NCBI GenBank assembly: GCA_045660785.1
Contig: JAZREL010000036.1
Location: forward strand, 18,897 to 82,896
DNA length: 64,000 nucleotides
Direction: 5' to 3'
Source of the DNA: Eubacteriales bacterium
GTDB lineage: Bacteria > Bacillota > Clostridia > Oscillospirales > CAG-272
Shown: piece by piece, positions 1 to 64,000 of the stretch
Position numbering within the stretch: position 1 is the stretch's first letter
How the letters are laid out: every line of letters starts with the position of its first letter
Notes under the pieces: model-generated
What the model saw: the letters and a program-made list of their open reading frames with translations, nothing else
What the model was told of the DNA's origin: nothing
Databases searched by the model: none
Position numbers and translations under genes: made by a program

Positions 1-439
1 CGAAACAAATCTCGGCGAAAACCTTGCAAGAATACTTGACACGTTGGAAATGGACGGCGCTTTGCCAAAGACTATTCTCTATTCCCTTAACCCCAAGGAC
101 AACTACGTGCTTGCAACCCTTATGGGATGCTTCCAAGGCAGTGAGGTGCGTAGCAAGATTCAGCTTGGCTCGGGCTGGTGGTTTAACGACCAAAAGGACG
201 GAATGGAGGAGCAGCTGAAAGCTCTTGGCAACCTTGGCGTGCTTGGCGTTTTCGTTGGTATGCTTACCGACTCACGTAGCTTTGTTTCCTACACACGTCA
301 CGACTATTTCCGCAGAATTCTTTGCAATTTAATCGGCTCATGGGTTGAAAAGGGACTTTACCCGAATGATGAAAAAATGCTTGAAAAGATAATCAAGGGC
401 ATTTCTTACGAAAACGCAAAATCATATTTTGGTTTTTAG
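1..439 (+). CDS. uxaC: Glucuronate isomerase, C-terminal part (5' end outside window)
   Basis: UxaC motifs LPKTILYSLNP, GSGWWFND, FVGMLTDSRSFVSYTRHDYFRRILC and terminal NAKSYF; frame is open to the window edge. Confidence 0.95.
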   Translation, partial: ETNLGENLARILDTLEMDGALPKTILYSLNPKDNYVLATLMGCFQGSEVRSKIQLGSGWWFNDQKDGMEEQLKALGNLGVLGVFVGMLTDSRSFVSYTRHDYFRRILCNLIGSWVEKGLYPNDEKMLEKIIKGISYENAKSYFGF

Positions 440-448
440 TTTTATTAA

Positions 449-550
449 CACCTCATCCGTCAACAGGTTGACACCTTCCCTTGCAGGGCAGCAACCCTTT
501 TGTCGCAAGCGACATTTCCCCTCGCAGGGGAATCACCTCAAGGGGAAGGC
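449..550. repeat. Nested REP-like palindromic repeats (CCTC-hairpin-CCTTCCC/GGGGAAGG type)
   Basis: Outer unit CACCTCATCCGTCAAC-AG-GTTGACACCTTCCC...CTCAAGGGGAAGGC is interrupted by an inner unit CAACCCTTTTGTCGCAAGCGACATTTCCCCTCGCAGGGGAATCAC. Confidence 0.65.
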
Positions 551-556
551 AGTGTC

Positions 557-613
557 GAAAAGATAATCAAGGGCATTTCTTATCAAAACGCGAAGGATTA
601 TTTTAAATTTTAA
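557..613 (+). repeat. Second copy of the uxaC 3' end (alternative C-terminal tail)
   Basis: 557-582 is identical to 383-408 (26 bp); the copy reads EKIIKGISYQNAKDYFKF* versus EKIIKGISYENAKSYFGF*. Confidence 0.9.
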
Positions 614-616
614 GTA

Positions 617-670
617 AATCCCTCCGTCATTTTCTTTCAGAAAACGCCACCTCCCTTTACAAAGGAGGCA
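617..670. repeat. REP-like palindromic repeat, same architecture as 449-550 and 38690-38737
   Basis: ATCCCTCCGTCATTTTCT...AGAAAACGCCACCTCCCTTTACAAAGGAGGC, a two-hairpin layout. Confidence 0.6.
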
Positions 671-674
671 TAAT

Positions 675-703
675 AAAAGCACTTGCAGCCGCAAGTGCTT
701 TTT
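675..703. terminator. Bidirectional intrinsic terminator
   Basis: AAAAGCACTTGC-AGCC-GCAAGTGCTTTT between convergent genes. Confidence 0.8.
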
Positions 704-708
704 GTTAT

Positions 709-1824
709 TTAGAAAGCTGATGATATATCAACAATTTCCCCTGTTATTTTGTTGACTTTATATAAATAAGTGAAATAATCAAATAGTATTTGTTCATACG
801 GCTCGCCCAAGTATTCAGGGTCAAAAAGCACATAATGACAGGACGCATCAACGCCCTCAACTGTTATTGCCTTATAAGCATAGCCATCGGGCAGAGGGTA
901 GATTGTCGAATCATTATAAAAATGCGCACTTGCTATATCTTTTGCCTTTTGTTCTGTTATCGGCTCCAATTTTTCGGGCATATCATTAATTTCGCCGAGA
1001 TCGCGTGGGTTGTAGGCGAGCATACAAGCAACCTGAAAGCGTGGGTCCACAAACACGCTCGGTTGGCTTCTTTGCTGTGTTGCTTTAAGATTGTCGTAAA
1101 CGAGGTAAAGCATATCCCCTGTATAGCTTTCAAGAGTGGTATATTTGCCGCTTCTGTCAAGAATAACGTAATCAGTCATCAGATTATATTCTTTTCCCAT
1201 ATCATTGATTATATCTTCAGTCTTAATTTGTGTCACCTGTGCGCATGAGAAATAATACGATTTTACCTCTCCGTATTCCAAGCATATTGTAGCAGGGTAG
1301 CTTTCAAGTGTTACTATTTCGCCCGTATAGGTAATGGTTACGGTATCGCCCGCGGTTATTTCATCGGGTATCTCAATGCCAAAGCTGCTATTTAATATTC
1401 CGCCGTCAAGAAGCAGCTCGGCAAATGGCTGACCATTTTCATTTTCTATAGCTGACCAGTAAGAATAATTAAATTTGAGCGTTACGGTTTTTTTCATTGT
1501 TATTGGATTTGGATGGCCGCAGCTTATGCAATCTTTAAGCATATTACCGTTTTCGTCTGTATAATTGTGCTCAACGTCTTCGCCTCTGGTTAAGCCACAC
1601 CAAGCGCAGGTTTGCTTGTACTGGCAAAGCTCTTGATTTGTGCCACGCCATAGATGTAAGAGCACGTCACGCTTTTCAGAGCAGATATTGCAGTCAACAT
1701 CGCATTCGTTATCGTATTTGTGGGCGCAGGTGTTTGTGTTTTCCTCTGGCTCACCGCACGAGGAAATAAACGCGCAAAGACACGCGGTTATCAAAACCAA
1801 AGTAAGTATTCTTAATTTTTTCAT
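709..1824 (-). CDS. Lipoprotein with Cys/His-rich N-region, YobA/DUF3221-like core and PepSY-like C-terminus
   Basis: Lipobox ISSC; GDTVTITYTGEIVTLESYPA core; C-terminal ITEQKAKDIA...YKVNKITGEIV; RBS AGGAGG. Confidence 0.65.
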   Translation of the reverse strand: MKKLRILTLVLITACLCAFISSCGEPEENTNTCAHKYDNECDVDCNICSEKRDVLLHLWRGTNQELCQYKQTCAWCGLTRGEDVEHNYTDENGNMLKDCISCGHPNPITMKKTVTLKFNYSYWSAIENENGQPFAELLLDGGILNSSFGIEIPDEITAGDTVTITYTGEIVTLESYPATICLEYGEVKSYYFSCAQVTQIKTEDIINDMGKEYNLMTDYVILDRSGKYTTLESYTGDMLYLVYDNLKATQQRSQPSVFVDPRFQVACMLAYNPRDLGEINDMPEKLEPITEQKAKDIASAHFYNDSTIYPLPDGYAYKAITVEGVDASCHYVLFDPEYLGEPYEQILFDYFTYLYKVNKITGEIVDISSAF

Positions 1825-1868
1825 AAAAGCGTCCTCCTTTTAGGGAATTTTTCCCTTTCACTTAATAT

Positions 1869-1895
1869 GACGGGATTTTGTAGCTCTTGGTTACA
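1869..1895 (-). promoter_or_regulatory. ECF-sigma-type promoter
   Basis: Minus strand TGTAAC-N17-CGTC upstream of the 709..1824 gene resembles SigM/SigW/SigV-type promoters. Confidence 0.5.
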
Positions 1896-1952
1896 TTTTA
1901 TTTGATTTTCTTTAGATTAAAAATGGCTCGCCTTTTGCAAGCCAAATTTATT

Positions 1953-2615
1953 TTATTCACTTACAATTCTTGGGTCGTATGCGAGCATACAAGCAATCGG
2001 CACGGGCATATCGTCGCTATCCTGGTTTATCATTTTTTGCTGATCCACGACAAGATAAAGCTCTTTTCCACTGTAGCTTTCAAGTGAAACAAATCTGCCA
2101 ACCTTATCTATAATTACGTATGATTTTTCAAAATCGTATTCGCTTTTTATATTTTCCGCGTTTATTTCATCGCCCGTTAGGTGGATTACCTCGGCGTACT
2201 TAATCGAATATGATTTTAGAGTGCCGTTTTTGAGGTTTGTCATAGCGGGATATGACTCCTGCGTTACGATTTCGCCCGTGTATTTTATTGTGATAATATC
2301 ACCTGCAACAGCGTCCTCGGGAATATTAACGCTACTAAAGCCGTTCATTAAATAGCTTCCCGCCACGAGAAGGGTGGCAAGCTTTTCGCCCGTTGCGGCA
2401 AGGGTTGTATGGTCATACGCGTACGTAAATTGAAGGTCTGCGGTTTTCGTGCTTCCTTGGGATGAGGGCGGAATTAACGGCAGCTCGTTTTCGCCCGGTG
2501 TTATAGTGTCCGTCCCTTTGTCTGCACCCATTAAATCCTTTATTGTAAGGGAGCAGGATGAGAGCGTTAGCGCAAGTAATGATATTACAAGAAGCAATGA
2601 TAGAAATTTTTTCAT
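1953..2615 (-). CDS. Lipoprotein, paralog of 709..1824 (YobA/DUF3221-like core only)
   Basis: Lipobox LSSC; shares AGDxITIxYTGEIVTxESYPA, LESYxG.xLYLV and ACMLAYxPR with the downstream gene. Confidence 0.7.
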   Translation of the reverse strand: MKKFLSLLLVISLLALTLSSCSLTIKDLMGADKGTDTITPGENELPLIPPSSQGSTKTADLQFTYAYDHTTLAATGEKLATLLVAGSYLMNGFSSVNIPEDAVAGDIITIKYTGEIVTQESYPAMTNLKNGTLKSYSIKYAEVIHLTGDEINAENIKSEYDFEKSYVIIDKVGRFVSLESYSGKELYLVVDQQKMINQDSDDMPVPIACMLAYDPRIVSE

Positions 2616-2660
2616 TTTAATTCTCCTTTTTTGCTTGAGAATGGCTGCGTTGATACCTAT

Positions 2661-2689
2661 ATTTTATCATCGATTTATGATTTTGTCAA
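2661..2689 (-). promoter_or_regulatory. Sigma-A promoter
   Basis: Minus strand TTGACA-N17-TAAAAT with extended -10 TG. Confidence 0.7.
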
Positions 2690-2690
2690 A

Positions 2691-4118
2691 TTATTTGGAG
2701 AGGAATTTAACGACGGTATCGTAAATACGGTCCATTGAGTCGATTTCCATTGTTTCCTTTGGGGTGTGGAGGTCGTGAACGTTTGCACCAACGGAAATTG
2801 CGCTAAGTCCTTCAACGCGTGAGGTGATAACTCCGCACTCAAGTCCTGCGTGAATAAGCGTTGGCTCGGTTTTTCTGCCCGTTGCCTCGTTATACGCGCT
2901 TTGATATTTCAAAACAAGCGGGGAGCAAGCATCATCCTGCCAAGCAGGGTAGCCCTCGTGGTGGCGGTGCTTTGCGCCGACGGCACAGATTAACGCCTCG
3001 AGCTGAGAGGTTGAAAAGTCAAGCCCCTCTTTTGAATATGCGCGTGAGGAGAAGCCAACCTTTATCTCGCTGTTCTCTGTTCTTATTCTTGCCAAATTTC
3101 TTGAAATTGACGGCAAAATCGGCGCTTTATCTCTATATACCAAAACGCCATTGGGAATGGATAAAATTTCGAGTATCTTTTCGGTATCAACCGTGGAAAA
3201 GGTGGACTCTGTGTCTGTTTTTTCGATTTTAACGGTAAGACCCTTGTCCTCGGGTGCAACGACCATTTTCAAAATTTCGCTTATTATTTCGTCCTTTGAT
3301 TTTTCAAGCTTTGCCATATTTTTGGGCACAATTATTGCTTCGCACTCACGGGGAATTGCATTATCCTTGTCACCGCCCGAAATATAGCTGATTGTAAAGT
3401 CGGTAGCGTTTAAGACAAGCTTTAACGTCTTTCCCATTACAATGTGCGCATTCAGACGTCCTCTGTCAATATCCTCACCCGAGTGACCGCCCGAAAGGCC
3501 TGATATTGTGATTTTTACAGCGGCAAGCTCATTTGGCAAGGACGTGCAAGCAAGGGACATATCGGTTCTAACCCCGCCGCAGCAGCCGACAATTACCGTA
3601 TTTTCCTCGGCGGAATCAAGGTTTATCATTTCCTTGGCGCAAACGAGTGAATAGTCAAATTTGGACGCGCCGACAAGTCCTATTTCCTCACTTGAGGTAA
3701 AAAGAAATTCAAGCGGTGGGCAGGAAATTTCCTCATTTTCTAAAATTGCAAGCATTACGGCAACGCCGAAGCCGTCGTCAGCACCCAAGGTGGTGTCGTT
3801 TGCCCTTAATATATTTCCATCTTGAATAAGCTCGATTTCGTCCTTTTCAAAATCGTGCGTGTTTCCTACGTTCTTTTCGCACACCATATCTGTGTGGGCT
3901 TGGAGCATAACTGTGCCTTCCGCCTCTCTGCCCTTTGACGCGTTCTTTTTTATAAAGACGTTATTCCATTCGTCACGGTAGCAAAAAAGGCCTCTTTCCT
4001 TGGCGAAGCTTTCAATATAGCTTGCAATTTCCCTTTCGTTTCCCGAGCCCCTTGGAATTTTTGATATTTCTTCAAAATAATAAAACGGTCTTTCGTTTCT
4101 TATTCCCGTAATTTTCAT
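2691..4118 (-). CDS. pepD: Aminoacyl-histidine (Xaa-His) dipeptidase, M20C
   Basis: IPRGSGNE, LQAHTDMVCEK, TTLGADDG, EEIGL, NLDSAEE, GGHSG, IHAGLECG, HTPKE motifs. Confidence 0.9.
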   Translation of the reverse strand: MKITGIRNERPFYYFEEISKIPRGSGNEREIASYIESFAKERGLFCYRDEWNNVFIKKNASKGREAEGTVMLQAHTDMVCEKNVGNTHDFEKDEIELIQDGNILRANDTTLGADDGFGVAVMLAILENEEISCPPLEFLFTSSEEIGLVGASKFDYSLVCAKEMINLDSAEENTVIVGCCGGVRTDMSLACTSLPNELAAVKITISGLSGGHSGEDIDRGRLNAHIVMGKTLKLVLNATDFTISYISGGDKDNAIPRECEAIIVPKNMAKLEKSKDEIISEILKMVVAPEDKGLTVKIEKTDTESTFSTVDTEKILEILSIPNGVLVYRDKAPILPSISRNLARIRTENSEIKVGFSSRAYSKEGLDFSTSQLEALICAVGAKHRHHEGYPAWQDDACSPLVLKYQSAYNEATGRKTEPTLIHAGLECGVITSRVEGLSAISVGANVHDLHTPKETMEIDSMDRIYDTVVKFLSK

Positions 4119-4209
4119 AATATTTACCGCCTTTTTCAGTTAAATATGATTTTATTTTACCACTCTCGGGCAAAATTGTAAATAGCAAATTAAAACTATT
4201 CGCTTTTAC

Positions 4210-4238
4210 TTGACATCTTATTAATAATATTATATAAT
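4210..4238 (+). promoter_or_regulatory. Consensus sigma-A promoter of the atp operon
   Basis: TTGACA-N17-TATAAT exact consensus. Confidence 0.85.
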
Positions 4239-4283
4239 TATGATAATGTAATTTTTTAGAAAAGCGCTATGAAAGGAGGTCCT

Positions 4284-4719
4284 ATGAAAAAAATCGACCC
4301 TATCGTTTTGAAGGAAACCGGCTTTGTCGCTCTCATTTCCTTTATAATGTGTGTTTTTATGAATGCAATTTTTCTAATAGTTGATTATTTTAACGCTGAC
4401 GCGTGGAGCTGGCGTGTGCTTCTTGGCACGGTAATCGGCTACACCGCCGCGGTTGGCAACTTTTTTATAATGGGGCTTACCGTTGTCAAGGCGCTTTCAA
4501 AGGAAGCAAAGGATGCGGCTAATTTTATTAAGCTGTCTCAAATGGGCAGACTTCTTGTGCTATTCTTAATAGCTCTTGCCGCTTACCTAATTGACTTGTT
4601 CGCATTTGAGAGCTTTAGTGTTGGCTTTATTATCGCGGTTGTGCTTCCTTACACCTTCCCAAGAATCGGAGTTATGCTCCGCCCTCTTGCTTCAAAAATA
4701 AAGCAAAGGAGGAAAAACG

Positions 4720-4730
<11 letters not shown>
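4284..4730 (+). CDS. atpI: ATP synthase protein I
   Basis: Four-TM hydrophobic protein first in the atp operon; start placed after the AGGAGG RBS. Confidence 0.8.
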
Positions 4731-5930
<1,200 letters not shown>

Positions 5931-5946
5931 TAGGTAAATAACAGAT

Positions 5947-6456
5947 ATGTTCACAGAAGAATCATTAAATATTATTTCTGTCAACTTTTTTGCTATCCTT
6001 TTTTCACTTCTTAATCTCGTTATTATTTTCTTAATTGCAAAGTTTTTGCTTTACAAGCCCGTTAAGAAAATGCTAAACGACCGTCAAAAGACTATTGACG
6101 ACAGCTATCAGCGTGCGCGCGATGCCGAAAACGAGGCAAACGAGCATAAGGAAGCGTACGAAAACAAATTAAAGGACGCAAAGGACGAGGCAAATAATAT
6201 TATAACCAACGCCGTTGCCACTGCAAAGGCGCGTGAAAAGGAAATTTTGGCAGGTGCTAAGGACGAGGGCGAGCGTATTGTTATGCAAGCTAAGGAAAGC
6301 GCCGAGCTTGAAATTAAAAAGGCGGAGGAAACAATCAAGGACGAAATCGTTGGCGTTTCCTTTGAGCTTACTGAAAAGCTTTTGACAAGAGAAATCAACG
6401 AAAAGGATCATGAAAGCTTAATTGATTCCTTTATAAATGAAATAGGTGAAGAATAA
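5947..6456 (+). CDS. atpF: F0 ATP synthase subunit b
   Basis: N-terminal TM, LYKPVKKML, long coiled coil; operon position. Confidence 0.92.
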   Translation: MFTEESLNIISVNFFAILFSLLNLVIIFLIAKFLLYKPVKKMLNDRQKTIDDSYQRARDAENEANEHKEAYENKLKDAKDEANNIITNAVATAKAREKEILAGAKDEGERIVMQAKESAELEIKKAEETIKDEIVGVSFELTEKLLTREINEKDHESLIDSFINEIGEE

Positions 6457-6980
6457 TGGCAGATTTGAGTAAGGAATATTCCGCTGCATTATTTTCATTG
6501 GCTATGGAAAACACGCTCGTTGACCGATTTAAGGCCGAGCTTGGACAAATTAAGGACTCAATAGACGAGGACTATATTCTTATATTAAAATCCCCTGCTC
6601 TTAGCTTAGGCGCACGCCTTGATATTATTGAGGAGGCGTTTGGGGGCAGTATGCACGAATATATTGTTTCCTTTGTCAAGCTTCTTTGCGAAAACGGTCA
6701 AATTGAGCTTTTGCCAAATACTATTGACGAATTTTTTGAAATGTGTCACGAGCTTGAAAACCGCGCACACGCAAAAATTTACTACGTAATGGAGCCGAGC
6801 CAATCTCAAAAGGAAAAGCTTGAGATTAAGCTTAGCGAAATGACGGGCAAAAAAATCGACGCGCTTTATATTAAGGACACTTCCTTAATCGGCGGAATAA
6901 AAATTGAGCTTGACGATAAAATTATCGACGGCTCTTTGTCAGCGCGTTTATCAAATATTAAGGGAGTGATTGGTAAATGA
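6456..6980 (+). CDS. atpH: F1 ATP synthase subunit delta
   Basis: YSAALF N-terminus, [22 protein letters not shown]-terminus. Confidence 0.92.
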
Positions 6981-8467
6981 GTACACCCCAAGAAATCAGT
7001 AACGTAATTAAATTACAAATAGCAAACTATAAGGAGCGCGCAAAGATGCAGGAAACCGGTAAGGTTATCCTCGTTGGCGACGGTATTGCAAGAGTTTACG
7101 GCCTTGAATCCTGTATGGCAGGCGAGCTGCTCGAATTTGAGGACGGCAGCTTCGGCATGGCACAAAACCTTGAAAAGGAAACCGTTTCCGTTGCGGTGCT
7201 TTCAAACAAAAACAGTATAAAAGAGGGCTCACTCGTTAAAAGAACGGGTAAGGTTTTGTCTGTGCCTGTTGGAGATAAGTTCCTTGGCAGAGTTGTAAAT
7301 GCACTTGGCGAGCCGATTGACGGCAAGGGTCCTATTGAAAATAGCGGCTTCCGTCCTATTGAATCAGAGGCGCCCGGCATTATTGAAAGAAAGAGCGTTT
7401 CTGTTCCGCTTCAGACGGGAATTAAGGCAATTGACAGTATGATTCCTATCGGACGCGGTCAGCGTGAGCTTATCATCGGTGACCGTCAAACGGGTAAAAC
7501 TGAGATTGCAATTGACACTATTATCAACCAAAAGAATACGGGCGTTATCTGTATTTACGTTGCAATAGGTCAAAAGAGCACCTCAGTTGCTCAGCTTGCA
7601 AACGAGCTTACGGTAAACGGCGCAATGGACTACACAATTATTGTTTCCGCAACAGCGGCAGAAAGTGCGCCGCTTCAATATATCGCACCGTACAGCGGCT
7701 GTGCTATGGCGGAATACTTTAGAGAGATGGGCAAGGACGTGCTTATTATTTATGATGACTTAAGCAAGCACGCGGTTGCATACAGAGCTCTCTCCTTGCT
7801 TATCAGACGTCCACCGGGCCGTGAGGCGTACCCCGGCGACGTATTCTACCTACACTCAAGACTTCTTGAGCGTGCGGCTTGTGTTGACGAGGCGTACGGC
7901 GGTGGCTCTATTACCGCTTTGCCTATTATCGAAACGCAGGCAGGCGACGTATCTGCTTACATTCCAACTAACGTAATTTCCATAACTGACGGACAGATAT
8001 TCCTTGAGACGGAGCTTTTCCACTCAGGAATTATGCCTGCTATCAACCCGGGTATTTCAGTTAGCCGTGTTGGTGGCTCTGCTCAGCTTAAGGGTATGAA
8101 AAAGGTTGCAGGTGAGCTTAAGCTTCTCTACTCACAGTACCGTGAGCTTCAAGCATTTGCGCAGTTTGGCTCTGACCTTGATGCTGACACAAAGAAGCGC
8201 TTGGCACTTGGTGAAAGAATCGTTGCTATTTTGAAGCAGGGCAAGAATGCGCCCGTTAGAGTTGGATGTCAGGTTGCGATAGTTTATGCCGCAATCAACG
8301 GCTACCTCGACAAGACTGAGGTTTCACGCGTGCCTGAATATGAAGCTGCACTTTTTGCACTTCTTGAAAACAACCACCAAGCTTGGCTTGAAAGAATAGA
8401 AAACGGTTTCTTTGATGGGGCGGATGAGGAAGCACTCAAATCCATCCTATCGGAAATGCAGGTATAA
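6977..8467 (+). CDS. atpA: F1 ATP synthase subunit alpha
   Basis: [42 protein letters not shown]. Confidence 0.98.
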
Positions 8468-8468
8468 T

Positions 8469-9272
8469 ATGGCGAACACGAAAGCACTTCGTGTGCGCAT
8501 TAAAAGTGTTAAATCGACTGAGCAGCTGACAAAGGCAATGGGACTTGTTGCGTCCTCAAAGATAAGACGCGCAAACATTGCTATGTATAAATCAAGAGAA
8601 TACCTAAAATCGCTTGAGGAATCTATTTCTCTGCTTACATCATCACCCGATGCGCAAAAAAGCCCTTATATGCAAAATCGCGACACGTCTCGCACTAAAA
8701 TTATAGTTATCGCAGGCGACAGAGGCCTTGCAGGTGGCTATAACGCTAACGTTTTCCGCATTGTGAAGGAATACGGCGATGCTGATATTATTCCTATCGG
8801 AAAGCGCGCTTGTGATTTTGCTGGTAAGGCAATAAACTCCTCGGAAAAATTCTCGTTTGACGATGCAATGGCGCTATCAAAGGTGCTTTGCTCAGAGTTT
8901 TGCGCAGGTGAATTTGACCGCTTGGGTATTGTTTATACAACGTATCATTCGGTAATGTCGCAGGAAGCGATGATTAAGTGGATTTTACCGCTGACCAAAG
9001 GCGAGGACTCAGGCGATAATGCAGGAATGATTTATGAGCCGGACCACGAAACCGTGCTTAATTTGGTTGCTGCCGAATACGTTGCAGGTGTTATTACCTC
9101 GTTAGTACGCGAGAGCTTTGCCTGTGAGGTGAGTGCGCGCCGTATGGCAATGGACTCAGCAGGTAAGAATGCAAAGCAAATGATAACCGATTTAAGCTTA
9201 CAGTACAACCGTGCAAGACAAGGCGCAATCACGCAGGAAATTACTGAGATTGTGGCAGGTGCCGGTCAATAG
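8469..9272 (+). CDS. atpG: F1 ATP synthase subunit gamma
   Basis: RIKSVKST..LTKAM, DRGLAGGYN, YNRARQGAITQEITEIVAGA; start at MANTK immediately after the atpA stop. Confidence 0.95.
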   Translation: MANTKALRVRIKSVKSTEQLTKAMGLVASSKIRRANIAMYKSREYLKSLEESISLLTSSPDAQKSPYMQNRDTSRTKIIVIAGDRGLAGGYNANVFRIVKEYGDADIIPIGKRACDFAGKAINSSEKFSFDDAMALSKVLCSEFCAGEFDRLGIVYTTYHSVMSQEAMIKWILPLTKGEDSGDNAGMIYEPDHETVLNLVAAEYVAGVITSLVRESFACEVSARRMAMDSAGKNAKQMITDLSLQYNRARQGAITQEITEIVAGAGQ

Positions 9273-9306
9273 CGTGCGGACACATTTGGCGCTCCGCTGC
9301 GCCTAA

Positions 9307-10770
<1,464 letters not shown>

Positions 10771-10771
10771 T

Positions 10772-11035
10772 ATGAAGACCTTTAAGCTAACCGTTTCCTC
10801 GCCCGACGGAAACATTTTTGAGGGTGAGGTTTACAAGCTTGACGTGCGCGGAATCCTCGGTGAGCTTGCAATTATGGCAGGCCACGTTCCATTCGTTACT
10901 GCGGTGAAGAGTGCACCGTGTGCAGTTTGGCTTGATGAGGACACAAAAAAGGAAGCAAGCACTGAGGGCGGGCTTTTGACCGTTGGCAAGGACTCAGCGA
11001 CCTTTATTTCTGGCTCATTTAAATTTAACGAATAA
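10772..11035 (+). CDS. atpC: F1 ATP synthase subunit epsilon (N-terminal beta-sandwich only)
   Basis: LTVSSPDG, GELAIMAGHVP; 87 aa; last gene of the operon. Confidence 0.88.
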   Translation: MKTFKLTVSSPDGNIFEGEVYKLDVRGILGELAIMAGHVPFVTAVKSAPCAVWLDEDTKKEASTEGGLLTVGKDSATFISGSFKFNE

Positions 11036-11040
11036 TTTTT

Positions 11041-11065
11041 GGGAGGACAATTGTCCTCCCTTTTT
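11041..11065 (+). terminator. Intrinsic terminator of the atp operon
   Basis: GGGAGGAC-AATT-GTCCTCCC followed by a T tract. Confidence 0.85.
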
Positions 11066-11181
11066 CTTTAAAATACAGGTGTAATGCCCTGTGCATCACC
11101 ATATCATTTTTTATTTCCCTTCATATTATATTAATGAAGGTTGGAAGAATTCCGCCTTCGAAATTTTGAAAGGAATTTAAT

Positions 11182-12036
11182 ATGGCTCTATTTACTAATC
11201 AAGCGACATTGTCCTACGGCTCAACCGTTACAAGCTCAAATATTGCAGTCGGTGAGGTTTTAGAGGCGCTTTCCGTCACCAAAACCGCAATCAGCGGCAC
11301 GTATGGACAAAACGACACTATCACCTATATTATCAGCTTAATTAACACGGGTTCAACCGCCATAAACGGTTTAACTGTAACAGATAATCTTGGCACTTAC
11401 CCATTCGGCACAGGCACACTTACTCCATTAGTTTTCACAAACGGCGCTGTTCGTTACTATCAAAACGGCGTTTTGGTAGCTCCACCGACAGTAACGGTCA
11501 ACCCAAGCTCCGTTACGTTTAGTATGATTAGTGTGCCTGCAAACGGAAACGCGATTATTGCTTACGAGGTTTCTCTAAACGACTTTGCACCTCTTGGTGC
11601 GGGTGATACGATAACCAACGTAGTGACCGTCTCTGGCTGCGGCATTACTCCCATTACAGCAACTGAGGTTATCACAAGTGAATTAACACCGAGAATAACA
11701 ATCACCAAGTCAATTAGCCCCGTGCCCGTATCAAGCGGCGACACTGTAACCTACACCTTTATTATTCAAAACTCGGGTAATGCGCCTCTTAACGCAACGG
11801 ACGATGCGGTAATCAGAGATTTGTTTAACCCAATTTTAACTAACCTTCAAGTAACCTTTAACGGTGCGCTTTGGACAGAGGGCACTGAATATAACTACAA
11901 CGAAGCAAGCGGCCTCTTCGAGAGTGTGGCGGGCTTTGTAACTGTTCCTGCGGCAACCTATACCCAAGACCCCATCACAGGCGTTATCACATCAACACCC
12001 GGAACAAGCACCCTTGTTATCACAGGCACAATTTAA
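11182..12036 (+). CDS. DUF11 (conserved repeat domain) protein, possibly spore surface
   Basis: Two xTKx...GDTxTYxxxxxNxG repeats, Thr-rich, no signal peptide; mother-cell-type -10 CATATTAT at 11122-11129. Confidence 0.65.
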   Translation: MALFTNQATLSYGSTVTSSNIAVGEVLEALSVTKTAISGTYGQNDTITYIISLINTGSTAINGLTVTDNLGTYPFGTGTLTPLVFTNGAVRYYQNGVLVAPPTVTVNPSSVTFSMISVPANGNAIIAYEVSLNDFAPLGAGDTITNVVTVSGCGITPITATEVITSELTPRITITKSISPVPVSSGDTVTYTFIIQNSGNAPLNATDDAVIRDLFNPILTNLQVTFNGALWTEGTEYNYNEASGLFESVAGFVTVPAATYTQDPITGVITSTPGTSTLVITGTI

Positions 12037-12071
12037 AGCTTTGATATAAGAAATAACAACTAAGCATATTA

Positions 12072-12105
12072 AAAAGGAGAATTTCCATTTGGAAATTCGC
12101 CTTTT
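12072..12105. terminator. Bidirectional terminator
   Basis: AAAAGGAGAATTTCC-ATTT-GGAAATTCGCCTTTT between convergent genes. Confidence 0.7.
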
Positions 12106-12108
12106 ATG

Positions 12109-12939
12109 TTAGAATTTAACCGTTTGTCCTGCGCCGATGCAGTATGTTTTGCCGCCGTGAAGCATATAAACGTCACAAGCACTTGGGTTGTATACCATAT
12201 CGTTTTCGGTAGAAAATGAAAGTGAGCGGTATGCTTCAATGTAATCGTAAATTTCTATATTTGTTGCATACCAAACGTCGTCACGGTTGGCAAGGATTTT
12301 GCAAAGGTTCTCCATTCTTTCCCAATCTGCTTCTGTTCTATACTCGTATGAATGTCCCCAAATATAAAAGAGCATGCCCTCGCTTGTGCGCCAATCGTAC
12401 TTTAGCTCTGATTTTATAAATTGGTCTGCAAGCTCAAAAATACGCTCATCCGCTTGGTGGCAGGTGGTGTCCATCTCGAGCCATTTTTGCGGAGTGTGGA
12501 ATCTACGGTGTGCGCCAACGCCGCGGCTGTATTTAATTCCGCAATCCTTGATAATGCGAAGAACGTCGTTATTGTACGTGCCGTATGGGTATGCCATACC
12601 GCGAACAACGTAGCCCGTATATTTTTCAAGGGTTTTTCTGTCGTTCATTATCTCGGATATAATCTCGGGTGTGTGGAGCTTTTCAAGGAATGGGTGGTTT
12701 ACCGCGTGAACTGCAACCTCGTGTCCCTTATATACCTCGGGGATTTGCTCAAGCGCCACCTTGCTTGATTTCGGATCAATCTTTTCAGACATTAAGCCGC
12801 TATTAAGATTGAAGGTGCCCTTCAAGCCGTATTTATTAAACAGCTCAATAAGTCTTATATCCTGCTTCTCACCGTCGTCGTAGCTGAACGTGAGCGCCTT
12901 TGGCTTGCCGCCCTTATAAAGCATTACGTTAGTATTCAT
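12109..12939 (-). CDS. Polysaccharide deacetylase family (CE4) protein
   Basis: LTFSYDDG, GHEVAVHAVNHP, AYPYG, YIWGHSYE. Confidence 0.85.
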   Translation of the reverse strand: MNTNVMLYKGGKPKALTFSYDDGEKQDIRLIELFNKYGLKGTFNLNSGLMSEKIDPKSSKVALEQIPEVYKGHEVAVHAVNHPFLEKLHTPEIISEIMNDRKTLEKYTGYVVRGMAYPYGTYNNDVLRIIKDCGIKYSRGVGAHRRFHTPQKWLEMDTTCHQADERIFELADQFIKSELKYDWRTSEGMLFYIWGHSYEYRTEADWERMENLCKILANRDDVWYATNIEIYDYIEAYRSLSFSTENDMVYNPSACDVYMLHGGKTYCIGAGQTVKF

Positions 12940-12948
12940 ATTCTCTCC

Positions 12949-14085
12949 TTAATCCGGGTTTCTTTCGCCCAAAATGTTTCTGTATTTTTGATAGAAGCTT
13001 TCAAAGTAATCACCGTCAAGCGCCGCTCTGATTTTTTCCATAAGGTCGTTATAGAAATAGAGGTTGTGAAGAACCGCCAAGCGCATACCGAGTGCTTCCT
13101 TTGCCTTGATTAGGTGTCTTATATAAGCGCGTGAGTAATCACGGCAGGCAGGACATCCACAGTTTTCGTCAATCGGACGGGAATCATCACGGTATTTTTC
13201 ATTCATAATATTCATTTTGCCGTGCCAAGTAAATAAGTTTCCGTGGCGCGCATTTCTTGACGGCATAACACAGTCAAAGAAATCTATTCCGCGGTGAACC
13301 GCCTCTAAAAGGTTGCAGGGTGTGCCAACGCCCATTAAGTATCTTGGCTTGTTTTCGGGCATATGTGGCTCGACAATATCAATTATACGGTACATTTCCT
13401 CCGTGGATTCACCAACGGCAAGGCCGCCAATTGCGTAGCCGTCAAGGTCAAGGGCGGCAATCTTTTTCATGTGCTCTATTCTTAAATCCTCGTAGGTGCT
13501 TCCTTGGTTAATACCGAAAAGCATTTGGTTTTTGTTTATTGTTTCAGGAAGTGAGTTTAAGCGCGCAAGCTCCTCCTTACAGCGTACGAGCCAACGTACG
13601 GTGCGGTCACAGGACTTTTTGGTGTAGTCGTACGGAGCGGGATTTTCAATACACTCGTCAAACGCCATGGCGATGGTTGAAGCGAGGTTTGACTGAATTT
13701 GCATTGACTCCTCAGGGCCCATAAAGATGCGCTTTCCGTCGATGTGAGATGCGAATTTAACGCCCTCCTCGGTGATTTTTCTAAGCTGAGAAAGTGAGAA
13801 AACCTGAAATCCACCGCTGTCGGTAAGCACGGGCTTGTCCCAATTGAAGAACTTGTGAATTCCGCCAAGGTCGTGAATAAGCTTATCTCCCGGGCGAAGG
13901 TGCAAATGGTAGGTATTTGAAAGCTCAACCTGGCATTTAAGCTCCTTTAAATCGCTTGTTGACACACCGCCCTTGATTGCGGCGCAGGTGCCTACGTTCA
14001 TAAAAACGGGAGTTTCAATTACGCCGTGAACGGTTTCTAAGCGTGCGCGTCTGGCTCTGCCGTCTTTTTTTATAATTTCAAACAT
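12949..14085 (-). CDS. tgt: tRNA-guanine transglycosylase
   Basis: TPVFMNVGT, LTDSGGFQVFSL, AFDEC, GGLAVGE, CGCPAC zinc site. Confidence 0.97.
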   Translation of the reverse strand: MFEIIKKDGRARRARLETVHGVIETPVFMNVGTCAAIKGGVSTSDLKELKCQVELSNTYHLHLRPGDKLIHDLGGIHKFFNWDKPVLTDSGGFQVFSLSQLRKITEEGVKFASHIDGKRIFMGPEESMQIQSNLASTIAMAFDECIENPAPYDYTKKSCDRTVRWLVRCKEELARLNSLPETINKNQMLFGINQGSTYEDLRIEHMKKIAALDLDGYAIGGLAVGESTEEMYRIIDIVEPHMPENKPRYLMGVGTPCNLLEAVHRGIDFFDCVMPSRNARHGNLFTWHGKMNIMNEKYRDDSRPIDENCGCPACRDYSRAYIRHLIKAKEALGMRLAVLHNLYFYNDLMEKIRAALDGDYFESFYQKYRNILGERNPD

Positions 14086-14087
14086 TA

Positions 14088-16154
14088 TTATTTCCTTTCA
14101 AACTGCTTTTCAAGGAAGTGCCTTGTAATTTCAAAGGCAATTGGTCTTCCGTGTGGGCAGTATTTAATGTTGTCAAGTGTTAAAACTCTGTCACAAATCC
14201 ATTTTACGTGTCCCTCATCGTACACTCTGCCTGCCTTGATTGCCGCCTTGCAGGAGCACTGATAAAGCGCCTTTTCAAAGCGTGCGTATCTTGTAGCGGT
14301 GGCATCTGCCTCTCCGCTTGCAAGCTTGTCAAGCAGCGTCAAAAACGAATCCACGCAAGCACTTGTCGGAATTTCCGCAGGGATTTCAAAAATTTCCGCT
14401 TTGCTACCGTCAATAGTAAAGCCGAAGCCCGTCTTTTTTATATCCTCTTCCCACTCACTAATTGCAGAAAGCTCCTCTGCGCTTAAGTCAACCTCAAGCG
14501 GAATTAAAAGAAGCTGAGACGAGGGGGATGCTTCACTGATTTTTGACTTAAGGTCCTCAAAAATTATACGCTCGTGTGCGGCGTGCTTGTCAATTATGTA
14601 AGCGATGTCGCCAAGCTCCACAATTACGTACGAGTTATAAAGCTCACCGATAATTTTATAGTCGGGAACTATAAGGGGTTTTTGTGAATTTTCGCTTACA
14701 TTTTCCTTTATTTCATCCACAGGTGTGGGTGTTTTTTCATTTTTTGGCTCATTTGGCATATCAGCAATACTAACTGCTGCTTCCTTAGTGCTTGGCGCGT
14801 CAAATGAAATTTTCACCTGCTCGCTTTTCTTTTCTGTCGGTGCAAATGAAAACGGTGCTTCAAGCGGCGCTTCCTGCTTTACCCTTGGCTCTGCCTTTGG
14901 GAATTTAAGTGAAAAGGCATCCTCGTTTGCGTATGAATCATCTACACTTGCAGTCGGCGTAGCTATCTTTTCTTTTTTGTCATACGAGGTATAGTCAAGC
15001 GTGTTGTTTTGGCGCACAACGCCAATATTTGATTTTGTGTCAAACGCCAAGCGCGTGCCCTTATATTCATTGTTTTCCTTGTCCTGAACCTGAAAAACGG
15101 TGTTTATAAGCTTTTGTGCCTCGCGCGAGAGTGACTTTTCCTCATTATAAAGCGTTGGTCTTTCTATTGAGTTTTCAAGTGCTGTGCGCACCGCGTAATA
15201 TACTGCATTGAAAACGACGTTTTCGTTTGAGAATTTAACCTCTAATTTTGCAGGGTGAACGTTAACGTCAACCTGTGTTGGGTCAATTACAATATCAAGC
15301 ACACAGAATGGGAATTTTCCCTCGGGAATATACGATTTATACGCCTGCTCTATTGCGGCGGTTGCTGTTTTGCTCTTTACAAAGCGCGAGTTGATATAAA
15401 AGCTTTCAAGGTTGCGGTTTGCACGGCAAAGCTCGGGCGTGGAGATAAAGCCCTTGACTCTGATTCCGCCGTCCTCACGGTCAACCGATATGGTCTTTTT
15501 AGACACGTCCCTGCCCAAAATTGCATAAATTACGTTTGAGAGTGAGCCGTCACCTGCGGTGAGATATTTAAGCTCCCCATCTACGATATATCTAAATGAA
15601 ACGTCGGGGCGAGAGAGCGCCACCTTTTCAACAACGGATGAAACGGCAAGCGTTTCGGTCTTATCCTGCTTCAAAAACTTCTTTCTTGCAGGCACGTTGA
15701 AAAATAAGTCCTCAACGATAACGGTTGTGCCGTCAAGCGAGCCCGTTTTTTCGTGAACGAGCACCTTGCCCGCGTGTGCTTCGAGCACGGAGCCCATAGC
15801 ACTTTCCTTTTGCTTTGACAAAATTCTCATTTTTGAAACGGAGGAAATTGCGGCAAGCGCTTCACCGCGGAAGCCAAGCGTTAGGATTGAATCAAGGTCG
15901 CACGCTTCCTTGATTTTGCTTGTTGCATGTCTTAAAATTGCAACGGGCAAGTCCTCGTGTGAAATTCCCGAGCCGTTGTCGCTAACGCGTATAAAGGCGC
16001 TTCCACCCTTTTTTATCTCGACAATTACACTTTTTGCGCCTGAGTCAATTGCATTTTCAAGCAGCTCCTTGACAACTGACGCCGGACGGTCAACAACCTC
16101 ACCTGCGGCAATCAGGTTTGCAACGTCAAAGCCAAGCACGTTTATTTTGCCCAT
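14088..16154 (-). CDS. mutL: DNA mismatch repair endonuclease MutL
   Basis: IAAGEVVDRPASVVKELLEN, TLGFRGEAL, DKHAAHERI, CPHGRP. Confidence 0.97.
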   Translation of the reverse strand: MGKINVLGFDVANLIAAGEVVDRPASVVKELLENAIDSGAKSVIVEIKKGGSAFIRVSDNGSGISHEDLPVAILRHATSKIKEACDLDSILTLGFRGEALAAISSVSKMRILSKQKESAMGSVLEAHAGKVLVHEKTGSLDGTTVIVEDLFFNVPARKKFLKQDKTETLAVSSVVEKVALSRPDVSFRYIVDGELKYLTAGDGSLSNVIYAILGRDVSKKTISVDREDGGIRVKGFISTPELCRANRNLESFYINSRFVKSKTATAAIEQAYKSYIPEGKFPFCVLDIVIDPTQVDVNVHPAKLEVKFSNENVVFNAVYYAVRTALENSIERPTLYNEEKSLSREAQKLINTVFQVQDKENNEYKGTRLAFDTKSNIGVVRQNNTLDYTSYDKKEKIATPTASVDDSYANEDAFSLKFPKAEPRVKQEAPLEAPFSFAPTEKKSEQVKISFDAPSTKEAAVSIADMPNEPKNEKTPTPVDEIKENVSENSQKPLIVPDYKIIGELYNSYVIVELGDIAYIIDKHAAHERIIFEDLKSKISEASPSSQLLLIPLEVDLSAEELSAISEWEEDIKKTGFGFTIDGSKAEIFEIPAEIPTSACVDSFLTLLDKLASGEADATATRYARFEKALYQCSCKAAIKAGRVYDEGHVKWICDRVLTLDNIKYCPHGRPIAFEITRHFLEKQFERK

Positions 16155-16185
16155 GGAATTTTCCTCCTTTTTTTACGAAGTAAAT

Positions 16186-16289
16186 CACGGCGAAGCCGTG
16201 TATATCATCACCGTAGGTGCATATCATCACACGAAGTGTGCATATCATCAGGTCTATGCCCTATATCATTACTTTGAAAATGTGTATAT
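16186..16289. repeat. Hairpin/TATATCAT-linker array A (mutS-mutL intergenic)
   Basis: CACGGC-GAA-GCCGTG, CACC-GTA-GGTG, CACAC-GAA-GTGTG and degenerate units separated by (T/C)ATATCAT. Confidence 0.85.
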
Positions 16290-16290
16290 T

Positions 16291-18873
16291 TTAGTTATTA
16301 AAAAGCTTCTTTAATTCAAAGATAAAGTTCATTGCTTCAATTGGCGTTATGGTATTTAAGTCAAGCATTTTTATTTTGTCTGCCGCCTCGTATATTGCCA
16401 TATCCTCAAAGCTCATTGTTGCTTCTTGAACGGTTGCTTTTTTAGTTGCCTTAGGTGTAACAGTGCCGTTTTCAACCATTTCGGCAAGCACGCCCTTTGC
16501 GCGCTTAACAACCTCGTTTGGAACACCTGCAAGCTTTGCAACCTCGATACCGTAGCTATCGTCTGTTGGACCCTTAACTATTTTACGAAGGAAGGTGATG
16601 TCCTCACCGCGCTTCTTTGCGGCAATATTATAGTTTACAATGCCGTCGATTTCGTCCTCAAGACAGGTAAGCTCGTGATAATGCGTTGCAAACATTGAGC
16701 GCGCGCCTATCTTTTTGCCCGCGGTATATTCCGCGATTGCGCGTGCAATGCTCATTCCGTCGTAGGTTGAGGTGCCTCTGCCTATTTCGTCATATATTAT
16801 AAAGCTCTTTTTCGTTGCATTTTCTAAAATGTATGCAACCTCGGTCATTTCAAGCATAAATGTTGATTGACCAGACGCTAAGTCGTCAGATGCGCCAACA
16901 CGCGTAAAGAGCTTGTCAACAATGCCTATCCTTGCCTGCTTTGCAGGGACAAATGAGCCGATTTGCGCCATTAGCACAATAAGTGCGCTTTGACGCATAT
17001 ACGTTGATTTACCCGCCATATTTGGGCCCGTGATAAGCGCCATTTTGTCGGTTGTGGTATTTAAGTAGGTGTCGTTTGGCACGAAATAGCTATCCTTAAC
17101 AAACTGCTCAACAACGGGGTGGCGTCCGTCCTTAATATCGATAACGTCGCCGTTGTCAACCTCGGGGCAAACGTAGGAATTTTTAACGGCAACCTCGGCA
17201 AGTGAGAGGTAAACGTCAAGGCGTGCAAGCATATTTGCGCTACGCTGAATACGTCTTAATTCCGCACCAACCTTGTCCTTAATCTCGCAAAAGAGCTCGT
17301 ATTCAAGATTGCAGAGCTTGTCCTTTGCGCCAAGGACGGTTGCTTCCATATCCTTGAGTTCCTCTGTGATATATCTTTCACAGCCCGAGAGTGTTTGCTT
17401 TCTTATGTATCTTTCGGGCACACTCGCAACGAGTGATTTTGTAACCTCTATATAGTAACCGAATACGCGGTTGTAGCCAACCTTTAAGGTTTTAATACCT
17501 GTTTTTTCACGCTCATCCTCCTCAATTTGACGAATAAGCCCACTTGCATCCTCCATAATTGAACGCAAGCGGTCAACCTCGGGGCTGTAGCCATCCTTTA
17601 AGATGCCGCCCTCACGAATTGAAAACGGAGGCAAATCAATAATTGATTCGTCAATGAGTGAGGTAATGTCCTCAAGTGAGTCAAGACCCTCTCTTATATT
17701 TACAAGCTCTCTTGCATTTTCCGTATAGAGAAGATTTTTAACCTCGGGAATTACTGAAAGGGTTGCGGCAATTGCTTTTAAGTCCTTACCGCTTGCGGTT
17801 GAGTAAACAACCTTTGTCATTAAGCGCTCAAGGTCTAAAACACCGCTGAGCAGGTTTATAAGCTCGCCACGAAGGACGATATTTTTTGAAAGTGCTTCGA
17901 CAGCACCCTGTCTTTCAAGAATTTTTTTGATGTCAAGCAAGGGATGCTCAATGTAGCTTCTTAGCATTCTTGCGCCCATTGAGGTTTTGGTTTTGTCAAG
18001 CACCCAGTATAGAGTGCCGCGCTTTTCCTTGCTTCTCATTGACTCGCAAAGCTCTAAGTTTCGACGCGTGTTAAGGTCCATTTCAAGATACTGTCCCTCG
18101 CCGTAAACGTTAACTGTGCTGATATATGAAATATCGGTTTTTTGAGTCTTAATTATATATTCAAGAATTGCACCAACGGAGCATACAATTCCTGTATCAT
18201 TCAAGCTTTTCTTTGCAAAGTCCTCGCCGAACTGCGAAATAACACGCGCACGGCATTTTTCGCTATCAAAATAGCTATACATAGAAAACTCTACAAGTGC
18301 GCCAAGCTTTTCCTTGGCAAAGTTACTTAAAAACGCGCCGTTTTCAGGGTCAATATTCGTAATAATTTCTCTTGGCGCGTACGTACCAAGCTCGTTTAAA
18401 ATTCGGCTTGGCTCACCCTCAATAAGGGTTGTGGACATTTCACCCGTTGAAATATCCGCAAAGGTAACGCCCACACCTCCTCTTTGGAAGTAAAGAGCGC
18501 ATAAATAGTTGTTTTTGGTTTCGTTTAAAAGTGATGCCTCAACGACAGTGCCCGGGGTAATTTCCCTTACAACCTCGCGCTTAACTATACCCTTTGTTTC
18601 AGCAGGATTTTCCATTTGCTCACAAATTGCAACCTTGTAGCCCTTGGAAATAAGCTTGCCGATATACGGCTCAACGCTATGGTAAGGAACGCCGCACATA
18701 GGCGCACGCTCGGGCTCGCCACAGTCGCGCCCCGTCAAGGTAAGCTCAAGCTCACGAGAGGCGGTTATGGCGTCGTTAAAGAACATCTCGTAGAAATCAC
18801 CGAGACGGTAAAACAGTATAAAATCCTTGTATTGTTCCTTTATCTCAAGATATTGAAGCATCATAGACGTCAT
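16291..18873 (-). CDS. mutS: DNA mismatch repair protein MutS
   Basis: LFYRLGDFYEMF, TGPNMAGKST, DEIGRGTST, FATHYHEL, SYGIEVA. Confidence 0.98.
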   Translation of the reverse strand: MTSMMLQYLEIKEQYKDFILFYRLGDFYEMFFNDAITASRELELTLTGRDCGEPERAPMCGVPYHSVEPYIGKLISKGYKVAICEQMENPAETKGIVKREVVREITPGTVVEASLLNETKNNYLCALYFQRGGVGVTFADISTGEMSTTLIEGEPSRILNELGTYAPREIITNIDPENGAFLSNFAKEKLGALVEFSMYSYFDSEKCRARVISQFGEDFAKKSLNDTGIVCSVGAILEYIIKTQKTDISYISTVNVYGEGQYLEMDLNTRRNLELCESMRSKEKRGTLYWVLDKTKTSMGARMLRSYIEHPLLDIKKILERQGAVEALSKNIVLRGELINLLSGVLDLERLMTKVVYSTASGKDLKAIAATLSVIPEVKNLLYTENARELVNIREGLDSLEDITSLIDESIIDLPPFSIREGGILKDGYSPEVDRLRSIMEDASGLIRQIEEDEREKTGIKTLKVGYNRVFGYYIEVTKSLVASVPERYIRKQTLSGCERYITEELKDMEATVLGAKDKLCNLEYELFCEIKDKVGAELRRIQRSANMLARLDVYLSLAEVAVKNSYVCPEVDNGDVIDIKDGRHPVVEQFVKDSYFVPNDTYLNTTTDKMALITGPNMAGKSTYMRQSALIVLMAQIGSFVPAKQARIGIVDKLFTRVGASDDLASGQSTFMLEMTEVAYILENATKKSFIIYDEIGRGTSTYDGMSIARAIAEYTAGKKIGARSMFATHYHELTCLEDEIDGIVNYNIAAKKRGEDITFLRKIVKGPTDDSYGIEVAKLAGVPNEVVKRAKGVLAEMVENGTVTPKATKKATVQEATMSFEDMAIYEAADKIKMLDLNTITPIEAMNFIFELKKLFNN

Positions 18874-18935
18874 ACCGTCTTACCTCCTAAAAATCGATGA
18901 ATTTAATGGTTTTTCGGCACGTTTTGCCGAGTGAA

Positions 18936-19328
18936 TTAGTGGTGGTGACCGCAGTCAGAGCCGCAGCTTGAGCAGTTGTGTGAGCAAGGGCGCTGACCTG
19001 TGATTTGGAATTCGATCTCCGCGTTTACCTCTTGCATAAGTGCATTAACTGCCTCTTGTGCCTCGTTGATCTTTACAAATGTTTCGCTTGACGTTACCTC
19101 GGCAACAATTGCATCAAGGCGACCCTCGATTGCCTCGATAATTTTTTGGTCAATTGCTTCTCTCTTATATTCCTCAGCGAGAGCGATTTGTTGAGTATTG
19201 TACTCAAGCATAAGCGCTTGGATTTTTTCATCCTTTTCGTAAGCAACCTTTGCTTCTTCCATCTTTGCAACTCTTGAATCTGCCTTTATAGCTTGTCCAA
19301 GCTGAGCGGCTAATTCCATAATTTCCAT
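18936..19328 (-). CDS. YlbF/YmcA (RicA/RicF) family protein with Cys-rich tail
   Basis: Helical body, position between miaB and mutS as for B. subtilis ymcA, C-terminal CSHNCSSCGSDC. Confidence 0.8.
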   Translation of the reverse strand: MEIMELAAQLGQAIKADSRVAKMEEAKVAYEKDEKIQALMLEYNTQQIALAEEYKREAIDQKIIEAIEGRLDAIVAEVTSSETFVKINEAQEAVNALMQEVNAEIEFQITGQRPCSHNCSSCGSDCGHHH

Positions 19329-19348
19329 TTTGTTTTCTCCTTTACGGT

Positions 19349-20746
19349 TTATATTATTTCACCGAACAGATTAAAGGTGTCTGCGCGTGTGATTTTAACG
19401 TTAATAAATTCGCCTGTGTAATCGGTGTCACTTTCAAAGTGAACTATCTTATTTCCTTGTGTGCGCGAGGTGTACATCGTGTCGCAGCTCTTGCTTTTAC
19501 CGTCAACCAAAACGCGCACCGCTTTGCCAATGAGCGCCTCGTTTATTTCCTTGGAAATATCGTTTTGCACTTGACAGAATCTGTCGTAGCGCACGTGCTT
19601 TATTTCCTCGGGAATTTGGTTTTCCATGCTTGCAGCCGGTGTGCCCTTTCTCGGGGAATAGATAAAGCTGAAAACGGAGTCGTAGCGCACGCGTTTAATA
19701 ACGTCAAGCGTTTTTTCAAAGTCGCTTTCGCTCTCGCCCGGGAAGCCGACGATAATATCGGTTGTCAAGGTGATATCTTCATTTCCCTCGCGAAGCTTTT
19801 TTATAATTCCGAGGTACTTGTCAAGGTTGTAATGGCGGTTCATTTTTGTAAGAATTTCGTCCGAGCCGCTTTGAAGCGGTAAGTGAAAATGTCCGCTTGT
19901 GCGCGGGCTTGACTTTATCGCCTCAATCATTTCCTCTGATGCATCCTTTGGATGTGAGGTCATTAGGTGAAGCCAAAAATCGCCATCTATTTTGGAAATT
20001 TCCGAAAGAAGCTCGGAAATATTGGTTTTTTCGGGTAAATCCTTGCCGTATGAGTTTACGTTTTGACCGAGCAAGGTGATTTCACGGTAGCCGCGCGCAA
20101 CCAAGTCCTTGATTTCAGCAATAACGTCCTCTTTTCTACGGCTACGCTCCCTACCTCTTACGTATGGCACGATGCAGTAGGTGCAGAAATTGTTGCAGCC
20201 GTACATTATGCTAACCCACGCGCGATACGTGCTTGCGCGCTCGATTTTTATATTCTCGGCAATTTCGGGAGTTTCAGCATCCTTATCGAAATATCGCTTG
20301 CCGCCCATAAGCGCGTTATACACAAACTCGGGCAAGCGGTGAAGTGCGCCTGTGCCGAAGGTGAAGTTGACGTAGTGGTATGAGCGCTTGAAATGCTCAC
20401 GCCTATGCTCCTGCGCGGTCATACAGCCGCACACGCCTATTATAATATCGGGGTTTTTCGCCTTATAATGCTTGAATCTGCCGACGATTGAGAGTGCGCG
20501 CTTCTCCGCGTGCTCCCTAATTGCGCAGGTGTTAACAATTAAAATATCGGCGCTTTCCTCGTTTTCTGTCAAGGTGTAGCCCATTTGCGTGAGCATACCT
20601 GCAATTTTTTCGCTGTCCGCTTCATTTTGCTGACAGCCAAGCGTGAAAACAAACGCGCGTTTGCCCGCACCCGAGATTATGGCTGCGGTCTTTTTTATAT
20701 ATTCGTTTTGCAAGTGAAGCTCTTGAGCGCTAACAAAATTCCCCAT
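19349..20746 (-). CDS. miaB: tRNA ms2i6A37 methylthiotransferase MiaB
   Basis: TLGCQQNEADSE, NTCAIRE, GCNNFCTYCIVPYVRG radical-SAM motif, TRAM C-terminus. Confidence 0.95.
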   Translation of the reverse strand: MGNFVSAQELHLQNEYIKKTAAIISGAGKRAFVFTLGCQQNEADSEKIAGMLTQMGYTLTENEESADILIVNTCAIREHAEKRALSIVGRFKHYKAKNPDIIIGVCGCMTAQEHRREHFKRSYHYVNFTFGTGALHRLPEFVYNALMGGKRYFDKDAETPEIAENIKIERASTYRAWVSIMYGCNNFCTYCIVPYVRGRERSRRKEDVIAEIKDLVARGYREITLLGQNVNSYGKDLPEKTNISELLSEISKIDGDFWLHLMTSHPKDASEEMIEAIKSSPRTSGHFHLPLQSGSDEILTKMNRHYNLDKYLGIIKKLREGNEDITLTTDIIVGFPGESESDFEKTLDVIKRVRYDSVFSFIYSPRKGTPAASMENQIPEEIKHVRYDRFCQVQNDISKEINEALIGKAVRVLVDGKSKSCDTMYTSRTQGNKIVHFESDTDYTGEFINVKITRADTFNLFGEII

Positions 20747-20948
20747 AGTCCCTCCCGTGTGCGTAATATTCGCATTATAATGCGTACATTATATTTTAGC
20801 ATATAATTATATAATATTCAAGGTTATACCAAATATTTTTTATATATTTTGGACTTGCTTTTAGATAAGCGTTATGGTAGAATATATGTGACTTTAATTT
20901 TAGCTTGATTGATTTACTAAAATTTTTTACCAAACGATAGGAGCATTT

Positions 20949-21203
20949 ATGGCAAAAGAAACCTTTATGGAAAAATTTGAAAACTTACCGAAGGCAGTTA
21001 AGATTTTACTGTTTTTGTTTCCAATTTCAGGTTGGGCGCTCAGCTCGATTTACCGCTTCTGCTACTTCGCTAAGCGTGGAGGAATTATCACCCTCGTTAT
21101 GGGTCTTGTTGGACTCGTTTCGGGAATCGGAATTATTTTCGGTTGGGCGGATGCGCTCAGTGAGCTCAAATTCAACCGTGTGACGTTTTTTGTTGAGCCG
21201 TAA
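20949..21203 (+). CDS. Small membrane protein of unknown function
   Basis: 84 aa with two hydrophobic segments, AGGAG RBS, own terminator at 21210-21242. Confidence 0.7.
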   Translation: MAKETFMEKFENLPKAVKILLFLFPISGWALSSIYRFCYFAKRGGIITLVMGLVGLVSGIGIIFGWADALSELKFNRVTFFVEP

Positions 21204-21209
21204 AAAATT

Positions 21210-21242
21210 AAAAACCAAGCACTTTTGAGTGCTTGGTTTTTT
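21210..21242. terminator. Intrinsic terminator
   Basis: AAAAACCAAGCAC-TTTTGA-GTGCTTGGTTTTT. Confidence 0.8.
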
Positions 21243-21287
21243 GTTTTAGATAAATGAAAAGATTAAAATTGATATATAGATATATAG

Positions 21288-21664
21288 AACGGGAAGGTTC
21301 CTGCGGAGCTATTTTCGTCTGCACTTTTGCTTACCATAGCAAAACAAAAAGCAAGCACGAGCAAACGAAACAGCAACCGTAAAAACGGGAAGGTTCGCTA
21401 TGCGAACTATTTCTGCCGAGCCGTCTCCTTGCAAGCAGAGAGAGCGTCTTTCGGCAGAAATGCGAACCCGATTTGTGCAAGCACAAAGACGTGTCTTTGC
21501 GCTTGTCACAGCAAAACAAAAAAGAGACGAACTTGTCGTCGTAAAATGAATACCGCAGAAACGGGAAGGCTCGACAAGCGAGCTATTTTCGTCTGCCCTT
21601 TTGCTTGCGAGCAGACAACGGGCTTAGCCGAAAATGCGAACCCCATTCAAAGCAAAGCTTTGAG
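21288..21664. repeat. Three tRNA-linked structured repeats (AACGGGAAGG...GCGAACCC)
   Basis: Units start at about 21288, 21384 and 21560 with AACGGGAAGG(T/C)TC, then a hairpin and CTATTT; units 2 and 3 end in AAATGCGAACCC. Confidence 0.7.
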
Positions 21665-21729
21665 ACGGGTGAGATTCCTTGTTTCGTGGCAAAATAAAAA
21701 CGAGGCGAAAACTTCGCCTCGCTTTATTT

Positions 21730-21813
<84 letters not shown>

Positions 21814-21851
21814 ATATATGAAACAAAGTGCTTTTCGAACCTTGCTCACAT

Positions 21852-21880
21852 ATTATACTAAAACATTTCGCGTTTGTCAA
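21852..21880 (-). promoter_or_regulatory. Sigma-A promoter of tRNA-Leu
   Basis: Minus strand TTGACA-N17-TATAAT. Confidence 0.85.
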
Positions 21881-22004
21881 TACCTTTTTTAAAATTTCTC
21901 AAAATAATTTTGATATTAATTTTGAGGGATGATTTGGCTGATTTTCGTCGGTGCATTTTCGGCAAATTGATGCACCGACGATATCTAACACCTTACCTCT
22001 TGGC

Positions 22005-22115
22005 TTACGCTGCGCAAGAAGGAGCAATTCCTGTTGCGATAAGTGCAATTGAGCCGGCAACCATAAGTACGCCAAGAATTGCGCACATAACTCTTACAAA
22101 AATCTTGCTATTCAT
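22005..22115 (-). CDS. 36-aa single-TM small protein (not in the ORF track)
   Basis: MNSKIFVRVMCAILGVLMVAGSIALIATGIAPSCAA*; AAGGAGA RBS 5 nt upstream; directly downstream of parC. Confidence 0.7.
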   Translation of the reverse strand: MNSKIFVRVMCAILGVLMVAGSIALIATGIAPSCAA

Positions 22116-22129
22116 ATCTATCTCCTTAA

Positions 22130-24376
22130 TTAAATTTCTATTTTAAGCTGTGGATCCTTGGGCTTTTTCTTGGAAATAAGCACCCCTGTGGCCGGAATTT
22201 TGATTTTTCTGTACATTTCCTTTGCCTCGGGATATTTCTTTTGATAGTCCGTCAGAACCTTCTTAATTTTTTGATTTTTCTTTAGATTCATCGCAAAAAC
22301 AACCGTGCCCTGAGAGGTCCTTGTCGTTTTTATCGGAATCAGTGAGGGTCTTATTAAAATCGCCTTGTTTTCAGAGTTTATAAGCATAATATATTCATCG
22401 CTCGTTTCATAAACGATTTTAACAATATTAGATGCGTCAGAATATGCCTTTTTAAGCTTTTTTCGGGCACCCTGTGTCTGATATTGGCTCATTGGCACTC
22501 TAACCGCCTTGCCGTTTTCAAAGAAGAAAATGACGTTTTGGCTCTCGTCGTAAGACGGATTTATATGCATATATGCAACCTTTTCATCCTCGTCAAAATT
22601 AAGCTTCTTTGGAACGTAAACACCAAGCTCAGACGCCTTAGAAAGCTCGAAATCGGACATTTTGGCGAAGTAGAGCTGTGCCTTGTCAGTAAAGAAGATT
22701 ACCTCGTCCTTGTTGCTGATTTCCGCCTCGTAGATTATTTCGTCATCCTCTTTTATCTTTTGCTCGCTATTGCCGCGAAGTGATTGCTGAGTGATTTTTT
22801 TGAGATAGCCGTCCTTTGTAAAGAAGAGCCATGCCTGATAATCCTCAATCATAATCTCCTTGTTAAATTCCTTAACGCTTTCAGATGCGATAACCTCGGT
22901 TTTTCTTGGCTTGCCGTATTTTTTCTTAACGTCGCCAAGCTGCTTTATCATAAATGATTTCATTTTAAGCTCGTCACCGAGAAGCGCTTTTATGTCTGCA
23001 ATTTCTGTCTGGAGGTTGTCTATATCGGAAAGACGATTCATAATATACTCGCGGTTTAAGTGACGGAGCTTGATGTCAGCGATGTACTCTGCTTGATCCT
23101 TATCAACGAGGAAGCCCGCCATAAGGTTTGGCACAACCTCATCATCCTTTTCCGTTTCGCGTACGATTTTAACCGCCTTGTCAATATCAAGTAAGATTTT
23201 GCCAAGACCGAGAAGCAAGTGAAGCCGTCTTTGCTTCTTTTCAAGGTCAAAGGTGAATTCGCGGCGCAGACAGCTTGTCCTAAACTTAATCCACTCGCTA
23301 AGTATTTCCTTGATGCCGAGCTGCTTAGGTGAGCCGTCAACCAATACGTTGAAGTTGCAGGGGAAGTTGTCCTCAAGTGGGGTAAACTTATAAAGCTTTT
23401 GCATGAGCTGCTCAGGGTCTGTGCCCTTGCGAAGATCAATTGCAAGCTTAAAGCCGTCAAAGTCGATTTCATCACGGAAATCAACGATTTCCTTGAGCTT
23501 TCCTGCCTTGAACATATCCGCCATTTCCTTCATTATCGCTTCGATAGTGGTGGAATACGGAATTTCAACGATTTCTATGCAGTTTGAATCCTTGTCATAT
23601 TTATATTTTGCGCGGAGCTTGATAGGTCCCTTTCCCGTTTCGTAAACCTTTTTCATTTGCTCTCTGTCGTAAACGACGTAGCCACCGCCCGGGAAGTCGG
23701 GTGCTTTTACGATATCGAGAATCTTTTCAATATCGGTCCTCGGTGAGCGAAGCAGAGCAATTGTCGCATCGCATATTTCAATTAGGTTGAACGAGCAAAT
23801 TGATGATGCAAGTCCAACGGCGATGCCAAGGTTTGGTGAAACCAAGATGTTTGGGAACGAGGTTGGAAGCAAGCGTGGCTCCTTCATTGTGCCATCGTAG
23901 TTATCAACCATATCAACCGCGTTTTTATCAATGCCTGTGAAAATTTCTTGACAGAAGGTGTCAAGCTTTGCCTCGGTATATCTCGATGCGGCAAACGCCA
24001 TATCGCGGCTATATTGCTTACCGAAGCCACCCTTTGAGTCAACAAACGGGTGAAGTAGGGACTCATTACCTGTGGTTAAACGAACCATTGTTTCGTAAAT
24101 TGCCATATCGCCGTGAGGATTCAGCTTCATCGTTTCACCAACGATATTCGCACTCTTGGTACGTCTGCCTGTCAACAGTCCCATTTTATACATAGTATAA
24201 AGGAGCTTACGGTGTGATGGCTTAAATCCGTCAATTTCGGGAATTGCACGCGAAACCATAACGCTCACCGCGTATGGCATATAGTTTGTTTCGATGGTTT
24301 CGGTTATCGGTTGAACAACCGGCTCTCTTTCGACGTAAGCTTCCACCTTGGCTTCTGCTTTTTTACTTCTCGCCAT
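22130..24376 (-). CDS. parC: Type IIA topoisomerase subunit A, ParC-like
   Basis: SRAIPEIDGFKP, PHGD, AASRYTEA catalytic Tyr, APDFPGGG; no QxRGGxG GyrA box seen. Confidence 0.8.
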   Translation of the reverse strand: MARSKKAEAKVEAYVEREPVVQPITETIETNYMPYAVSVMVSRAIPEIDGFKPSHRKLLYTMYKMGLLTGRRTKSANIVGETMKLNPHGDMAIYETMVRLTTGNESLLHPFVDSKGGFGKQYSRDMAFAASRYTEAKLDTFCQEIFTGIDKNAVDMVDNYDGTMKEPRLLPTSFPNILVSPNLGIAVGLASSICSFNLIEICDATIALLRSPRTDIEKILDIVKAPDFPGGGYVVYDREQMKKVYETGKGPIKLRAKYKYDKDSNCIEIVEIPYSTTIEAIMKEMADMFKAGKLKEIVDFRDEIDFDGFKLAIDLRKGTDPEQLMQKLYKFTPLEDNFPCNFNVLVDGSPKQLGIKEILSEWIKFRTSCLRREFTFDLEKKQRRLHLLLGLGKILLDIDKAVKIVRETEKDDEVVPNLMAGFLVDKDQAEYIADIKLRHLNREYIMNRLSDIDNLQTEIADIKALLGDELKMKSFMIKQLGDVKKKYGKPRKTEVIASESVKEFNKEIMIEDYQAWLFFTKDGYLKKITQQSLRGNSEQKIKEDDEIIYEAEISNKDEVIFFTDKAQLYFAKMSDFELSKASELGVYVPKKLNFDEDEKVAYMHINPSYDESQNVIFFFENGKAVRVPMSQYQTQGARKKLKKAYSDASNIVKIVYETSDEYIMLINSENKAILIRPSLIPIKTTRTSQGTVVFAMNLKKNQKIKKVLTDYQKKYPEAKEMYRKIKIPATGVLISKKKPKDPQLKIEI

Positions 24377-25403
24377 TTTTACCTCCTATTATTCTATGCG
24401 CGCAAGCGCGTATCATTCTGTTGTATATCGCTAAGGATTCGCCGTCGTCGCCCGGTAGGTGGGCGTAAACGGTGTCAGCGCCTAAATCATCCGCTTGTCT
24501 AAGCAGGTCAAAAAGACGCTTTGTCTGTTCCTTAACGTCTTGCTTTTTGCCAACGGGCAAAAGCTTTTCACAATTAAGATAAGGAATTTCCTCATCGTAA
24601 CACATAATTGCCGTGTTTTCGCACCTTTGCTTTTCCCTTGCAAATTCTATAAAGTCGATATAGCTATCGTCAATTAGATATAAGGATGCCGTAGGAGCGT
24701 AGTGCTTATATTTCATACCCGGGGAAAGCGCGACCTCGCCCGCCTTTAATTCATTTTTAACCGCACTTGCGATTTCAACGTCACAAACAGTCGAGAGCAT
24801 TTCGGGAGTAACCGAGCCGGGACGAAGAATTGTGATTTTGTCATCACTTAACGAGATAACGGTTGATTCAACACCGAATTTTGATGAGCCACCGTCCAAA
24901 ATCATTGGAATTTTGCCGTTTAGGTCATTATAAACGTGTTGTGCTGACGTTGGGGACGGCTTGCCCGATGCATTTGCACTTGGTGCGGCAATTGGCACAC
25001 CTGCCGATACAATAAGCGCTCTTGCAATTTCATTTTCAGGGCACCTTATAGCAACCGTATCAAGTCCACCTGTTGCCTCGGGCGGAATTATTTCCTTTTT
25101 AGGTAAAATTACCGTCAATGGGCCAGGCATAAACCTTTTTGCAAGCTCGTAGTAAAGAGGGCACGTATATGCAATACCCTCTGCCTCGCTTGGCTCACTT
25201 ATATGTACTATAAGTGGGTTGTCGCTCGGTCTGCCCTTTGCGACGAAAACGCTTTTGCACGCTTCAGCGTCGTAGGCGTTTGCACCAAGACCGTAAACAG
25301 TTTCGGTTGGGAAAGCAACGAGGTTTCCTGATTTTATAAGCTTGCCTGCTTCATTTAAAATATCAACTGACTTGACTGTAACCTTATAAAGCTTGGTTTC
25401 CAT
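24363..25403 (-). CDS. sua5: Threonylcarbamoyl-AMP synthase (Sua5)
   Basis: VAFPTETVYGLGA, KGRPSDNPLIVH, APSAN, PGMKYKHYAP. Confidence 0.95.
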   Translation of the reverse strand: METKLYKVTVKSVDILNEAGKLIKSGNLVAFPTETVYGLGANAYDAEACKSVFVAKGRPSDNPLIVHISEPSEAEGIAYTCPLYYELAKRFMPGPLTVILPKKEIIPPEATGGLDTVAIRCPENEIARALIVSAGVPIAAPSANASGKPSPTSAQHVYNDLNGKIPMILDGGSSKFGVESTVISLSDDKITILRPGSVTPEMLSTVCDVEIASAVKNELKAGEVALSPGMKYKHYAPTASLYLIDDSYIDFIEFAREKQRCENTAIMCYDEEIPYLNCEKLLPVGKKQDVKEQTKRLFDLLRQADDLGADTVYAHLPGDDGESLAIYNRMIRACAHRIIGGKNGEK

Positions 25404-25425
25404 TCGCTCTCCTTTCCCTTTACAT

Positions 25426-25534
25426 CACGGCACCGCCGTGTATATCATCAGGGCTTTGCCCTGTATATCACCAATCCGCAGGATTGTATATCATCACGCA
25501 AAGCGTGTATATCATCAACGCATCGCGTTGTATC
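25426..25534. repeat. Hairpin/TATATCAT-linker array B (prfA-sua5 intergenic)
   Basis: Five perfect triloop hairpins at 25426-40, 25449-63, 25472-86, 25495-507 and 25516-30, separated by TATATCA(T/C). Confidence 0.92.
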
Positions 25535-26605
25535 TTACGCTTGTGTTTCGCCCTTTAATTTTTCAGCGGCATCTGCCGTTGCGAGCTTATCAAGCATATC
25601 GCCGATATCGCCGTTTAAGAACGCTTCAAGTGAATATATGGTATAGCCGATACGGTGGTCGGTAACTCTGCCCTGCGGGTAGTTATAGGTTCTGATTCTT
25701 TCGCTACGGTCACCTGTACCAACCTGGCTCTTACGCTCTGATGCGATTTTATCGTTTTGCTCCTGCTGCTTTATATCGTAAAGCTTAGCGCGCAAAATCT
25801 TAAATGCCTTGTCCTTGTTCTTAAATTGGCTTCTTTCGTCCTGACATTCAACAACAATTCCCGTTGGCTTGTGAATAAGACGAATCGCACTTTCAGTTTT
25901 GTTTACGTGCTGTCCGCCTGCGCCGCTTGATTTGCAGGTTTCAACTGTAACGTCACCCATATTGAGCTCAACCTCGACGTCCTCCGCCTCGGGAAGCACG
26001 GCAACTGTTGCGGTTGAGGTATGAATTCTGCCCTGCGTTTCGGTTTCTGGAACCCTTTGAACGCGGTGAACGCCGCTTTCAAACTTAAAGCGCGAATATG
26101 CGCCCTCTCCCGAAATTAAGAAGGTAACCTCCTTAAAGCCGCCAAGGCCTGTTTCATTAACACCGGTCAGCTCTGTTTTGAAGCCGTTTGAGTCTGCATA
26201 CATTGAATACATACGGTAAAGCACGGAGGCAAAAAGTGCCGCCTCCTCACCGCCGGCTCCGGCTCTGATTTCAACGACAACGTTTTTGTCGTCGTTAGGG
26301 TCCTTTGGAATAAGAAGGAATTTTAATTCCTCCTCAATAACGGCAATTCTTTCCTTGCATTCCTTATATTCAATTACTGCAAGGTCGTACATTTCTCCGC
26401 TTTCCTCGTCCATCATAAGCTTTGCGCCCTCGAGGTCATCCTGAGTTTTTTTGTATTCACGGTATTTTTCAATTATTGGTGTGAGGGATTTATATTCCTT
26501 CATCGCCTTTGTAAATTCCGCTTGGTTAGAAGCGGTTTCGGGGTTGGCAAGCGCTTCCTCAATTTCAAGGTAGCGCTTTTCCGCCTCGTTTAATCTATTA
26601 AGCAT
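25535..26605 (-). CDS. prfA: Peptide chain release factor 1
   Basis: PET tripeptide (VPETE), GAGGQHVN, ERIRTYNYPQ. Confidence 0.97.
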   Translation of the reverse strand: MLNRLNEAEKRYLEIEEALANPETASNQAEFTKAMKEYKSLTPIIEKYREYKKTQDDLEGAKLMMDEESGEMYDLAVIEYKECKERIAVIEEELKFLLIPKDPNDDKNVVVEIRAGAGGEEAALFASVLYRMYSMYADSNGFKTELTGVNETGLGGFKEVTFLISGEGAYSRFKFESGVHRVQRVPETETQGRIHTSTATVAVLPEAEDVEVELNMGDVTVETCKSSGAGGQHVNKTESAIRLIHKPTGIVVECQDERSQFKNKDKAFKILRAKLYDIKQQEQNDKIASERKSQVGTGDRSERIRTYNYPQGRVTDHRIGYTIYSLEAFLNGDIGDMLDKLATADAAEKLKGETQA

Positions 26606-26608
26606 AAA

Positions 26609-27571
26609 TTATTTTTTCTCCACTATGTGAATTGCAAAGCCGCAAATTTCGTCCTTGAGGTAAATAACCTTAAGGTTACCCTTTTGGTCGTACTTTGCTG
26701 TGTCCTCGTTGAACTCAACACCGAGCTTTTCAAGGTAAGCACGTGCGCGAGAAGCAAAGTTTGTTGCGATTGCAATATGGCCGTTTTTGCCAAGGTATGG
26801 CTCGTGCATAAGCTCAAACTCTGTGCCGAGGAACGTTGAGGAGTTGCCCTCCTTGTATTCAAGGCCGAAGAGTGTGCAAAGGATACGCGCGCTCTTTTCT
26901 GCCTCCGCCTTGTTTTCGCAGTTGATGCCAACGTGCGCGAGCTTGAAGCCGAGCATTTTCATAACCGCGTTCTTTGTTAAGCGAGTGATTTCCTCGAAGT
27001 TGCCGCTATCGATAAGTGAATCCTTAACCATAAAGCTGCCGCCACAAGCAATGATTTTACCGAATGCGAGGTATTCAAGCATATTTTCCTCGTTGATACC
27101 GCCTGTTGGCATAAATTCAACGCCGCCGTAGGGTGCTGACATTGACTTAATCATATTAAGACCGCCTGCTGCCTCTGCAGGGAAGAATTTAACTGCCTTC
27201 AAGCCAAGCTCCATAGCCGCTTCAACCTCAGATGGGGTAGCGCAGCCGGGAAGCACGGGGATGCCCTTTTCAAGGCAGTGCTTAACTACTCTTGGGTTGA
27301 AGCCAGGGCTAACGATAAACTTTGAGCCCGCTTCAATTGCCTTGTCTGCCTGCTCAGGTGTTAAAACTGTGCCGGCGCCAACGAGCATATCGGGCATTTC
27401 GTCCGTAATTGCCTTAATGGCATCTGCCGCGCACTCTGTACGGAAGGTAATTTCCGCGCAGTTAAGTCCGCCTGCCGCAAGTGCTTTAGCAAGTGGAATA
27501 GCGTTTTCAACCTTTGTGATTTTTATAACGGGAACAAGCCCGAAGTCACGTAATTCCTTAATGATATCCAT
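26609..27571 (-). CDS. eda: KDPG/KHG aldolase with C-terminal VOC-like domain
   Basis: AEITFRT, VGAGTVL, FIVSPG, VKFFPA, FMPTGG; extra ~110 aa with HVGIN, GHIAI and FAIHI. Confidence 0.88.
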   Translation of the reverse strand: MDIIKELRDFGLVPVIKITKVENAIPLAKALAAGGLNCAEITFRTECAADAIKAITDEMPDMLVGAGTVLTPEQADKAIEAGSKFIVSPGFNPRVVKHCLEKGIPVLPGCATPSEVEAAMELGLKAVKFFPAEAAGGLNMIKSMSAPYGGVEFMPTGGINEENMLEYLAFGKIIACGGSFMVKDSLIDSGNFEEITRLTKNAVMKMLGFKLAHVGINCENKAEAEKSARILCTLFGLEYKEGNSSTFLGTEFELMHEPYLGKNGHIAIATNFASRARAYLEKLGVEFNEDTAKYDQKGNLKVIYLKDEICGFAIHIVEKK

Positions 27572-27593
27572 AACGTCCTCTTTTAGTCAAAAA

Positions 27594-29009
27594 TTATTTG
27601 CAGAATGCGCTGAGCGCCTTGTGTGTTTCGTAAAGGTCGTTCTTTGAAATAACCTCCATTGGCGCGTGCATTGAAAGCACAGGAACACCGAGGTCAACAG
27701 TGCAGATATTGTGGTTTGCAATATACATAGCAACTGTTCCGCCGCCGCCAACGTCAATCTTACCAAGCTCTGCTGTTTGCCAAATAATGCCTGCATCGTG
27801 GAAAATCTTTCTGATCTTACCAACGTACTCTGCGCTTGCATCGTTTGTTGAGCCCTTTCCGCCGCCGCCTGTGTACTTGTTCATAACAACGCCACAGTTA
27901 ACAATTGCGCTGTTTCTCTTTTCGTAAACCTCAGGATACATTGGGTCGTAGCCCGCGCTAACGTCAGCAGAAAGACACATTGAGTTCGCTCTAACTACGT
28001 TTGGATTTCCGCCGAGGTTTCTTGCAATCTCGTCGATGAGGTCAACGATAAGACGGCATCTCATACCGCTAACGCCCTCTGAGCCGATTTCCTCTTTATC
28101 TGCAAGCACGCACATAAGTGTATGCTCACTGTCCTTATTTTCGATAATAGCTGTGAGTGATGGGTATGCGCAAACGCGGTCGTCGTGGCCGTATGCGCCG
28201 ATCATTGAACGGTCAAGACCGAGGTCTCTTGCCTTACCTGCAGGAACTGCTGTAAGCTCTGCACTAACGAAATCGTTTTCTGTAATGCCGTACTTCTCGT
28301 TGAGAATCTTGAGCATATTAAATTTAACCTTTTCGTCGATTTCGCCGTCGATTGGCTGTGAGCCGATTAAGAGATTAAGTCCCTCACCTGTGATAGCGGT
28401 GCCAAGAGGTCTTTGTGATTGCTCTCTTGCCAAGTGTGGGAGAAGGTCGGTAATACAGAAGATTGGATCTCCCTCGTCCTCACCGATAGTGATTTCAACG
28501 TTTTCACCGTCAAGAGTTGTAACTACGCCGTGAAGTGCAAGTGGAATTGTAACCCATTGATATTTTCTGATACCGCCGTAGTAGTGTGTCTTCAAGTAAG
28601 CAAAGCCCTCGTTTTCAAAAAGTGGGTGTTGCTTAAGGTCAAGGCGTGGTGAGTCAACGTGAGCGGCACAAATTCTGATACCGTTTTCGATATCTTCAGT
28701 ACCTGCAACGAATGCAAAGAGGGACTTGTCGCGGTTGTTGTAGTAGTACTTGCCGCCCTTTACAATTTCGCCGCCGAGTGTGTATGAAACGAAGCCGTTT
28801 GCTTCGAGCATCTTAATGCCCTCTGTAACTGCCTCGCGCTCTGTCTTTGCGTTATCAAGGAAGCTCATATAGCCCTGTGCATACTTTTCAGTTGCCTTAG
28901 CGTCCTTCTTTGTTTGGTTTTCAAAAACGTTTTCCTTCTTATAGAAGAGCTTCTTCTTTAATTCCTTGAGCTCCTCGTTCTTGTCAATCTTTTTTTCGTT
29001 CTTTTTCAT
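27594..29009 (-). CDS. M18 family aminopeptidase
   Basis: AHVDSPRLDLK, GHDDRVC, KEEIGS, LSADV, LSMHAP. Confidence 0.9.
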   Translation of the reverse strand: MKKNEKKIDKNEELKELKKKLFYKKENVFENQTKKDAKATEKYAQGYMSFLDNAKTEREAVTEGIKMLEANGFVSYTLGGEIVKGGKYYYNNRDKSLFAFVAGTEDIENGIRICAAHVDSPRLDLKQHPLFENEGFAYLKTHYYGGIRKYQWVTIPLALHGVVTTLDGENVEITIGEDEGDPIFCITDLLPHLAREQSQRPLGTAITGEGLNLLIGSQPIDGEIDEKVKFNMLKILNEKYGITENDFVSAELTAVPAGKARDLGLDRSMIGAYGHDDRVCAYPSLTAIIENKDSEHTLMCVLADKEEIGSEGVSGMRCRLIVDLIDEIARNLGGNPNVVRANSMCLSADVSAGYDPMYPEVYEKRNSAIVNCGVVMNKYTGGGGKGSTNDASAEYVGKIRKIFHDAGIIWQTAELGKIDVGGGGTVAMYIANHNICTVDLGVPVLSMHAPMEVISKNDLYETHKALSAFCK

Positions 29010-29020
29010 AATATTGCTCC

Positions 29021-29620
29021 TTAAATTAGATTTTCGTTTTTTAAAATGTTTATAATTTGCAAGGACAAGTCCTTACCTGAATTATCAATTTGGTAGGTCG
29101 ATAGCGCAACAAGCTCACTATCGCTCTTTTGAGATGCAAGACGCGCAAGCGCCTGCTCCCTTGTAATTTGGTCGCGAGTTAGAATGCGCTCGATTTTTTT
29201 CTCGGTCGGTGCTGTTACACAAACCGTAAAATCGCACATTTTATCAAAGCCGCTTTCAAATAGCACGGGCGCGTCAATTATTGCCGCGCGCGCACCGTCC
29301 CGCTCGTATTTATCAAGCAGAGCAAGCGTATCCTTTTTTATGTGCTTGTGCGCAATCTCGTTTAATTTATTTAGTTTTTCTCTGTCGCTAAAAACTATTT
29401 TGGCAAGTGTTGGACGGTGAAGCTCACCACTATCGGTTAGTATAGCCGTGCCGAATTCGTTTATTAGCTCGTTTAGGCAATCGCTGCCCTTTTTCGTGGT
29501 TGTTTCTCTATACACGCGGTCGGTATCTATTGCTGGGATGAGGTGCTTTTCAAAAAGCATTGATATATAGCCCTTACCCGAGCCGCTTGAGCCGCAAAGA
29601 CCTATAATTTTCATTTTCAT
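29021..29620 (-). CDS. coaE: Dephospho-CoA kinase
   Basis: IIGLCGSSGSGK, LAKIVF, IDAPVLFE; exact start uncertain (29614-29632). Confidence 0.9.
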   Translation of the reverse strand: MKMKIIGLCGSSGSGKGYISMLFEKHLIPAIDTDRVYRETTTKKGSDCLNELINEFGTAILTDSGELHRPTLAKIVFSDREKLNKLNEIAHKHIKKDTLALLDKYERDGARAAIIDAPVLFESGFDKMCDFTVCVTAPTEKKIERILTRDQITREQALARLASQKSDSELVALSTYQIDNSGKDLSLQIINILKNENLI

Positions 29621-30732
29621 ACAGCCACCCACGCGCGACTTTCGTCCGATTTGTATGCAGCTTCCAAAACGCCTTGCACGTATGCGCCGTCATCAAGCGA
29701 CGGTACAAACTGCTTGCCATTTTCAAGGGAGCTTAAAAACTCAAAATAGCTGCCGACGTGACCGCGAAGCCAACCGATTGGTGCTTTTATACCTGGGAAA
29801 ATTCCACCCGGGCTTGGGTATCTGTTCACACATTCGATTTTTGTGTAGCCACGTGTGCCGTATGCACCCTCTGACGGTGTGGCGTCGTAAAATTCAAGGA
29901 AGTTAGGTTGCATTAAATCAAAGGCAACCGAGCCGCGCTCCCCGTGAATTTCAAAGCGAAGGTCATCGTTTGCGCCCGTTGTGATTTTGGAAACCTCAAT
30001 TGTACCGTGTGCGCCGTTTTTGAGTGTTGCAAGCATATAAAATGCTTCGTCGGCGTTTGTATTCCATGCGCGCCCGTCAACGCCGGTGCGTACGGGATAC
30101 GCAATTTGGCCCTTGCCAAGCACAGAATCAAATTCTCCGCATAGGTAGTAGATTAAATCAACCGCATGTGAGCCGAGGTCAAAAAGCACGCCTCCGCCGC
30201 AAACGTCCTTATCTTGCTTCCAGCCCGCATTCTTTACGGTATCAAGTGCGCTTGAATGAAGATATTTTATGCTAAACGAAAGTATTCTGCCAATCTTGCC
30301 CTCGTCAATGAGCGATTTTGCTTTCAAAATAGGCGAAAGGAAGCGGTTATTGAAAACTATGCCGCAAATAACGTTTTTTTCCTTGGCAAGTCGCGCAAGC
30401 TCACACGCCTCGTCATAGGAAACGGCAAGCGGCTTTTCACAGTAAACGTGCTTCGATGCCAATATTGCTTTTTTTGCGGTTTCGTAGTGGTAAATATTAG
30501 GTGTGCAAATATCGACAACATCTATTTGGTCATTATAAATTATATCGTTTTCGTTGTCGGTGTAAAAAGGAATATTATACTGCTCGCTTGCAGCTTTCGC
30601 GGTTTCGATTTTCGAGGTGCAAACGTGAGTAACCTCAAAGAAATGCTTACCGCTGAAAAAGAAGGGGGCGTTTCTTACGGAATAAAGATGCGTTTTGCCC
30701 ATTGAGCCAAAGCCGAGAATACCGATTTTCAT
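29617..30732 (-). CDS. Gfo/Idh/MocA family oxidoreductase
   Basis: GILGFGSMG, KHVYCEKPLA, GGGVLFDLGSH. Confidence 0.9.
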   Translation of the reverse strand: MKIGILGFGSMGKTHLYSVRNAPFFFSGKHFFEVTHVCTSKIETAKAASEQYNIPFYTDNENDIIYNDQIDVVDICTPNIYHYETAKKAILASKHVYCEKPLAVSYDEACELARLAKEKNVICGIVFNNRFLSPILKAKSLIDEGKIGRILSFSIKYLHSSALDTVKNAGWKQDKDVCGGGVLFDLGSHAVDLIYYLCGEFDSVLGKGQIAYPVRTGVDGRAWNTNADEAFYMLATLKNGAHGTIEVSKITTGANDDLRFEIHGERGSVAFDLMQPNFLEFYDATPSEGAYGTRGYTKIECVNRYPSPGGIFPGIKAPIGWLRGHVGSYFEFLSSLENGKQFVPSLDDGAYVQGVLEAAYKSDESRAWVAV

Positions 30733-30934
30733 AAGAAATCCTCCTTTTCACAACATATAGTGACAAAAAGCACTATATATACATTTTTACACCTTATTAT
30801 ATCACTAAACTTTTACAATTTCAATATATAAAATATAAATAATATTATTTAATGTAGAGTTTTTCCTAAAAAATGCAATCAAGCGAGCCACAAAAACAAA
30901 AAATCCCCCTTGAAACGGGAGATTTTTTGTTTTA

Positions 30935-32635
30935 TCAGTCTTCTTTTTTGATAGTATTGTAGGTAACTGCTACTGCGCTGTCAGTAACTGTCTCACCGAT
31001 ATAGCTTGCTGTGCCGTTATCGATTACGTATGCGGAGGCGTAAATCGGAATATCCTTTTGGGTGTCCTTAATACCTGTGATTTTGAGGTCGTAGATTGTG
31101 TAATTTACGTTTGTAACGTCGATTGAATATGCGCCGCTGATTACCTGCGCGCTTTCGTCAAAGAGCTTGCCCTCTGCGCTGAGCTCTGCATTTGCAAGAA
31201 CGATGCCGTAGTTAAATACGTAGCCCTCTGCCTGAACAGCCAAGAATTTAGCAATTTCTTCCTTGTTGAAAACAATTCCGAAGGTAAAGAGTGAGCCGTC
31301 TGTTTCCTTTGAATAGCCCTTGTTTGTAAAGAGTGGACCGCAAACTGTATCGGTTATTTTTTCACCGCAGCCGCGTGAGCAGGATGTTGCCTTTAAGTAG
31401 TCGGTAACGTAGCTTTCACCGCTAAATTCGTACACTCCCTCGCCTGAAATGTCGTGTCCGCCGAGGAATACTGTGCATTTTGTTGAAAGTGGTGTGTTGA
31501 ACTTTATTCTTTCATCGCCCACTGTATTAAGAGCGGTGATAAATGGGTCTTTGTTGTTTGTAGCATTAGAAATCGTAATTGTGCTTTGTGCGGTTGTAAA
31601 ATAGAAGTTAACGTTTAAGTTATTGCCGCATTGACCGAACACCTGTGCGCTAAAGGTTGATGCACCGGCAGGCATCCAAACATCGGTAAGCGCCGTGCAT
31701 TTTTCAAAGCAATAGCTTCCAAGTGAAACGGGACCGTTTGGCAATACAATCTTCTTAAGCGACGTGCAGGATGCAAACACTGTGGCGTTCGTTCCTATTG
31801 TTGTTACGGTTTGCGGAAAAACTACCTTTTCAATAGACGTACATTCGCTGCACGCATAGGAGCCAAACGTTGTAATTCCATCCCAAAGCGGAAACTCGGT
31901 AAGTGCCTTACAACCCCTAAACATCTTTTCTGCAACCGCAGTTGTGCCGACAAAAAAGTTGTCAGTGTTTTCAATGGTTGTCAGCTTTGTACAGCCGTTA
32001 AACATATAGTTGGTTGAATAGTTAATCGGAGTACCGTTATTTAAGTATGCATCGGGAAGTGTGACCTTTGTAAGATTTTCGCAATACTCAAATAGTGAGT
32101 ACGTGTTGTTTGCATAGCACAAATCAACCATTGAAATGTCTATTTCAACAAGCTTTTTACAATTGGCAAATGCCTTTGGAGTGCCGTTATCCCAAAACCT
32201 GAGCCCTTGGTTAAGCTTTACCTCTATCATATTTTGGCAGCCGTTAAAGGTTTCCATATTATTTGCGATAAAGTCAATGTCTGATGGCATTTCAAATCTG
32301 ATGATACTGTTCTTGTTGAAGCTTTTCGATAGCTTGCTGTTAATTTCGTTAAAGTTCATCAGCATCATTTCGCCTGTGCTTTTTGTGCTTTCGGTAAGAA
32401 CGTAATACGTTGGAACGGTGTAGTAATTTGTGCCGTCAAAGAGCACCACTCGTGCAACTGTGCCATCGTCCTTGAGCTGACTGATTTTTGTGTTGCCGAT
32501 TGCTTCATCAAAGACGGTAAGCTCACCAAACTCATTACTTGTTGATGGAACAATTTTGTCCTCTGCGCTTGCCAAAAGTGCAAACGAGCATACAAGAATC
32601 AATGCAGCTGTGAGAATTAAAAGAATTTTTTTCAT
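30935..32635 (-). CDS. Secreted BspA-like LRR_5 protein
   Basis: Signal peptide MKKILL...ASA; FxxCxxL LRR_5 repeats; C-terminal PLFTNKGYS domain shared with paralogs; start set at the AGAGGT RBS. Confidence 0.8.
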   Translation of the reverse strand: MKKILLILTAALILVCSFALLASAEDKIVPSTSNEFGELTVFDEAIGNTKISQLKDDGTVARVVLFDGTNYYTVPTYYVLTESTKSTGEMMLMNFNEINSKLSKSFNKNSIIRFEMPSDIDFIANNMETFNGCQNMIEVKLNQGLRFWDNGTPKAFANCKKLVEIDISMVDLCYANNTYSLFEYCENLTKVTLPDAYLNNGTPINYSTNYMFNGCTKLTTIENTDNFFVGTTAVAEKMFRGCKALTEFPLWDGITTFGSYACSECTSIEKVVFPQTVTTIGTNATVFASCTSLKKIVLPNGPVSLGSYCFEKCTALTDVWMPAGASTFSAQVFGQCGNNLNVNFYFTTAQSTITISNATNNKDPFITALNTVGDERIKFNTPLSTKCTVFLGGHDISGEGVYEFSGESYVTDYLKATSCSRGCGEKITDTVCGPLFTNKGYSKETDGSLFTFGIVFNKEEIAKFLAVQAEGYVFNYGIVLANAELSAEGKLFDESAQVISGAYSIDVTNVNYTIYDLKITGIKDTQKDIPIYASAYVIDNGTASYIGETVTDSAVAVTYNTIKKED

Positions 32636-32729
32636 AAATACCTCTCTGTATTTTAGTATACAGTCTAATAATATCATAATTTAGACTTTTTTAGCAATTG
32701 ACATCTGTAACAAAATTGTCATACTGTTT

Positions 32730-32746
32730 TTGTCTATTTTGCACAA
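32730..32746. promoter_or_regulatory. Putative operator (TTGTGCAAnTTGCACAA-like)
   Basis: TTGTCTATTTTGCACAA 95 bp upstream of the start, at the same position as the perfect copy at 35247. Confidence 0.5.
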
Positions 32747-32759
32747 CCTATATCAAAAC

Positions 32760-32787
32760 AAAAAGGAGCAAGCACGCTTGCTCCTTT
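32760..32787 (-). terminator. Intrinsic terminator
   Basis: AAAGGAGCAAGC-AC-GCTTGCTCCTTT. Confidence 0.75.
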
Positions 32788-32792
32788 AAATT

Positions 32793-35150
32793 TTACGCTA
32801 CTGCTTCGCTTTCCTCTTTTGAAGGATATTTTTGCAAAAGGATTTCGTGAGAAATAACCTCTGCAACTGTGCTTACGCTATCGTGAGTTAAGTAAGTAAC
32901 TGTATCGTTTTGGCTTGCGAATGCACCGAGGTGAAGCTCCTTGCCTGCGCCAACGTTTGTGAGCTTAACTTGAATAATTGAGTATTGATCCTTTGCATCC
33001 TGCATTTCCATAGCTACAGTCTTTTCACCGCCTACAACCTTGCCGTCAACCACTGAAAGAGGTGTGCCGTTTGTGATTGCGCTTGCAAAAACACCGTACT
33101 TAATGCCCTCACCGTAAAGTGCGAGTGCGTCAGCATTTACGTATATTGTGTATGAAAATTCGCTTGAATTTGTTTCTGAGAAGGAATAGCCCTTCTTGCC
33201 GAAGAGTGCTGAATCTTCAACGTCGAATTCCGCATTTGCACCACACTCTGAGCAAACGTGAATAGCAATCATATTTTCAAAGTAGTTAGGTGCGCCGTTT
33301 ACAGATGGGTATGCACTTGAGATAAACTCGCCCTTTGCGTGGCCCTTTGCAGGGAGAACAATGGACTGGTCACTTGCCTTATCGCAGAAGCAAACAAAAC
33401 CGCGTACGCCTGCATCCTCGCAGGTTGGTGCATTTTCCGTTTCAATGAGGAAAAGGTGTTTATCCATTGCGGTAAGCTCGGTATTATCGTTTGTAAATTG
33501 ATTGTTAGATGATGGCTTTTTCATATTTATACCCTTGCCTGTTGAGCAGAAGTAAATGAATTCATCACCGTTTAAGCTGAATGAATAGTTTCCTGCATTT
33601 GAGTTAACGATATTTACGCTTGAGAAATCCTTGTCAGCAGGGTTAGCAAATACGTAGCTAATGCCCTTTCCGCGGCTATCTCTCATACCGATTCTTAAAT
33701 CGGTCATATCGCCAAGGAATACTACGGTTGTTTTGTTGCCCTTATCGCCGCAGCAATAGAATACGCCGTCGTTAATCCAGAACTTTGTGAGTGATTCCGG
33801 CATAACCATAACTGAGTTAAGGTTGTAGCAGAATGCAAAGCCGATACCGCTGTCTCTGTTAAAGAGATTTGTAAGTCCTGATGGGAAGTAATAAACCTCC
33901 GGCTTTGCTGGCATAACGAAGCTATCACCGTAGAAGTTGCCGTTTGCATCTCTTACGCTGAATTGCTCGTTTACAAAATACATTTCGTAGCAGTTATAGA
34001 ACGCTGTTTGGTTGCCATAGCCGTTTGTTTCAATAGTCTTGGTTTTTGAAGGGAGATATACGGCTTGAAGAGCTTTACAGCCGGAGAACATACGGTTTGT
34101 GATGTAGTCTGTATTATCAGGAAGACAAGCTGCCTTGAGGTTTACACAGTCCATAAACACGCCCCAGTTGTTGAAATCAACGTCGTTTGGGTTTCCTTGG
34201 AAATCAACGTATTCAAGTGCAGAGCAGGTATGGAACGATGATGGGCCAAGATAAGTTACGTTTGGTGAAATAGCAACGTATTTTACCGCCTTACAGTTTT
34301 GGAATGCGCCTTGCTCAACGCGTGTAACTGTGTTTGGCATAACGTAAGTATACTCTACGTTTGATGAGAAATGAGCAAGAGATGAGCAGTTATAGAACAT
34401 ATTCTTACCGATTTTCGTAAGGTTCGGGAATGCTTCCTGGACGTTTGTGCTAACAAGATTCGTACAGCCGTTGAACATATTTTCGCCAGGGTCAGTAACG
34501 TCAGGTGAAACGCCGATTATTGCGTTTGTAAGCTTCGTACATTCTTGGAAAGCGCCACCCGTTGTGCCCTTCTTGAAAACGAACGTATCAAGGTTGTGGA
34601 TTGTTTCAAGGTTAGTACACTTCCAGAAGTGCAATGTCTTGTTGGCATCCTTTACCTCGGAATTAGGTTGGAGGCGAATCTCAATTACGTTTGAGTAACC
34701 TTGGAAGGATTGGCTTGTGCCACCGTTTAAATATACCATATTATATGGCATTTCAATACGGTAAATATTGGTGTATGACCAGTTTGGATTTGTGCCCGTT
34801 GCGGTTTCCATAGCGCTATTCAAACTTGCCATATCCATTGCATAGAGTGACTTTTGTCCGCTACCGTAAATTGCGGAGTTTGAAAGGACGTATGCAGTTG
34901 GGAACGTATAGAAGGTTGTGCCGTTGCCGACAACGACTCTTGCATACGTTGTGCCGTTGGCGTCCACGTACGGCGTGAATCCATAATCCGTCTTTGTTCT
35001 ACCTACGGAAATGCTTTCATCAAAGAAAGAAAGCTCACCGTATGCATTTGTGCTTTGCTCCTTCAAAACGGTTTCAGCGCTTACTGAAATTGCAAACAGA
35101 CAAGCCAAAAGCGCAACCATTGAAAGAACGAGCAAAATCTTCTTTTTCAT
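32793..35150 (-). CDS. Secreted BspA-like LRR_5 protein (paralog of 30935..32635)
   Basis: Signal peptide; shared N-domain (NxxGELxxFDE...ARVV...YTxPT.YVL); LRR_5 repeats; shared C-domain LFGKKGYS. Confidence 0.82.
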   Translation of the reverse strand: MKKKILLVLSMVALLACLFAISVSAETVLKEQSTNAYGELSFFDESISVGRTKTDYGFTPYVDANGTTYARVVVGNGTTFYTFPTAYVLSNSAIYGSGQKSLYAMDMASLNSAMETATGTNPNWSYTNIYRIEMPYNMVYLNGGTSQSFQGYSNVIEIRLQPNSEVKDANKTLHFWKCTNLETIHNLDTFVFKKGTTGGAFQECTKLTNAIIGVSPDVTDPGENMFNGCTNLVSTNVQEAFPNLTKIGKNMFYNCSSLAHFSSNVEYTYVMPNTVTRVEQGAFQNCKAVKYVAISPNVTYLGPSSFHTCSALEYVDFQGNPNDVDFNNWGVFMDCVNLKAACLPDNTDYITNRMFSGCKALQAVYLPSKTKTIETNGYGNQTAFYNCYEMYFVNEQFSVRDANGNFYGDSFVMPAKPEVYYFPSGLTNLFNRDSGIGFAFCYNLNSVMVMPESLTKFWINDGVFYCCGDKGNKTTVVFLGDMTDLRIGMRDSRGKGISYVFANPADKDFSSVNIVNSNAGNYSFSLNGDEFIYFCSTGKGINMKKPSSNNQFTNDNTELTAMDKHLFLIETENAPTCEDAGVRGFVCFCDKASDQSIVLPAKGHAKGEFISSAYPSVNGAPNYFENMIAIHVCSECGANAEFDVEDSALFGKKGYSFSETNSSEFSYTIYVNADALALYGEGIKYGVFASAITNGTPLSVVDGKVVGGEKTVAMEMQDAKDQYSIIQVKLTNVGAGKELHLGAFASQNDTVTYLTHDSVSTVAEVISHEILLQKYPSKEESEAVA

Positions 35151-35246
35151 AGTAATTCTCCTTAAGAATAATTATTTGTGCGTATATTATAACATAAAGC
35201 ACTATGGAATTCAATTGACAACTAATACAATTTTTCCCAAATCCGA

Positions 35247-35263
35247 TTGTGCAATTTGCACAA
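35247..35263. promoter_or_regulatory. Putative operator palindrome
   Basis: Perfect dyad TTGTGCAA-T-TTGCACAA 97 bp upstream of the LRR gene start. Confidence 0.55.
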
Positions 35264-35382
35264 GCAATTTTCATTTTTAGACAAAAAATCATCTAATGCC
35301 TAACTTTTTTATTCAATTTTATTGACGAAAAAGCTCATTTTTTGCTATAATGAACTTAAGAAATGAGAAAGGGGGCACTCCT

Positions 35383-37494
35383 ATGTCGAATACGGAATAT
35401 TATAGCGATTTTTGGGAAAACAAGTCTGCTCCCGAATTCAAGGAGTTTAAGGCGGAGCTTTATCAAAAAAGCACCGAGCATTTTTCGAGTGTTGGCGAAA
35501 TTAAACCGTTCAACGTTGAAAGCTTTGACCACGCTCCGAGCGTTGAAAACGAGGAGGAGAAAAGGAAGAAGCGTGCGGGCAAGGAAAAAGAAAAGCAAAA
35601 AGTGCGCACAAGACTTCAAAAAATTCTTGACAACGTATCCAAGACGGCAACGAAGGTGGCATCTACCGTTGTTGGCGTTGCGGCAGTCGGCGTCGGTGCG
35701 GTTGTTGCACTTTCGCCACTCTTTTCACCGAGCGCACCTACGCCGGAGCCAATTTCCGTTTCTCTTTCCGAGCTTGATGTTGGCGGAAACTTTATGTCGT
35801 ACGAGCTTGACGTTTCGGGACTTCAAAGCAATGCCGACTACGATATTGTAATTTCAAGTAAAAATCAAACATTATCGCGTGACGAGGTTATATCGGGCAA
35901 AAACGAGGATTTGGTGCTTGGACTTAACGAAAACGAAAAATATACACTCCTCGTTGTCGAAAAGACGGACACAGAGCCATTTGTTCATTATGAAAAGGAT
36001 TTTACAACGAGCGGAGATAGAATAATTGATGATGAATTTCAGGCAACGCTTGAAATTCCAAATGCGGACAGCATCACGGTTGAATGGGGCGAGGAGAAAA
36101 ACACTGTAAATCTAAACGCGCTGTTTTCACCCAATGCAGATGCAAATTATAAATACAGGGTTAGCTTAACCGACAGTGACGGAACGGTGGTTTCATCATA
36201 TTTGGGCAACGAAGGAGCCGTCAGATTGGACGTGCCGAGCGAGATTGACGGAGTAACGGTTACTTACCAAACGCTCTACGACACGGGACGTCACGAGGTT
36301 ATATATTCCACAAGCGAAATTGACAAAAAGCTTCACTTGAAAGCTCCCGAGCTGAAATTCAGTGACGAAAAGGTTTTAATTCAACCGGGATACTACGGCA
36401 TTGAATATTCGGTTAGCTCCGAGCTTGCTCACCTCGAATCCTACAACGATTTAACCGTAACGGTAAACGGAGTTGACTGTCCGAGCTATTTTGATTCGTC
36501 AAGTGTAAACAAAACGGCCGTGCTTTGGGTTGAATTTGTCGACCCTGTGGATGAATTTGACCTTGAAGCAACGCTTTTATTAAACGGCGCATACGGCGGA
36601 AACGCTCGAACGGTTACGGTGAAAAAGCATTACGTAAACGAGCTTGAATTTTACGACAGCGCTTATTATTCGGCAACGTACGGCACTGTTGAATTCACAT
36701 TCGTGCACAGTGAAATCGACGGTTACGTATTGATTAAAAATATTTCAGACGGCACAGAGGAGCAGGTGACTTATACGTCTTACAGCTATCCGTTTACGTC
36801 GGATTGCCAATATTCATACGCGCTTTACGATAAGGAAAACAACCGACTGACCGAGGAAAAAACGGTAAGCTTCTCACCGATTTCAAAGCCGGACTATACG
36901 TTTACGTACTGTAATTCCGGAGAGGTTATTTATACGGTAAACGAGGACAATACGTTTAACTTTTATTTCTACACAATGTTCAGCTGCGATGACCCAAGCG
37001 TTTACTACGAGATAACACTTTCGGATTCATTGCGAAGCTACCGCTTCCAATCAACCGAGAAGTTTTTGAAGGCGGAGAATTTGCCAAGCTCCGATTACGC
37101 CCTATCATTCAGGGTTTTAAGAACAGATGAGCTTGGGGCAACGTACGAGCTTAGCAATACAGTACCCTCGGGAACGACGGGTGCGGTGTTTAGCACCGAT
37201 ATTTCGTACACCCTTACTGATGACAGCACCGTTCGTTTTGATTTCGACAACCTTCTTTCAATCAACGGAGATATTCATTTAACAATGAACGGAAAAAGCT
37301 ACGTATTTTCAAAGGACGAGCTTGTTCCAAGCGAATATTATAACACCCTGACGGTTTCAACCGACGGTGAAAAAATCGAGAGCTTTGAGCTAACGTACTA
37401 TTCATATCGCAGGCATATAAACGATCATATTTATTCACAGTTTGCCGACCAAATCAAGGGCACACCGTACATAAAAACAACAATCACTTTTTAG
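35383..37494 (+). CDS. Large single-TM membrane-anchored protein of unknown function
   Basis: Charged N-terminus, TM VVGVAAVGVGAVVALSP, long acidic beta-rich region; TTGACG-N18-TATAAT promoter upstream. Confidence 0.75.
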   Translation: MSNTEYYSDFWENKSAPEFKEFKAELYQKSTEHFSSVGEIKPFNVESFDHAPSVENEEEKRKKRAGKEKEKQKVRTRLQKILDNVSKTATKVASTVVGVAAVGVGAVVALSPLFSPSAPTPEPISVSLSELDVGGNFMSYELDVSGLQSNADYDIVISSKNQTLSRDEVISGKNEDLVLGLNENEKYTLLVVEKTDTEPFVHYEKDFTTSGDRIIDDEFQATLEIPNADSITVEWGEEKNTVNLNALFSPNADANYKYRVSLTDSDGTVVSSYLGNEGAVRLDVPSEIDGVTVTYQTLYDTGRHEVIYSTSEIDKKLHLKAPELKFSDEKVLIQPGYYGIEYSVSSELAHLESYNDLTVTVNGVDCPSYFDSSSVNKTAVLWVEFVDPVDEFDLEATLLLNGAYGGNARTVTVKKHYVNELEFYDSAYYSATYGTVEFTFVHSEIDGYVLIKNISDGTEEQVTYTSYSYPFTSDCQYSYALYDKENNRLTEEKTVSFSPISKPDYTFTYCNSGEVIYTVNEDNTFNFYFYTMFSCDDPSVYYEITLSDSLRSYRFQSTEKFLKAENLPSSDYALSFRVLRTDELGATYELSNTVPSGTTGAVFSTDISYTLTDDSTVRFDFDNLLSINGDIHLTMNGKSYVFSKDELVPSEYYNTLTVSTDGEKIESFELTYYSYRRHINDHIYSQFADQIKGTPYIKTTITF

Positions 37495-37504
37495 GAGATA
37501 AAAT

Positions 37505-38614
37505 ATGAAAACGAAAAAGAAATTAAAAACAGCGCTGCTCGCTATTGAGCTTTCAATAATATCCTTGATTATTGTTGCTCTTTTGGCGTTTGCAATAACG
37601 AGCATTGTCACTATGTTTGTAAATCCCGAGGCGGAATATTCCGAATGGTTCGGCGAGACGTTTTTTGGAGTTGAGCTTGAAAAGGAGCCGACAGTTGAGG
37701 AAGAGATAAAGGATTTAACCCTTACCCAGCAGGTAACACAAAAGCTGAAAGCACACGCGTTTGATATCATAATTTGCCTTGTAAAGGTGGTTATAATTTA
37801 CGCAATTTGTCGCATTATAAGACTCATTTTCGCACTTATTATGAAGCGAAACAACCGTGCAAAGACAATCCTTGCTTTGCTTGACGGCTTCGTTAAATAC
37901 GGCTGTGCCATTGCTATCATTTTCTTTGTTTTGAAGGCGGTTGGTGTAAACACGGGCGCACTTATTGCATCGGTTGGCGTGCTGACGCTTGTTGTCGGCC
38001 TTGGTGCTAATGCACTTATTGCGGACATTATTGCCGGTATATTTATCATATTTGAAAATGAATATAACGTTGGCGAGGTTATTTCGATTGATGATTTCCG
38101 CGGCACGGTGCTTGAAATCGGTATTCGCTCAACAAAGCTGCTTGATGCGGCAGGAAACATTAAAATTATCAACAACGGTAACATCGGCGATATTGTCAAC
38201 CTCTCGCGCGAGCTATCGCTTGCGATTGCAGACTGCGACTTCCCTTACGACGTGCCTATCGAATTCGTAGAAAATATCATTATGAACAATCTCGACACCA
38301 TCAAGGAAAGAATTCCCGCTATCGTTGAGGGCCCGTACTACAAGGGCGTTTGCATGTATAAGGACTCAAACGTAACAATCAAGCTTGTTGCCAAGTGTAA
38401 CGAGGATGACAGATTCCAGGTGCAAAGAGATTTGCTTCGCGAATACAGAATTCTCTTGACAGAAAACGATATTGACATTGCGTTCCCACAGGTTGTTATC
38501 AATCAGCCGAGCGTTAAGGAATACAAGCTTACAAAGAAGGAAAAGCTTGCGGCTCAGGAATTTGCAAAGGAGCAAAAGGAGCTTTCCGTAAACCTTGAGG
38601 AGCAGCAGCTTTAA
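37505..38614 (+). CDS. mscS: Small-conductance mechanosensitive channel (MscS family)
   Basis: LVVGLGANALIADIIAGIFIIFE, GTVLEIGIRSTKL, IDIAFPQ. Confidence 0.9.
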   Translation: MKTKKKLKTALLAIELSIISLIIVALLAFAITSIVTMFVNPEAEYSEWFGETFFGVELEKEPTVEEEIKDLTLTQQVTQKLKAHAFDIIICLVKVVIIYAICRIIRLIFALIMKRNNRAKTILALLDGFVKYGCAIAIIFFVLKAVGVNTGALIASVGVLTLVVGLGANALIADIIAGIFIIFENEYNVGEVISIDDFRGTVLEIGIRSTKLLDAAGNIKIINNGNIGDIVNLSRELSLAIADCDFPYDVPIEFVENIIMNNLDTIKERIPAIVEGPYYKGVCMYKDSNVTIKLVAKCNEDDRFQVQRDLLREYRILLTENDIDIAFPQVVINQPSVKEYKLTKKEKLAAQEFAKEQKELSVNLEEQQL

Positions 38615-38635
38615 GTAAGGAGATACATAGAAATA

Positions 38636-38665
38636 AAAAAGTCGCACCCTGTGTGCGACTTTTTT
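38636..38665. terminator. Bidirectional terminator
   Basis: AAAAAGTCGCAC-CCTGT-GTGCGACTTTTT. Confidence 0.75.
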
Positions 38666-38689
38666 GCTTTTTAATGGTTTTCAGCTTAG

Positions 38690-38737
38690 CCAATCCCTCA
38701 GTCACTTTGTGACAGTTCCCTTTGCACAAAGGAGCCA
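38690..38737. repeat. REP-like palindromic repeat
   Basis: CAATCCCTCAGTCACTTTGTGACAGTTCCCTTTGCACAAAGGAGCC, same layout as 617-670. Confidence 0.6.
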
Positions 38738-38766
38738 AGCGTGTGCGACTTTTTGGTTTTTGTGTC

Positions 38767-40194
38767 TTATTCAAACGCTCTTTTTTTGCTTTGGATATAA
38801 TCGTCGATGGCGTTTGCGGCGGTTTTGCCTGCGCCCATTGCCAAGATAACGGTTGCAGCGCCCGTAACAGCGTCGCCGCCTGCGTAGATGGCTTCCTTTG
38901 AGGTGAGGCCGTTTTCGTCAACGATAATTCCGCCCCAATATTCGGTTTCAAGCCCATCTGTGGTTGATTTGATAAGCGGATTTGGGGACGTACCGAGTGA
39001 CATAATAACACAGTCAACGTCCAAAATATGCTCGCTTCCCTCAACTACAATAGGGCGGCGTCTGCCGCTTTCGTCGGGCTCACCAAGTCCCATTTTAACG
39101 CATTTCATTCCTGCAACGCTATTGTTGCCGGGGCTTCTTGGATTTTCTTTATCAATAAACGGTATAATTTCGGTTGGGTTGGTAAGGGTTTTGAAAATAA
39201 TCCCCTCCTCAATTGCATGCTCTACCTCCTCGTGGCGGGCAGGAAGCTCCTCCATTCCACGGCGGTAAACAACGTAAACCTCAGCGCCCATACGTCTTGC
39301 GCATCTTGCCGCGTCCATTGCAACGTTTCCACCGCCAACGACAGCCACGCGCTTGTATGACATAATAGGCGTGTCGCTTTCCTCGCGATATGCCTTCATA
39401 AGGTTAATTCTTGTAAGGTACTCGTTTGCGGAGAAAACACCCTTAAGGTTTTCGCCCTTAATTCCCATAAATTTAGGAAGACCCGCACCTGAGCCAATAA
39501 ACACCGCCTCATAGTGATATTCGTGCAAAAGCTCCTCAATTGAAAGAGTTTTGCCAACGACGATGTTGGTCTTTATTTCAACACCGAGTGCTTTTAAGCC
39601 GTCAATTTCCTCTTTTACAACTGATTTTGGCAAGCGAAATTCGGGAATACCGTAAACAAGCACGCCGCCCGGGGTGTGAAGTGCTTCAAAAATTGTAACG
39701 TTGTAGCCGCGCTTTGCAAGGTCGGACGCACAGGAAAGACCCGCAGGGCCTGAACCAATAACTGCCACCCTGTGTCCGTTTTTCGCAATTTTCGGTGAGG
39801 ATTTACTGTTGTTTTTGTTGTGATAATCGGCAACGAAGCGCTCAAGGCGGCCAATTGCCACGGGCTCACCCTTTATGCCGCGCACGCATCTGCCCTCGCA
39901 TTGATTTTCCTGTGGGCAAACTCTGCCGCAAACGGCGGGGAGTGATGAGGATTTCAAGATAATTTCATATGCTTCCTCGAACTTTCCCTCGGCAACCTTC
40001 GATATAAAATCGGGGATTGCGATTTTAACGGGACAGCCCTGAATGCACATTTTATTTTTACAGTTTAAGCATCTTTTCGCCTCGTCAATTGCTTGCTCCT
40101 CGGTGTAGCCGAGAGCAACCTCGTCAAAGTTTTTGATTCTTTCACTTGGTTCTTGAGTTGGCATTGGATTTTTAACAAGTGACATATTCGGCAT
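38767..40194 (-). CDS. Nfn large subunit (GltD/SudA-like) of the electron-bifurcating transhydrogenase
   Basis: EAKRCLNC..CxxGCP, CGRVCPQE, GSGPAG, GGGNVAMD; adjacent to the small subunit; no gltB in the window. Confidence 0.85.
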   Translation of the reverse strand: MPNMSLVKNPMPTQEPSERIKNFDEVALGYTEEQAIDEAKRCLNCKNKMCIQGCPVKIAIPDFISKVAEGKFEEAYEIILKSSSLPAVCGRVCPQENQCEGRCVRGIKGEPVAIGRLERFVADYHNKNNSKSSPKIAKNGHRVAVIGSGPAGLSCASDLAKRGYNVTIFEALHTPGGVLVYGIPEFRLPKSVVKEEIDGLKALGVEIKTNIVVGKTLSIEELLHEYHYEAVFIGSGAGLPKFMGIKGENLKGVFSANEYLTRINLMKAYREESDTPIMSYKRVAVVGGGNVAMDAARCARRMGAEVYVVYRRGMEELPARHEEVEHAIEEGIIFKTLTNPTEIIPFIDKENPRSPGNNSVAGMKCVKMGLGEPDESGRRRPIVVEGSEHILDVDCVIMSLGTSPNPLIKSTTDGLETEYWGGIIVDENGLTSKEAIYAGGDAVTGAATVILAMGAGKTAANAIDDYIQSKKRAFE

Positions 40195-40195
40195 A

Positions 40196-41038
40196 TTATT
40201 TTACCTCCTTCTTAAAGAGGTTGCAGGCGCTTTCGTACTTATGTCTTTCAAAATCCGCATAAATATTTGAGCGCGACATTGCTTCATCAAAATCGATGAG
40301 GTGTCCGTCAAATTCAGGGCCGTCAACGCAAGCAAAAACAGTCTTTCCGCCAACGCTTAGGCGGCAGCCGCCGCACATACCCGTGCCGTCAATCATAACG
40401 GGGTTCATTGAAGCAACCGTCTTAATTCCGTATTCCTTTGTAAGCAAGCAAACGAATTTCATCATAGGGAGAGGACCGATGGTTATTACCTCGTCGTACT
40501 CCTCGCCTGACTCGATAAGGGAGCGAAGCGCATCGGTAACAAGGCCCTTTTCGCCCGCTGAGCCGTCGTCGCTCATTAAAATGTATTTGCTTGAAGCATT
40601 TTTGAATTCGTTTTCTAAAATTACCAAATCCTTGCATCTGAAGCCGCAGATTGCATGCACCTCACAGCCAAGAGAATGGAGCTTTTTAGCCACAGGGTAA
40701 GCAATTGCGCATCCAACGCCACCGCCAACTACTGCAACCTTCTTTAAGCCGTCAGTGTGAGTTGCTTTGCCAAGAGGGCCAACGAAATCGTGCAAGAAAT
40801 CGCCCTTTTCCATTTGTGCAAGCTTATACGTTGTTGCGCCTGCGATTTGGAAAATAATCGTTACGCTTCCCTTTTTTCTGTCAAAATCGGCAACGGTTAG
40901 GGGAATTCTTTCTCCGTTTTCATCGGTGCGAAGAATGATAAACTGACCCGGCTCCGCCTTTTTTGCAACCAAGGGTGCATCTATTTCCATTAAAACAACC
41001 GTGGGGTTGAGTGTTTTTTTCTTTATAATTTTGTACAT
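40196..41038 (-). CDS. Nfn small subunit (PyrK/SudB-like FAD, [2Fe-2S])
   Basis: ERIPLT, GPLG, GGGVG, DGTGMCGGCR...ACVDGPEF. Confidence 0.88.
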   Translation of the reverse strand: MYKIIKKKTLNPTVVLMEIDAPLVAKKAEPGQFIILRTDENGERIPLTVADFDRKKGSVTIIFQIAGATTYKLAQMEKGDFLHDFVGPLGKATHTDGLKKVAVVGGGVGCAIAYPVAKKLHSLGCEVHAICGFRCKDLVILENEFKNASSKYILMSDDGSAGEKGLVTDALRSLIESGEEYDEVITIGPLPMMKFVCLLTKEYGIKTVASMNPVMIDGTGMCGGCRLSVGGKTVFACVDGPEFDGHLIDFDEAMSRSNIYADFERHKYESACNLFKKEVK

Positions 41039-41092
41039 TTTTTGTTCCTTTGCGTGTATATTTGGATAAAAAGTGCCGTGGAGTGTCTGATT

Positions 41093-41932
41093 TTATGTAT
41101 TGTCGTAGGTTGCCTTTGAAAGCTTTTTGCGAAGAATTTGATAGAAGCTTTGGTTTGTGAGCTTGATTGTTTTTGCAAGCTCTCTGCTCTTTTCGATTTT
41201 TATTACGTCTCCGTCGCAAAGCTCAAACGCGTTGTCACCGTCGATTTGAAGTGCAGGATTGCCTGTTTTGACGATGCTGTCGATTATAATCTTCACCTCA
41301 ATTTTGTCCTCTCCCGAAGCAACGATTGATGAGCGTGGGAAATACTTTGGTGAAATAGGTGTCAATACTATATTTGACGAATCGGGAGTTAAAACGGGGC
41401 CGCCAACCGAAAGATTATACGAGGTTGAGCCCGTAGGGGTTGCGACAATTAAGCCGTCACCAACGACTGTTTGAGTGAGCATACCGTTAATATAAAGCTC
41501 GGCAGTGAACGCCTTAAGAAGCGTTGAACGGTAAAACGACGCCTCGTTCAAGGCAACGAAGGAATAAACGCTCTCGCCGTTTCTTACAACCTCGCCGCTT
41601 AGCATTATTCTCTTTTCAAGTGCGAAATCACCCTTTAATATTCTGTCAATTGCGCCGAGGGCGTATTCAGGATTACACTCGGTTAAATAGCCAAGGTGAC
41701 CGAAATTTATGCCAAGCATAGGAATATCAAGCTTGTAAAGCTTTTTGCAGGCGCGAAGAAGCGTGCCGTCACCGCCAAGGACGATAGCAAAGTCTGCCGC
41801 CTCGGTTGGCTCATCGTGCTCCATCAACGTGTTAACAGAATATCCGTGATTTATAAGTATTGCTTCAACCTCTTTTGAGAAGGCAACGCTTTCCTCCTTA
41901 AGGTTGTTTGGTATAATAATTGCTTTCTTCAT
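41093..41932 (-). CDS. nadK: NAD kinase
   Basis: LGGDGTLL, GINFGHLGYL, ALNE, DGLIVATPTGSTSYNLSVGGP. Confidence 0.95.
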   Translation of the reverse strand: MKKAIIIPNNLKEESVAFSKEVEAILINHGYSVNTLMEHDEPTEAADFAIVLGGDGTLLRACKKLYKLDIPMLGINFGHLGYLTECNPEYALGAIDRILKGDFALEKRIMLSGEVVRNGESVYSFVALNEASFYRSTLLKAFTAELYINGMLTQTVVGDGLIVATPTGSTSYNLSVGGPVLTPDSSNIVLTPISPKYFPRSSIVASGEDKIEVKIIIDSIVKTGNPALQIDGDNAFELCDGDVIKIEKSRELAKTIKLTNQSFYQILRKKLSKATYDNT

Positions 41933-42071
41933 AACGGTTACCCTCCGTAAGAGTATAATTACGCGTGTGATTAATATATTTTATCACGCATTTATACTTT
42001 TGTCAATTCATAAATGCAATTTGGAACGAAAATGGGCGCGCATTTTGTCGCAATTTTTGGGCAAAAACGTC

Positions 42072-42099
42072 AAAAACGGACACAGGGTGGTCCGTTTTT
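42072..42099 (-). terminator. Terminator of the cotJ operon
   Basis: AAAAACGGAC-loop-GTCCGTTTTT. Confidence 0.7.
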
Positions 42100-42106
42100 G
42101 TGATTT

Positions 42107-42703
42107 TTATTTGTCGAATGCGGGATTGTAGCCGTAGAAGTTTTTGGAGTTCATTTTCTCCTGAGCTATTCCAAGGGCATCGCAGAAGCGTTGATAGTGA
42201 ACTATCTCACGGGCGCGAAGGAATTTAATCGCGTCGCAAACGTCAGGGTCGTCAACGAGGCGCAAAATGTTGTCGTAGGTTACCCTTGCCTTTTGCTCCG
42301 CCGCTAAGTCCTCGTTCAAGTCGGCAAGGACGTCGCCCTTTGATTGGAATTGAGCCGCGGTATATGGGTAGCCACTTGCGGCAACAGGGTAAATTCCCGT
42401 TGTGTGGTCAACGAAATAGGTGTCAAATCCGCTCTTCTTTATTTCGTCGTAGCTTAAATTTCTTGTGAGCTGATAAAGAATGGCGGAAATCATTTCAAAG
42501 TGAGCGAGCTCCTCTGTACCGACGTCGGTTAAAATTCCAACAACCTTATCGTATGGCATTGCAATTCTTTGAGTAAGATAGCGAAGGGATGCGCCGATTT
42601 CTCCGTCGGGGCCGCCGAGCTGTGATACTATAATATTAGCGTACTTGGCGTTGGGGTTTTTGATTTTTACGGGATACTGAAGGCGTTTTTCGTACTGAAA
42701 CAT
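42107..42703 (-). CDS. cotJC: Spore coat manganese catalase family protein CotJC
   Basis: YEKRLQYPV, QLGGPDGE, GTEELAHFEM, REIVHYQRF. Confidence 0.92.
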   Translation of the reverse strand: MFQYEKRLQYPVKIKNPNAKYANIIVSQLGGPDGEIGASLRYLTQRIAMPYDKVVGILTDVGTEELAHFEMISAILYQLTRNLSYDEIKKSGFDTYFVDHTTGIYPVAASGYPYTAAQFQSKGDVLADLNEDLAAEQKARVTYDNILRLVDDPDVCDAIKFLRAREIVHYQRFCDALGIAQEKMNSKNFYGYNPAFDK

Positions 42704-42973
42704 TTATTTTCCCTCCTTATCTATTTGCCAAGGCCAAGGGCCCTTAGTCCATTCCCAGCTTGTTCCTTCGTTGGGTGCGGTTAATGGGCCGAACCTTGAC
42801 TCATACTCTACTCTTGCGCGGTTTTCAAGGCGTTTATACTTGTTATAGCACTCAAGCGCCTCTTTACATTCGGGGTATGCGTCAAGATAAAGCATTGCTT
42901 CATATGCCATAAAGGCATAGCAGCTCACACTTCGGAGCAAGCGCTCCCTTGAGTTTTCTCTATTTGTAAGCAT
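42704..42973 (-). CDS. cotJB: Spore coat protein CotJB
   Basis: LYLDAYP, YESRFGPL, WEWTKGPWPWQ; start 42973 or 42979. Confidence 0.9.
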   Translation of the reverse strand: MLTNRENSRERLLRSVSCYAFMAYEAMLYLDAYPECKEALECYNKYKRLENRARVEYESRFGPLTAPNEGTSWEWTKGPWPWQIDKEGK

Positions 42974-43248
42974 TAGCATCCCTCCCCTTTGTTGTTACCG
43001 CCGCGGCAGCTGCCTCGGTTAAACGGCATAAAAAGCTCCTCGAACATCGTGCCGTTTGAAAGTGCGAGCTCGGGGTCGTATATTTTCATAAATTTCTGCT
43101 TCTCGGGATAAACCATAGCAAGCGATCTGCCTGTGGGCATTTGGTGCTCGCTCGGCTTTTGATAGGAAGCGCCCTCTCCCCTTAAAAACCGCGAAAACTC
43201 CTCGTAGCCAAATCTATCCGCGCTATTTGAGCAACTGTTAAATCTCAT
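42973..43248 (-). CDS. cotJA: Spore coat-associated protein CotJA
   Basis: LAMVYPEKQ...YDPELALSNGTMFEELFMP; AAGGAG RBS; mother-cell-type -10 CATATTAT at 43308-43315. Confidence 0.85.
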   Translation of the reverse strand: MRFNSCSNSADRFGYEEFSRFLRGEGASYQKPSEHQMPTGRSLAMVYPEKQKFMKIYDPELALSNGTMFEELFMPFNRGSCRGGNNKGEGC

Positions 43249-43480
43249 ATTATTCTCCTTTTTCCGAGCATTTTGCGTCTTTTTTGCTTGGCGCATATGC
43301 TCATTACATAATATGACAATTTTCGCACTCGTGATAATTTTAGCGCTTAAAGTCTATTTTTTGCTAAAATTTTTCTTATTTTATTTATTATTTCTTCCAT
43401 TTTTGAAATATTAGTGATATAATTACTATGTATAATTGTATTTTGGGCAAATTTATCATACACAAATTAGGAGATATAAA

Positions 43481-44833
43481 ATGAAAATTATTATCGTAGG
43501 AATGGGCACGATAGGAAAAACAATACTCCACGCCCTCTCAAAGGACCACACGGTAACCATTATTGACGAGGACAAGGAAAAGGTTGAGAGCTTGATCGAG
43601 AGATACGATATTTTCGGTGTTGTTGGAAACGGCGCTTGCATTGATATTTTGAACGAGGCAAACGTAAAGGATGCCGACCTTGCAATTTTCCTTACCAACA
43701 GCGACGAGCTTAACGTTTTCGCCTGTCTTGTTGCAAAGCGCGGCGGTGTTACCAACACTATTGCGCGTGTAAGAAATCCCGATTATACCAAGCAAATTCG
43801 CGATATGAAGGACGAGCTTGGCATTTCTATGATTGTCAATCCCGAAAAGGAAACGGCAAAGGAAATTTTCAATCTTATCAACCTGCCGTCCGTTGCTCAT
43901 ATGGAGCATTTTGTAAAGGGTAAGGCAATCTTGGTTGAAATTATTGCAGAGCGCGGCTGTAAGCTCCTTGGCGAAACGCTTTTCTCTCTTGGTAGAAAGA
44001 TAAAGACAAGAGTGCTTGTTTGCGCGGTGCTTCGCAAGGACGAGATAGTTATTCCTTCGGGTAGCTTCAGGTTTGAGGAGGGTGACAAGGTGTATTTCAC
44101 TGCGGACGCCTCGTCCCTTAAGGACTTTTTGTCCGAGGTTAACCTTGAAAAATCTCCGTTTAAGAACATTATGATTATAGGTGACGGACGTATTCCTTAT
44201 TATCTTGCAAGTGAGCTTTCTGCAGGTAAATACAACATAAAGCTTGTCGCAAATAACAAAAAGAACGCCGAGGCGCTTGCCGACGAGCTTCCGCGTGCAA
44301 CCGTGCTTTGGGGCAACGGCACACAGCACGACCTGCTTATTGAGGAAGGAATTGAGGCAATGGACGCTTTCGTTGCCCTTACCGACATTGACGAGGAAAA
44401 CATGATAGTTTCCATGTTTGCAAACAAAATGGGCGTAAAGAAAACTATCACACAAATAAAGAACGACGAGCTTTACGATATGCTTGGCGAGCTTGGAATT
44501 GAAAACAACGTTTCACCAAAGAACGTCGTGGCAGACAGAATTGTCGGATACGTACGTGCTATGGCTAACAAGCGCGGCAGTAACATTGTAACGGTTTATC
44601 GCTTGGTTAAGGGACAGGTCGAGGCAATTGAGTTTGCCGCAAAGGGAAAGGAAAGCTTCTTTGGCAAGCCGCTAAGAGAGCTTAAAACTAAGGAGAATTG
44701 CCTAATTGCCTGCATTAGCCGTGAGGGCGAGGTAATTATCCCCGACGGTAACACGACGATTTTGACGGGAGATAGCGTTATCGTCGTTACCACTCACAAA
44801 AACTTTGATGACCTGACCGATATTTTTGAATAA
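43481..44833 (+). CDS. trkA: Trk potassium uptake regulatory subunit
   Basis: Tandem RCK domains, KIIIVGMGTIG, TIARVRNPDY. Confidence 0.92.
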   Translation: MKIIIVGMGTIGKTILHALSKDHTVTIIDEDKEKVESLIERYDIFGVVGNGACIDILNEANVKDADLAIFLTNSDELNVFACLVAKRGGVTNTIARVRNPDYTKQIRDMKDELGISMIVNPEKETAKEIFNLINLPSVAHMEHFVKGKAILVEIIAERGCKLLGETLFSLGRKIKTRVLVCAVLRKDEIVIPSGSFRFEEGDKVYFTADASSLKDFLSEVNLEKSPFKNIMIIGDGRIPYYLASELSAGKYNIKLVANNKKNAEALADELPRATVLWGNGTQHDLLIEEGIEAMDAFVALTDIDEENMIVSMFANKMGVKKTITQIKNDELYDMLGELGIENNVSPKNVVADRIVGYVRAMANKRGSNIVTVYRLVKGQVEAIEFAAKGKESFFGKPLRELKTKENCLIACISREGEVIIPDGNTTILTGDSVIVVTTHKNFDDLTDIFE

Positions 44834-44844
44834 GGAATTAAAAT

Positions 44845-46503
44845 ATGAATTATAAGCTTCTTGGCAAAATTTTAGGCAAGATTATGATTCTTGAGGGCGT
44901 TTTAATGCTTGCCCCGCTGATTATCAGCTTTATCTACGGTGAATTCAAAAAAACCACCGTGGTTGCAGGAATCGGTGAGACGGCGCGATACGGCGGAATC
45001 CGCTATGCTCTTGCTTTTGCCATCCCTGTATTTTTACTTGTGCTTTTTGGAATTCTGCTTCAGCTTCCGAAGCCGACAAGAAAGTCGCTTTATCAAAAGG
45101 AGGGCTTTGCGCTCGTTGCTCTTGTATGGATTGTAATGGCACTTTTCGGCGCTATTCCGTTTGTTATAAACGGCGATATACCGAACTATATTGATGCTTG
45201 CTTTGAGATCACCTCGGGATTTACAACCACGGGTGCAAGCATTATTGAGGATATTACCTTTTTGTCGCACTCCTCGCTTTTCTGGCGCAGCTTCTCGCAC
45301 TGGATTGGCGGTATGGGAATACTTGTTTTCGTGCTTATTTTTATTCCCGAAAGCAAGGACGGCTCTGCCATGCACCTGCTTCGTGCAGAATCACCCGGAC
45401 CTCAGGTTGGTAAAATAGTTTCCAAAATGAGGGCAACGGCAAGAATTTTGTACTTAATTTATCTTGGCATGACTGTTCTTTTGGCGGCTACTTTAATGAT
45501 TGGTCCGCTTGTGGACACGGAAGCCGCATTTTTGGCAACGGGAATTGATTATAGCGGCGACAAGATTTTCCACGCGCTGCTCACCGCATTCGGCTGTGCC
45601 GGCACGGGCGGCTTTGGCTTTATCCCCGGCAGTATGCAATACTTTACTCCGTTTGCACAGTATGCAGTTGCCATAGCACTGTTCCTCTTTAGTATTAACT
45701 TTACTCTTTACTATCTTATTTTAATAGGTAAGATTAAGGACGTATTGCGAAGCGAGGAGCTAAGAGCATTTGCTTCTATTGCTTCTTTCGCGGTTATATT
45801 CATTTTTATAACGATTGTTATAAACAACCCGATAGTTGATTACTCCTCGCAAATTGACTATACCGTTGAGGAATCGTTCAGGCATTCCCTTTTCCAGGTT
45901 GCTTCAATTATTTCAACGGCGGGATTTTCAACAACAGACTTTAACATTTGGCCAATGGCTGCCAAAATGGTGCTTGTTGTTTGTATGTTTATGGGCGCTA
46001 TGGCGGGCTCAACCGCGGGCGGAATTAAAACGTCAAGAATTGTAATTGCAGTTAAGGGAACTTATATAAGAATAAGAAAGATAATAAATCCGCGATTTGT
46101 TCCAAAGGCAAAATTTGAGGGCAAAACGCTTGAGGAAAAAACGATAAACGACGTATTTGCGTTTTTATCTATGTACGCGTTTTTCCTAATCGGCGTTGTG
46201 TTTATCCTCTGCCTTGACCCCGTAAACGGCACGTTTATTACAATTTCATCAGACGCTTCGTCGTTTTTCGCAAACCAATCAAGCTCGTATCAGGTTGAGC
46301 ATGAATTTTTTTCAAACTTCACAGCCGCGCTTTCCTGCATGTCAAACATCGGCCCCGGCTTTGAGGCGGTTGGCGCTTACGGCTCCTTTGCGGGATACAG
46401 CTTTGTTTCCAAGATTGTTTTAACTCTTACTATGATTCTTGGCAGACTTGAAATTATTCCGCTTATCATCCTATTCAGTCCGCGTACTTGGAAAAGAAGA
46501 TAA
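44845..46503 (+). CDS. trkH: Trk potassium uptake channel subunit
   Basis: SGFTTTGAS, WIGGMG, GSTAGGIK, SNIGPG, GRLEI. Confidence 0.93.
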   Translation: MNYKLLGKILGKIMILEGVLMLAPLIISFIYGEFKKTTVVAGIGETARYGGIRYALAFAIPVFLLVLFGILLQLPKPTRKSLYQKEGFALVALVWIVMALFGAIPFVINGDIPNYIDACFEITSGFTTTGASIIEDITFLSHSSLFWRSFSHWIGGMGILVFVLIFIPESKDGSAMHLLRAESPGPQVGKIVSKMRATARILYLIYLGMTVLLAATLMIGPLVDTEAAFLATGIDYSGDKIFHALLTAFGCAGTGGFGFIPGSMQYFTPFAQYAVAIALFLFSINFTLYYLILIGKIKDVLRSEELRAFASIASFAVIFIFITIVINNPIVDYSSQIDYTVEESFRHSLFQVASIISTAGFSTTDFNIWPMAAKMVLVVCMFMGAMAGSTAGGIKTSRIVIAVKGTYIRIRKIINPRFVPKAKFEGKTLEEKTINDVFAFLSMYAFFLIGVVFILCLDPVNGTFITISSDASSFFANQSSSYQVEHEFFSNFTAALSCMSNIGPGFEAVGAYGSFAGYSFVSKIVLTLTMILGRLEIIPLIILFSPRTWKRR

Positions 46504-46506
46504 AGA

Positions 46507-46539
46507 GAACCCTACCCTCAAAATTCGATTTGAGGACTC
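46507..46539. repeat. Dispersed palindromic repeat (GAACC...CTCAAA...TTTGAGG family), copy 1
   Basis: GAACCCTACCCTCAAAATTCGATTTGAGGACTC resembles the reverse complement of 51026-51060 and the copy at 56636-56673. Confidence 0.55.
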
Positions 46540-46651
46540 ATTATAAAATTAAATCGTGCAAGCTTTAGGTTTGCACGATTTTTTACTATTGAATTTTTTT
46601 CCAATATGTGCTAAAGTAAAATTGTAATATTTTTTATTTTAGGAGAGAGAA

Positions 46652-49600
46652 ATGAAAAAGATTAAAGGAAAAATTACACTTTTAGTTGTTCTTGCCTTGT
46701 CAATTTTTGCGATACTTGCGCTAACTGCCTGCTCGGGCGGTGGCGGCGGTGGCGATGACACACAAGGTGAGCACGTGCACACCGAGGCAACCATTCCTGC
46801 CGTGGCTGCAACCTGCACCGAGGACGGCTTAACCGAGGGCAAAAAGTGCTCCGACTGTGGCGAAATCTTGGTGGAGCAAGAGACAATAAAAGCTTCCCAC
46901 AAGGAAGAAATTATACCGGCGGTGGCTGAAACCTGTACAGACGACGGTCTTACCGAGGGCAAAAAATGCTCTGTGTGTGAAGAAATTTTGGTTAAGCAAG
47001 AAACAATACCTGCTGCTCATAATAAAGAAATTATTCCCGCATCAGACGCAACTTGCACAGCTACAGGACTCACCGAGGGTGAAAAATGCTCTGCGTGTGG
47101 AGAAATTTTAGTTGAACAAGCGGTTATAGGCAAAAAACCGCACACCGAGGAAATTATTCCTAACGTTTCCGCGACATGCACCGAAAACGGACTTACTGAA
47201 GGTGAAAAATGCTCCGTTTGTGGAGAAATTTTAGTTGAGCAAGAAATCGTGAATGCTCTTGGACACACAAAGGAAAAAATCGAAGCAATAGCTCCAACAT
47301 GCACATTGTCGGGTCTTACAGAGGGTGAAAAATGCTCTGTGTGCGGAGAAATTTTAGTTGAGCAAAAAATCGTGAATTCTCTTGGACACACCAAGGAAAA
47401 AATCGAAGCAACGGCTCCAACATGCACATTGTCTGGTCTTACAGAGGGCGAAAAATGCTCTGTGTGCGGAGAAATTTTAGTTAAGCAAAGCGTTGTTTCT
47501 GCAAATGGGCATAAAACAGAGAGCATACCTGCGCTGTCTCCAACTTGCACTAATGACGGACTCACAGAGGGAGAAAAATGCTCTGTGTGTGACGAAATTA
47601 TACTTGCACAAAAGACACTACCCGCATCACACACATATGAAAACAGCTACACCTGCTCCGTTTGCAAGCAAGAGCTATTCAAGCCAAGTGAAGGTCTTGA
47701 ATTTACCTTATCTGATGACAAAGCATATTATTCTGTAGTAGGAAAAGGCACCTGCACCGATAAAAAAATAGTCATTCCTTATACTTATAATGATTTGCCT
47801 GTTACAAGCATTGATGGCTCCACCTTCTATGATTGCAACACCTTAACAGAGATTGTAATACCCGATAGCGTTACAAGCATTGGCTCGGATGCGTTCAAGG
47901 GCTGCGGCAGCTTGACAATTCACTGTGTGGCAGAAAGCAAGCCAAGCAGTTGGAGTTCAAGTTGGAATAACTACTGCCCTGTTGTATGGAATTGCAAGAA
48001 TAATGAAATGACAGACGACGGATATATTTACACCGTGATAGACGGAGTAAGATATTCACTAAAGGATGGCAAAGCGGCGGTAGCAAAGCAACCGAGAAAT
48101 ATTGTTTCGGCTATAATTCCATCAAGTGTAGTTTATAAAGATACAAGCTATAACGTGACAGGCATTAAATACGAAGCGTTCTATAATTGCAGCCATTTGA
48201 CCGAGATTGTAATACCAAATAGCATTACAATCATTAACCCTTATACATTCTACAATTGCGATGGCTTATCCAAGATAATAATACCAATTAGCGTAACCAA
48301 GATTGATAGCTATGCGTTCAAGGATTGCGACAGCTTAACAGAGATTGTAATTCCCAACACCGTTACAAGCGTTGGTAGTGCCGTATTCGAAGAGTGTAAT
48401 AGCTTAACAATTTACTGTGAAGCAAAAAACTCCACTGCCTGGAATTCATATTGGAACAGTTCAGACTGCCCTGTTGTTTGGGACTGTAATAATAATGACG
48501 TGGCAGATAATGGAAAGATTTATACCGTAATAGAGGGGGTAAGGTATGAAATACATGGTGAATTGGCAAAGGTTACAAAACAACCAATCAATATTACATC
48601 TGCCGTTATTCCTTCAAGCATAACTTATAAAAGCGCAAGCTATAAAGTAACTCGCATTGGCTATAACGCATTTCAAAATTGCAGCAGTTTAGCTGAGGTA
48701 ATAATACCTAATAGCGTTACAATCATTGACAACTTTGCATTCCTTGGTTGTAACAGCTTAGCTGAAATTACAATACCTAATAGCGTAACAAGTATTATTG
48801 ACGAGTATGTATTCAGTGGTTGCGATATATTAACAATTTATTGCGAAACAACAAGCAAGCCAAGTGGTTGGAATATATGTTGGAACTATTGGCTAAGCTC
48901 CTCAAAGTGTCCTGTTGTTTGGAATTGCAAATACAACGATGTGGCAACTGACGGTAATATTTATACCGTGATAGACGGAATAAGATACGCAATAAAGGAT
49001 GGGGATGCAACGGTCGCAAAGCAACCCAAAAATGTTGTTTCAGCTATAATTCCTACAACCATAACTTATAAAGGTACGAGTTATAACGTATCAAGTATTG
49101 GCAACTCTGCGTTTGAAAGTTGCGAGAGCTTGACCAAAGTAATATTGCCCGATAGCATAACCTCAATAGGAAATAATGCATTCAACGGTTGTATATCTCT
49201 TAAATACACCGAATTCGAAAACGGGTTGTATTTAGGTAACGAAGAAAATCCGTATTTCGCTCTTATAAAAGCGAAAAGCGATGGCATAACGACTATTGAA
49301 ATCAACAAAAAAACAAAACTGATTGCAGGCGGAGCATTCTCCAATTGCAATAGCTTAACCGAGATAGAAATACCAAATAGCATAACAAGCATTGGAAGCT
49401 CTGCGTTTGAGAATTGTATCAGTTTAACCAAAATAGTTATACCAAATAGCGTTACAAGCATTGGATCAAGTGCGTTCTCTTATTGCTACGGATTAACAAG
49501 CGTTACCATAGGCGATAACGTAACAAGCATTGGTAGCTACGCGTTTAGAGGGTGTAGCAAATTAACCGCAATCATAATACCTAATAGTGTAACGAGCATT

Positions 49601-50974
49601 GGCTACTATGCGTTCCAAAATTGTAGCAATTTGACCGAGATTATAATACCTAATAGCGTTACAAGCATTGGCTCAAGCGCGTTCTATGATTGCTACAGCT
49701 TGACAATTTACTGTGAAGCGACAAGCAAGCCAAGCGGTTGGGACTTAGACTGGACTCCAAGTTGGAACGGTGATCACCCCGTTGTATGGGATTGCAAGAA
49801 TAATAATGTGGCAGATGACGGATATATTTATACTGTAATAGATAAAATAAGATATAGTATAAAGGATGGAGAGGCAATGGTTGCAAGACAACCGAAAAAT
49901 ACTATTTCGGCTATTATTCCTGCAAGCATAACTTATAAAGATGCGAGTTATAATGTAACAGGTATTGGCAGTTATGCATTCTCCGGTTGCGGTTACTTGA
50001 CTGAGATAGTAATACCTGATAACGTAATAAGCATTGGATACAGTGCATTCTCCGGTTGTGATAGTTTAACTGAAATAGTAATACCAAATAACGTAACAAA
50101 GATTGGTAATTATGCGTTCTCCGGTTGCGATGGCTTGACTGAGATTTCAATACCCGATAGTGTAACAAGCATTGGTGGTTATGCGTTCAATAATTGCGGT
50201 ATCTTAACAAGCGTAGTAATTGGTAAAAGTGTAGCAAGTATCGGCCAATATGCGTTCTATAGTTGCGATGGCTTAACCGAAATTATAATACCAAATAGCG
50301 TAACAAGCATTGGTGAATATGCATTCTCCGGTTGCGTCAATTTAACAATTTACTGCGAGGCAGAAAGTCAGCCAAGTGGTTGGGTATCACTTTGGAATCA
50401 ATTAAGCCGTCCAATTGTTTGGGATTGCAAAAACAATGACGTGGCAAATGACGGATATATTTACACCATAATAGACGGAATAAAATATGCAATAAAGGAT
50501 GGCGAGGCAACGGTTGTACGACAATCAACAGATATTGTTTCGGCAATAATTTCTGCAAGCATAACATATAAAGATGTAAGCTATAGCGTAACAAGCATTA
50601 GCTACCGAGCATTCCAAAGTTGTAATTGCTTGGAGGAGCTTGTAATACCGAGTAGTGTTACAAGCATTGACTTTGAGGCATTCTCCGGTTGCAACAAATT
50701 AACAGAGATTGTAATACCAAATAGCGTAACCTCGATAGGAAGCCATGCGTTCTGTGATTGCACCTCACTTGAAAGCATTGAAATTCCAGATAGCGTAACC
50801 GCGATAGGAAACTATGCGTTTTCCGGTTGCACTTCTCTTACAATTTACTGTGAAGCAGAAAGCAAACCCAGTAGTTGGGATGCATACTGGAATAGTTCAA
50901 ACCGCCCTATCAAATGGGGACACGTTCATTCGTACGTAGACGGCGAGTGCATTTGCGGAGTGAAGAAAAATTAA
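46652..50974 (+). CDS. Large surface lipoprotein: 7 His/Cys repeats plus 6 BspA/LRR_5 modules
   Basis: Lipobox LTAC plus Gly linker; H-x11-C-x10-CxxC repeats; IPNSVTSIGxxAFxxCxxL repeats; Trp-rich caps. Confidence 0.88.
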   Translation: MKKIKGKITLLVVLALSIFAILALTACSGGGGGGDDTQGEHVHTEATIPAVAATCTEDGLTEGKKCSDCGEILVEQETIKASHKEEIIPAVAETCTDDGLTEGKKCSVCEEILVKQETIPAAHNKEIIPASDATCTATGLTEGEKCSACGEILVEQAVIGKKPHTEEIIPNVSATCTENGLTEGEKCSVCGEILVEQEIVNALGHTKEKIEAIAPTCTLSGLTEGEKCSVCGEILVEQKIVNSLGHTKEKIEATAPTCTLSGLTEGEKCSVCGEILVKQSVVSANGHKTESIPALSPTCTNDGLTEGEKCSVCDEIILAQKTLPASHTYENSYTCSVCKQELFKPSEGLEFTLSDDKAYYSVVGKGTCTDKKIVIPYTYNDLPVTSIDGSTFYDCNTLTEIVIPDSVTSIGSDAFKGCGSLTIHCVAESKPSSWSSSWNNYCPVVWNCKNNEMTDDGYIYTVIDGVRYSLKDGKAAVAKQPRNIVSAIIPSSVVYKDTSYNVTGIKYEAFYNCSHLTEIVIPNSITIINPYTFYNCDGLSKIIIPISVTKIDSYAFKDCDSLTEIVIPNTVTSVGSAVFEECNSLTIYCEAKNSTAWNSYWNSSDCPVVWDCNNNDVADNGKIYTVIEGVRYEIHGELAKVTKQPINITSAVIPSSITYKSASYKVTRIGYNAFQNCSSLAEVIIPNSVTIIDNFAFLGCNSLAEITIPNSVTSIIDEYVFSGCDILTIYCETTSKPSGWNICWNYWLSSSKCPVVWNCKYNDVATDGNIYTVIDGIRYAIKDGDATVAKQPKNVVSAIIPTTITYKGTSYNVSSIGNSAFESCESLTKVILPDSITSIGNNAFNGCISLKYTEFENGLYLGNEENPYFALIKAKSDGITTIEINKKTKLIAGGAFSNCNSLTEIEIPNSITSIGSSAFENCISLTKIVIPNSVTSIGSSAFSYCYGLTSVTIGDNVTSIGSYAFRGCSKLTAIIIPNSVTSIGYYAFQNCSNLTEIIIPNSVTSIGSSAFYDCYSLTIYCEATSKPSGWDLDWTPSWNGDHPVVWDCKNNNVADDGYIYTVIDKIRYSIKDGEAMVARQPKNTISAIIPASITYKDASYNVTGIGSYAFSGCGYLTEIVIPDNVISIGYSAFSGCDSLTEIVIPNNVTKIGNYAFSGCDGLTEISIPDSVTSIGGYAFNNCGILTSVVIGKSVASIGQYAFYSCDGLTEIIIPNSVTSIGEYAFSGCVNLTIYCEAESQPSGWVSLWNQLSRPIVWDCKNNDVANDGYIYTIIDGIKYAIKDGEATVVRQSTDIVSAIISASITYKDVSYSVTSISYRAFQSCNCLEELVIPSSVTSIDFEAFSGCNKLTEIVIPNSVTSIGSHAFCDCTSLESIEIPDSVTAIGNYAFSGCTSLTIYCEAESKPSSWDAYWNSSNRPIKWGHVHSYVDGECICGVKKN
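47201..47482 (+). repeat. Near-identical 123-bp tandem duplication inside the lipoprotein gene
   Basis: Units start at 47201, 47324 and 47447 (GG(T/C)GAAAAATGCTC...). Confidence 0.85.
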
Positions 50975-51025
50975 AAACAAACGAGGAACGGGCATTTTTT
51001 GCCTGTTCCTTTTCTTATTCGACAA

Positions 51026-51060
51026 GGGGTCCTCAAAGCGAAATTTGAGCTTTGGGGTTC
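51026..51060. repeat. Dispersed palindromic repeat, copy 2 (inverted relative to copy 1)
   Basis: GGGGTCCTCAAAGCGAAATTTGAGCTTTGGGGTTC. Confidence 0.6.
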
Positions 51061-51100
51061 ACGTCACAAGGGTGTCCCCTTTTCCACCCGCGGAATGCTT

Positions 51101-51174
51101 TGTAGGGGATGGCGCCCTCGACATCCCGTTTTGTTGGACGCTTTTGGAGCTGACGACCACTGGTCGTCCCTACA
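51101..51174. repeat. Inverted pair of GTAG-type REP sequences (REPIN-like doublet)
   Basis: TGTAGGGGATG...CATCCC on plus; TGTAGGGACGACCAGTGGTCGTC on minus. Confidence 0.7.
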
Positions 51175-51217
51175 ATGTGATATACGCTATGCGTATTCTA
51201 ATGTAGGGAAAATATGA

Positions 51218-51244
51218 AAAAAGGACTGCCGAAGCAGTCCTTTT
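51218..51244 (-). terminator. Terminator of gap
   Basis: AAAAGGACTGC-CGAA-GCAGTCCTTTT (UUCG loop on the minus strand). Confidence 0.85.
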
Positions 51245-51265
51245 ATTTGCAAATTGGTTTCTAAA

Positions 51266-52279
51266 TTAGATTTCAGCGAAGTACTTGATTGTACGAACCA
51301 TTTGGCTTGTGTATGAGTTTTCGTTGTCATACCATGAAACAACTTGTACTTGGTATGTGTCGTCATGGATCTTAGCTACCATTGTTTGTGTAGCGTCGAA
51401 GAGTGAGCCGTAGCTCATACCGATAACGTCGCTTGAAACGATTTCATCAGTGTTGTAGCCATATGAAGCTGAAGCTGCTGCCTTCATAGCTGCGTTGATA
51501 GAATCCTTTGTTACGTCTGTGCCCTTAACTACTGCAACGAGGAGTGTTGTTGAACCTGTGCATGTAGGAACTCTTTGTGCAGAACCGATAAGCTTGCCGT
51601 TGAGCTCAGGAATAACAAGGCCGATTGCCTTTGCAGCGCCTGTTGAGTTAGGAACGATGTTTTGTGCGCCTGCTCTTGCTCTTCTGAGGTCGCCCTTTCT
51701 GTGAGGACCGTCGAGGATCATTTGGTCACCTGTGTAAGCGTGAACAGTTGTCATGATACCGCTTTGGATTGGGTATGCATCGTTGAGTGCCTTAGCCATA
51801 GGAGCGAGGCAGTTTGTTGTGCAGGATGCAGCTGAAATGATAACGTCATCCTTGTCAAGTGTATTTTCGTTAACGCCGTAAACGATTGTCTTAAGGTCGT
51901 TTCCTGCAGGAGCAGAGATAACTACCTTCTTTGCGCCAGCGTTGATGTGAGCCATTGACTTTTCCTTTGAGCAGTAGAAGCCAGTGCACTCGAGAACTAC
52001 GTCAACACCGAGCTCACCCCATGGGCAGTTTGCAGCGTCCTTTTCTGCGTAGATCTTGATTGTTTTGCCGTTTACTGTGATGCTGTCCTCTGTGTTTGTA
52101 ACAGTATCTGCGTAAGCGTACTTACCTTGTGCTGTGTCGTACTTGAGAAGGTGAGCGAGCATCTTTGGGCTTGTTAAGTCGTTGATAGCAACGATTTCAT
52201 AACCCTCTGCACCGAACATCTGTCTGAAAGCGAGACGACCGATACGACCAAATCCGTTAATTGCAACTTTTACTGACAT
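51266..52279 (-). CDS. gap: Type I glyceraldehyde-3-phosphate dehydrogenase
   Basis: [25 protein letters not shown]. Confidence 0.98.
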
Positions 52280-52477
52280 TGTGAAATTCCTCCGAAATTT
52301 TCATATTGTGTATGGAATATTTTCCCTACCATTTACATATTCTACCCTATTTTTTCCTATTATACAAGAGTTTTTTGAAATTTCGTCACTTTTTTGTATT
52401 TTTTAATCAGTAAAAACACTTTTTTGTTCAATTTAGATAAATCTAACAAAGAATTTTCTTTATAGTGTGATTTTTAT

Positions 52478-52506
52478 TTGACATACGCGAAGGAATTTGT
52501 TATAAT
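52478..52506 (+). promoter_or_regulatory. Consensus sigma-A promoter of the holB operon
   Basis: TTGACA-N17-TATAAT. Confidence 0.85.
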
Positions 52507-52537
52507 GTTATTTAAGAATATTTGCTCAGGAGGCGTT

Positions 52538-53512
52538 ATGGAGATTTTTTCAGGACTTATCGGAAACGAAGATATTAAAGCCACTCTCGCAAGCGCCATC
52601 CTAAAAGGCACCTTCTCGCACGCATACATTATCGAGGGCAAGGAGGGCTCGGGTAAAAAAACGGTTGCCCGTATTGCCTCTGCCGCCATTATGTGTAAGG
52701 ACAAGCACACCTTGCCGTGCGGTGAATGTGAGCTTTGCAAAAAAATTCTGAACGACAACTGCGTTGACGTAAGATTTTATAACGCGTTTAAGGTTGAGGA
52801 CGTAAGAAAAATCAAGGAAGCAATCCACCAAAGCGCAACGGAATGCGATTATCAGATTTTCATACTGAACGACACGCAAAAAATGACCGTTCAAGCACAA
52901 AACGCTTTGCTTTTATCGCTTGAGGAGCCGCCGAAAAACGTTGTGTTTTTCCTACTCACAACCGATGCAACAATGCTTCTTGAAACAATTCGCTCACGCG
53001 CGCAGGTTTTAAGGACGATGCCACTTGACAGCGAGCAGCTGAAGAAATACGTCAAAAGAGAAAAAATAGAGGTGGACGAGGACACGCTTGACAAGCTGAT
53101 TGCACTTTCAGGTGGCTCGCTTGGATACCTTTTGGGGCTTTTAGATAAGACGAAATGTGATGCGATAATCAAGCTTCGCTCCGATGCGCTTGAATTTATA
53201 CGCGGTGCGCTTTATCTTGATGCCGAGTCGGCGCGGCTCATTCACTCTATGTTTGCTTGGCAAAGAGATAGGGTAAAGGAGCTTTTGTCGCTTTGCTTGC
53301 TTGCGCTTCGCGATTTGGCGGTGGCGAAAAAGTACAGGGGTGCTTCTCTATGCTTTTTTACCTCGTACGAGGAAACGCGCACGTTTGCATCTCGCTATAC
53401 CCTAAAGAAGCTGCTTGATTTAACCCAAGCGATAATGCAAGGGCTTGACGCTTTTGCGGTTAACGCCTCGGTGCCTGCGGTTTTGACCTCAATTCTTGCA
53501 TCGTGCAACTAA
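52538..53512 (+). CDS. holB: DNA polymerase III delta' subunit
   Basis: HAYIIEG.EGSGKK, C...PCGECELC, AQNALLLSLEEP, ETIRSRA; followed by the PSP1 gene. Confidence 0.85.
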   Translation: MEIFSGLIGNEDIKATLASAILKGTFSHAYIIEGKEGSGKKTVARIASAAIMCKDKHTLPCGECELCKKILNDNCVDVRFYNAFKVEDVRKIKEAIHQSATECDYQIFILNDTQKMTVQAQNALLLSLEEPPKNVVFFLLTTDATMLLETIRSRAQVLRTMPLDSEQLKKYVKREKIEVDEDTLDKLIALSGGSLGYLLGLLDKTKCDAIIKLRSDALEFIRGALYLDAESARLIHSMFAWQRDRVKELLSLCLLALRDLAVAKKYRGASLCFFTSYEETRTFASRYTLKKLLDLTQAIMQGLDAFAVNASVPAVLTSILASCN

Positions 53513-53540
53513 ATTTGATTAAATAGAAAGAGTAAAATAT

Positions 53541-54428
53541 ATGGCAGAAGAAATTAAGAAAGAAAATATAAAGACGGTCGAGGTAATCGGCATTCGCTTC
53601 AAGGAAAGCGGAAAGACCTACTACTTTGCACCTAACGGCGTGAAGGCAAAAATCACAGACTATGCAGTTGTGGAAACCTCACGCGGACTTGAGTTTGGCA
53701 AGGTTGCCTGCGAAAACAAGGAGGTGCCGGAAAACGAGCTTGTGCCGCCGCTTCGTCCCGTTGTCAGAATTGCAACGCCAAACGATATGAAAACCTACGA
53801 GCTTCTTAAAACGAAGCAGGAGGAGGCGCTTAAAATTTGTCAAGGCAAGGTAAACGCGCACGAGCTTGAAATGAAGCTTGTTGAGGCGGAATACACCTTC
53901 GATATGACTAAGCTTACCTTCTATTTTACAGCCGACGGCAGAATTGACTTCCGTGAGCTTGTAAAGGACCTTGCATCTACATTTAAGACAAGAATTGAGC
54001 TTCGCCAAATCGGTATTCGTGACGAAACAAAGTTTATGGGCGGCTTAGGCGTTTGCGGCAGACCCTTCTGCTGTGCGACGTTTTTGCCCGACTTCTGTCA
54101 GGTTTCAATAAAAATGGCGAAGGAGCAAAATCTTTCACTTAACTCATCAAAGATTTCGGGTGCTTGCGGACGTCTTATGTGCTGCTTACGCTTTGAGCAC
54201 GAAACGTATCAAGCCGAGATTAAGGTAACGCCTCCCGTTGGCTCAACGGTTAAGACAAGCGACGGAGTTGGTGAGGTTGTTGAGGCAGCTCCGCTTACCG
54301 GTAACCTTAAGGTTAAAATTGACGAAAACATTCGCACACATCACAGAGATAACGTTAAAATAATTTCCTTGCCAAAGGGTAAGGGCAAAAAGGACGAGGA
54401 CGACGGTGAGGGCGAGGTGCAGGCGTAA
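53541..54428 (+). CDS. ricT: PSP1-domain stage 0 sporulation protein RicT/YaaT
   Basis: FYFTADGRIDFRELVKDLA, GVCGRPFCC, SGACGRLMCCL. Confidence 0.9.
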   Translation: MAEEIKKENIKTVEVIGIRFKESGKTYYFAPNGVKAKITDYAVVETSRGLEFGKVACENKEVPENELVPPLRPVVRIATPNDMKTYELLKTKQEEALKICQGKVNAHELEMKLVEAEYTFDMTKLTFYFTADGRIDFRELVKDLASTFKTRIELRQIGIRDETKFMGGLGVCGRPFCCATFLPDFCQVSIKMAKEQNLSLNSSKISGACGRLMCCLRFEHETYQAEIKVTPPVGSTVKTSDGVGEVVEAAPLTGNLKVKIDENIRTHHRDNVKIISLPKGKGKKDEDDGEGEVQA

Positions 54429-54604
54429 TCTGCTTTTTGCATAAGCTTGCATTGCTTTGCATATATTTTTGCATACGCACCTGTGTTTTCAATCGACATT
54501 TTTCGCCTTATTTCATCTTTATTTTGGTAAAACGAAAAATATGGTTGACAAATTATTTTTTTGTGATACAATATTATTGAAAAATTTTTATGGAGGTATT
54601 TATC

Positions 54605-54775
54605 ATGGCTTATAAGATTACAGAAGATTGCATCGCTTGTGGCGCTTGCGCTGACGCTTGTCCTTGCAGCTGCATCACAGAGGGTGACGGCATCTATGTT
54701 ATTAACGCTGACGAGTGCATTTCTTGCGGTGCTTGTGCAGGCTCTTGCCCTGTTAGTGCTCCTGTTGAGGAATAA
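54605..54775 (+). CDS. Clostridial-type 2[4Fe-4S] ferredoxin
   Basis: MAYKI; two CxxCxxCxxxCP motifs; own TTGACA...TACAAT promoter at 54545-54572. Confidence 0.95.
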   Translation: MAYKITEDCIACGACADACPCSCITEGDGIYVINADECISCGACAGSCPVSAPVEE

Positions 54776-54940
54776 TTTTGTACATACGGCTTCACGCCAC
54801 AATAGTACTGTTAGCCAAGGGCCTTTGCACAAAACGCAAGGGTCCTTTTTTCAAAGGGCTCCCAAAACCGTTTTTGGGAATGGTTCTCCTTCCCGTTTGC
54901 ACGGGGCTCTCTATAAGAATGAAAAATACGGATATATATA

Positions 54941-55696
54941 ATGATTAATGATAATGAAAGAATAAATGAAATTAACGAAAACCTTCGCTTAATTGAAAAA
55001 AAGGACTCCTTAACCTTCGGCACTGACGCTTACCTGCTTTCGGCTTATCTAAAAGCGCGCCAAAGCAAGGTTGGAGTGGAGCTTGGATGCGGCTCAGGCG
55101 TGATTTCCTTGCTTGCGCTTACTAAGAAAAAGTGCCGTCACGTGTACGGAATTGAGGTTCAAAAGGAGATTGCCGAGGTGGCTAAGCGCAACGCGGAGCT
55201 TAATATGCTCACCGACAAATTTACGGTGATTTCAAGCGATTTAAGAAACGTAAAAGCAAGCGATATCGGCGGTGAGGTTGACGTTGTATTTTCAAATCCG
55301 CCGTATATGAAGGCGGACGGCGGAAAGCAAAACGTAAACGAGCAAAAGAACATCTCGCGCCACGAAATTTTCGGTCAGATAGATGATTTTTGCGCTTGTG
55401 CCAAGAGGTTGCTTAAGCACGGTGGCGACTTTTACGTGGTTTACCGCCCTGACCGCTTGGCAGACTTGATTTTCGCACTGAAAAATAACAATTTAGAGCC
55501 GAAAAAATTGACATTTATTCATAAAGATATAGACACTCCCCCCTCTCTTTTGCTGATTTCGGCAAAGCTTGGCGGCAAGAGCGGTCTGACACTTGATGCG
55601 CCCGTTTACATCTACAAAAAGGGGACGACTGAATACACAGAGGAGTATTCAAAAATTTACGAAAGCTGCAGCTTTGGAGGCAAGGATGAGAAATAA
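54941..55696 (+). CDS. tRNA1(Val) A37 N6-methyltransferase-like (YabB/YfiC family)
   Basis: FGTDAYLL, ELGCGSG, SNPPY, SRHE; synteny with rsmI. Confidence 0.85.
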   Translation: MINDNERINEINENLRLIEKKDSLTFGTDAYLLSAYLKARQSKVGVELGCGSGVISLLALTKKKCRHVYGIEVQKEIAEVAKRNAELNMLTDKFTVISSDLRNVKASDIGGEVDVVFSNPPYMKADGGKQNVNEQKNISRHEIFGQIDDFCACAKRLLKHGGDFYVVYRPDRLADLIFALKNNNLEPKKLTFIHKDIDTPPSLLLISAKLGGKSGLTLDAPVYIYKKGTTEYTEEYSKIYESCSFGGKDEK

Positions 55697-56573
55697 AGAG
55701 CCAAGAAATGCACAAAACGAGGACAAAAACAAAATAATCGGCGGTGTGCTTTATCTTGTTGCAACGCCTATCGGAAATTTGTCCGATATATCGGAGCGCG
55801 CCTTGAAAACACTTAGCGAGGTTGATTTTATCGCCGCTGAGGACACAAGAAACACGGGCAAGCTTCTTTCCTACTTTGGAATTTCAAAGCCGATGGTGAG
55901 CTACTTTGAGCATAATAAGCGCGAGCGCGGTGAGGTTATTCTCTCCCGTCTTTTAGCGGGCGAGAGCTGTGCTTTGGTTACCGACGCGGGCACACCTGCA
56001 ATTTCAGACCCAGGTGAGGACCTTGTTGTTCTTTGTGCCGAAAACGGCGTTGTCGTAACGAGTGTGCCCGGCTGCTCCGCAGTTGTAAACGCCCTTGCCC
56101 TTTCTGCCTTACCCACGGGTAGGTTTGCCTTTGAGGGCTTTTTAAGCACAAACAAAAACGAAAGAAACGAGCGCCTAAGCGAGATAAAAAACGACACGCG
56201 CACAACGATTTTTTACGAAGCACCGCACAAGCTTCAAAAAACGCTTGAGGATTTATACGGGGCGTTTGGTGAGCGCAAAATTTCCCTTTGCCGCGAGCTA
56301 ACCAAGCTAAACGAGGAAATTATAAGAACGACGCTTTCGGGCGCAATTGAATATTACACCGAGAACGCGCCAAGGGGCGAATACGTTTTGGTTGTCGAGG
56401 GTGCGCAAAAATCGAGCGTGAACGAAAATGCGTTTTGGCGCGATATGACAATTGAAGCACACGTTGAGTACTACATTTCCCGGGAAATGAAGAAAATGGA
56501 CGCCATCAAGGCGGTGGCAAAGGACCGTGGCGTTTCAAAAAGTGAGATTTACAAGATTGTAAACGTTGAATAG
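55686..56573 (+). CDS. rsmI: 16S rRNA C1402 2'-O-methyltransferase
   Basis: LYLVATPIGNL, AEDTR, DAGTPAISDPG, CRELTK. Confidence 0.95.
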   Translation: MRNKEPRNAQNEDKNKIIGGVLYLVATPIGNLSDISERALKTLSEVDFIAAEDTRNTGKLLSYFGISKPMVSYFEHNKRERGEVILSRLLAGESCALVTDAGTPAISDPGEDLVVLCAENGVVVTSVPGCSAVVNALALSALPTGRFAFEGFLSTNKNERNERLSEIKNDTRTTIFYEAPHKLQKTLEDLYGAFGERKISLCRELTKLNEEIIRTTLSGAIEYYTENAPRGEYVLVVEGAQKSSVNENAFWRDMTIEAHVEYYISREMKKMDAIKAVAKDRGVSKSEIYKIVNVE

Positions 56574-56635
56574 CTTTAGCTTAGGATGCTTTCTATATCC
56601 TCAACGGACAAGAATCAATATTGCTTATTGCAAAA

Positions 56636-56673
56636 GAGAACCTCAAAGCTCGGTTTTTCGCTTTGAGGTTCTC
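56636..56673. repeat. Dispersed palindromic repeat, copy 3
   Basis: GAGAACCTCAAAGC-loop-GCTTTGAGGTTCTC. Confidence 0.6.
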
Positions 56674-56683
56674 TTGTAGAATA

Positions 56684-56721
56684 AAAAACAGAGCTTGACT
56701 TTTATGCAAGCTCTGTTTTTT
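56684..56721. terminator. Bidirectional terminator
   Basis: AAAAAACAGAGCTTG-loop-CAAGCTCTGTTTTTT. Confidence 0.75.
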
Positions 56722-56809
56722 GTACTGATTTATAAATCATCCGTTACTTTGCCTTTTTACATAGTCCGAAAAATCAAATATGAAGCTTTGGGTAGTTAAA
56801 TACAAAGAT

Positions 56810-56871
56810 AACAATTCGACAAATATGTAAAACAATGTGCAATTGATAAATATTATTTGTTATGTTATAAT
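56810..56871 (+). promoter_or_regulatory. Spo0A box plus sigma-A promoter, antisense to araC
   Basis: TTCGACA at 56815-56821; TTGATA-N17-TATAAT with extended TG, ending next to the araC stop codon. Confidence 0.6.
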
Positions 56872-57675
56872 TTAGTTAGATTTTCTATATTCCATAGGAG
56901 ACATAGATGCGTACATTTTGAACATCCGACTAAATCTATCAAGTGTAGTAAATCCTACCTTATATGCAATTTGCGAAATCGACATATGTGTTTCTCGCAA
57001 ATATTTTTTCGCGTTTTCTATTCGTGTCTTGATAAGAAAATTATACGGAGAAATCCCTATTCTTTGAGTGAATACCGTTGTGAAATAAGAACGTGAAACG
57101 CCTATTCCTTTAGCATACGCTCCAACATCAAAATGCTTGTAATATCTATTTTCAATATACAAAACTGCATTTTTAACAAAATCATTTTCATTCGGTTTTG
57201 CGCCATCCTTTATAGCATTAAGAACAGTAAAAAGCGCCGTTAGTAAACCTATATCATCGCTAATCAGGTTATCAAGGAGCTCCCTTATTATTTCAATCCC
57301 GCTTTCCTTGTATTTTGGATATAGCTTTCGTGTGGCCGCATTCAGTATTTCTTTTGCGCTTCCTCCGTTGAAAGCAATCCAATAATATTCAAACGGCTCG
57401 GCTGAATCTGATTTAATTATACTATTTTCATTAGGCGAGTTTATAAAGCAATCGCCTTTCGCAAGAAATTTTACGGTACCGTCATCTCTTTCAACAGTAC
57501 CCTTGCCTTCCTTTATCAAGTGAATTAAATATCTCGGTCTGCCATTTGGTGACCAAGTGTGGCTTTGCTTTGTCATTTCCCATCCTACCTCACAAACGCT
57601 AACAGGCAAGGAGTGGTTAAAGTTTATATAGTAAACACGTTTCCAATCATAATCCATTTTTGAAATAATCGACAT
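56872..57675 (-). CDS. AraC family transcriptional regulator
   Basis: N-terminal cupin (IHLIKEGKG, EYYWIAFNG); C-terminal double HTH (SISQIAYKVGF...FSRMFK...SPMEYR). Confidence 0.9.
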   Translation of the reverse strand: MSIISKMDYDWKRVYYINFNHSLPVSVCEVGWEMTKQSHTWSPNGRPRYLIHLIKEGKGTVERDDGTVKFLAKGDCFINSPNENSIIKSDSAEPFEYYWIAFNGGSAKEILNAATRKLYPKYKESGIEIIRELLDNLISDDIGLLTALFTVLNAIKDGAKPNENDFVKNAVLYIENRYYKHFDVGAYAKGIGVSRSYFTTVFTQRIGISPYNFLIKTRIENAKKYLRETHMSISQIAYKVGFTTLDRFSRMFKMYASMSPMEYRKSN

Positions 57676-57800
57676 AGTAATTTTCCCCACACACAATTCT
57701 AACTGTATATAAGATTTTATCACAAACAATTCGACAAATCAATATCAACTTGTTTATATGCAGATTATTCTGCTAAAATAAGATTAAAAAGGAGAACTTT

Positions 57801-59234
57801 ATGAAAAAGAAAATTTTGTTCGTTATGCTTTTAATGCTTGCTTTTATGCTTACTTTTGTAATAACAGCATTAGCAAAGGATGTTAACATCGGCATTACCG
57901 ATATTAACGGCAATGATATTATTGTTCCAACTGTGGATGATGAAGGTGATTCGCTCACTTGGTACCGTATCACAGACGAACCGTCAGAAGGTACATATTA
58001 CACATATCTTTCCGGCAATACAACCTACTATCTTGTAAGCGTAAAAACAAAGATTGCTGCATATGTCAATGATAACTATAGAGTCTGTTATTCATACTCA
58101 GGTCTCAAAGCCGGTGCATGGAGTGGCAACATTATAGTTATGAACCTCAAAGGATTAACTCACACAGATGGAAAAGGCCCTGAGCTACTTAATTTTATTT
58201 GTGAGGGCACGCCTATTGCCTATGCATATATTCCTGCAAGCATTACCGAGCTTAAAGGAACAAGTGGCAACAAAATCGCATCCATATTCTATGGTTGCGT
58301 TAGCTTGGTAGAGCTGGATATTGAAGAAGGATCTCAAATTAAAACGTTATATACAAACGGCTTATATAATTGTAAAAAGCTAACATCATTTAGATTGCCC
58401 GACAATCTCGAAACCATTCAAGCTAATGCACTTGTTGGTCTTACTGTTAGCATTACCGTTCCAAAATCGGTTACCACCTTCGAAGCATCACAATGGTCAA
58501 ACCTTACCGTCACTTATACCGGCACAGCTACAGACATATCAAGTTGGACATATCAGCCAAGCTCTGTTGCCTATGCTAATCACTGTGACGTTTATTATGA
58601 TTCAAATCACCAAAGCGGCGAAGCAATTGGATATGAAACTTTTTGTGCTAAATGCGGTAGTATCGTTTATTGTGAAAACCCTGCACACAACATTGAAGTA
58701 TCAATTACATACGATAGCTATTTGGCAAACGGAGTAAAGAAAACAAGATGTCTTGACTGCGATTCCAAAATCAAAGAGGTCGTTACATTACCTCTTTTCA
58801 CATTCCGTGGCTTCTCTGCCGCTGAGTATGCAGACGGTGGAATGACAATCGGCTTTAACGTAAATAACGAGGCAATTTCGGAATATGAGGAGATTACTGG
58901 AAAAGCGGTTAATTACGGTGTGTTTGCGGTAACGAAGGACAAAATCGGAAGTAGCGAGCTTTTTGATGAAAACGGAGTATCAAAGGCGGGCGTTATTGCG
59001 GCTGACATTACCGAGTGTGGCTTTAATATATTCAACCTAAAGATAGTTGGCTTCACAAGCGAGCAAGCAGACGCCAAGCTTGCTATGGGCGCGTATGTCG
59101 GCACAACAAAGGACGGTGCAACAGAATATACATATATGCAGGGAGAAGCACCTAACAATGAAGACAAATATTTCTTTGCTTCATATAACGATATTGTTGC
59201 AATAGTAAAATCAAAGGAAAATACTATAAAATAA
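57801..59234 (+). CDS. Secreted LRR_5 protein (shares C-domain with the 30935 and 32793 paralogs)
   Basis: Signal peptide; few LRR_5 repeats; PLFTFRGFS...NYGVFA...LKIVG...MGAYV C-domain. Confidence 0.78.
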   Translation: MKKKILFVMLLMLAFMLTFVITALAKDVNIGITDINGNDIIVPTVDDEGDSLTWYRITDEPSEGTYYTYLSGNTTYYLVSVKTKIAAYVNDNYRVCYSYSGLKAGAWSGNIIVMNLKGLTHTDGKGPELLNFICEGTPIAYAYIPASITELKGTSGNKIASIFYGCVSLVELDIEEGSQIKTLYTNGLYNCKKLTSFRLPDNLETIQANALVGLTVSITVPKSVTTFEASQWSNLTVTYTGTATDISSWTYQPSSVAYANHCDVYYDSNHQSGEAIGYETFCAKCGSIVYCENPAHNIEVSITYDSYLANGVKKTRCLDCDSKIKEVVTLPLFTFRGFSAAEYADGGMTIGFNVNNEAISEYEEITGKAVNYGVFAVTKDKIGSSELFDENGVSKAGVIAADITECGFNIFNLKIVGFTSEQADAKLAMGAYVGTTKDGATEYTYMQGEAPNNEDKYFFASYNDIVAIVKSKENTIK

Positions 59235-59391
59235 TAAGCAAAAGGTCGTATAGAGAAATCTATACGGCTTTTTCATTTGACAGTTAAAATATAGGTATAA
59301 AATTTTATATTATATATTGATAATTTTAGAAATATCTGTTAAAATATATATTTGAAGGTACTTTAAGCTTTATTTTTGAAGGGAGAAGGAA

Positions 59392-60546
59392 ATGGCAAAG
59401 ACGGCTTTTTGCGGTGCGAAGATTTTTAACACCGACACTGAGGAATTTTATAGCGCGAGCTTGGTTGTGGAAAATGGCTACATATCATATATTGGCGATG
59501 AGATACCAAGCGACTGCGAGTGCATAAGTCTTGACGGAAAATATTTAATCCCCGGTCTTATTGACGTGCATACCCACGGAATTGCGGGACACGACTTTAA
59601 CACGGTCAGCGAGGAAAACATTCCAAAGATGTGCCATAGATATGCAAAGCTTGGCACGACGTCAGTTATGGCAACGCTTGCCTCTGACACGGTTGCAAGA
59701 TACGTAAATTCAATTTGCGCGATAAATCAAATCCGCTTAAACGATAAAAAAGGAATTGCAAATATTCTCGGTGTGCATTTAGAGGGTAGATACTTAAACC
59801 CCGATATGAAGGGCGCACACGCGCTTGAGCTTATTGCAAAGCCAACTGTGGATGATGCCGAGGTGCTTGCTTCGACAATGATGCCACCGCCTATGCATTT
59901 TTCTTTAGCCCCTGAGATTGACGATGCACACGACTTTATAAAAAAGGTTTGCTCCCTTGGCGCAACGGTTGGAATTGCACACACAAATTCAACCTATGAA
60001 GAAGCGCGCGAGGCGATCGAGCTTGGTGCAAGCTCATTTACACACACCTTTAATGCAATGTCAAAGGTGCATCACCGAATGCCGGGCACGGCTGTATGTT
60101 CACTTGTTTCAGATGAAGCATATTCCGAAATAATTCCCGACGGTCAGCACGTTCACCCCGCTATGGTTAAGCTTGCTTACAAATCAAAGCCAAAGGACAA
60201 GCTTGTTTTGATTACCGACTCACTTGCGGCAACGGATCAGCCCGACGGAGAATACGGCGTTGCCGGCTCACCGTTTTTTGTAAAGGACGGTCTTGCACGT
60301 CTTGCCGACGGCACTATTGCAGGCAGCACGCTCACAATGTTTGGAGCGCTTAAAAATATGATGAAATTCTGCTCCATTTCCTTAAATGAAGCAATAAAAT
60401 ACGTAACTGTAAACCCGGCGAGTATGGTTAAGGCAAACTTCGTTGGCCGCCTTGAAAAATGCTACCGCGCGGACTTTATCGTTCTTGACAATACAGACGA
60501 TATTGAAATTAATAAGGTTTACGTTGGCGGCATCGCAGTTGAATAA
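59392..60546 (+). CDS. nagA: N-acetylglucosamine-6-phosphate deacetylase
   Basis: PGLIDVHTHG, HLEG, GAH, THTFNAM, DGQHVHP, ITD, IAGS. Confidence 0.92.
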   Translation: MAKTAFCGAKIFNTDTEEFYSASLVVENGYISYIGDEIPSDCECISLDGKYLIPGLIDVHTHGIAGHDFNTVSEENIPKMCHRYAKLGTTSVMATLASDTVARYVNSICAINQIRLNDKKGIANILGVHLEGRYLNPDMKGAHALELIAKPTVDDAEVLASTMMPPPMHFSLAPEIDDAHDFIKKVCSLGATVGIAHTNSTYEEAREAIELGASSFTHTFNAMSKVHHRMPGTAVCSLVSDEAYSEIIPDGQHVHPAMVKLAYKSKPKDKLVLITDSLAATDQPDGEYGVAGSPFFVKDGLARLADGTIAGSTLTMFGALKNMMKFCSISLNEAIKYVTVNPASMVKANFVGRLEKCYRADFIVLDNTDDIEINKVYVGGIAVE

Positions 60547-60567
60547 AAGCACTAAGGAGATTTTACT

Positions 60568-62508
60568 ATGAATAAGGAAAAATACTATATAACCACGGCT
60601 ATTGCATATGCATCAAGAAAGCCACACTTTGGAAACACATATGAGGTTATTGCAACTGATGCAATTGCGCGCTACAAAAGACAAAGGGGCTACGACGTGC
60701 GCTTTATGACAGGCACGGACGAGCACGGTCAAAAGGTACAGGACCTTGCAAAGGATGCAGGCATTACACCAAAGCAATACGTTGATAACATTGCGGGTGA
60801 AATTAAAACGATTTGGGATTTGATGAACACCTCATACGACCATTTTATCAGAACCACCGATGACTATCACGAAACCGCGGTTGAGCATATTTTCAAGAAG
60901 CTCTACGACCAAGGCGATATTTATAAGGGCTACTACGAGGGTCTTTACTGCACTCCTTGCGAGTCATTCTTTACTGAAACACAGCTTGTTGACGGCAAGT
61001 GCCCCGACTGTGGCCGTGAGGTTACAAAGACAAAGGAAGAGGCGTACTTCTTCAAGATGAGCAAATATGCTGACCGTCTTATGAAGCATATCGAGGAGAA
61101 CCCCGATTTCATTCAGCCCGAATCAAGAAAGAAGGAAATGATCAACAACTTCTTAAACCCGGGACTTCAGGACCTTTGTGTTTCCCGTACCTCATTCAAC
61201 TGGGGCGTTAGCGTTACCTTTGACCCTAAGCACGTAATTTACGTTTGGATTGACGCGCTTTCAAACTACATCACCGGTCTTGGCTACGACCCTGACAATG
61301 CGGAGCAGCCCGAGCTATTCAAGAAGTATTGGCCGGCTGACGTTCATATCATCGGCAAGGACATTGTTAGATTCCATACAATTTATTGGCCTATTATGCT
61401 TATGGCACTCGGCGTTGAGCTTCCAAAAAAGGTGTTCGGTCACCCTTGGTTCAATTTTGGCGCTGACAAGATGTCAAAATCGAGAGGAAACGTTGTTTAC
61501 GCTGACGAGTTGGCAGAAAAGTTCGGTGTTGACGGCGTAAGATACTACGCTATTAGCGAAATGCCATATGCAAACGACGGCTCAATCACTTACGAAAACA
61601 TTATAAACAGATATAACACCGACCTTGCAAACAATCTCGGTAATCTTCTTAGCCGTACAATCGCTATGACAAAGAAGTATTTTGGCGGTATTATCCCCGA
61701 AAACGTAGCGTTTGACAGCGAGTTTGACAGTGACCTTAAAGCAAAAGCAGCGGACACTGTGTCTAAATTCACATCTCTTATGGACGAGTTTAAGCTTGCA
61801 GAGGCAGCTGAGGTTGTCTTTGATATGCTTAGCCGCGCAAACAAGTATATTGACGAAACCACACCTTGGATTTTAGCCAAGGATGAAAGCCAAAAGGCAC
61901 GTCTTGGCACAGTGCTTTACAACCTTCTTGAAACGCTTAGATTTGGCGCGGTGCTTCTTTACCCATTTATCCCTGCAACCGCACAGGAGATTTTCAATGA
62001 GCTTAACACCGAGCTTGTTTCATACGAAACGCTTGATAGCTTCGGTATGCTTGTAAGCGGCCGCGAGGTTGGCGAGCAAAAGGTGCTTTTCCAACGAATT
62101 GACGAAGCAAAGATGCTTGCTGACATTGAAGCGGAAATGGCGAAGAAGGCAGAAGCTGCAAAGGCACAAGAAAAGCCCGAGGGCTGCGCTATAATCGGCA
62201 TTGACAAGTTTATGGAGGTTGAGCTTAGAACAGCCGAGGTGCTTGAATGTGAGTCAGTGCCAAAGGCAAAGAAGCTTCTTAAGCTTCAGCTTGACCTTGG
62301 CTACGAAAAGCGTCAGGTTGTATCGGGAATTGCTAAGTTCTACAAGCCCGAGGAATTGGTGGGCAAAAAGGTAATTGTTGTTGCAAACCTTTCACCTGCT
62401 AAGCTTTGCGGCATTGAATCAAACGGTATGATTCTTGCATCGGGCGAGGATGACGTGCGCGTTATTTTCCTTGATAAGGATACTCCAAACGGTCAACGAG
62501 TAAGATAA
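60568..62508 (+). CDS. metG: Methionine--tRNA ligase (MetRS1 type with C-terminal tRNA-binding domain)
   Basis: YITTAIAY, TGTDEHG, one Zn knuckle (CTPC/CPDC), KMSKS, OB-fold tail. Confidence 0.97.
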   Translation: MNKEKYYITTAIAYASRKPHFGNTYEVIATDAIARYKRQRGYDVRFMTGTDEHGQKVQDLAKDAGITPKQYVDNIAGEIKTIWDLMNTSYDHFIRTTDDYHETAVEHIFKKLYDQGDIYKGYYEGLYCTPCESFFTETQLVDGKCPDCGREVTKTKEEAYFFKMSKYADRLMKHIEENPDFIQPESRKKEMINNFLNPGLQDLCVSRTSFNWGVSVTFDPKHVIYVWIDALSNYITGLGYDPDNAEQPELFKKYWPADVHIIGKDIVRFHTIYWPIMLMALGVELPKKVFGHPWFNFGADKMSKSRGNVVYADELAEKFGVDGVRYYAISEMPYANDGSITYENIINRYNTDLANNLGNLLSRTIAMTKKYFGGIIPENVAFDSEFDSDLKAKAADTVSKFTSLMDEFKLAEAAEVVFDMLSRANKYIDETTPWILAKDESQKARLGTVLYNLLETLRFGAVLLYPFIPATAQEIFNELNTELVSYETLDSFGMLVSGREVGEQKVLFQRIDEAKMLADIEAEMAKKAEAAKAQEKPEGCAIIGIDKFMEVELRTAEVLECESVPKAKKLLKLQLDLGYEKRQVVSGIAKFYKPEELVGKKVIVVANLSPAKLCGIESNGMILASGEDDVRVIFLDKDTPNGQRVR

Positions 62509-62723
62509 CGGGGATGTTGCAATAAGCACAGACCAAAAATAGACACGTTTAATCTAAAATTAATTTTACGTAAATTTTAGAAATAATAAGGTAGAGAACT
62601 TGCAAATTTTGCAAGTTCTCCTAGATTTTATGTCTATTTTTTAGACGCGACCTCGCACTCTACCGTACAAAGTACGCCGACGTGTACGAGTTCACGCCTT
62701 CTGCACTCATTTCACTATCCCCT
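62509..62723. mobile_element. MITE-like non-autonomous element
   Basis: Imperfect TIRs GGGGATGTTGCAATAAG / CTCATTTCACTATCCCC; flanking AGATAA direct repeats at 62503-08 and 62724-29; internal palindromes; no ORF. Confidence 0.6.
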
Positions 62724-62762
62724 AGATAAATCGCACACCCTGTGTGCGAAATTGAGGTTTTT

Positions 62763-63545
62763 ATGAAATTGTTTGATACACACGCGCATTGTGATGACAA
62801 GCGCTTTGAGGAAGAATACGAGGGCGGATGCGAGGGTGTAATTCGCGATGCCTTCCAAGACGGAATTTCAAATATAATAAATATCGGCACGTGCCTTGAA
62901 AATTCACGCGTGTCAATCGAGCTGGCGAAAAAGCACGAGGGAATGTACGCCGCGTGCGGCATCCACCCAAGCGACGTTTTGAGCTACGATAACGTCGATG
63001 AGGTTATGTGTGAGCTTGAAAAGCTTACCAAGGACGAGCTTTGTGTGGCTATTGGTGAAATCGGCCTTGACTACCACTACGAGGACGTACCGAGAGATAT
63101 TCAAGCTATTTATTTTGAGAAGCAAATGGCGCTTGCCGAAAAGCTGAATATGCCCGTTATAATTCACGACCGCGATGCACACGGTGACTCACTTGAAATG
63201 GTGAAAAAATTCCCAAACGTTAAGGGTGTTTTCCACAGCTTTAGCGGAAGCCCCGAGATGGCACTTGAGCTTATAAAGCTTGGATGGTACATTTCTTTTT
63301 CGGGAACAGTAACCTTCAAAAACGCGCGCGTGCCAAAGGAAGCTTGCGTGGTTGTGCCAGAGGACAGGTTGCTTATTGAAACAGACGCGCCGTATCTTGC
63401 ACCGACACCGCACAGAGGCACGATAAACAAGCCGTCCTACGTGCGCTTAACCTGCGAGGAAATTGCGCGCTTACGCGGAAAAGAGCCCGAGGAAATTGCA
63501 AGAATAACTATGGAAAATGCAAAGCGACTTTTTAATATAAAATAA
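62763..63545 (+). CDS. tatD: TatD family deoxyribonuclease
   Basis: FDTHAH, GIHP, GEIGLDY, IHDRDAH, HSFSG, ETDAPYL. Confidence 0.95.
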   Translation: MKLFDTHAHCDDKRFEEEYEGGCEGVIRDAFQDGISNIINIGTCLENSRVSIELAKKHEGMYAACGIHPSDVLSYDNVDEVMCELEKLTKDELCVAIGEIGLDYHYEDVPRDIQAIYFEKQMALAEKLNMPVIIHDRDAHGDSLEMVKKFPNVKGVFHSFSGSPEMALELIKLGWYISFSGTVTFKNARVPKEACVVVPEDRLLIETDAPYLAPTPHRGTINKPSYVRLTCEEIARLRGKEPEEIARITMENAKRLFNIK

Positions 63546-63650
63546 TTTTAAGCGCTTATTTAAGGACTGCTCTATTCTATTTTACAAAATTCGACACGAA
63601 AAGAGCCAAAATAAAGAGATGCCGAAAACGTCACCCCAAAAACCCTTTAC

Positions 63651-63679
63651 GAATATAAAAACGAATTGCCTCATACACT
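63651..63679 (+). promoter_or_regulatory. Sigma-E-type sporulation promoter
   Basis: GAATATA-N14-CATACACT fits the B. subtilis sigma-E consensus. Confidence 0.65.
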
Positions 63680-63698
63680 ATGTATGAGGTGATTTTTT

Positions 63699-64000
63699 AT
63701 GAACAAGGACGCTATTTCATATACAGTTAAATTTTTTATAATTTCGCTTTTGTCAGCCGTGATAGTTTTGCTGCTTGGAATTGCTTTTATAAAGCTTGTC
63801 GATGGCCGCTCCCCTGCCCTGCCCTTGCCTACCTCGACACAAAACGACAAGGCAACGATTGTAATTGACGCAGGACACGGTGGCGAGGATGCAGGCGCGA
63901 TTGCGCCCGACGGCACCTTAGAAAAGGATTTGAACCTTGAAATTGCAAACCTTGTCTATGCCCTTTGCATTCTTAACGGCACAGAGGTAAAAATGACAAG
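63699..64000 (+). CDS. N-acetylmuramoyl-L-alanine amidase (Amidase_3, CwlD-like), truncated by the window end
   Basis: Translated by eye: N-terminal TM, then IVIDAGHGGEDAGA...LEKDLNLEIA; GAGGTG RBS. Confidence 0.85.
   Translation, partial: MNKDAISYTVKFFIISLLSAVIVLLLGIAFIKLVDGRSPALPLPTSTQNDKATIVIDAGHGGEDAGAIAPDGTLEKDLNLEIANLVYALCILNGTEVKMT

Follow-up and report, generated by a model that had tools for sequence, protein, structure and literature searches.

The window analysed here is a 64,000-nucleotide stretch of DNA (C36:18897-82896) from a 1.94-Mb Eubacteriales assembly (code G000; 76 contigs, 82% complete, 42.8% G+C). Within it, the genes prfA and sua5 are separated by a spacer of 131 nt (25404-25534), which is occupied by an array of hairpins extending from the prfA stop codon to the sua5 ribosome-binding site and transcribed from the minus strand (Table 1). 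On the mRNA, the order is the prfA stop codon UAA, GAUA, five units each consisting of a hairpin and (A/G)UGAUAUA, AUGUAAAGGGAAAGGAGAGCGA, and the sua5 AUG. The same kind of ribosome-binding site is found straight after the prfA stop codon in relatives that lack the array. When read on the plus strand, the hairpins are CACGGC-acc-GCCGTG, CAGGGC-ttt-GCCCTG, CAATCC-gca-GGATTG, CACGC-aaa-GCGTG and CAACGC-atc-GCGTTG, and the linkers are, in order, TATATCAT, TATATCAC, TATATCAT and TATATCAT (TATATCA(T/C); AUGAUAUA on the mRNA), which matches exactly the five perfect triloop hairpins of differing stem sequence reported between the two genes in a preliminary description of this DNA. All five stems are perfectly paired, open with CA/TG and close a 3-nt loop with a C-G pair; the hairpins are 13-15 nt long and the unit periods are 23, 23, 23 and 21 nt. 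The stem of hairpin 5 also terminates a second array in the window, located between mutS and mutL, and an array at C70:8646-8723.

Table 1. Features of the prfA-sua5 junction and of related loci. Positions are those of the window unless a contig is given; hairpins and linkers are numbered and written as on the mRNA.
Feature	Position	Strand	Basis or remark
prfA (peptide chain release factor 1)	25535..26605	-	Pfam PCRF 2.2e-73, RF-1 7.2e-43
prfA stop codon TAA	reverse complement of 25535-25537	-	ORF list
Whole array	25421..25534	-	five hairpins with four full linkers between them and partial linkers at both ends; sequence and fold
Partial end linkers		-	GAUA follows the prfA stop; AUGUA precedes the sua5 ribosome-binding site
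Hairpin 1	25516..25530	-	CAACGC-gau-GCGUUG
Linker	25508..25515	-	AUGAUAUA
Hairpin 2	25495..25507	-	CACGC-uuu-GCGUG
Linker	25487..25494	-	AUGAUAUA
Hairpin 3	25472..25486	-	CAAUCC-ugc-GGAUUG
Linker	25464..25471	-	GUGAUAUA
Hairpin 4	25449..25463	-	CAGGGC-aaa-GCCCUG
Linker	25441..25448	-	AUGAUAUA
Hairpin 5 (terminal)	25426..25440	-	CACGGC-ggu-GCCGUG
sua5 ribosome-binding site	25409..25418	-	GGAAAGGAGA; intact, unpaired in the predicted fold
sua5 / tsaC-type threonylcarbamoyl-AMP synthase	24363..25403	-	Pfam Sua5_yciO_yrdC 5.5e-57, Sua5_C 8.8e-27
Second array, same linker type, between mutS and mutL	16199..16269	-	three to four units
PF05635 gene (115 aa)	C28:753-1100		Pfam 1.3e-18; PDB 2RLD E = 4e-18

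Matches to the 12-mer TGTATATCATCA (at most one mismatch), which comprises the linker and the stem feet, were found seven times in the window compared with 0.25 expected, and none of 100 shuffles reached seven; the array is therefore not a product of chance. Four of these matches belong to the prfA-sua5 array and three to the second array (16199-16250), which is oriented in the same way as its flanking genes, the identity of mutS and mutL having been read from the N-terminal sequences of the ORFs. Folding of the minus-strand RNA gave five independent hairpins (-44 kcal/mol, z = -3.0), and one of 200 shuffles folded as well. No terminator-like site was found in 25404-25534, each hairpin being followed by AUGAUAUA and not by a U run, and a terminator array was ruled out for the same want of U runs. 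A coding repeat was ruled out by the variation of the period (21-23 nt) and by the UGA stop present in every linker. Promoter-like matches at the array were not above chance (4, against 1.7 +/- 1.3 expected), and neither target-site duplications nor conserved flanks were seen around the arrays, which end in partial linkers. A reading as iterons or as phased sites on double-stranded DNA, although conceivable, was set aside, as nothing speaks for it, and hits to the archaeal C/D-box sRNA families sR2 and sR14 (11-14 bits) were dismissed as accidental, arising from the UGAUGA of the linker. In a search of public sequencing runs, the matches listed came from DNA runs, each with a small share (0.05-0.06), and none came from an RNA run.

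Stem covariation was assessed with 18 units from the window and 19 loci, which were chosen only by the presence of two linkers (at most one mismatch each) 15 nt apart and were aligned without gaps. Pairing was seen in 97.2% of the 108 cells, compared with 70.8% in shuffles and 21-57% in slid controls. Both sides change in five of the six stem pairs, and the covariation score of 0.705 (0.154 when shuffled) was not attained by any of 500 shuffles. The proposal that structure is kept rather than stem sequence was thus upheld, and the array is shown to be genuine: a non-random repeat that preserves its structure and is of the Gut-1 type considered below.

The preliminary description had also held that a lack of further copies and of compensatory changes would speak against a maintained system. 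Both were found, the linker 12-mer (at most one mismatch) being present in 69 copies at 29 loci of the G000 assembly. At least three linker dialects share one layout in this assembly, namely AUGAUAUA with CA...UG hairpins, AUGAAUU with G...C hairpins, and GUGAAAU, and there are small groups with GUGAUAU and GUGAAGYU linkers. An array was accepted in curation if it had three or more linkers and pairing in at least half of its segments, or else two linkers around a stem of at least 5 bp; this yielded 55 arrays, of which 21 were of the AUGAUAUA type, 28 of the AUGAAUU type (up to 15 hairpins each) and 6 of the GUGAAAU type. Arrays with at least three linkers were preferred over loose scans: a search for the 7-mer with any hairpin was dropped as noisy (788 matches, compared with 604 in the control), as were two-linker chains, and a strict scan for chains of perfect hairpins, in which one imperfect unit breaks the chain, returned 24 arrays only. 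Nearly all 55 arrays lie between ORFs, with REP-like clusters and inverted pairs among them. Where the neighbouring ORFs are co-directional (32 arrays), 19 arrays run with the genes and 13 against them, showing no bias in a count based on crude ORF calls with tRNA genes left out.

Hairpins with at least four Watson-Crick pairs were present in 149 of the 186 inter-linker segments (140 perfect, 9 with one mismatch), leaving 37 without such a hairpin, and hairpin length ranged from 11 to 22 nt across arrays. The 747 stem pairs comprised 738 Watson-Crick, 2 G.T, 3 A.C/C.A and 4 other pairs, and the pair closing the loop was C-G in 128 of the 149 hairpins. Read in the sense of the linker, triloops were TNC in 38 of 119 cases, which corresponds to GNA on the other strand, and GNA in 2. 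The stem repertoire is limited, with 25 distinct stems among 36 perfect units of the AUGAUAUA type and 30 among 95 of the AUGAAUU type, and long arrays hold internally duplicated blocks. In DNA, a GNA loop with a closing C-G pair is highly stable, and a near absence of G.U pairs is unusual where stems are selected at the RNA level only. Both the rarity of wobble pairs and the strand polarity of the loops agree with perfect DNA palindromes no less well than with RNA-level selection.

Comparison of orthologous sites showed the array to be lineage-specific. The prfA-sua5 spacer is 0-29 nt long and holds a ribosome-binding site only in 22 of 24 other congeneric species, and an array at this junction is common only to the remaining two, G012 (4 units) and G014 (5 units). 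Of five loci from other families, the three that were read have no array, the other two being an incomplete locus and one with an 830-nt spacer. The linkers at this site are AUGAUAUA in G012 and AUUCCAUA or AUUUCAUA (AUUYCAUA) in G014, where AUUYCAUA forms a genome-wide sub-family (20 matches, none in the control; 1 match in G000 and 3 in G012) alongside 74 matches of the main type, both linker types being mixed within arrays. Stems common to the three species are CAACGC, CACGC, CAGGGC and CACGG[C/T], in differing order and with differing loops; thus CAACGC-gau- in G000 corresponds to CAACGC-aag- in G012, with the orthologous stem kept and the loop changed, and one stem carries a C-G to U-A double change (CACGGC...GCCGTG vs CACGGT...ACCGTG). 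At mutS-mutL, G000 and G014 carry the array (five units in G014), which is absent from G012, G017 and G010, while G020 has a different hairpin element at this site; a symmetric change in both arms was seen here as well (CACC...GGTG vs CAACC...GGTTG). The patterns at the two junctions indicate that presence and absence vary locus by locus. Insertion or growth of the array behind the prfA stop codon and ahead of the sua5 ribosome-binding site took place in a single sub-lineage, and its units turn over quickly, in agreement, as is the genome-wide search, with the earlier suggestion of a modular, dispersed repeat whose unit number varies between species. As the stems are still perfect and neutral sites between the species are probably saturated, some constraint is suggested, and the copy may not be a mere passenger.

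The layout of these arrays is that of the Rfam family Gut-1 (RF01706), the consensus of which consists of three covarying-stem hairpins joined by GUGAAAU. The model aligned end to end with the prfA-sua5 array (model positions 1-77) at 21.6 bits, with an E-value of 0.17 over 1 kb and 0.078 over the genome; this lies below the gathering cut-off of 50 bits, so that a strict assignment of the copy to RF01706 is not supported. Elsewhere in the assembly, Gut-1 was found above the cut-off at C70:8946-9020 (67.1 bits) and C33:21003-21077 (57.7 bits), with 25 further matches below it, and in a hybrid array on C70, UGAUAUA units run directly into UGAAAUA units. The prfA-sua5 array shares with the family its succession of at least three covarying, variable-stem hairpins and a linker of the (A/G)UGAUAUA form. 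The Gut-1 seed alignment, as provided in supplementary file 4 of PMC2864571, holds GUGAUAU, GUGAAAU, AUGAAAU and GUGAGAU linkers and CUUCG, CUUUG and CUGCG loops. Since GUGAUAU linkers are already in this seed, the array is, as judged from its sequence, a linker and stem-foot variant of the described motif. The statement of the preliminary description that no named family has this layout was therefore incorrect, and its proviso that an Rfam match would remove novelty applies to the layout, whereas the score of the prfA-sua5 copy itself stays under the cut-off. In the original publication, Gut-1 is rated 'Y' as an RNA and 'n' as cis-regulatory and comes from the human gut only (Weinberg 2010, Genome Biol 11:R31, PMC2864571). 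A search of the Gut-1 and RF01706 literature returned no described function, this publication being the sole relevant source found beside an unrelated methods paper of 2026.

The gene consistently associated with such arrays encodes a small protein of family PF05635. Exactly two PF05635 genes are present in the G000 assembly, both just downstream of inverted array pairs, and their products are 50% identical. The gene on C28, whose product matches a PDB entry of five chains (2RLD), is preceded by arrays whose linkers, CATATCAT / TATATCAT and then ATGATATA, are of the prfA-sua5 type, and the gene on C18 follows GTGATATA / CATATCAC arrays. A promoter-like TTGAAT-17-TGTGATATAAT lies between the C28 arrays and the gene, suggesting that the arrays may lie outside its transcript. 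The cassette arrays contain 4 mismatches in all, and mismatches are too few to tell which strand is selected. AUGAAUU and UGAAAU cassettes exist in sister species, but none was found in the 82%-complete G000 assembly, where AUGAAUU is the commonest array type (28 arrays). Across the genus, PF05635 was found in 1-7 copies in 45 of 50 genomes and in all 23 of high quality. A 6-mer recurring at a spacing of 6-32 nt within the upstream stretch (420 nt, or up to 470 nt) was present at least three times in 66 of 71 PF05635 loci and at least four times in 41, compared with a background of 24.6% and 3.6%, respectively, for 1557 G000 ORFs with 420 nt upstream. By eye, an array was recognised in 70 of 70 loci with upstream sequence, one further locus being cut by a contig end. 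About three quarters of the loci are of the hairpin-plus-linker kind, mostly as inverted pairs, and about a quarter have bare tandem heptamers without hairpins.

Linker classes were assigned by eye before a tree of 66 proteins was built, from which four proteins of less than 100 aa were left out. Each class was monophyletic on this tree, and the 16 classes needed 15 changes, the minimum possible, compared with 44-49 in the 10 shuffles shown. In a first-batch tree, the 22 hairpin-type proteins all grouped in a single clade that excluded the heptamer types. As linkage alone gives such congruence between linker and protein, it shows intact cassettes and not contact of the protein with the linker. 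The prfA-sua5 locus has a single-orientation array and no PF05635 gene, and it differs in this from an inverted-pair cassette. By the type of its linkers, the array can nevertheless be placed in the linker family of the small, mobile PF05635 cassette.

Mobility of the cassette was apparent from a pair of species that share just 591 bp (94.4% identical), consisting of the arrays and the gene, with unrelated flanks; the two copies sit downstream of different tRNA genes and terminators. Among 400 other genomes of the order, the double-linker pattern was found in 51, representing 13 of 30 families, with one control match in all. Orthologues of the C28 protein (81-90% identity) were present in 22 of these genomes, from 11 families; PrfA is 58-62% identical between families. 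The array pattern was seen in 18 of the 22 orthologue-bearing genomes vs 33 of the 378 others, counts that are descriptive, as relatives are not independent. Both positions were listed for nine genomes, in all of which the arrays are found upstream of the gene at a distance of up to about 120 nt. The 33 genomes that have AUGAUAUA-type arrays and no close orthologue of the C28 protein indicate that arrays persist without a cognate gene, at least in assemblies. On these sequence comparisons, an arrays-plus-gene cassette of about 0.6 kb is common to different species and families at unrelated sites and moves between them.

Taken together, we consider it likely that the prfA-sua5 array is a gene-less solo copy of a widespread, fast-changing Gut-1-type repeat of gut Clostridia, the full form of which is found ahead of a gene for a small four-helix-bundle protein, and not a control element special to prfA or sua5. 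A unit consists of the constant 8-nt linker AUGAUAUA followed by a short perfect hairpin, the stem of which may differ as long as it pairs. Solo arrays would have arisen as offshoots of cassette arrays and would spread or expand through recombination or slippage between identical linkers. Private stems might prevent mispairing of units and keep the identical linkers in single-stranded form at an even spacing. Recognition would be of the linker, with the four-helix-bundle protein of the cassette as its most plausible partner. At prfA-sua5, the array would then be a tolerated passenger, co-transcribed as five stable hairpins and conferring at most some protection from exonucleases or a loosened translational coupling. 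A bolder extension, which we regard as possible but doubtful, is that each PF05635 clade recognises its own 7-8-nt linker, either exposed as a single strand and in register between private hairpins or, in older clades, as bare heptamers, with the small cassette spreading among gut Clostridia and solo arrays serving as sites that act in trans. If this were true, solo arrays would be decoys, loading sites or footprints of propagation of the PF05635 protein, and two orphans, the Gut-1 motif and the PF05635 family, would each gain a first function.

The position of the array on the mRNA strand, exactly between a stop codon and a free ribosome-binding site, could instead indicate a dedicated cis element of the prfA-sua5 operon, acting in mRNA processing, stability or translational uncoupling, as the preliminary description had considered. 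The like placement of the mutS-mutL array and the conservation of stems across species, with changing loops, would fit such an element. We nonetheless judge it very improbable, because 22 of 24 congeners do without an array at this junction, like units occupy dozens of unrelated intergenic sites in either orientation (19 with the genes, 13 against), and the orthologous site varies in unit content and even in its linker; the lack of a terminator and of promoter-like matches above chance also argues against it. A free-standing small RNA gene (Rfam type 'Gene; sRNA'), for instance a sponge presenting linkers to an RNA-binding protein, appears more improbable still. CsrB-type sponges consist of repeated single-stranded motifs between hairpins, which the arrays resemble, and the rating of Gut-1 as an RNA that is not cis-regulatory (PMC2864571) would agree with this reading. 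The prfA-sua5 copy, however, lies within an operon with no promoter or terminator of its own, arrays are of mixed orientation to neighbouring genes genome-wide, and G.U pairs are almost lacking.

Two further explanations concern the DNA itself. The arrays could be REP/BIME-like elements, mobilised in single-stranded form by a Y1 transposase (HUH/RAYT type) with the hairpin foot and linker as its recognition site, a mobiliser of the kind that had been proposed as a candidate. Their intergenic and intra-operon positions in both orientations, the clusters and inverted pairs, the perfection of the DNA palindromes (2 G.T vs 738 Watson-Crick pairs), the strand polarity of the loops (TNC 38/119 vs GNA 2/119 in linker sense) and the presence of one Y1_Tnp gene in the assembly are all compatible with this. 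That sole gene (C19:1621-2379; PF01797 match at C19:2011-2343), however, is free of arrays over the 600 nt to either side, the sequence of REP stems is conserved while that of the stems seen here varies, and the gene consistently adjacent to arrays belongs to PF05635, which is no known transposase; such a mobiliser thus has little probability. A selfish minisatellite acting purely at the DNA level, its palindromes held perfect through intrastrand template switching as the DNA replicates and its length increased by linker slippage, with neither function nor protein partner, would account for the near absence of wobble pairs, for the symmetric two-arm changes (CACC/CAACC; CACGGC/CACGGT), for the duplicated blocks inside long arrays and for arrays in genomes without a close PF05635 orthologue. 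It leaves unexplained the arrays upstream of 66 of 71 PF05635 genes, the correspondence of one linker class to one protein clade and the constancy of the linker across families, and we regard it as unlikely.

What this locus adds is that the Gut-1 layout is that of a modular, mobile repeat with many linker 'dialects', whose units stay perfect palindromes while all else about them changes, and which can settle in essential operons with the ribosome-binding site undisplaced. In Rfam, Gut-1 has stood as an orphan motif since 2010; through its link to a single small protein gene, both this motif and the PF05635 family become open to test. In genome annotation, further evidence is called for before such arrays are labelled as gene-specific regulators, as CRISPR-like arrays or as sRNA genes.

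As in CRISPR arrays, constant and variable segments alternate regularly, but the layout is the reverse of the CRISPR one, as first described: an unstructured segment of 8 nt is what stays constant, and what varies is a palindrome of 13-15 nt drawn from a small shared repertoire and not a unique spacer. CRISPR repeats of 23-50 nt with unique spacers of similar length were accordingly not what was found, and stems recur between arrays. REP and BIME elements, known with their RAYT transposases from E. coli and Pseudomonas, are short intergenic palindromes, single or clustered, which often occur as inverted pairs, lie within operons behind stop codons and vary in unit number between strains. Their stems are conserved and about 35 nt long, whereas the arrays described here combine a variable stem with a constant linker (25 distinct stems in 36 units, in place of a conserved imperfect palindrome of about 20-40 nt), and no RAYT-like gene is flanked by arrays in G000. 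To our knowledge, PF05635 is a large family without a known role outside DGR Avd. It comprises 23S rRNA IVS proteins and DGR Avd, which form four-helix-bundle pentamers, and the array-linked gene belongs to it. Like an IVS ORF, this gene travels with structured repeats beside stable-RNA genes, here tRNA genes, but it does not lie within an rRNA gene; in contrast to the setting of Avd, no reverse transcriptase was detected in the G000 assembly (82% complete). Published work notes the family near CRISPR-cas loci, and a literature search yielded no published link between PF05635 and hairpin-linker arrays. The closest likeness is to Gut-1, which has the same consecutive short covarying hairpins, a conserved single-stranded linker of 7-8 nt with the core (R)UGA(A/U)AU, and loops that are often C-UNC-G. 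The prfA-sua5 array differs from it in having five units and not three, the linker AUGAUAUA and stems that are always CA...UG, and whereas Gut-1 is held in Rfam as a stand-alone sRNA from human-gut metagenomes, the arrays described here are dispersed, intra-operon and present in both orientations.

The mutS-mutL array of the window, comprising three to four units, was found to share its terminal hairpin stem, CACGGC...GCCGTG, with the prfA-sua5 array. Both flanking ORFs lie on the minus strand and, judging by their N-terminal sequences, are read as mutS and mutL. Within the genus, the mutS-mutL array was also seen in species G014, and none was found at the same junction in species G012, G017 and G010. 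The mutS-mutL spacers of G014 (contig C5, locus L077) and of a further species, G020 (contig C5, locus L079), were also observed to carry a small element unlike the hairpin-linker array, in which the hairpin CCTCC...GGAGG comes first, a second, adjoining hairpin, TGTCGCG...CGCGACG, comes next, and GAGGGATT follows; in G014 this two-hairpin element and the array adjoin.

Repeat features of the window, its genome (G000) and the PF05635 loci
Feature	Location	Setting
Hairpin-linker array, linker type as in the prfA-sua5 array	window 16199-16269	between mutS- and mutL-like ORFs
Gene-less inverted array pair	G000 C50:146-291 (L008)	3' of tRNA genes
Gene-less inverted array pair	G000 C75:26542-26685 (L012)	3' of tRNA genes
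Block of four arrays, 375 bp	G000 C70:8646-9020 (L011 445-821)	adjoins tRNA gene
Tandem repeats of ~21 nt, GGTGAGTTTGCTCTGTGTGCG-like	G000 C2:2960-3133	
Bare heptamers	L047-L050, L055, L057, L068, L073, L074, L086, L088-L091, L100, L105	PF05635 loci

Both inverted array pairs lacking the PF05635 (Avd-like) gene are followed by a predicted near-consensus promoter, TTTACA-17-TGGTATAAT, and at C50 a 95-aa ORF, for which Pfam gave no match, is also located downstream. It is as though another gene filled the gene slot of the PF05635 cassette. A different array pair, with linkers GTTATGA / TCATAAC, was seen to be tandemly duplicated upstream of a PF05635 gene in G012 (contig C48, locus L083). Within the C70 block, orientation alternates among the four arrays, UGAUAUA and UGAAAUA linkers occur together, and the top match of G000 to Gut-1 (Rfam RF01706) is found.

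The tandem repeats at C2, which scored 31 bits with the Gut-1 model (cut-off 50 bits), do not form hairpins and may represent a coding repeat. Elsewhere in G000 (C76:60460-60628), the 6-mer CCTTGG was observed eight times at 16-30 nt spacing.

In one section of the PF05635 tree, the sequence upstream of the gene carries bare tandem heptamers rather than hairpin arrays, examples being NGCTGAC (x8), GGRTATA (x7), TGCAGAA (x4) and TTCGGAA (x4), some of which we take to resemble the STRR heptamers of cyanobacteria.
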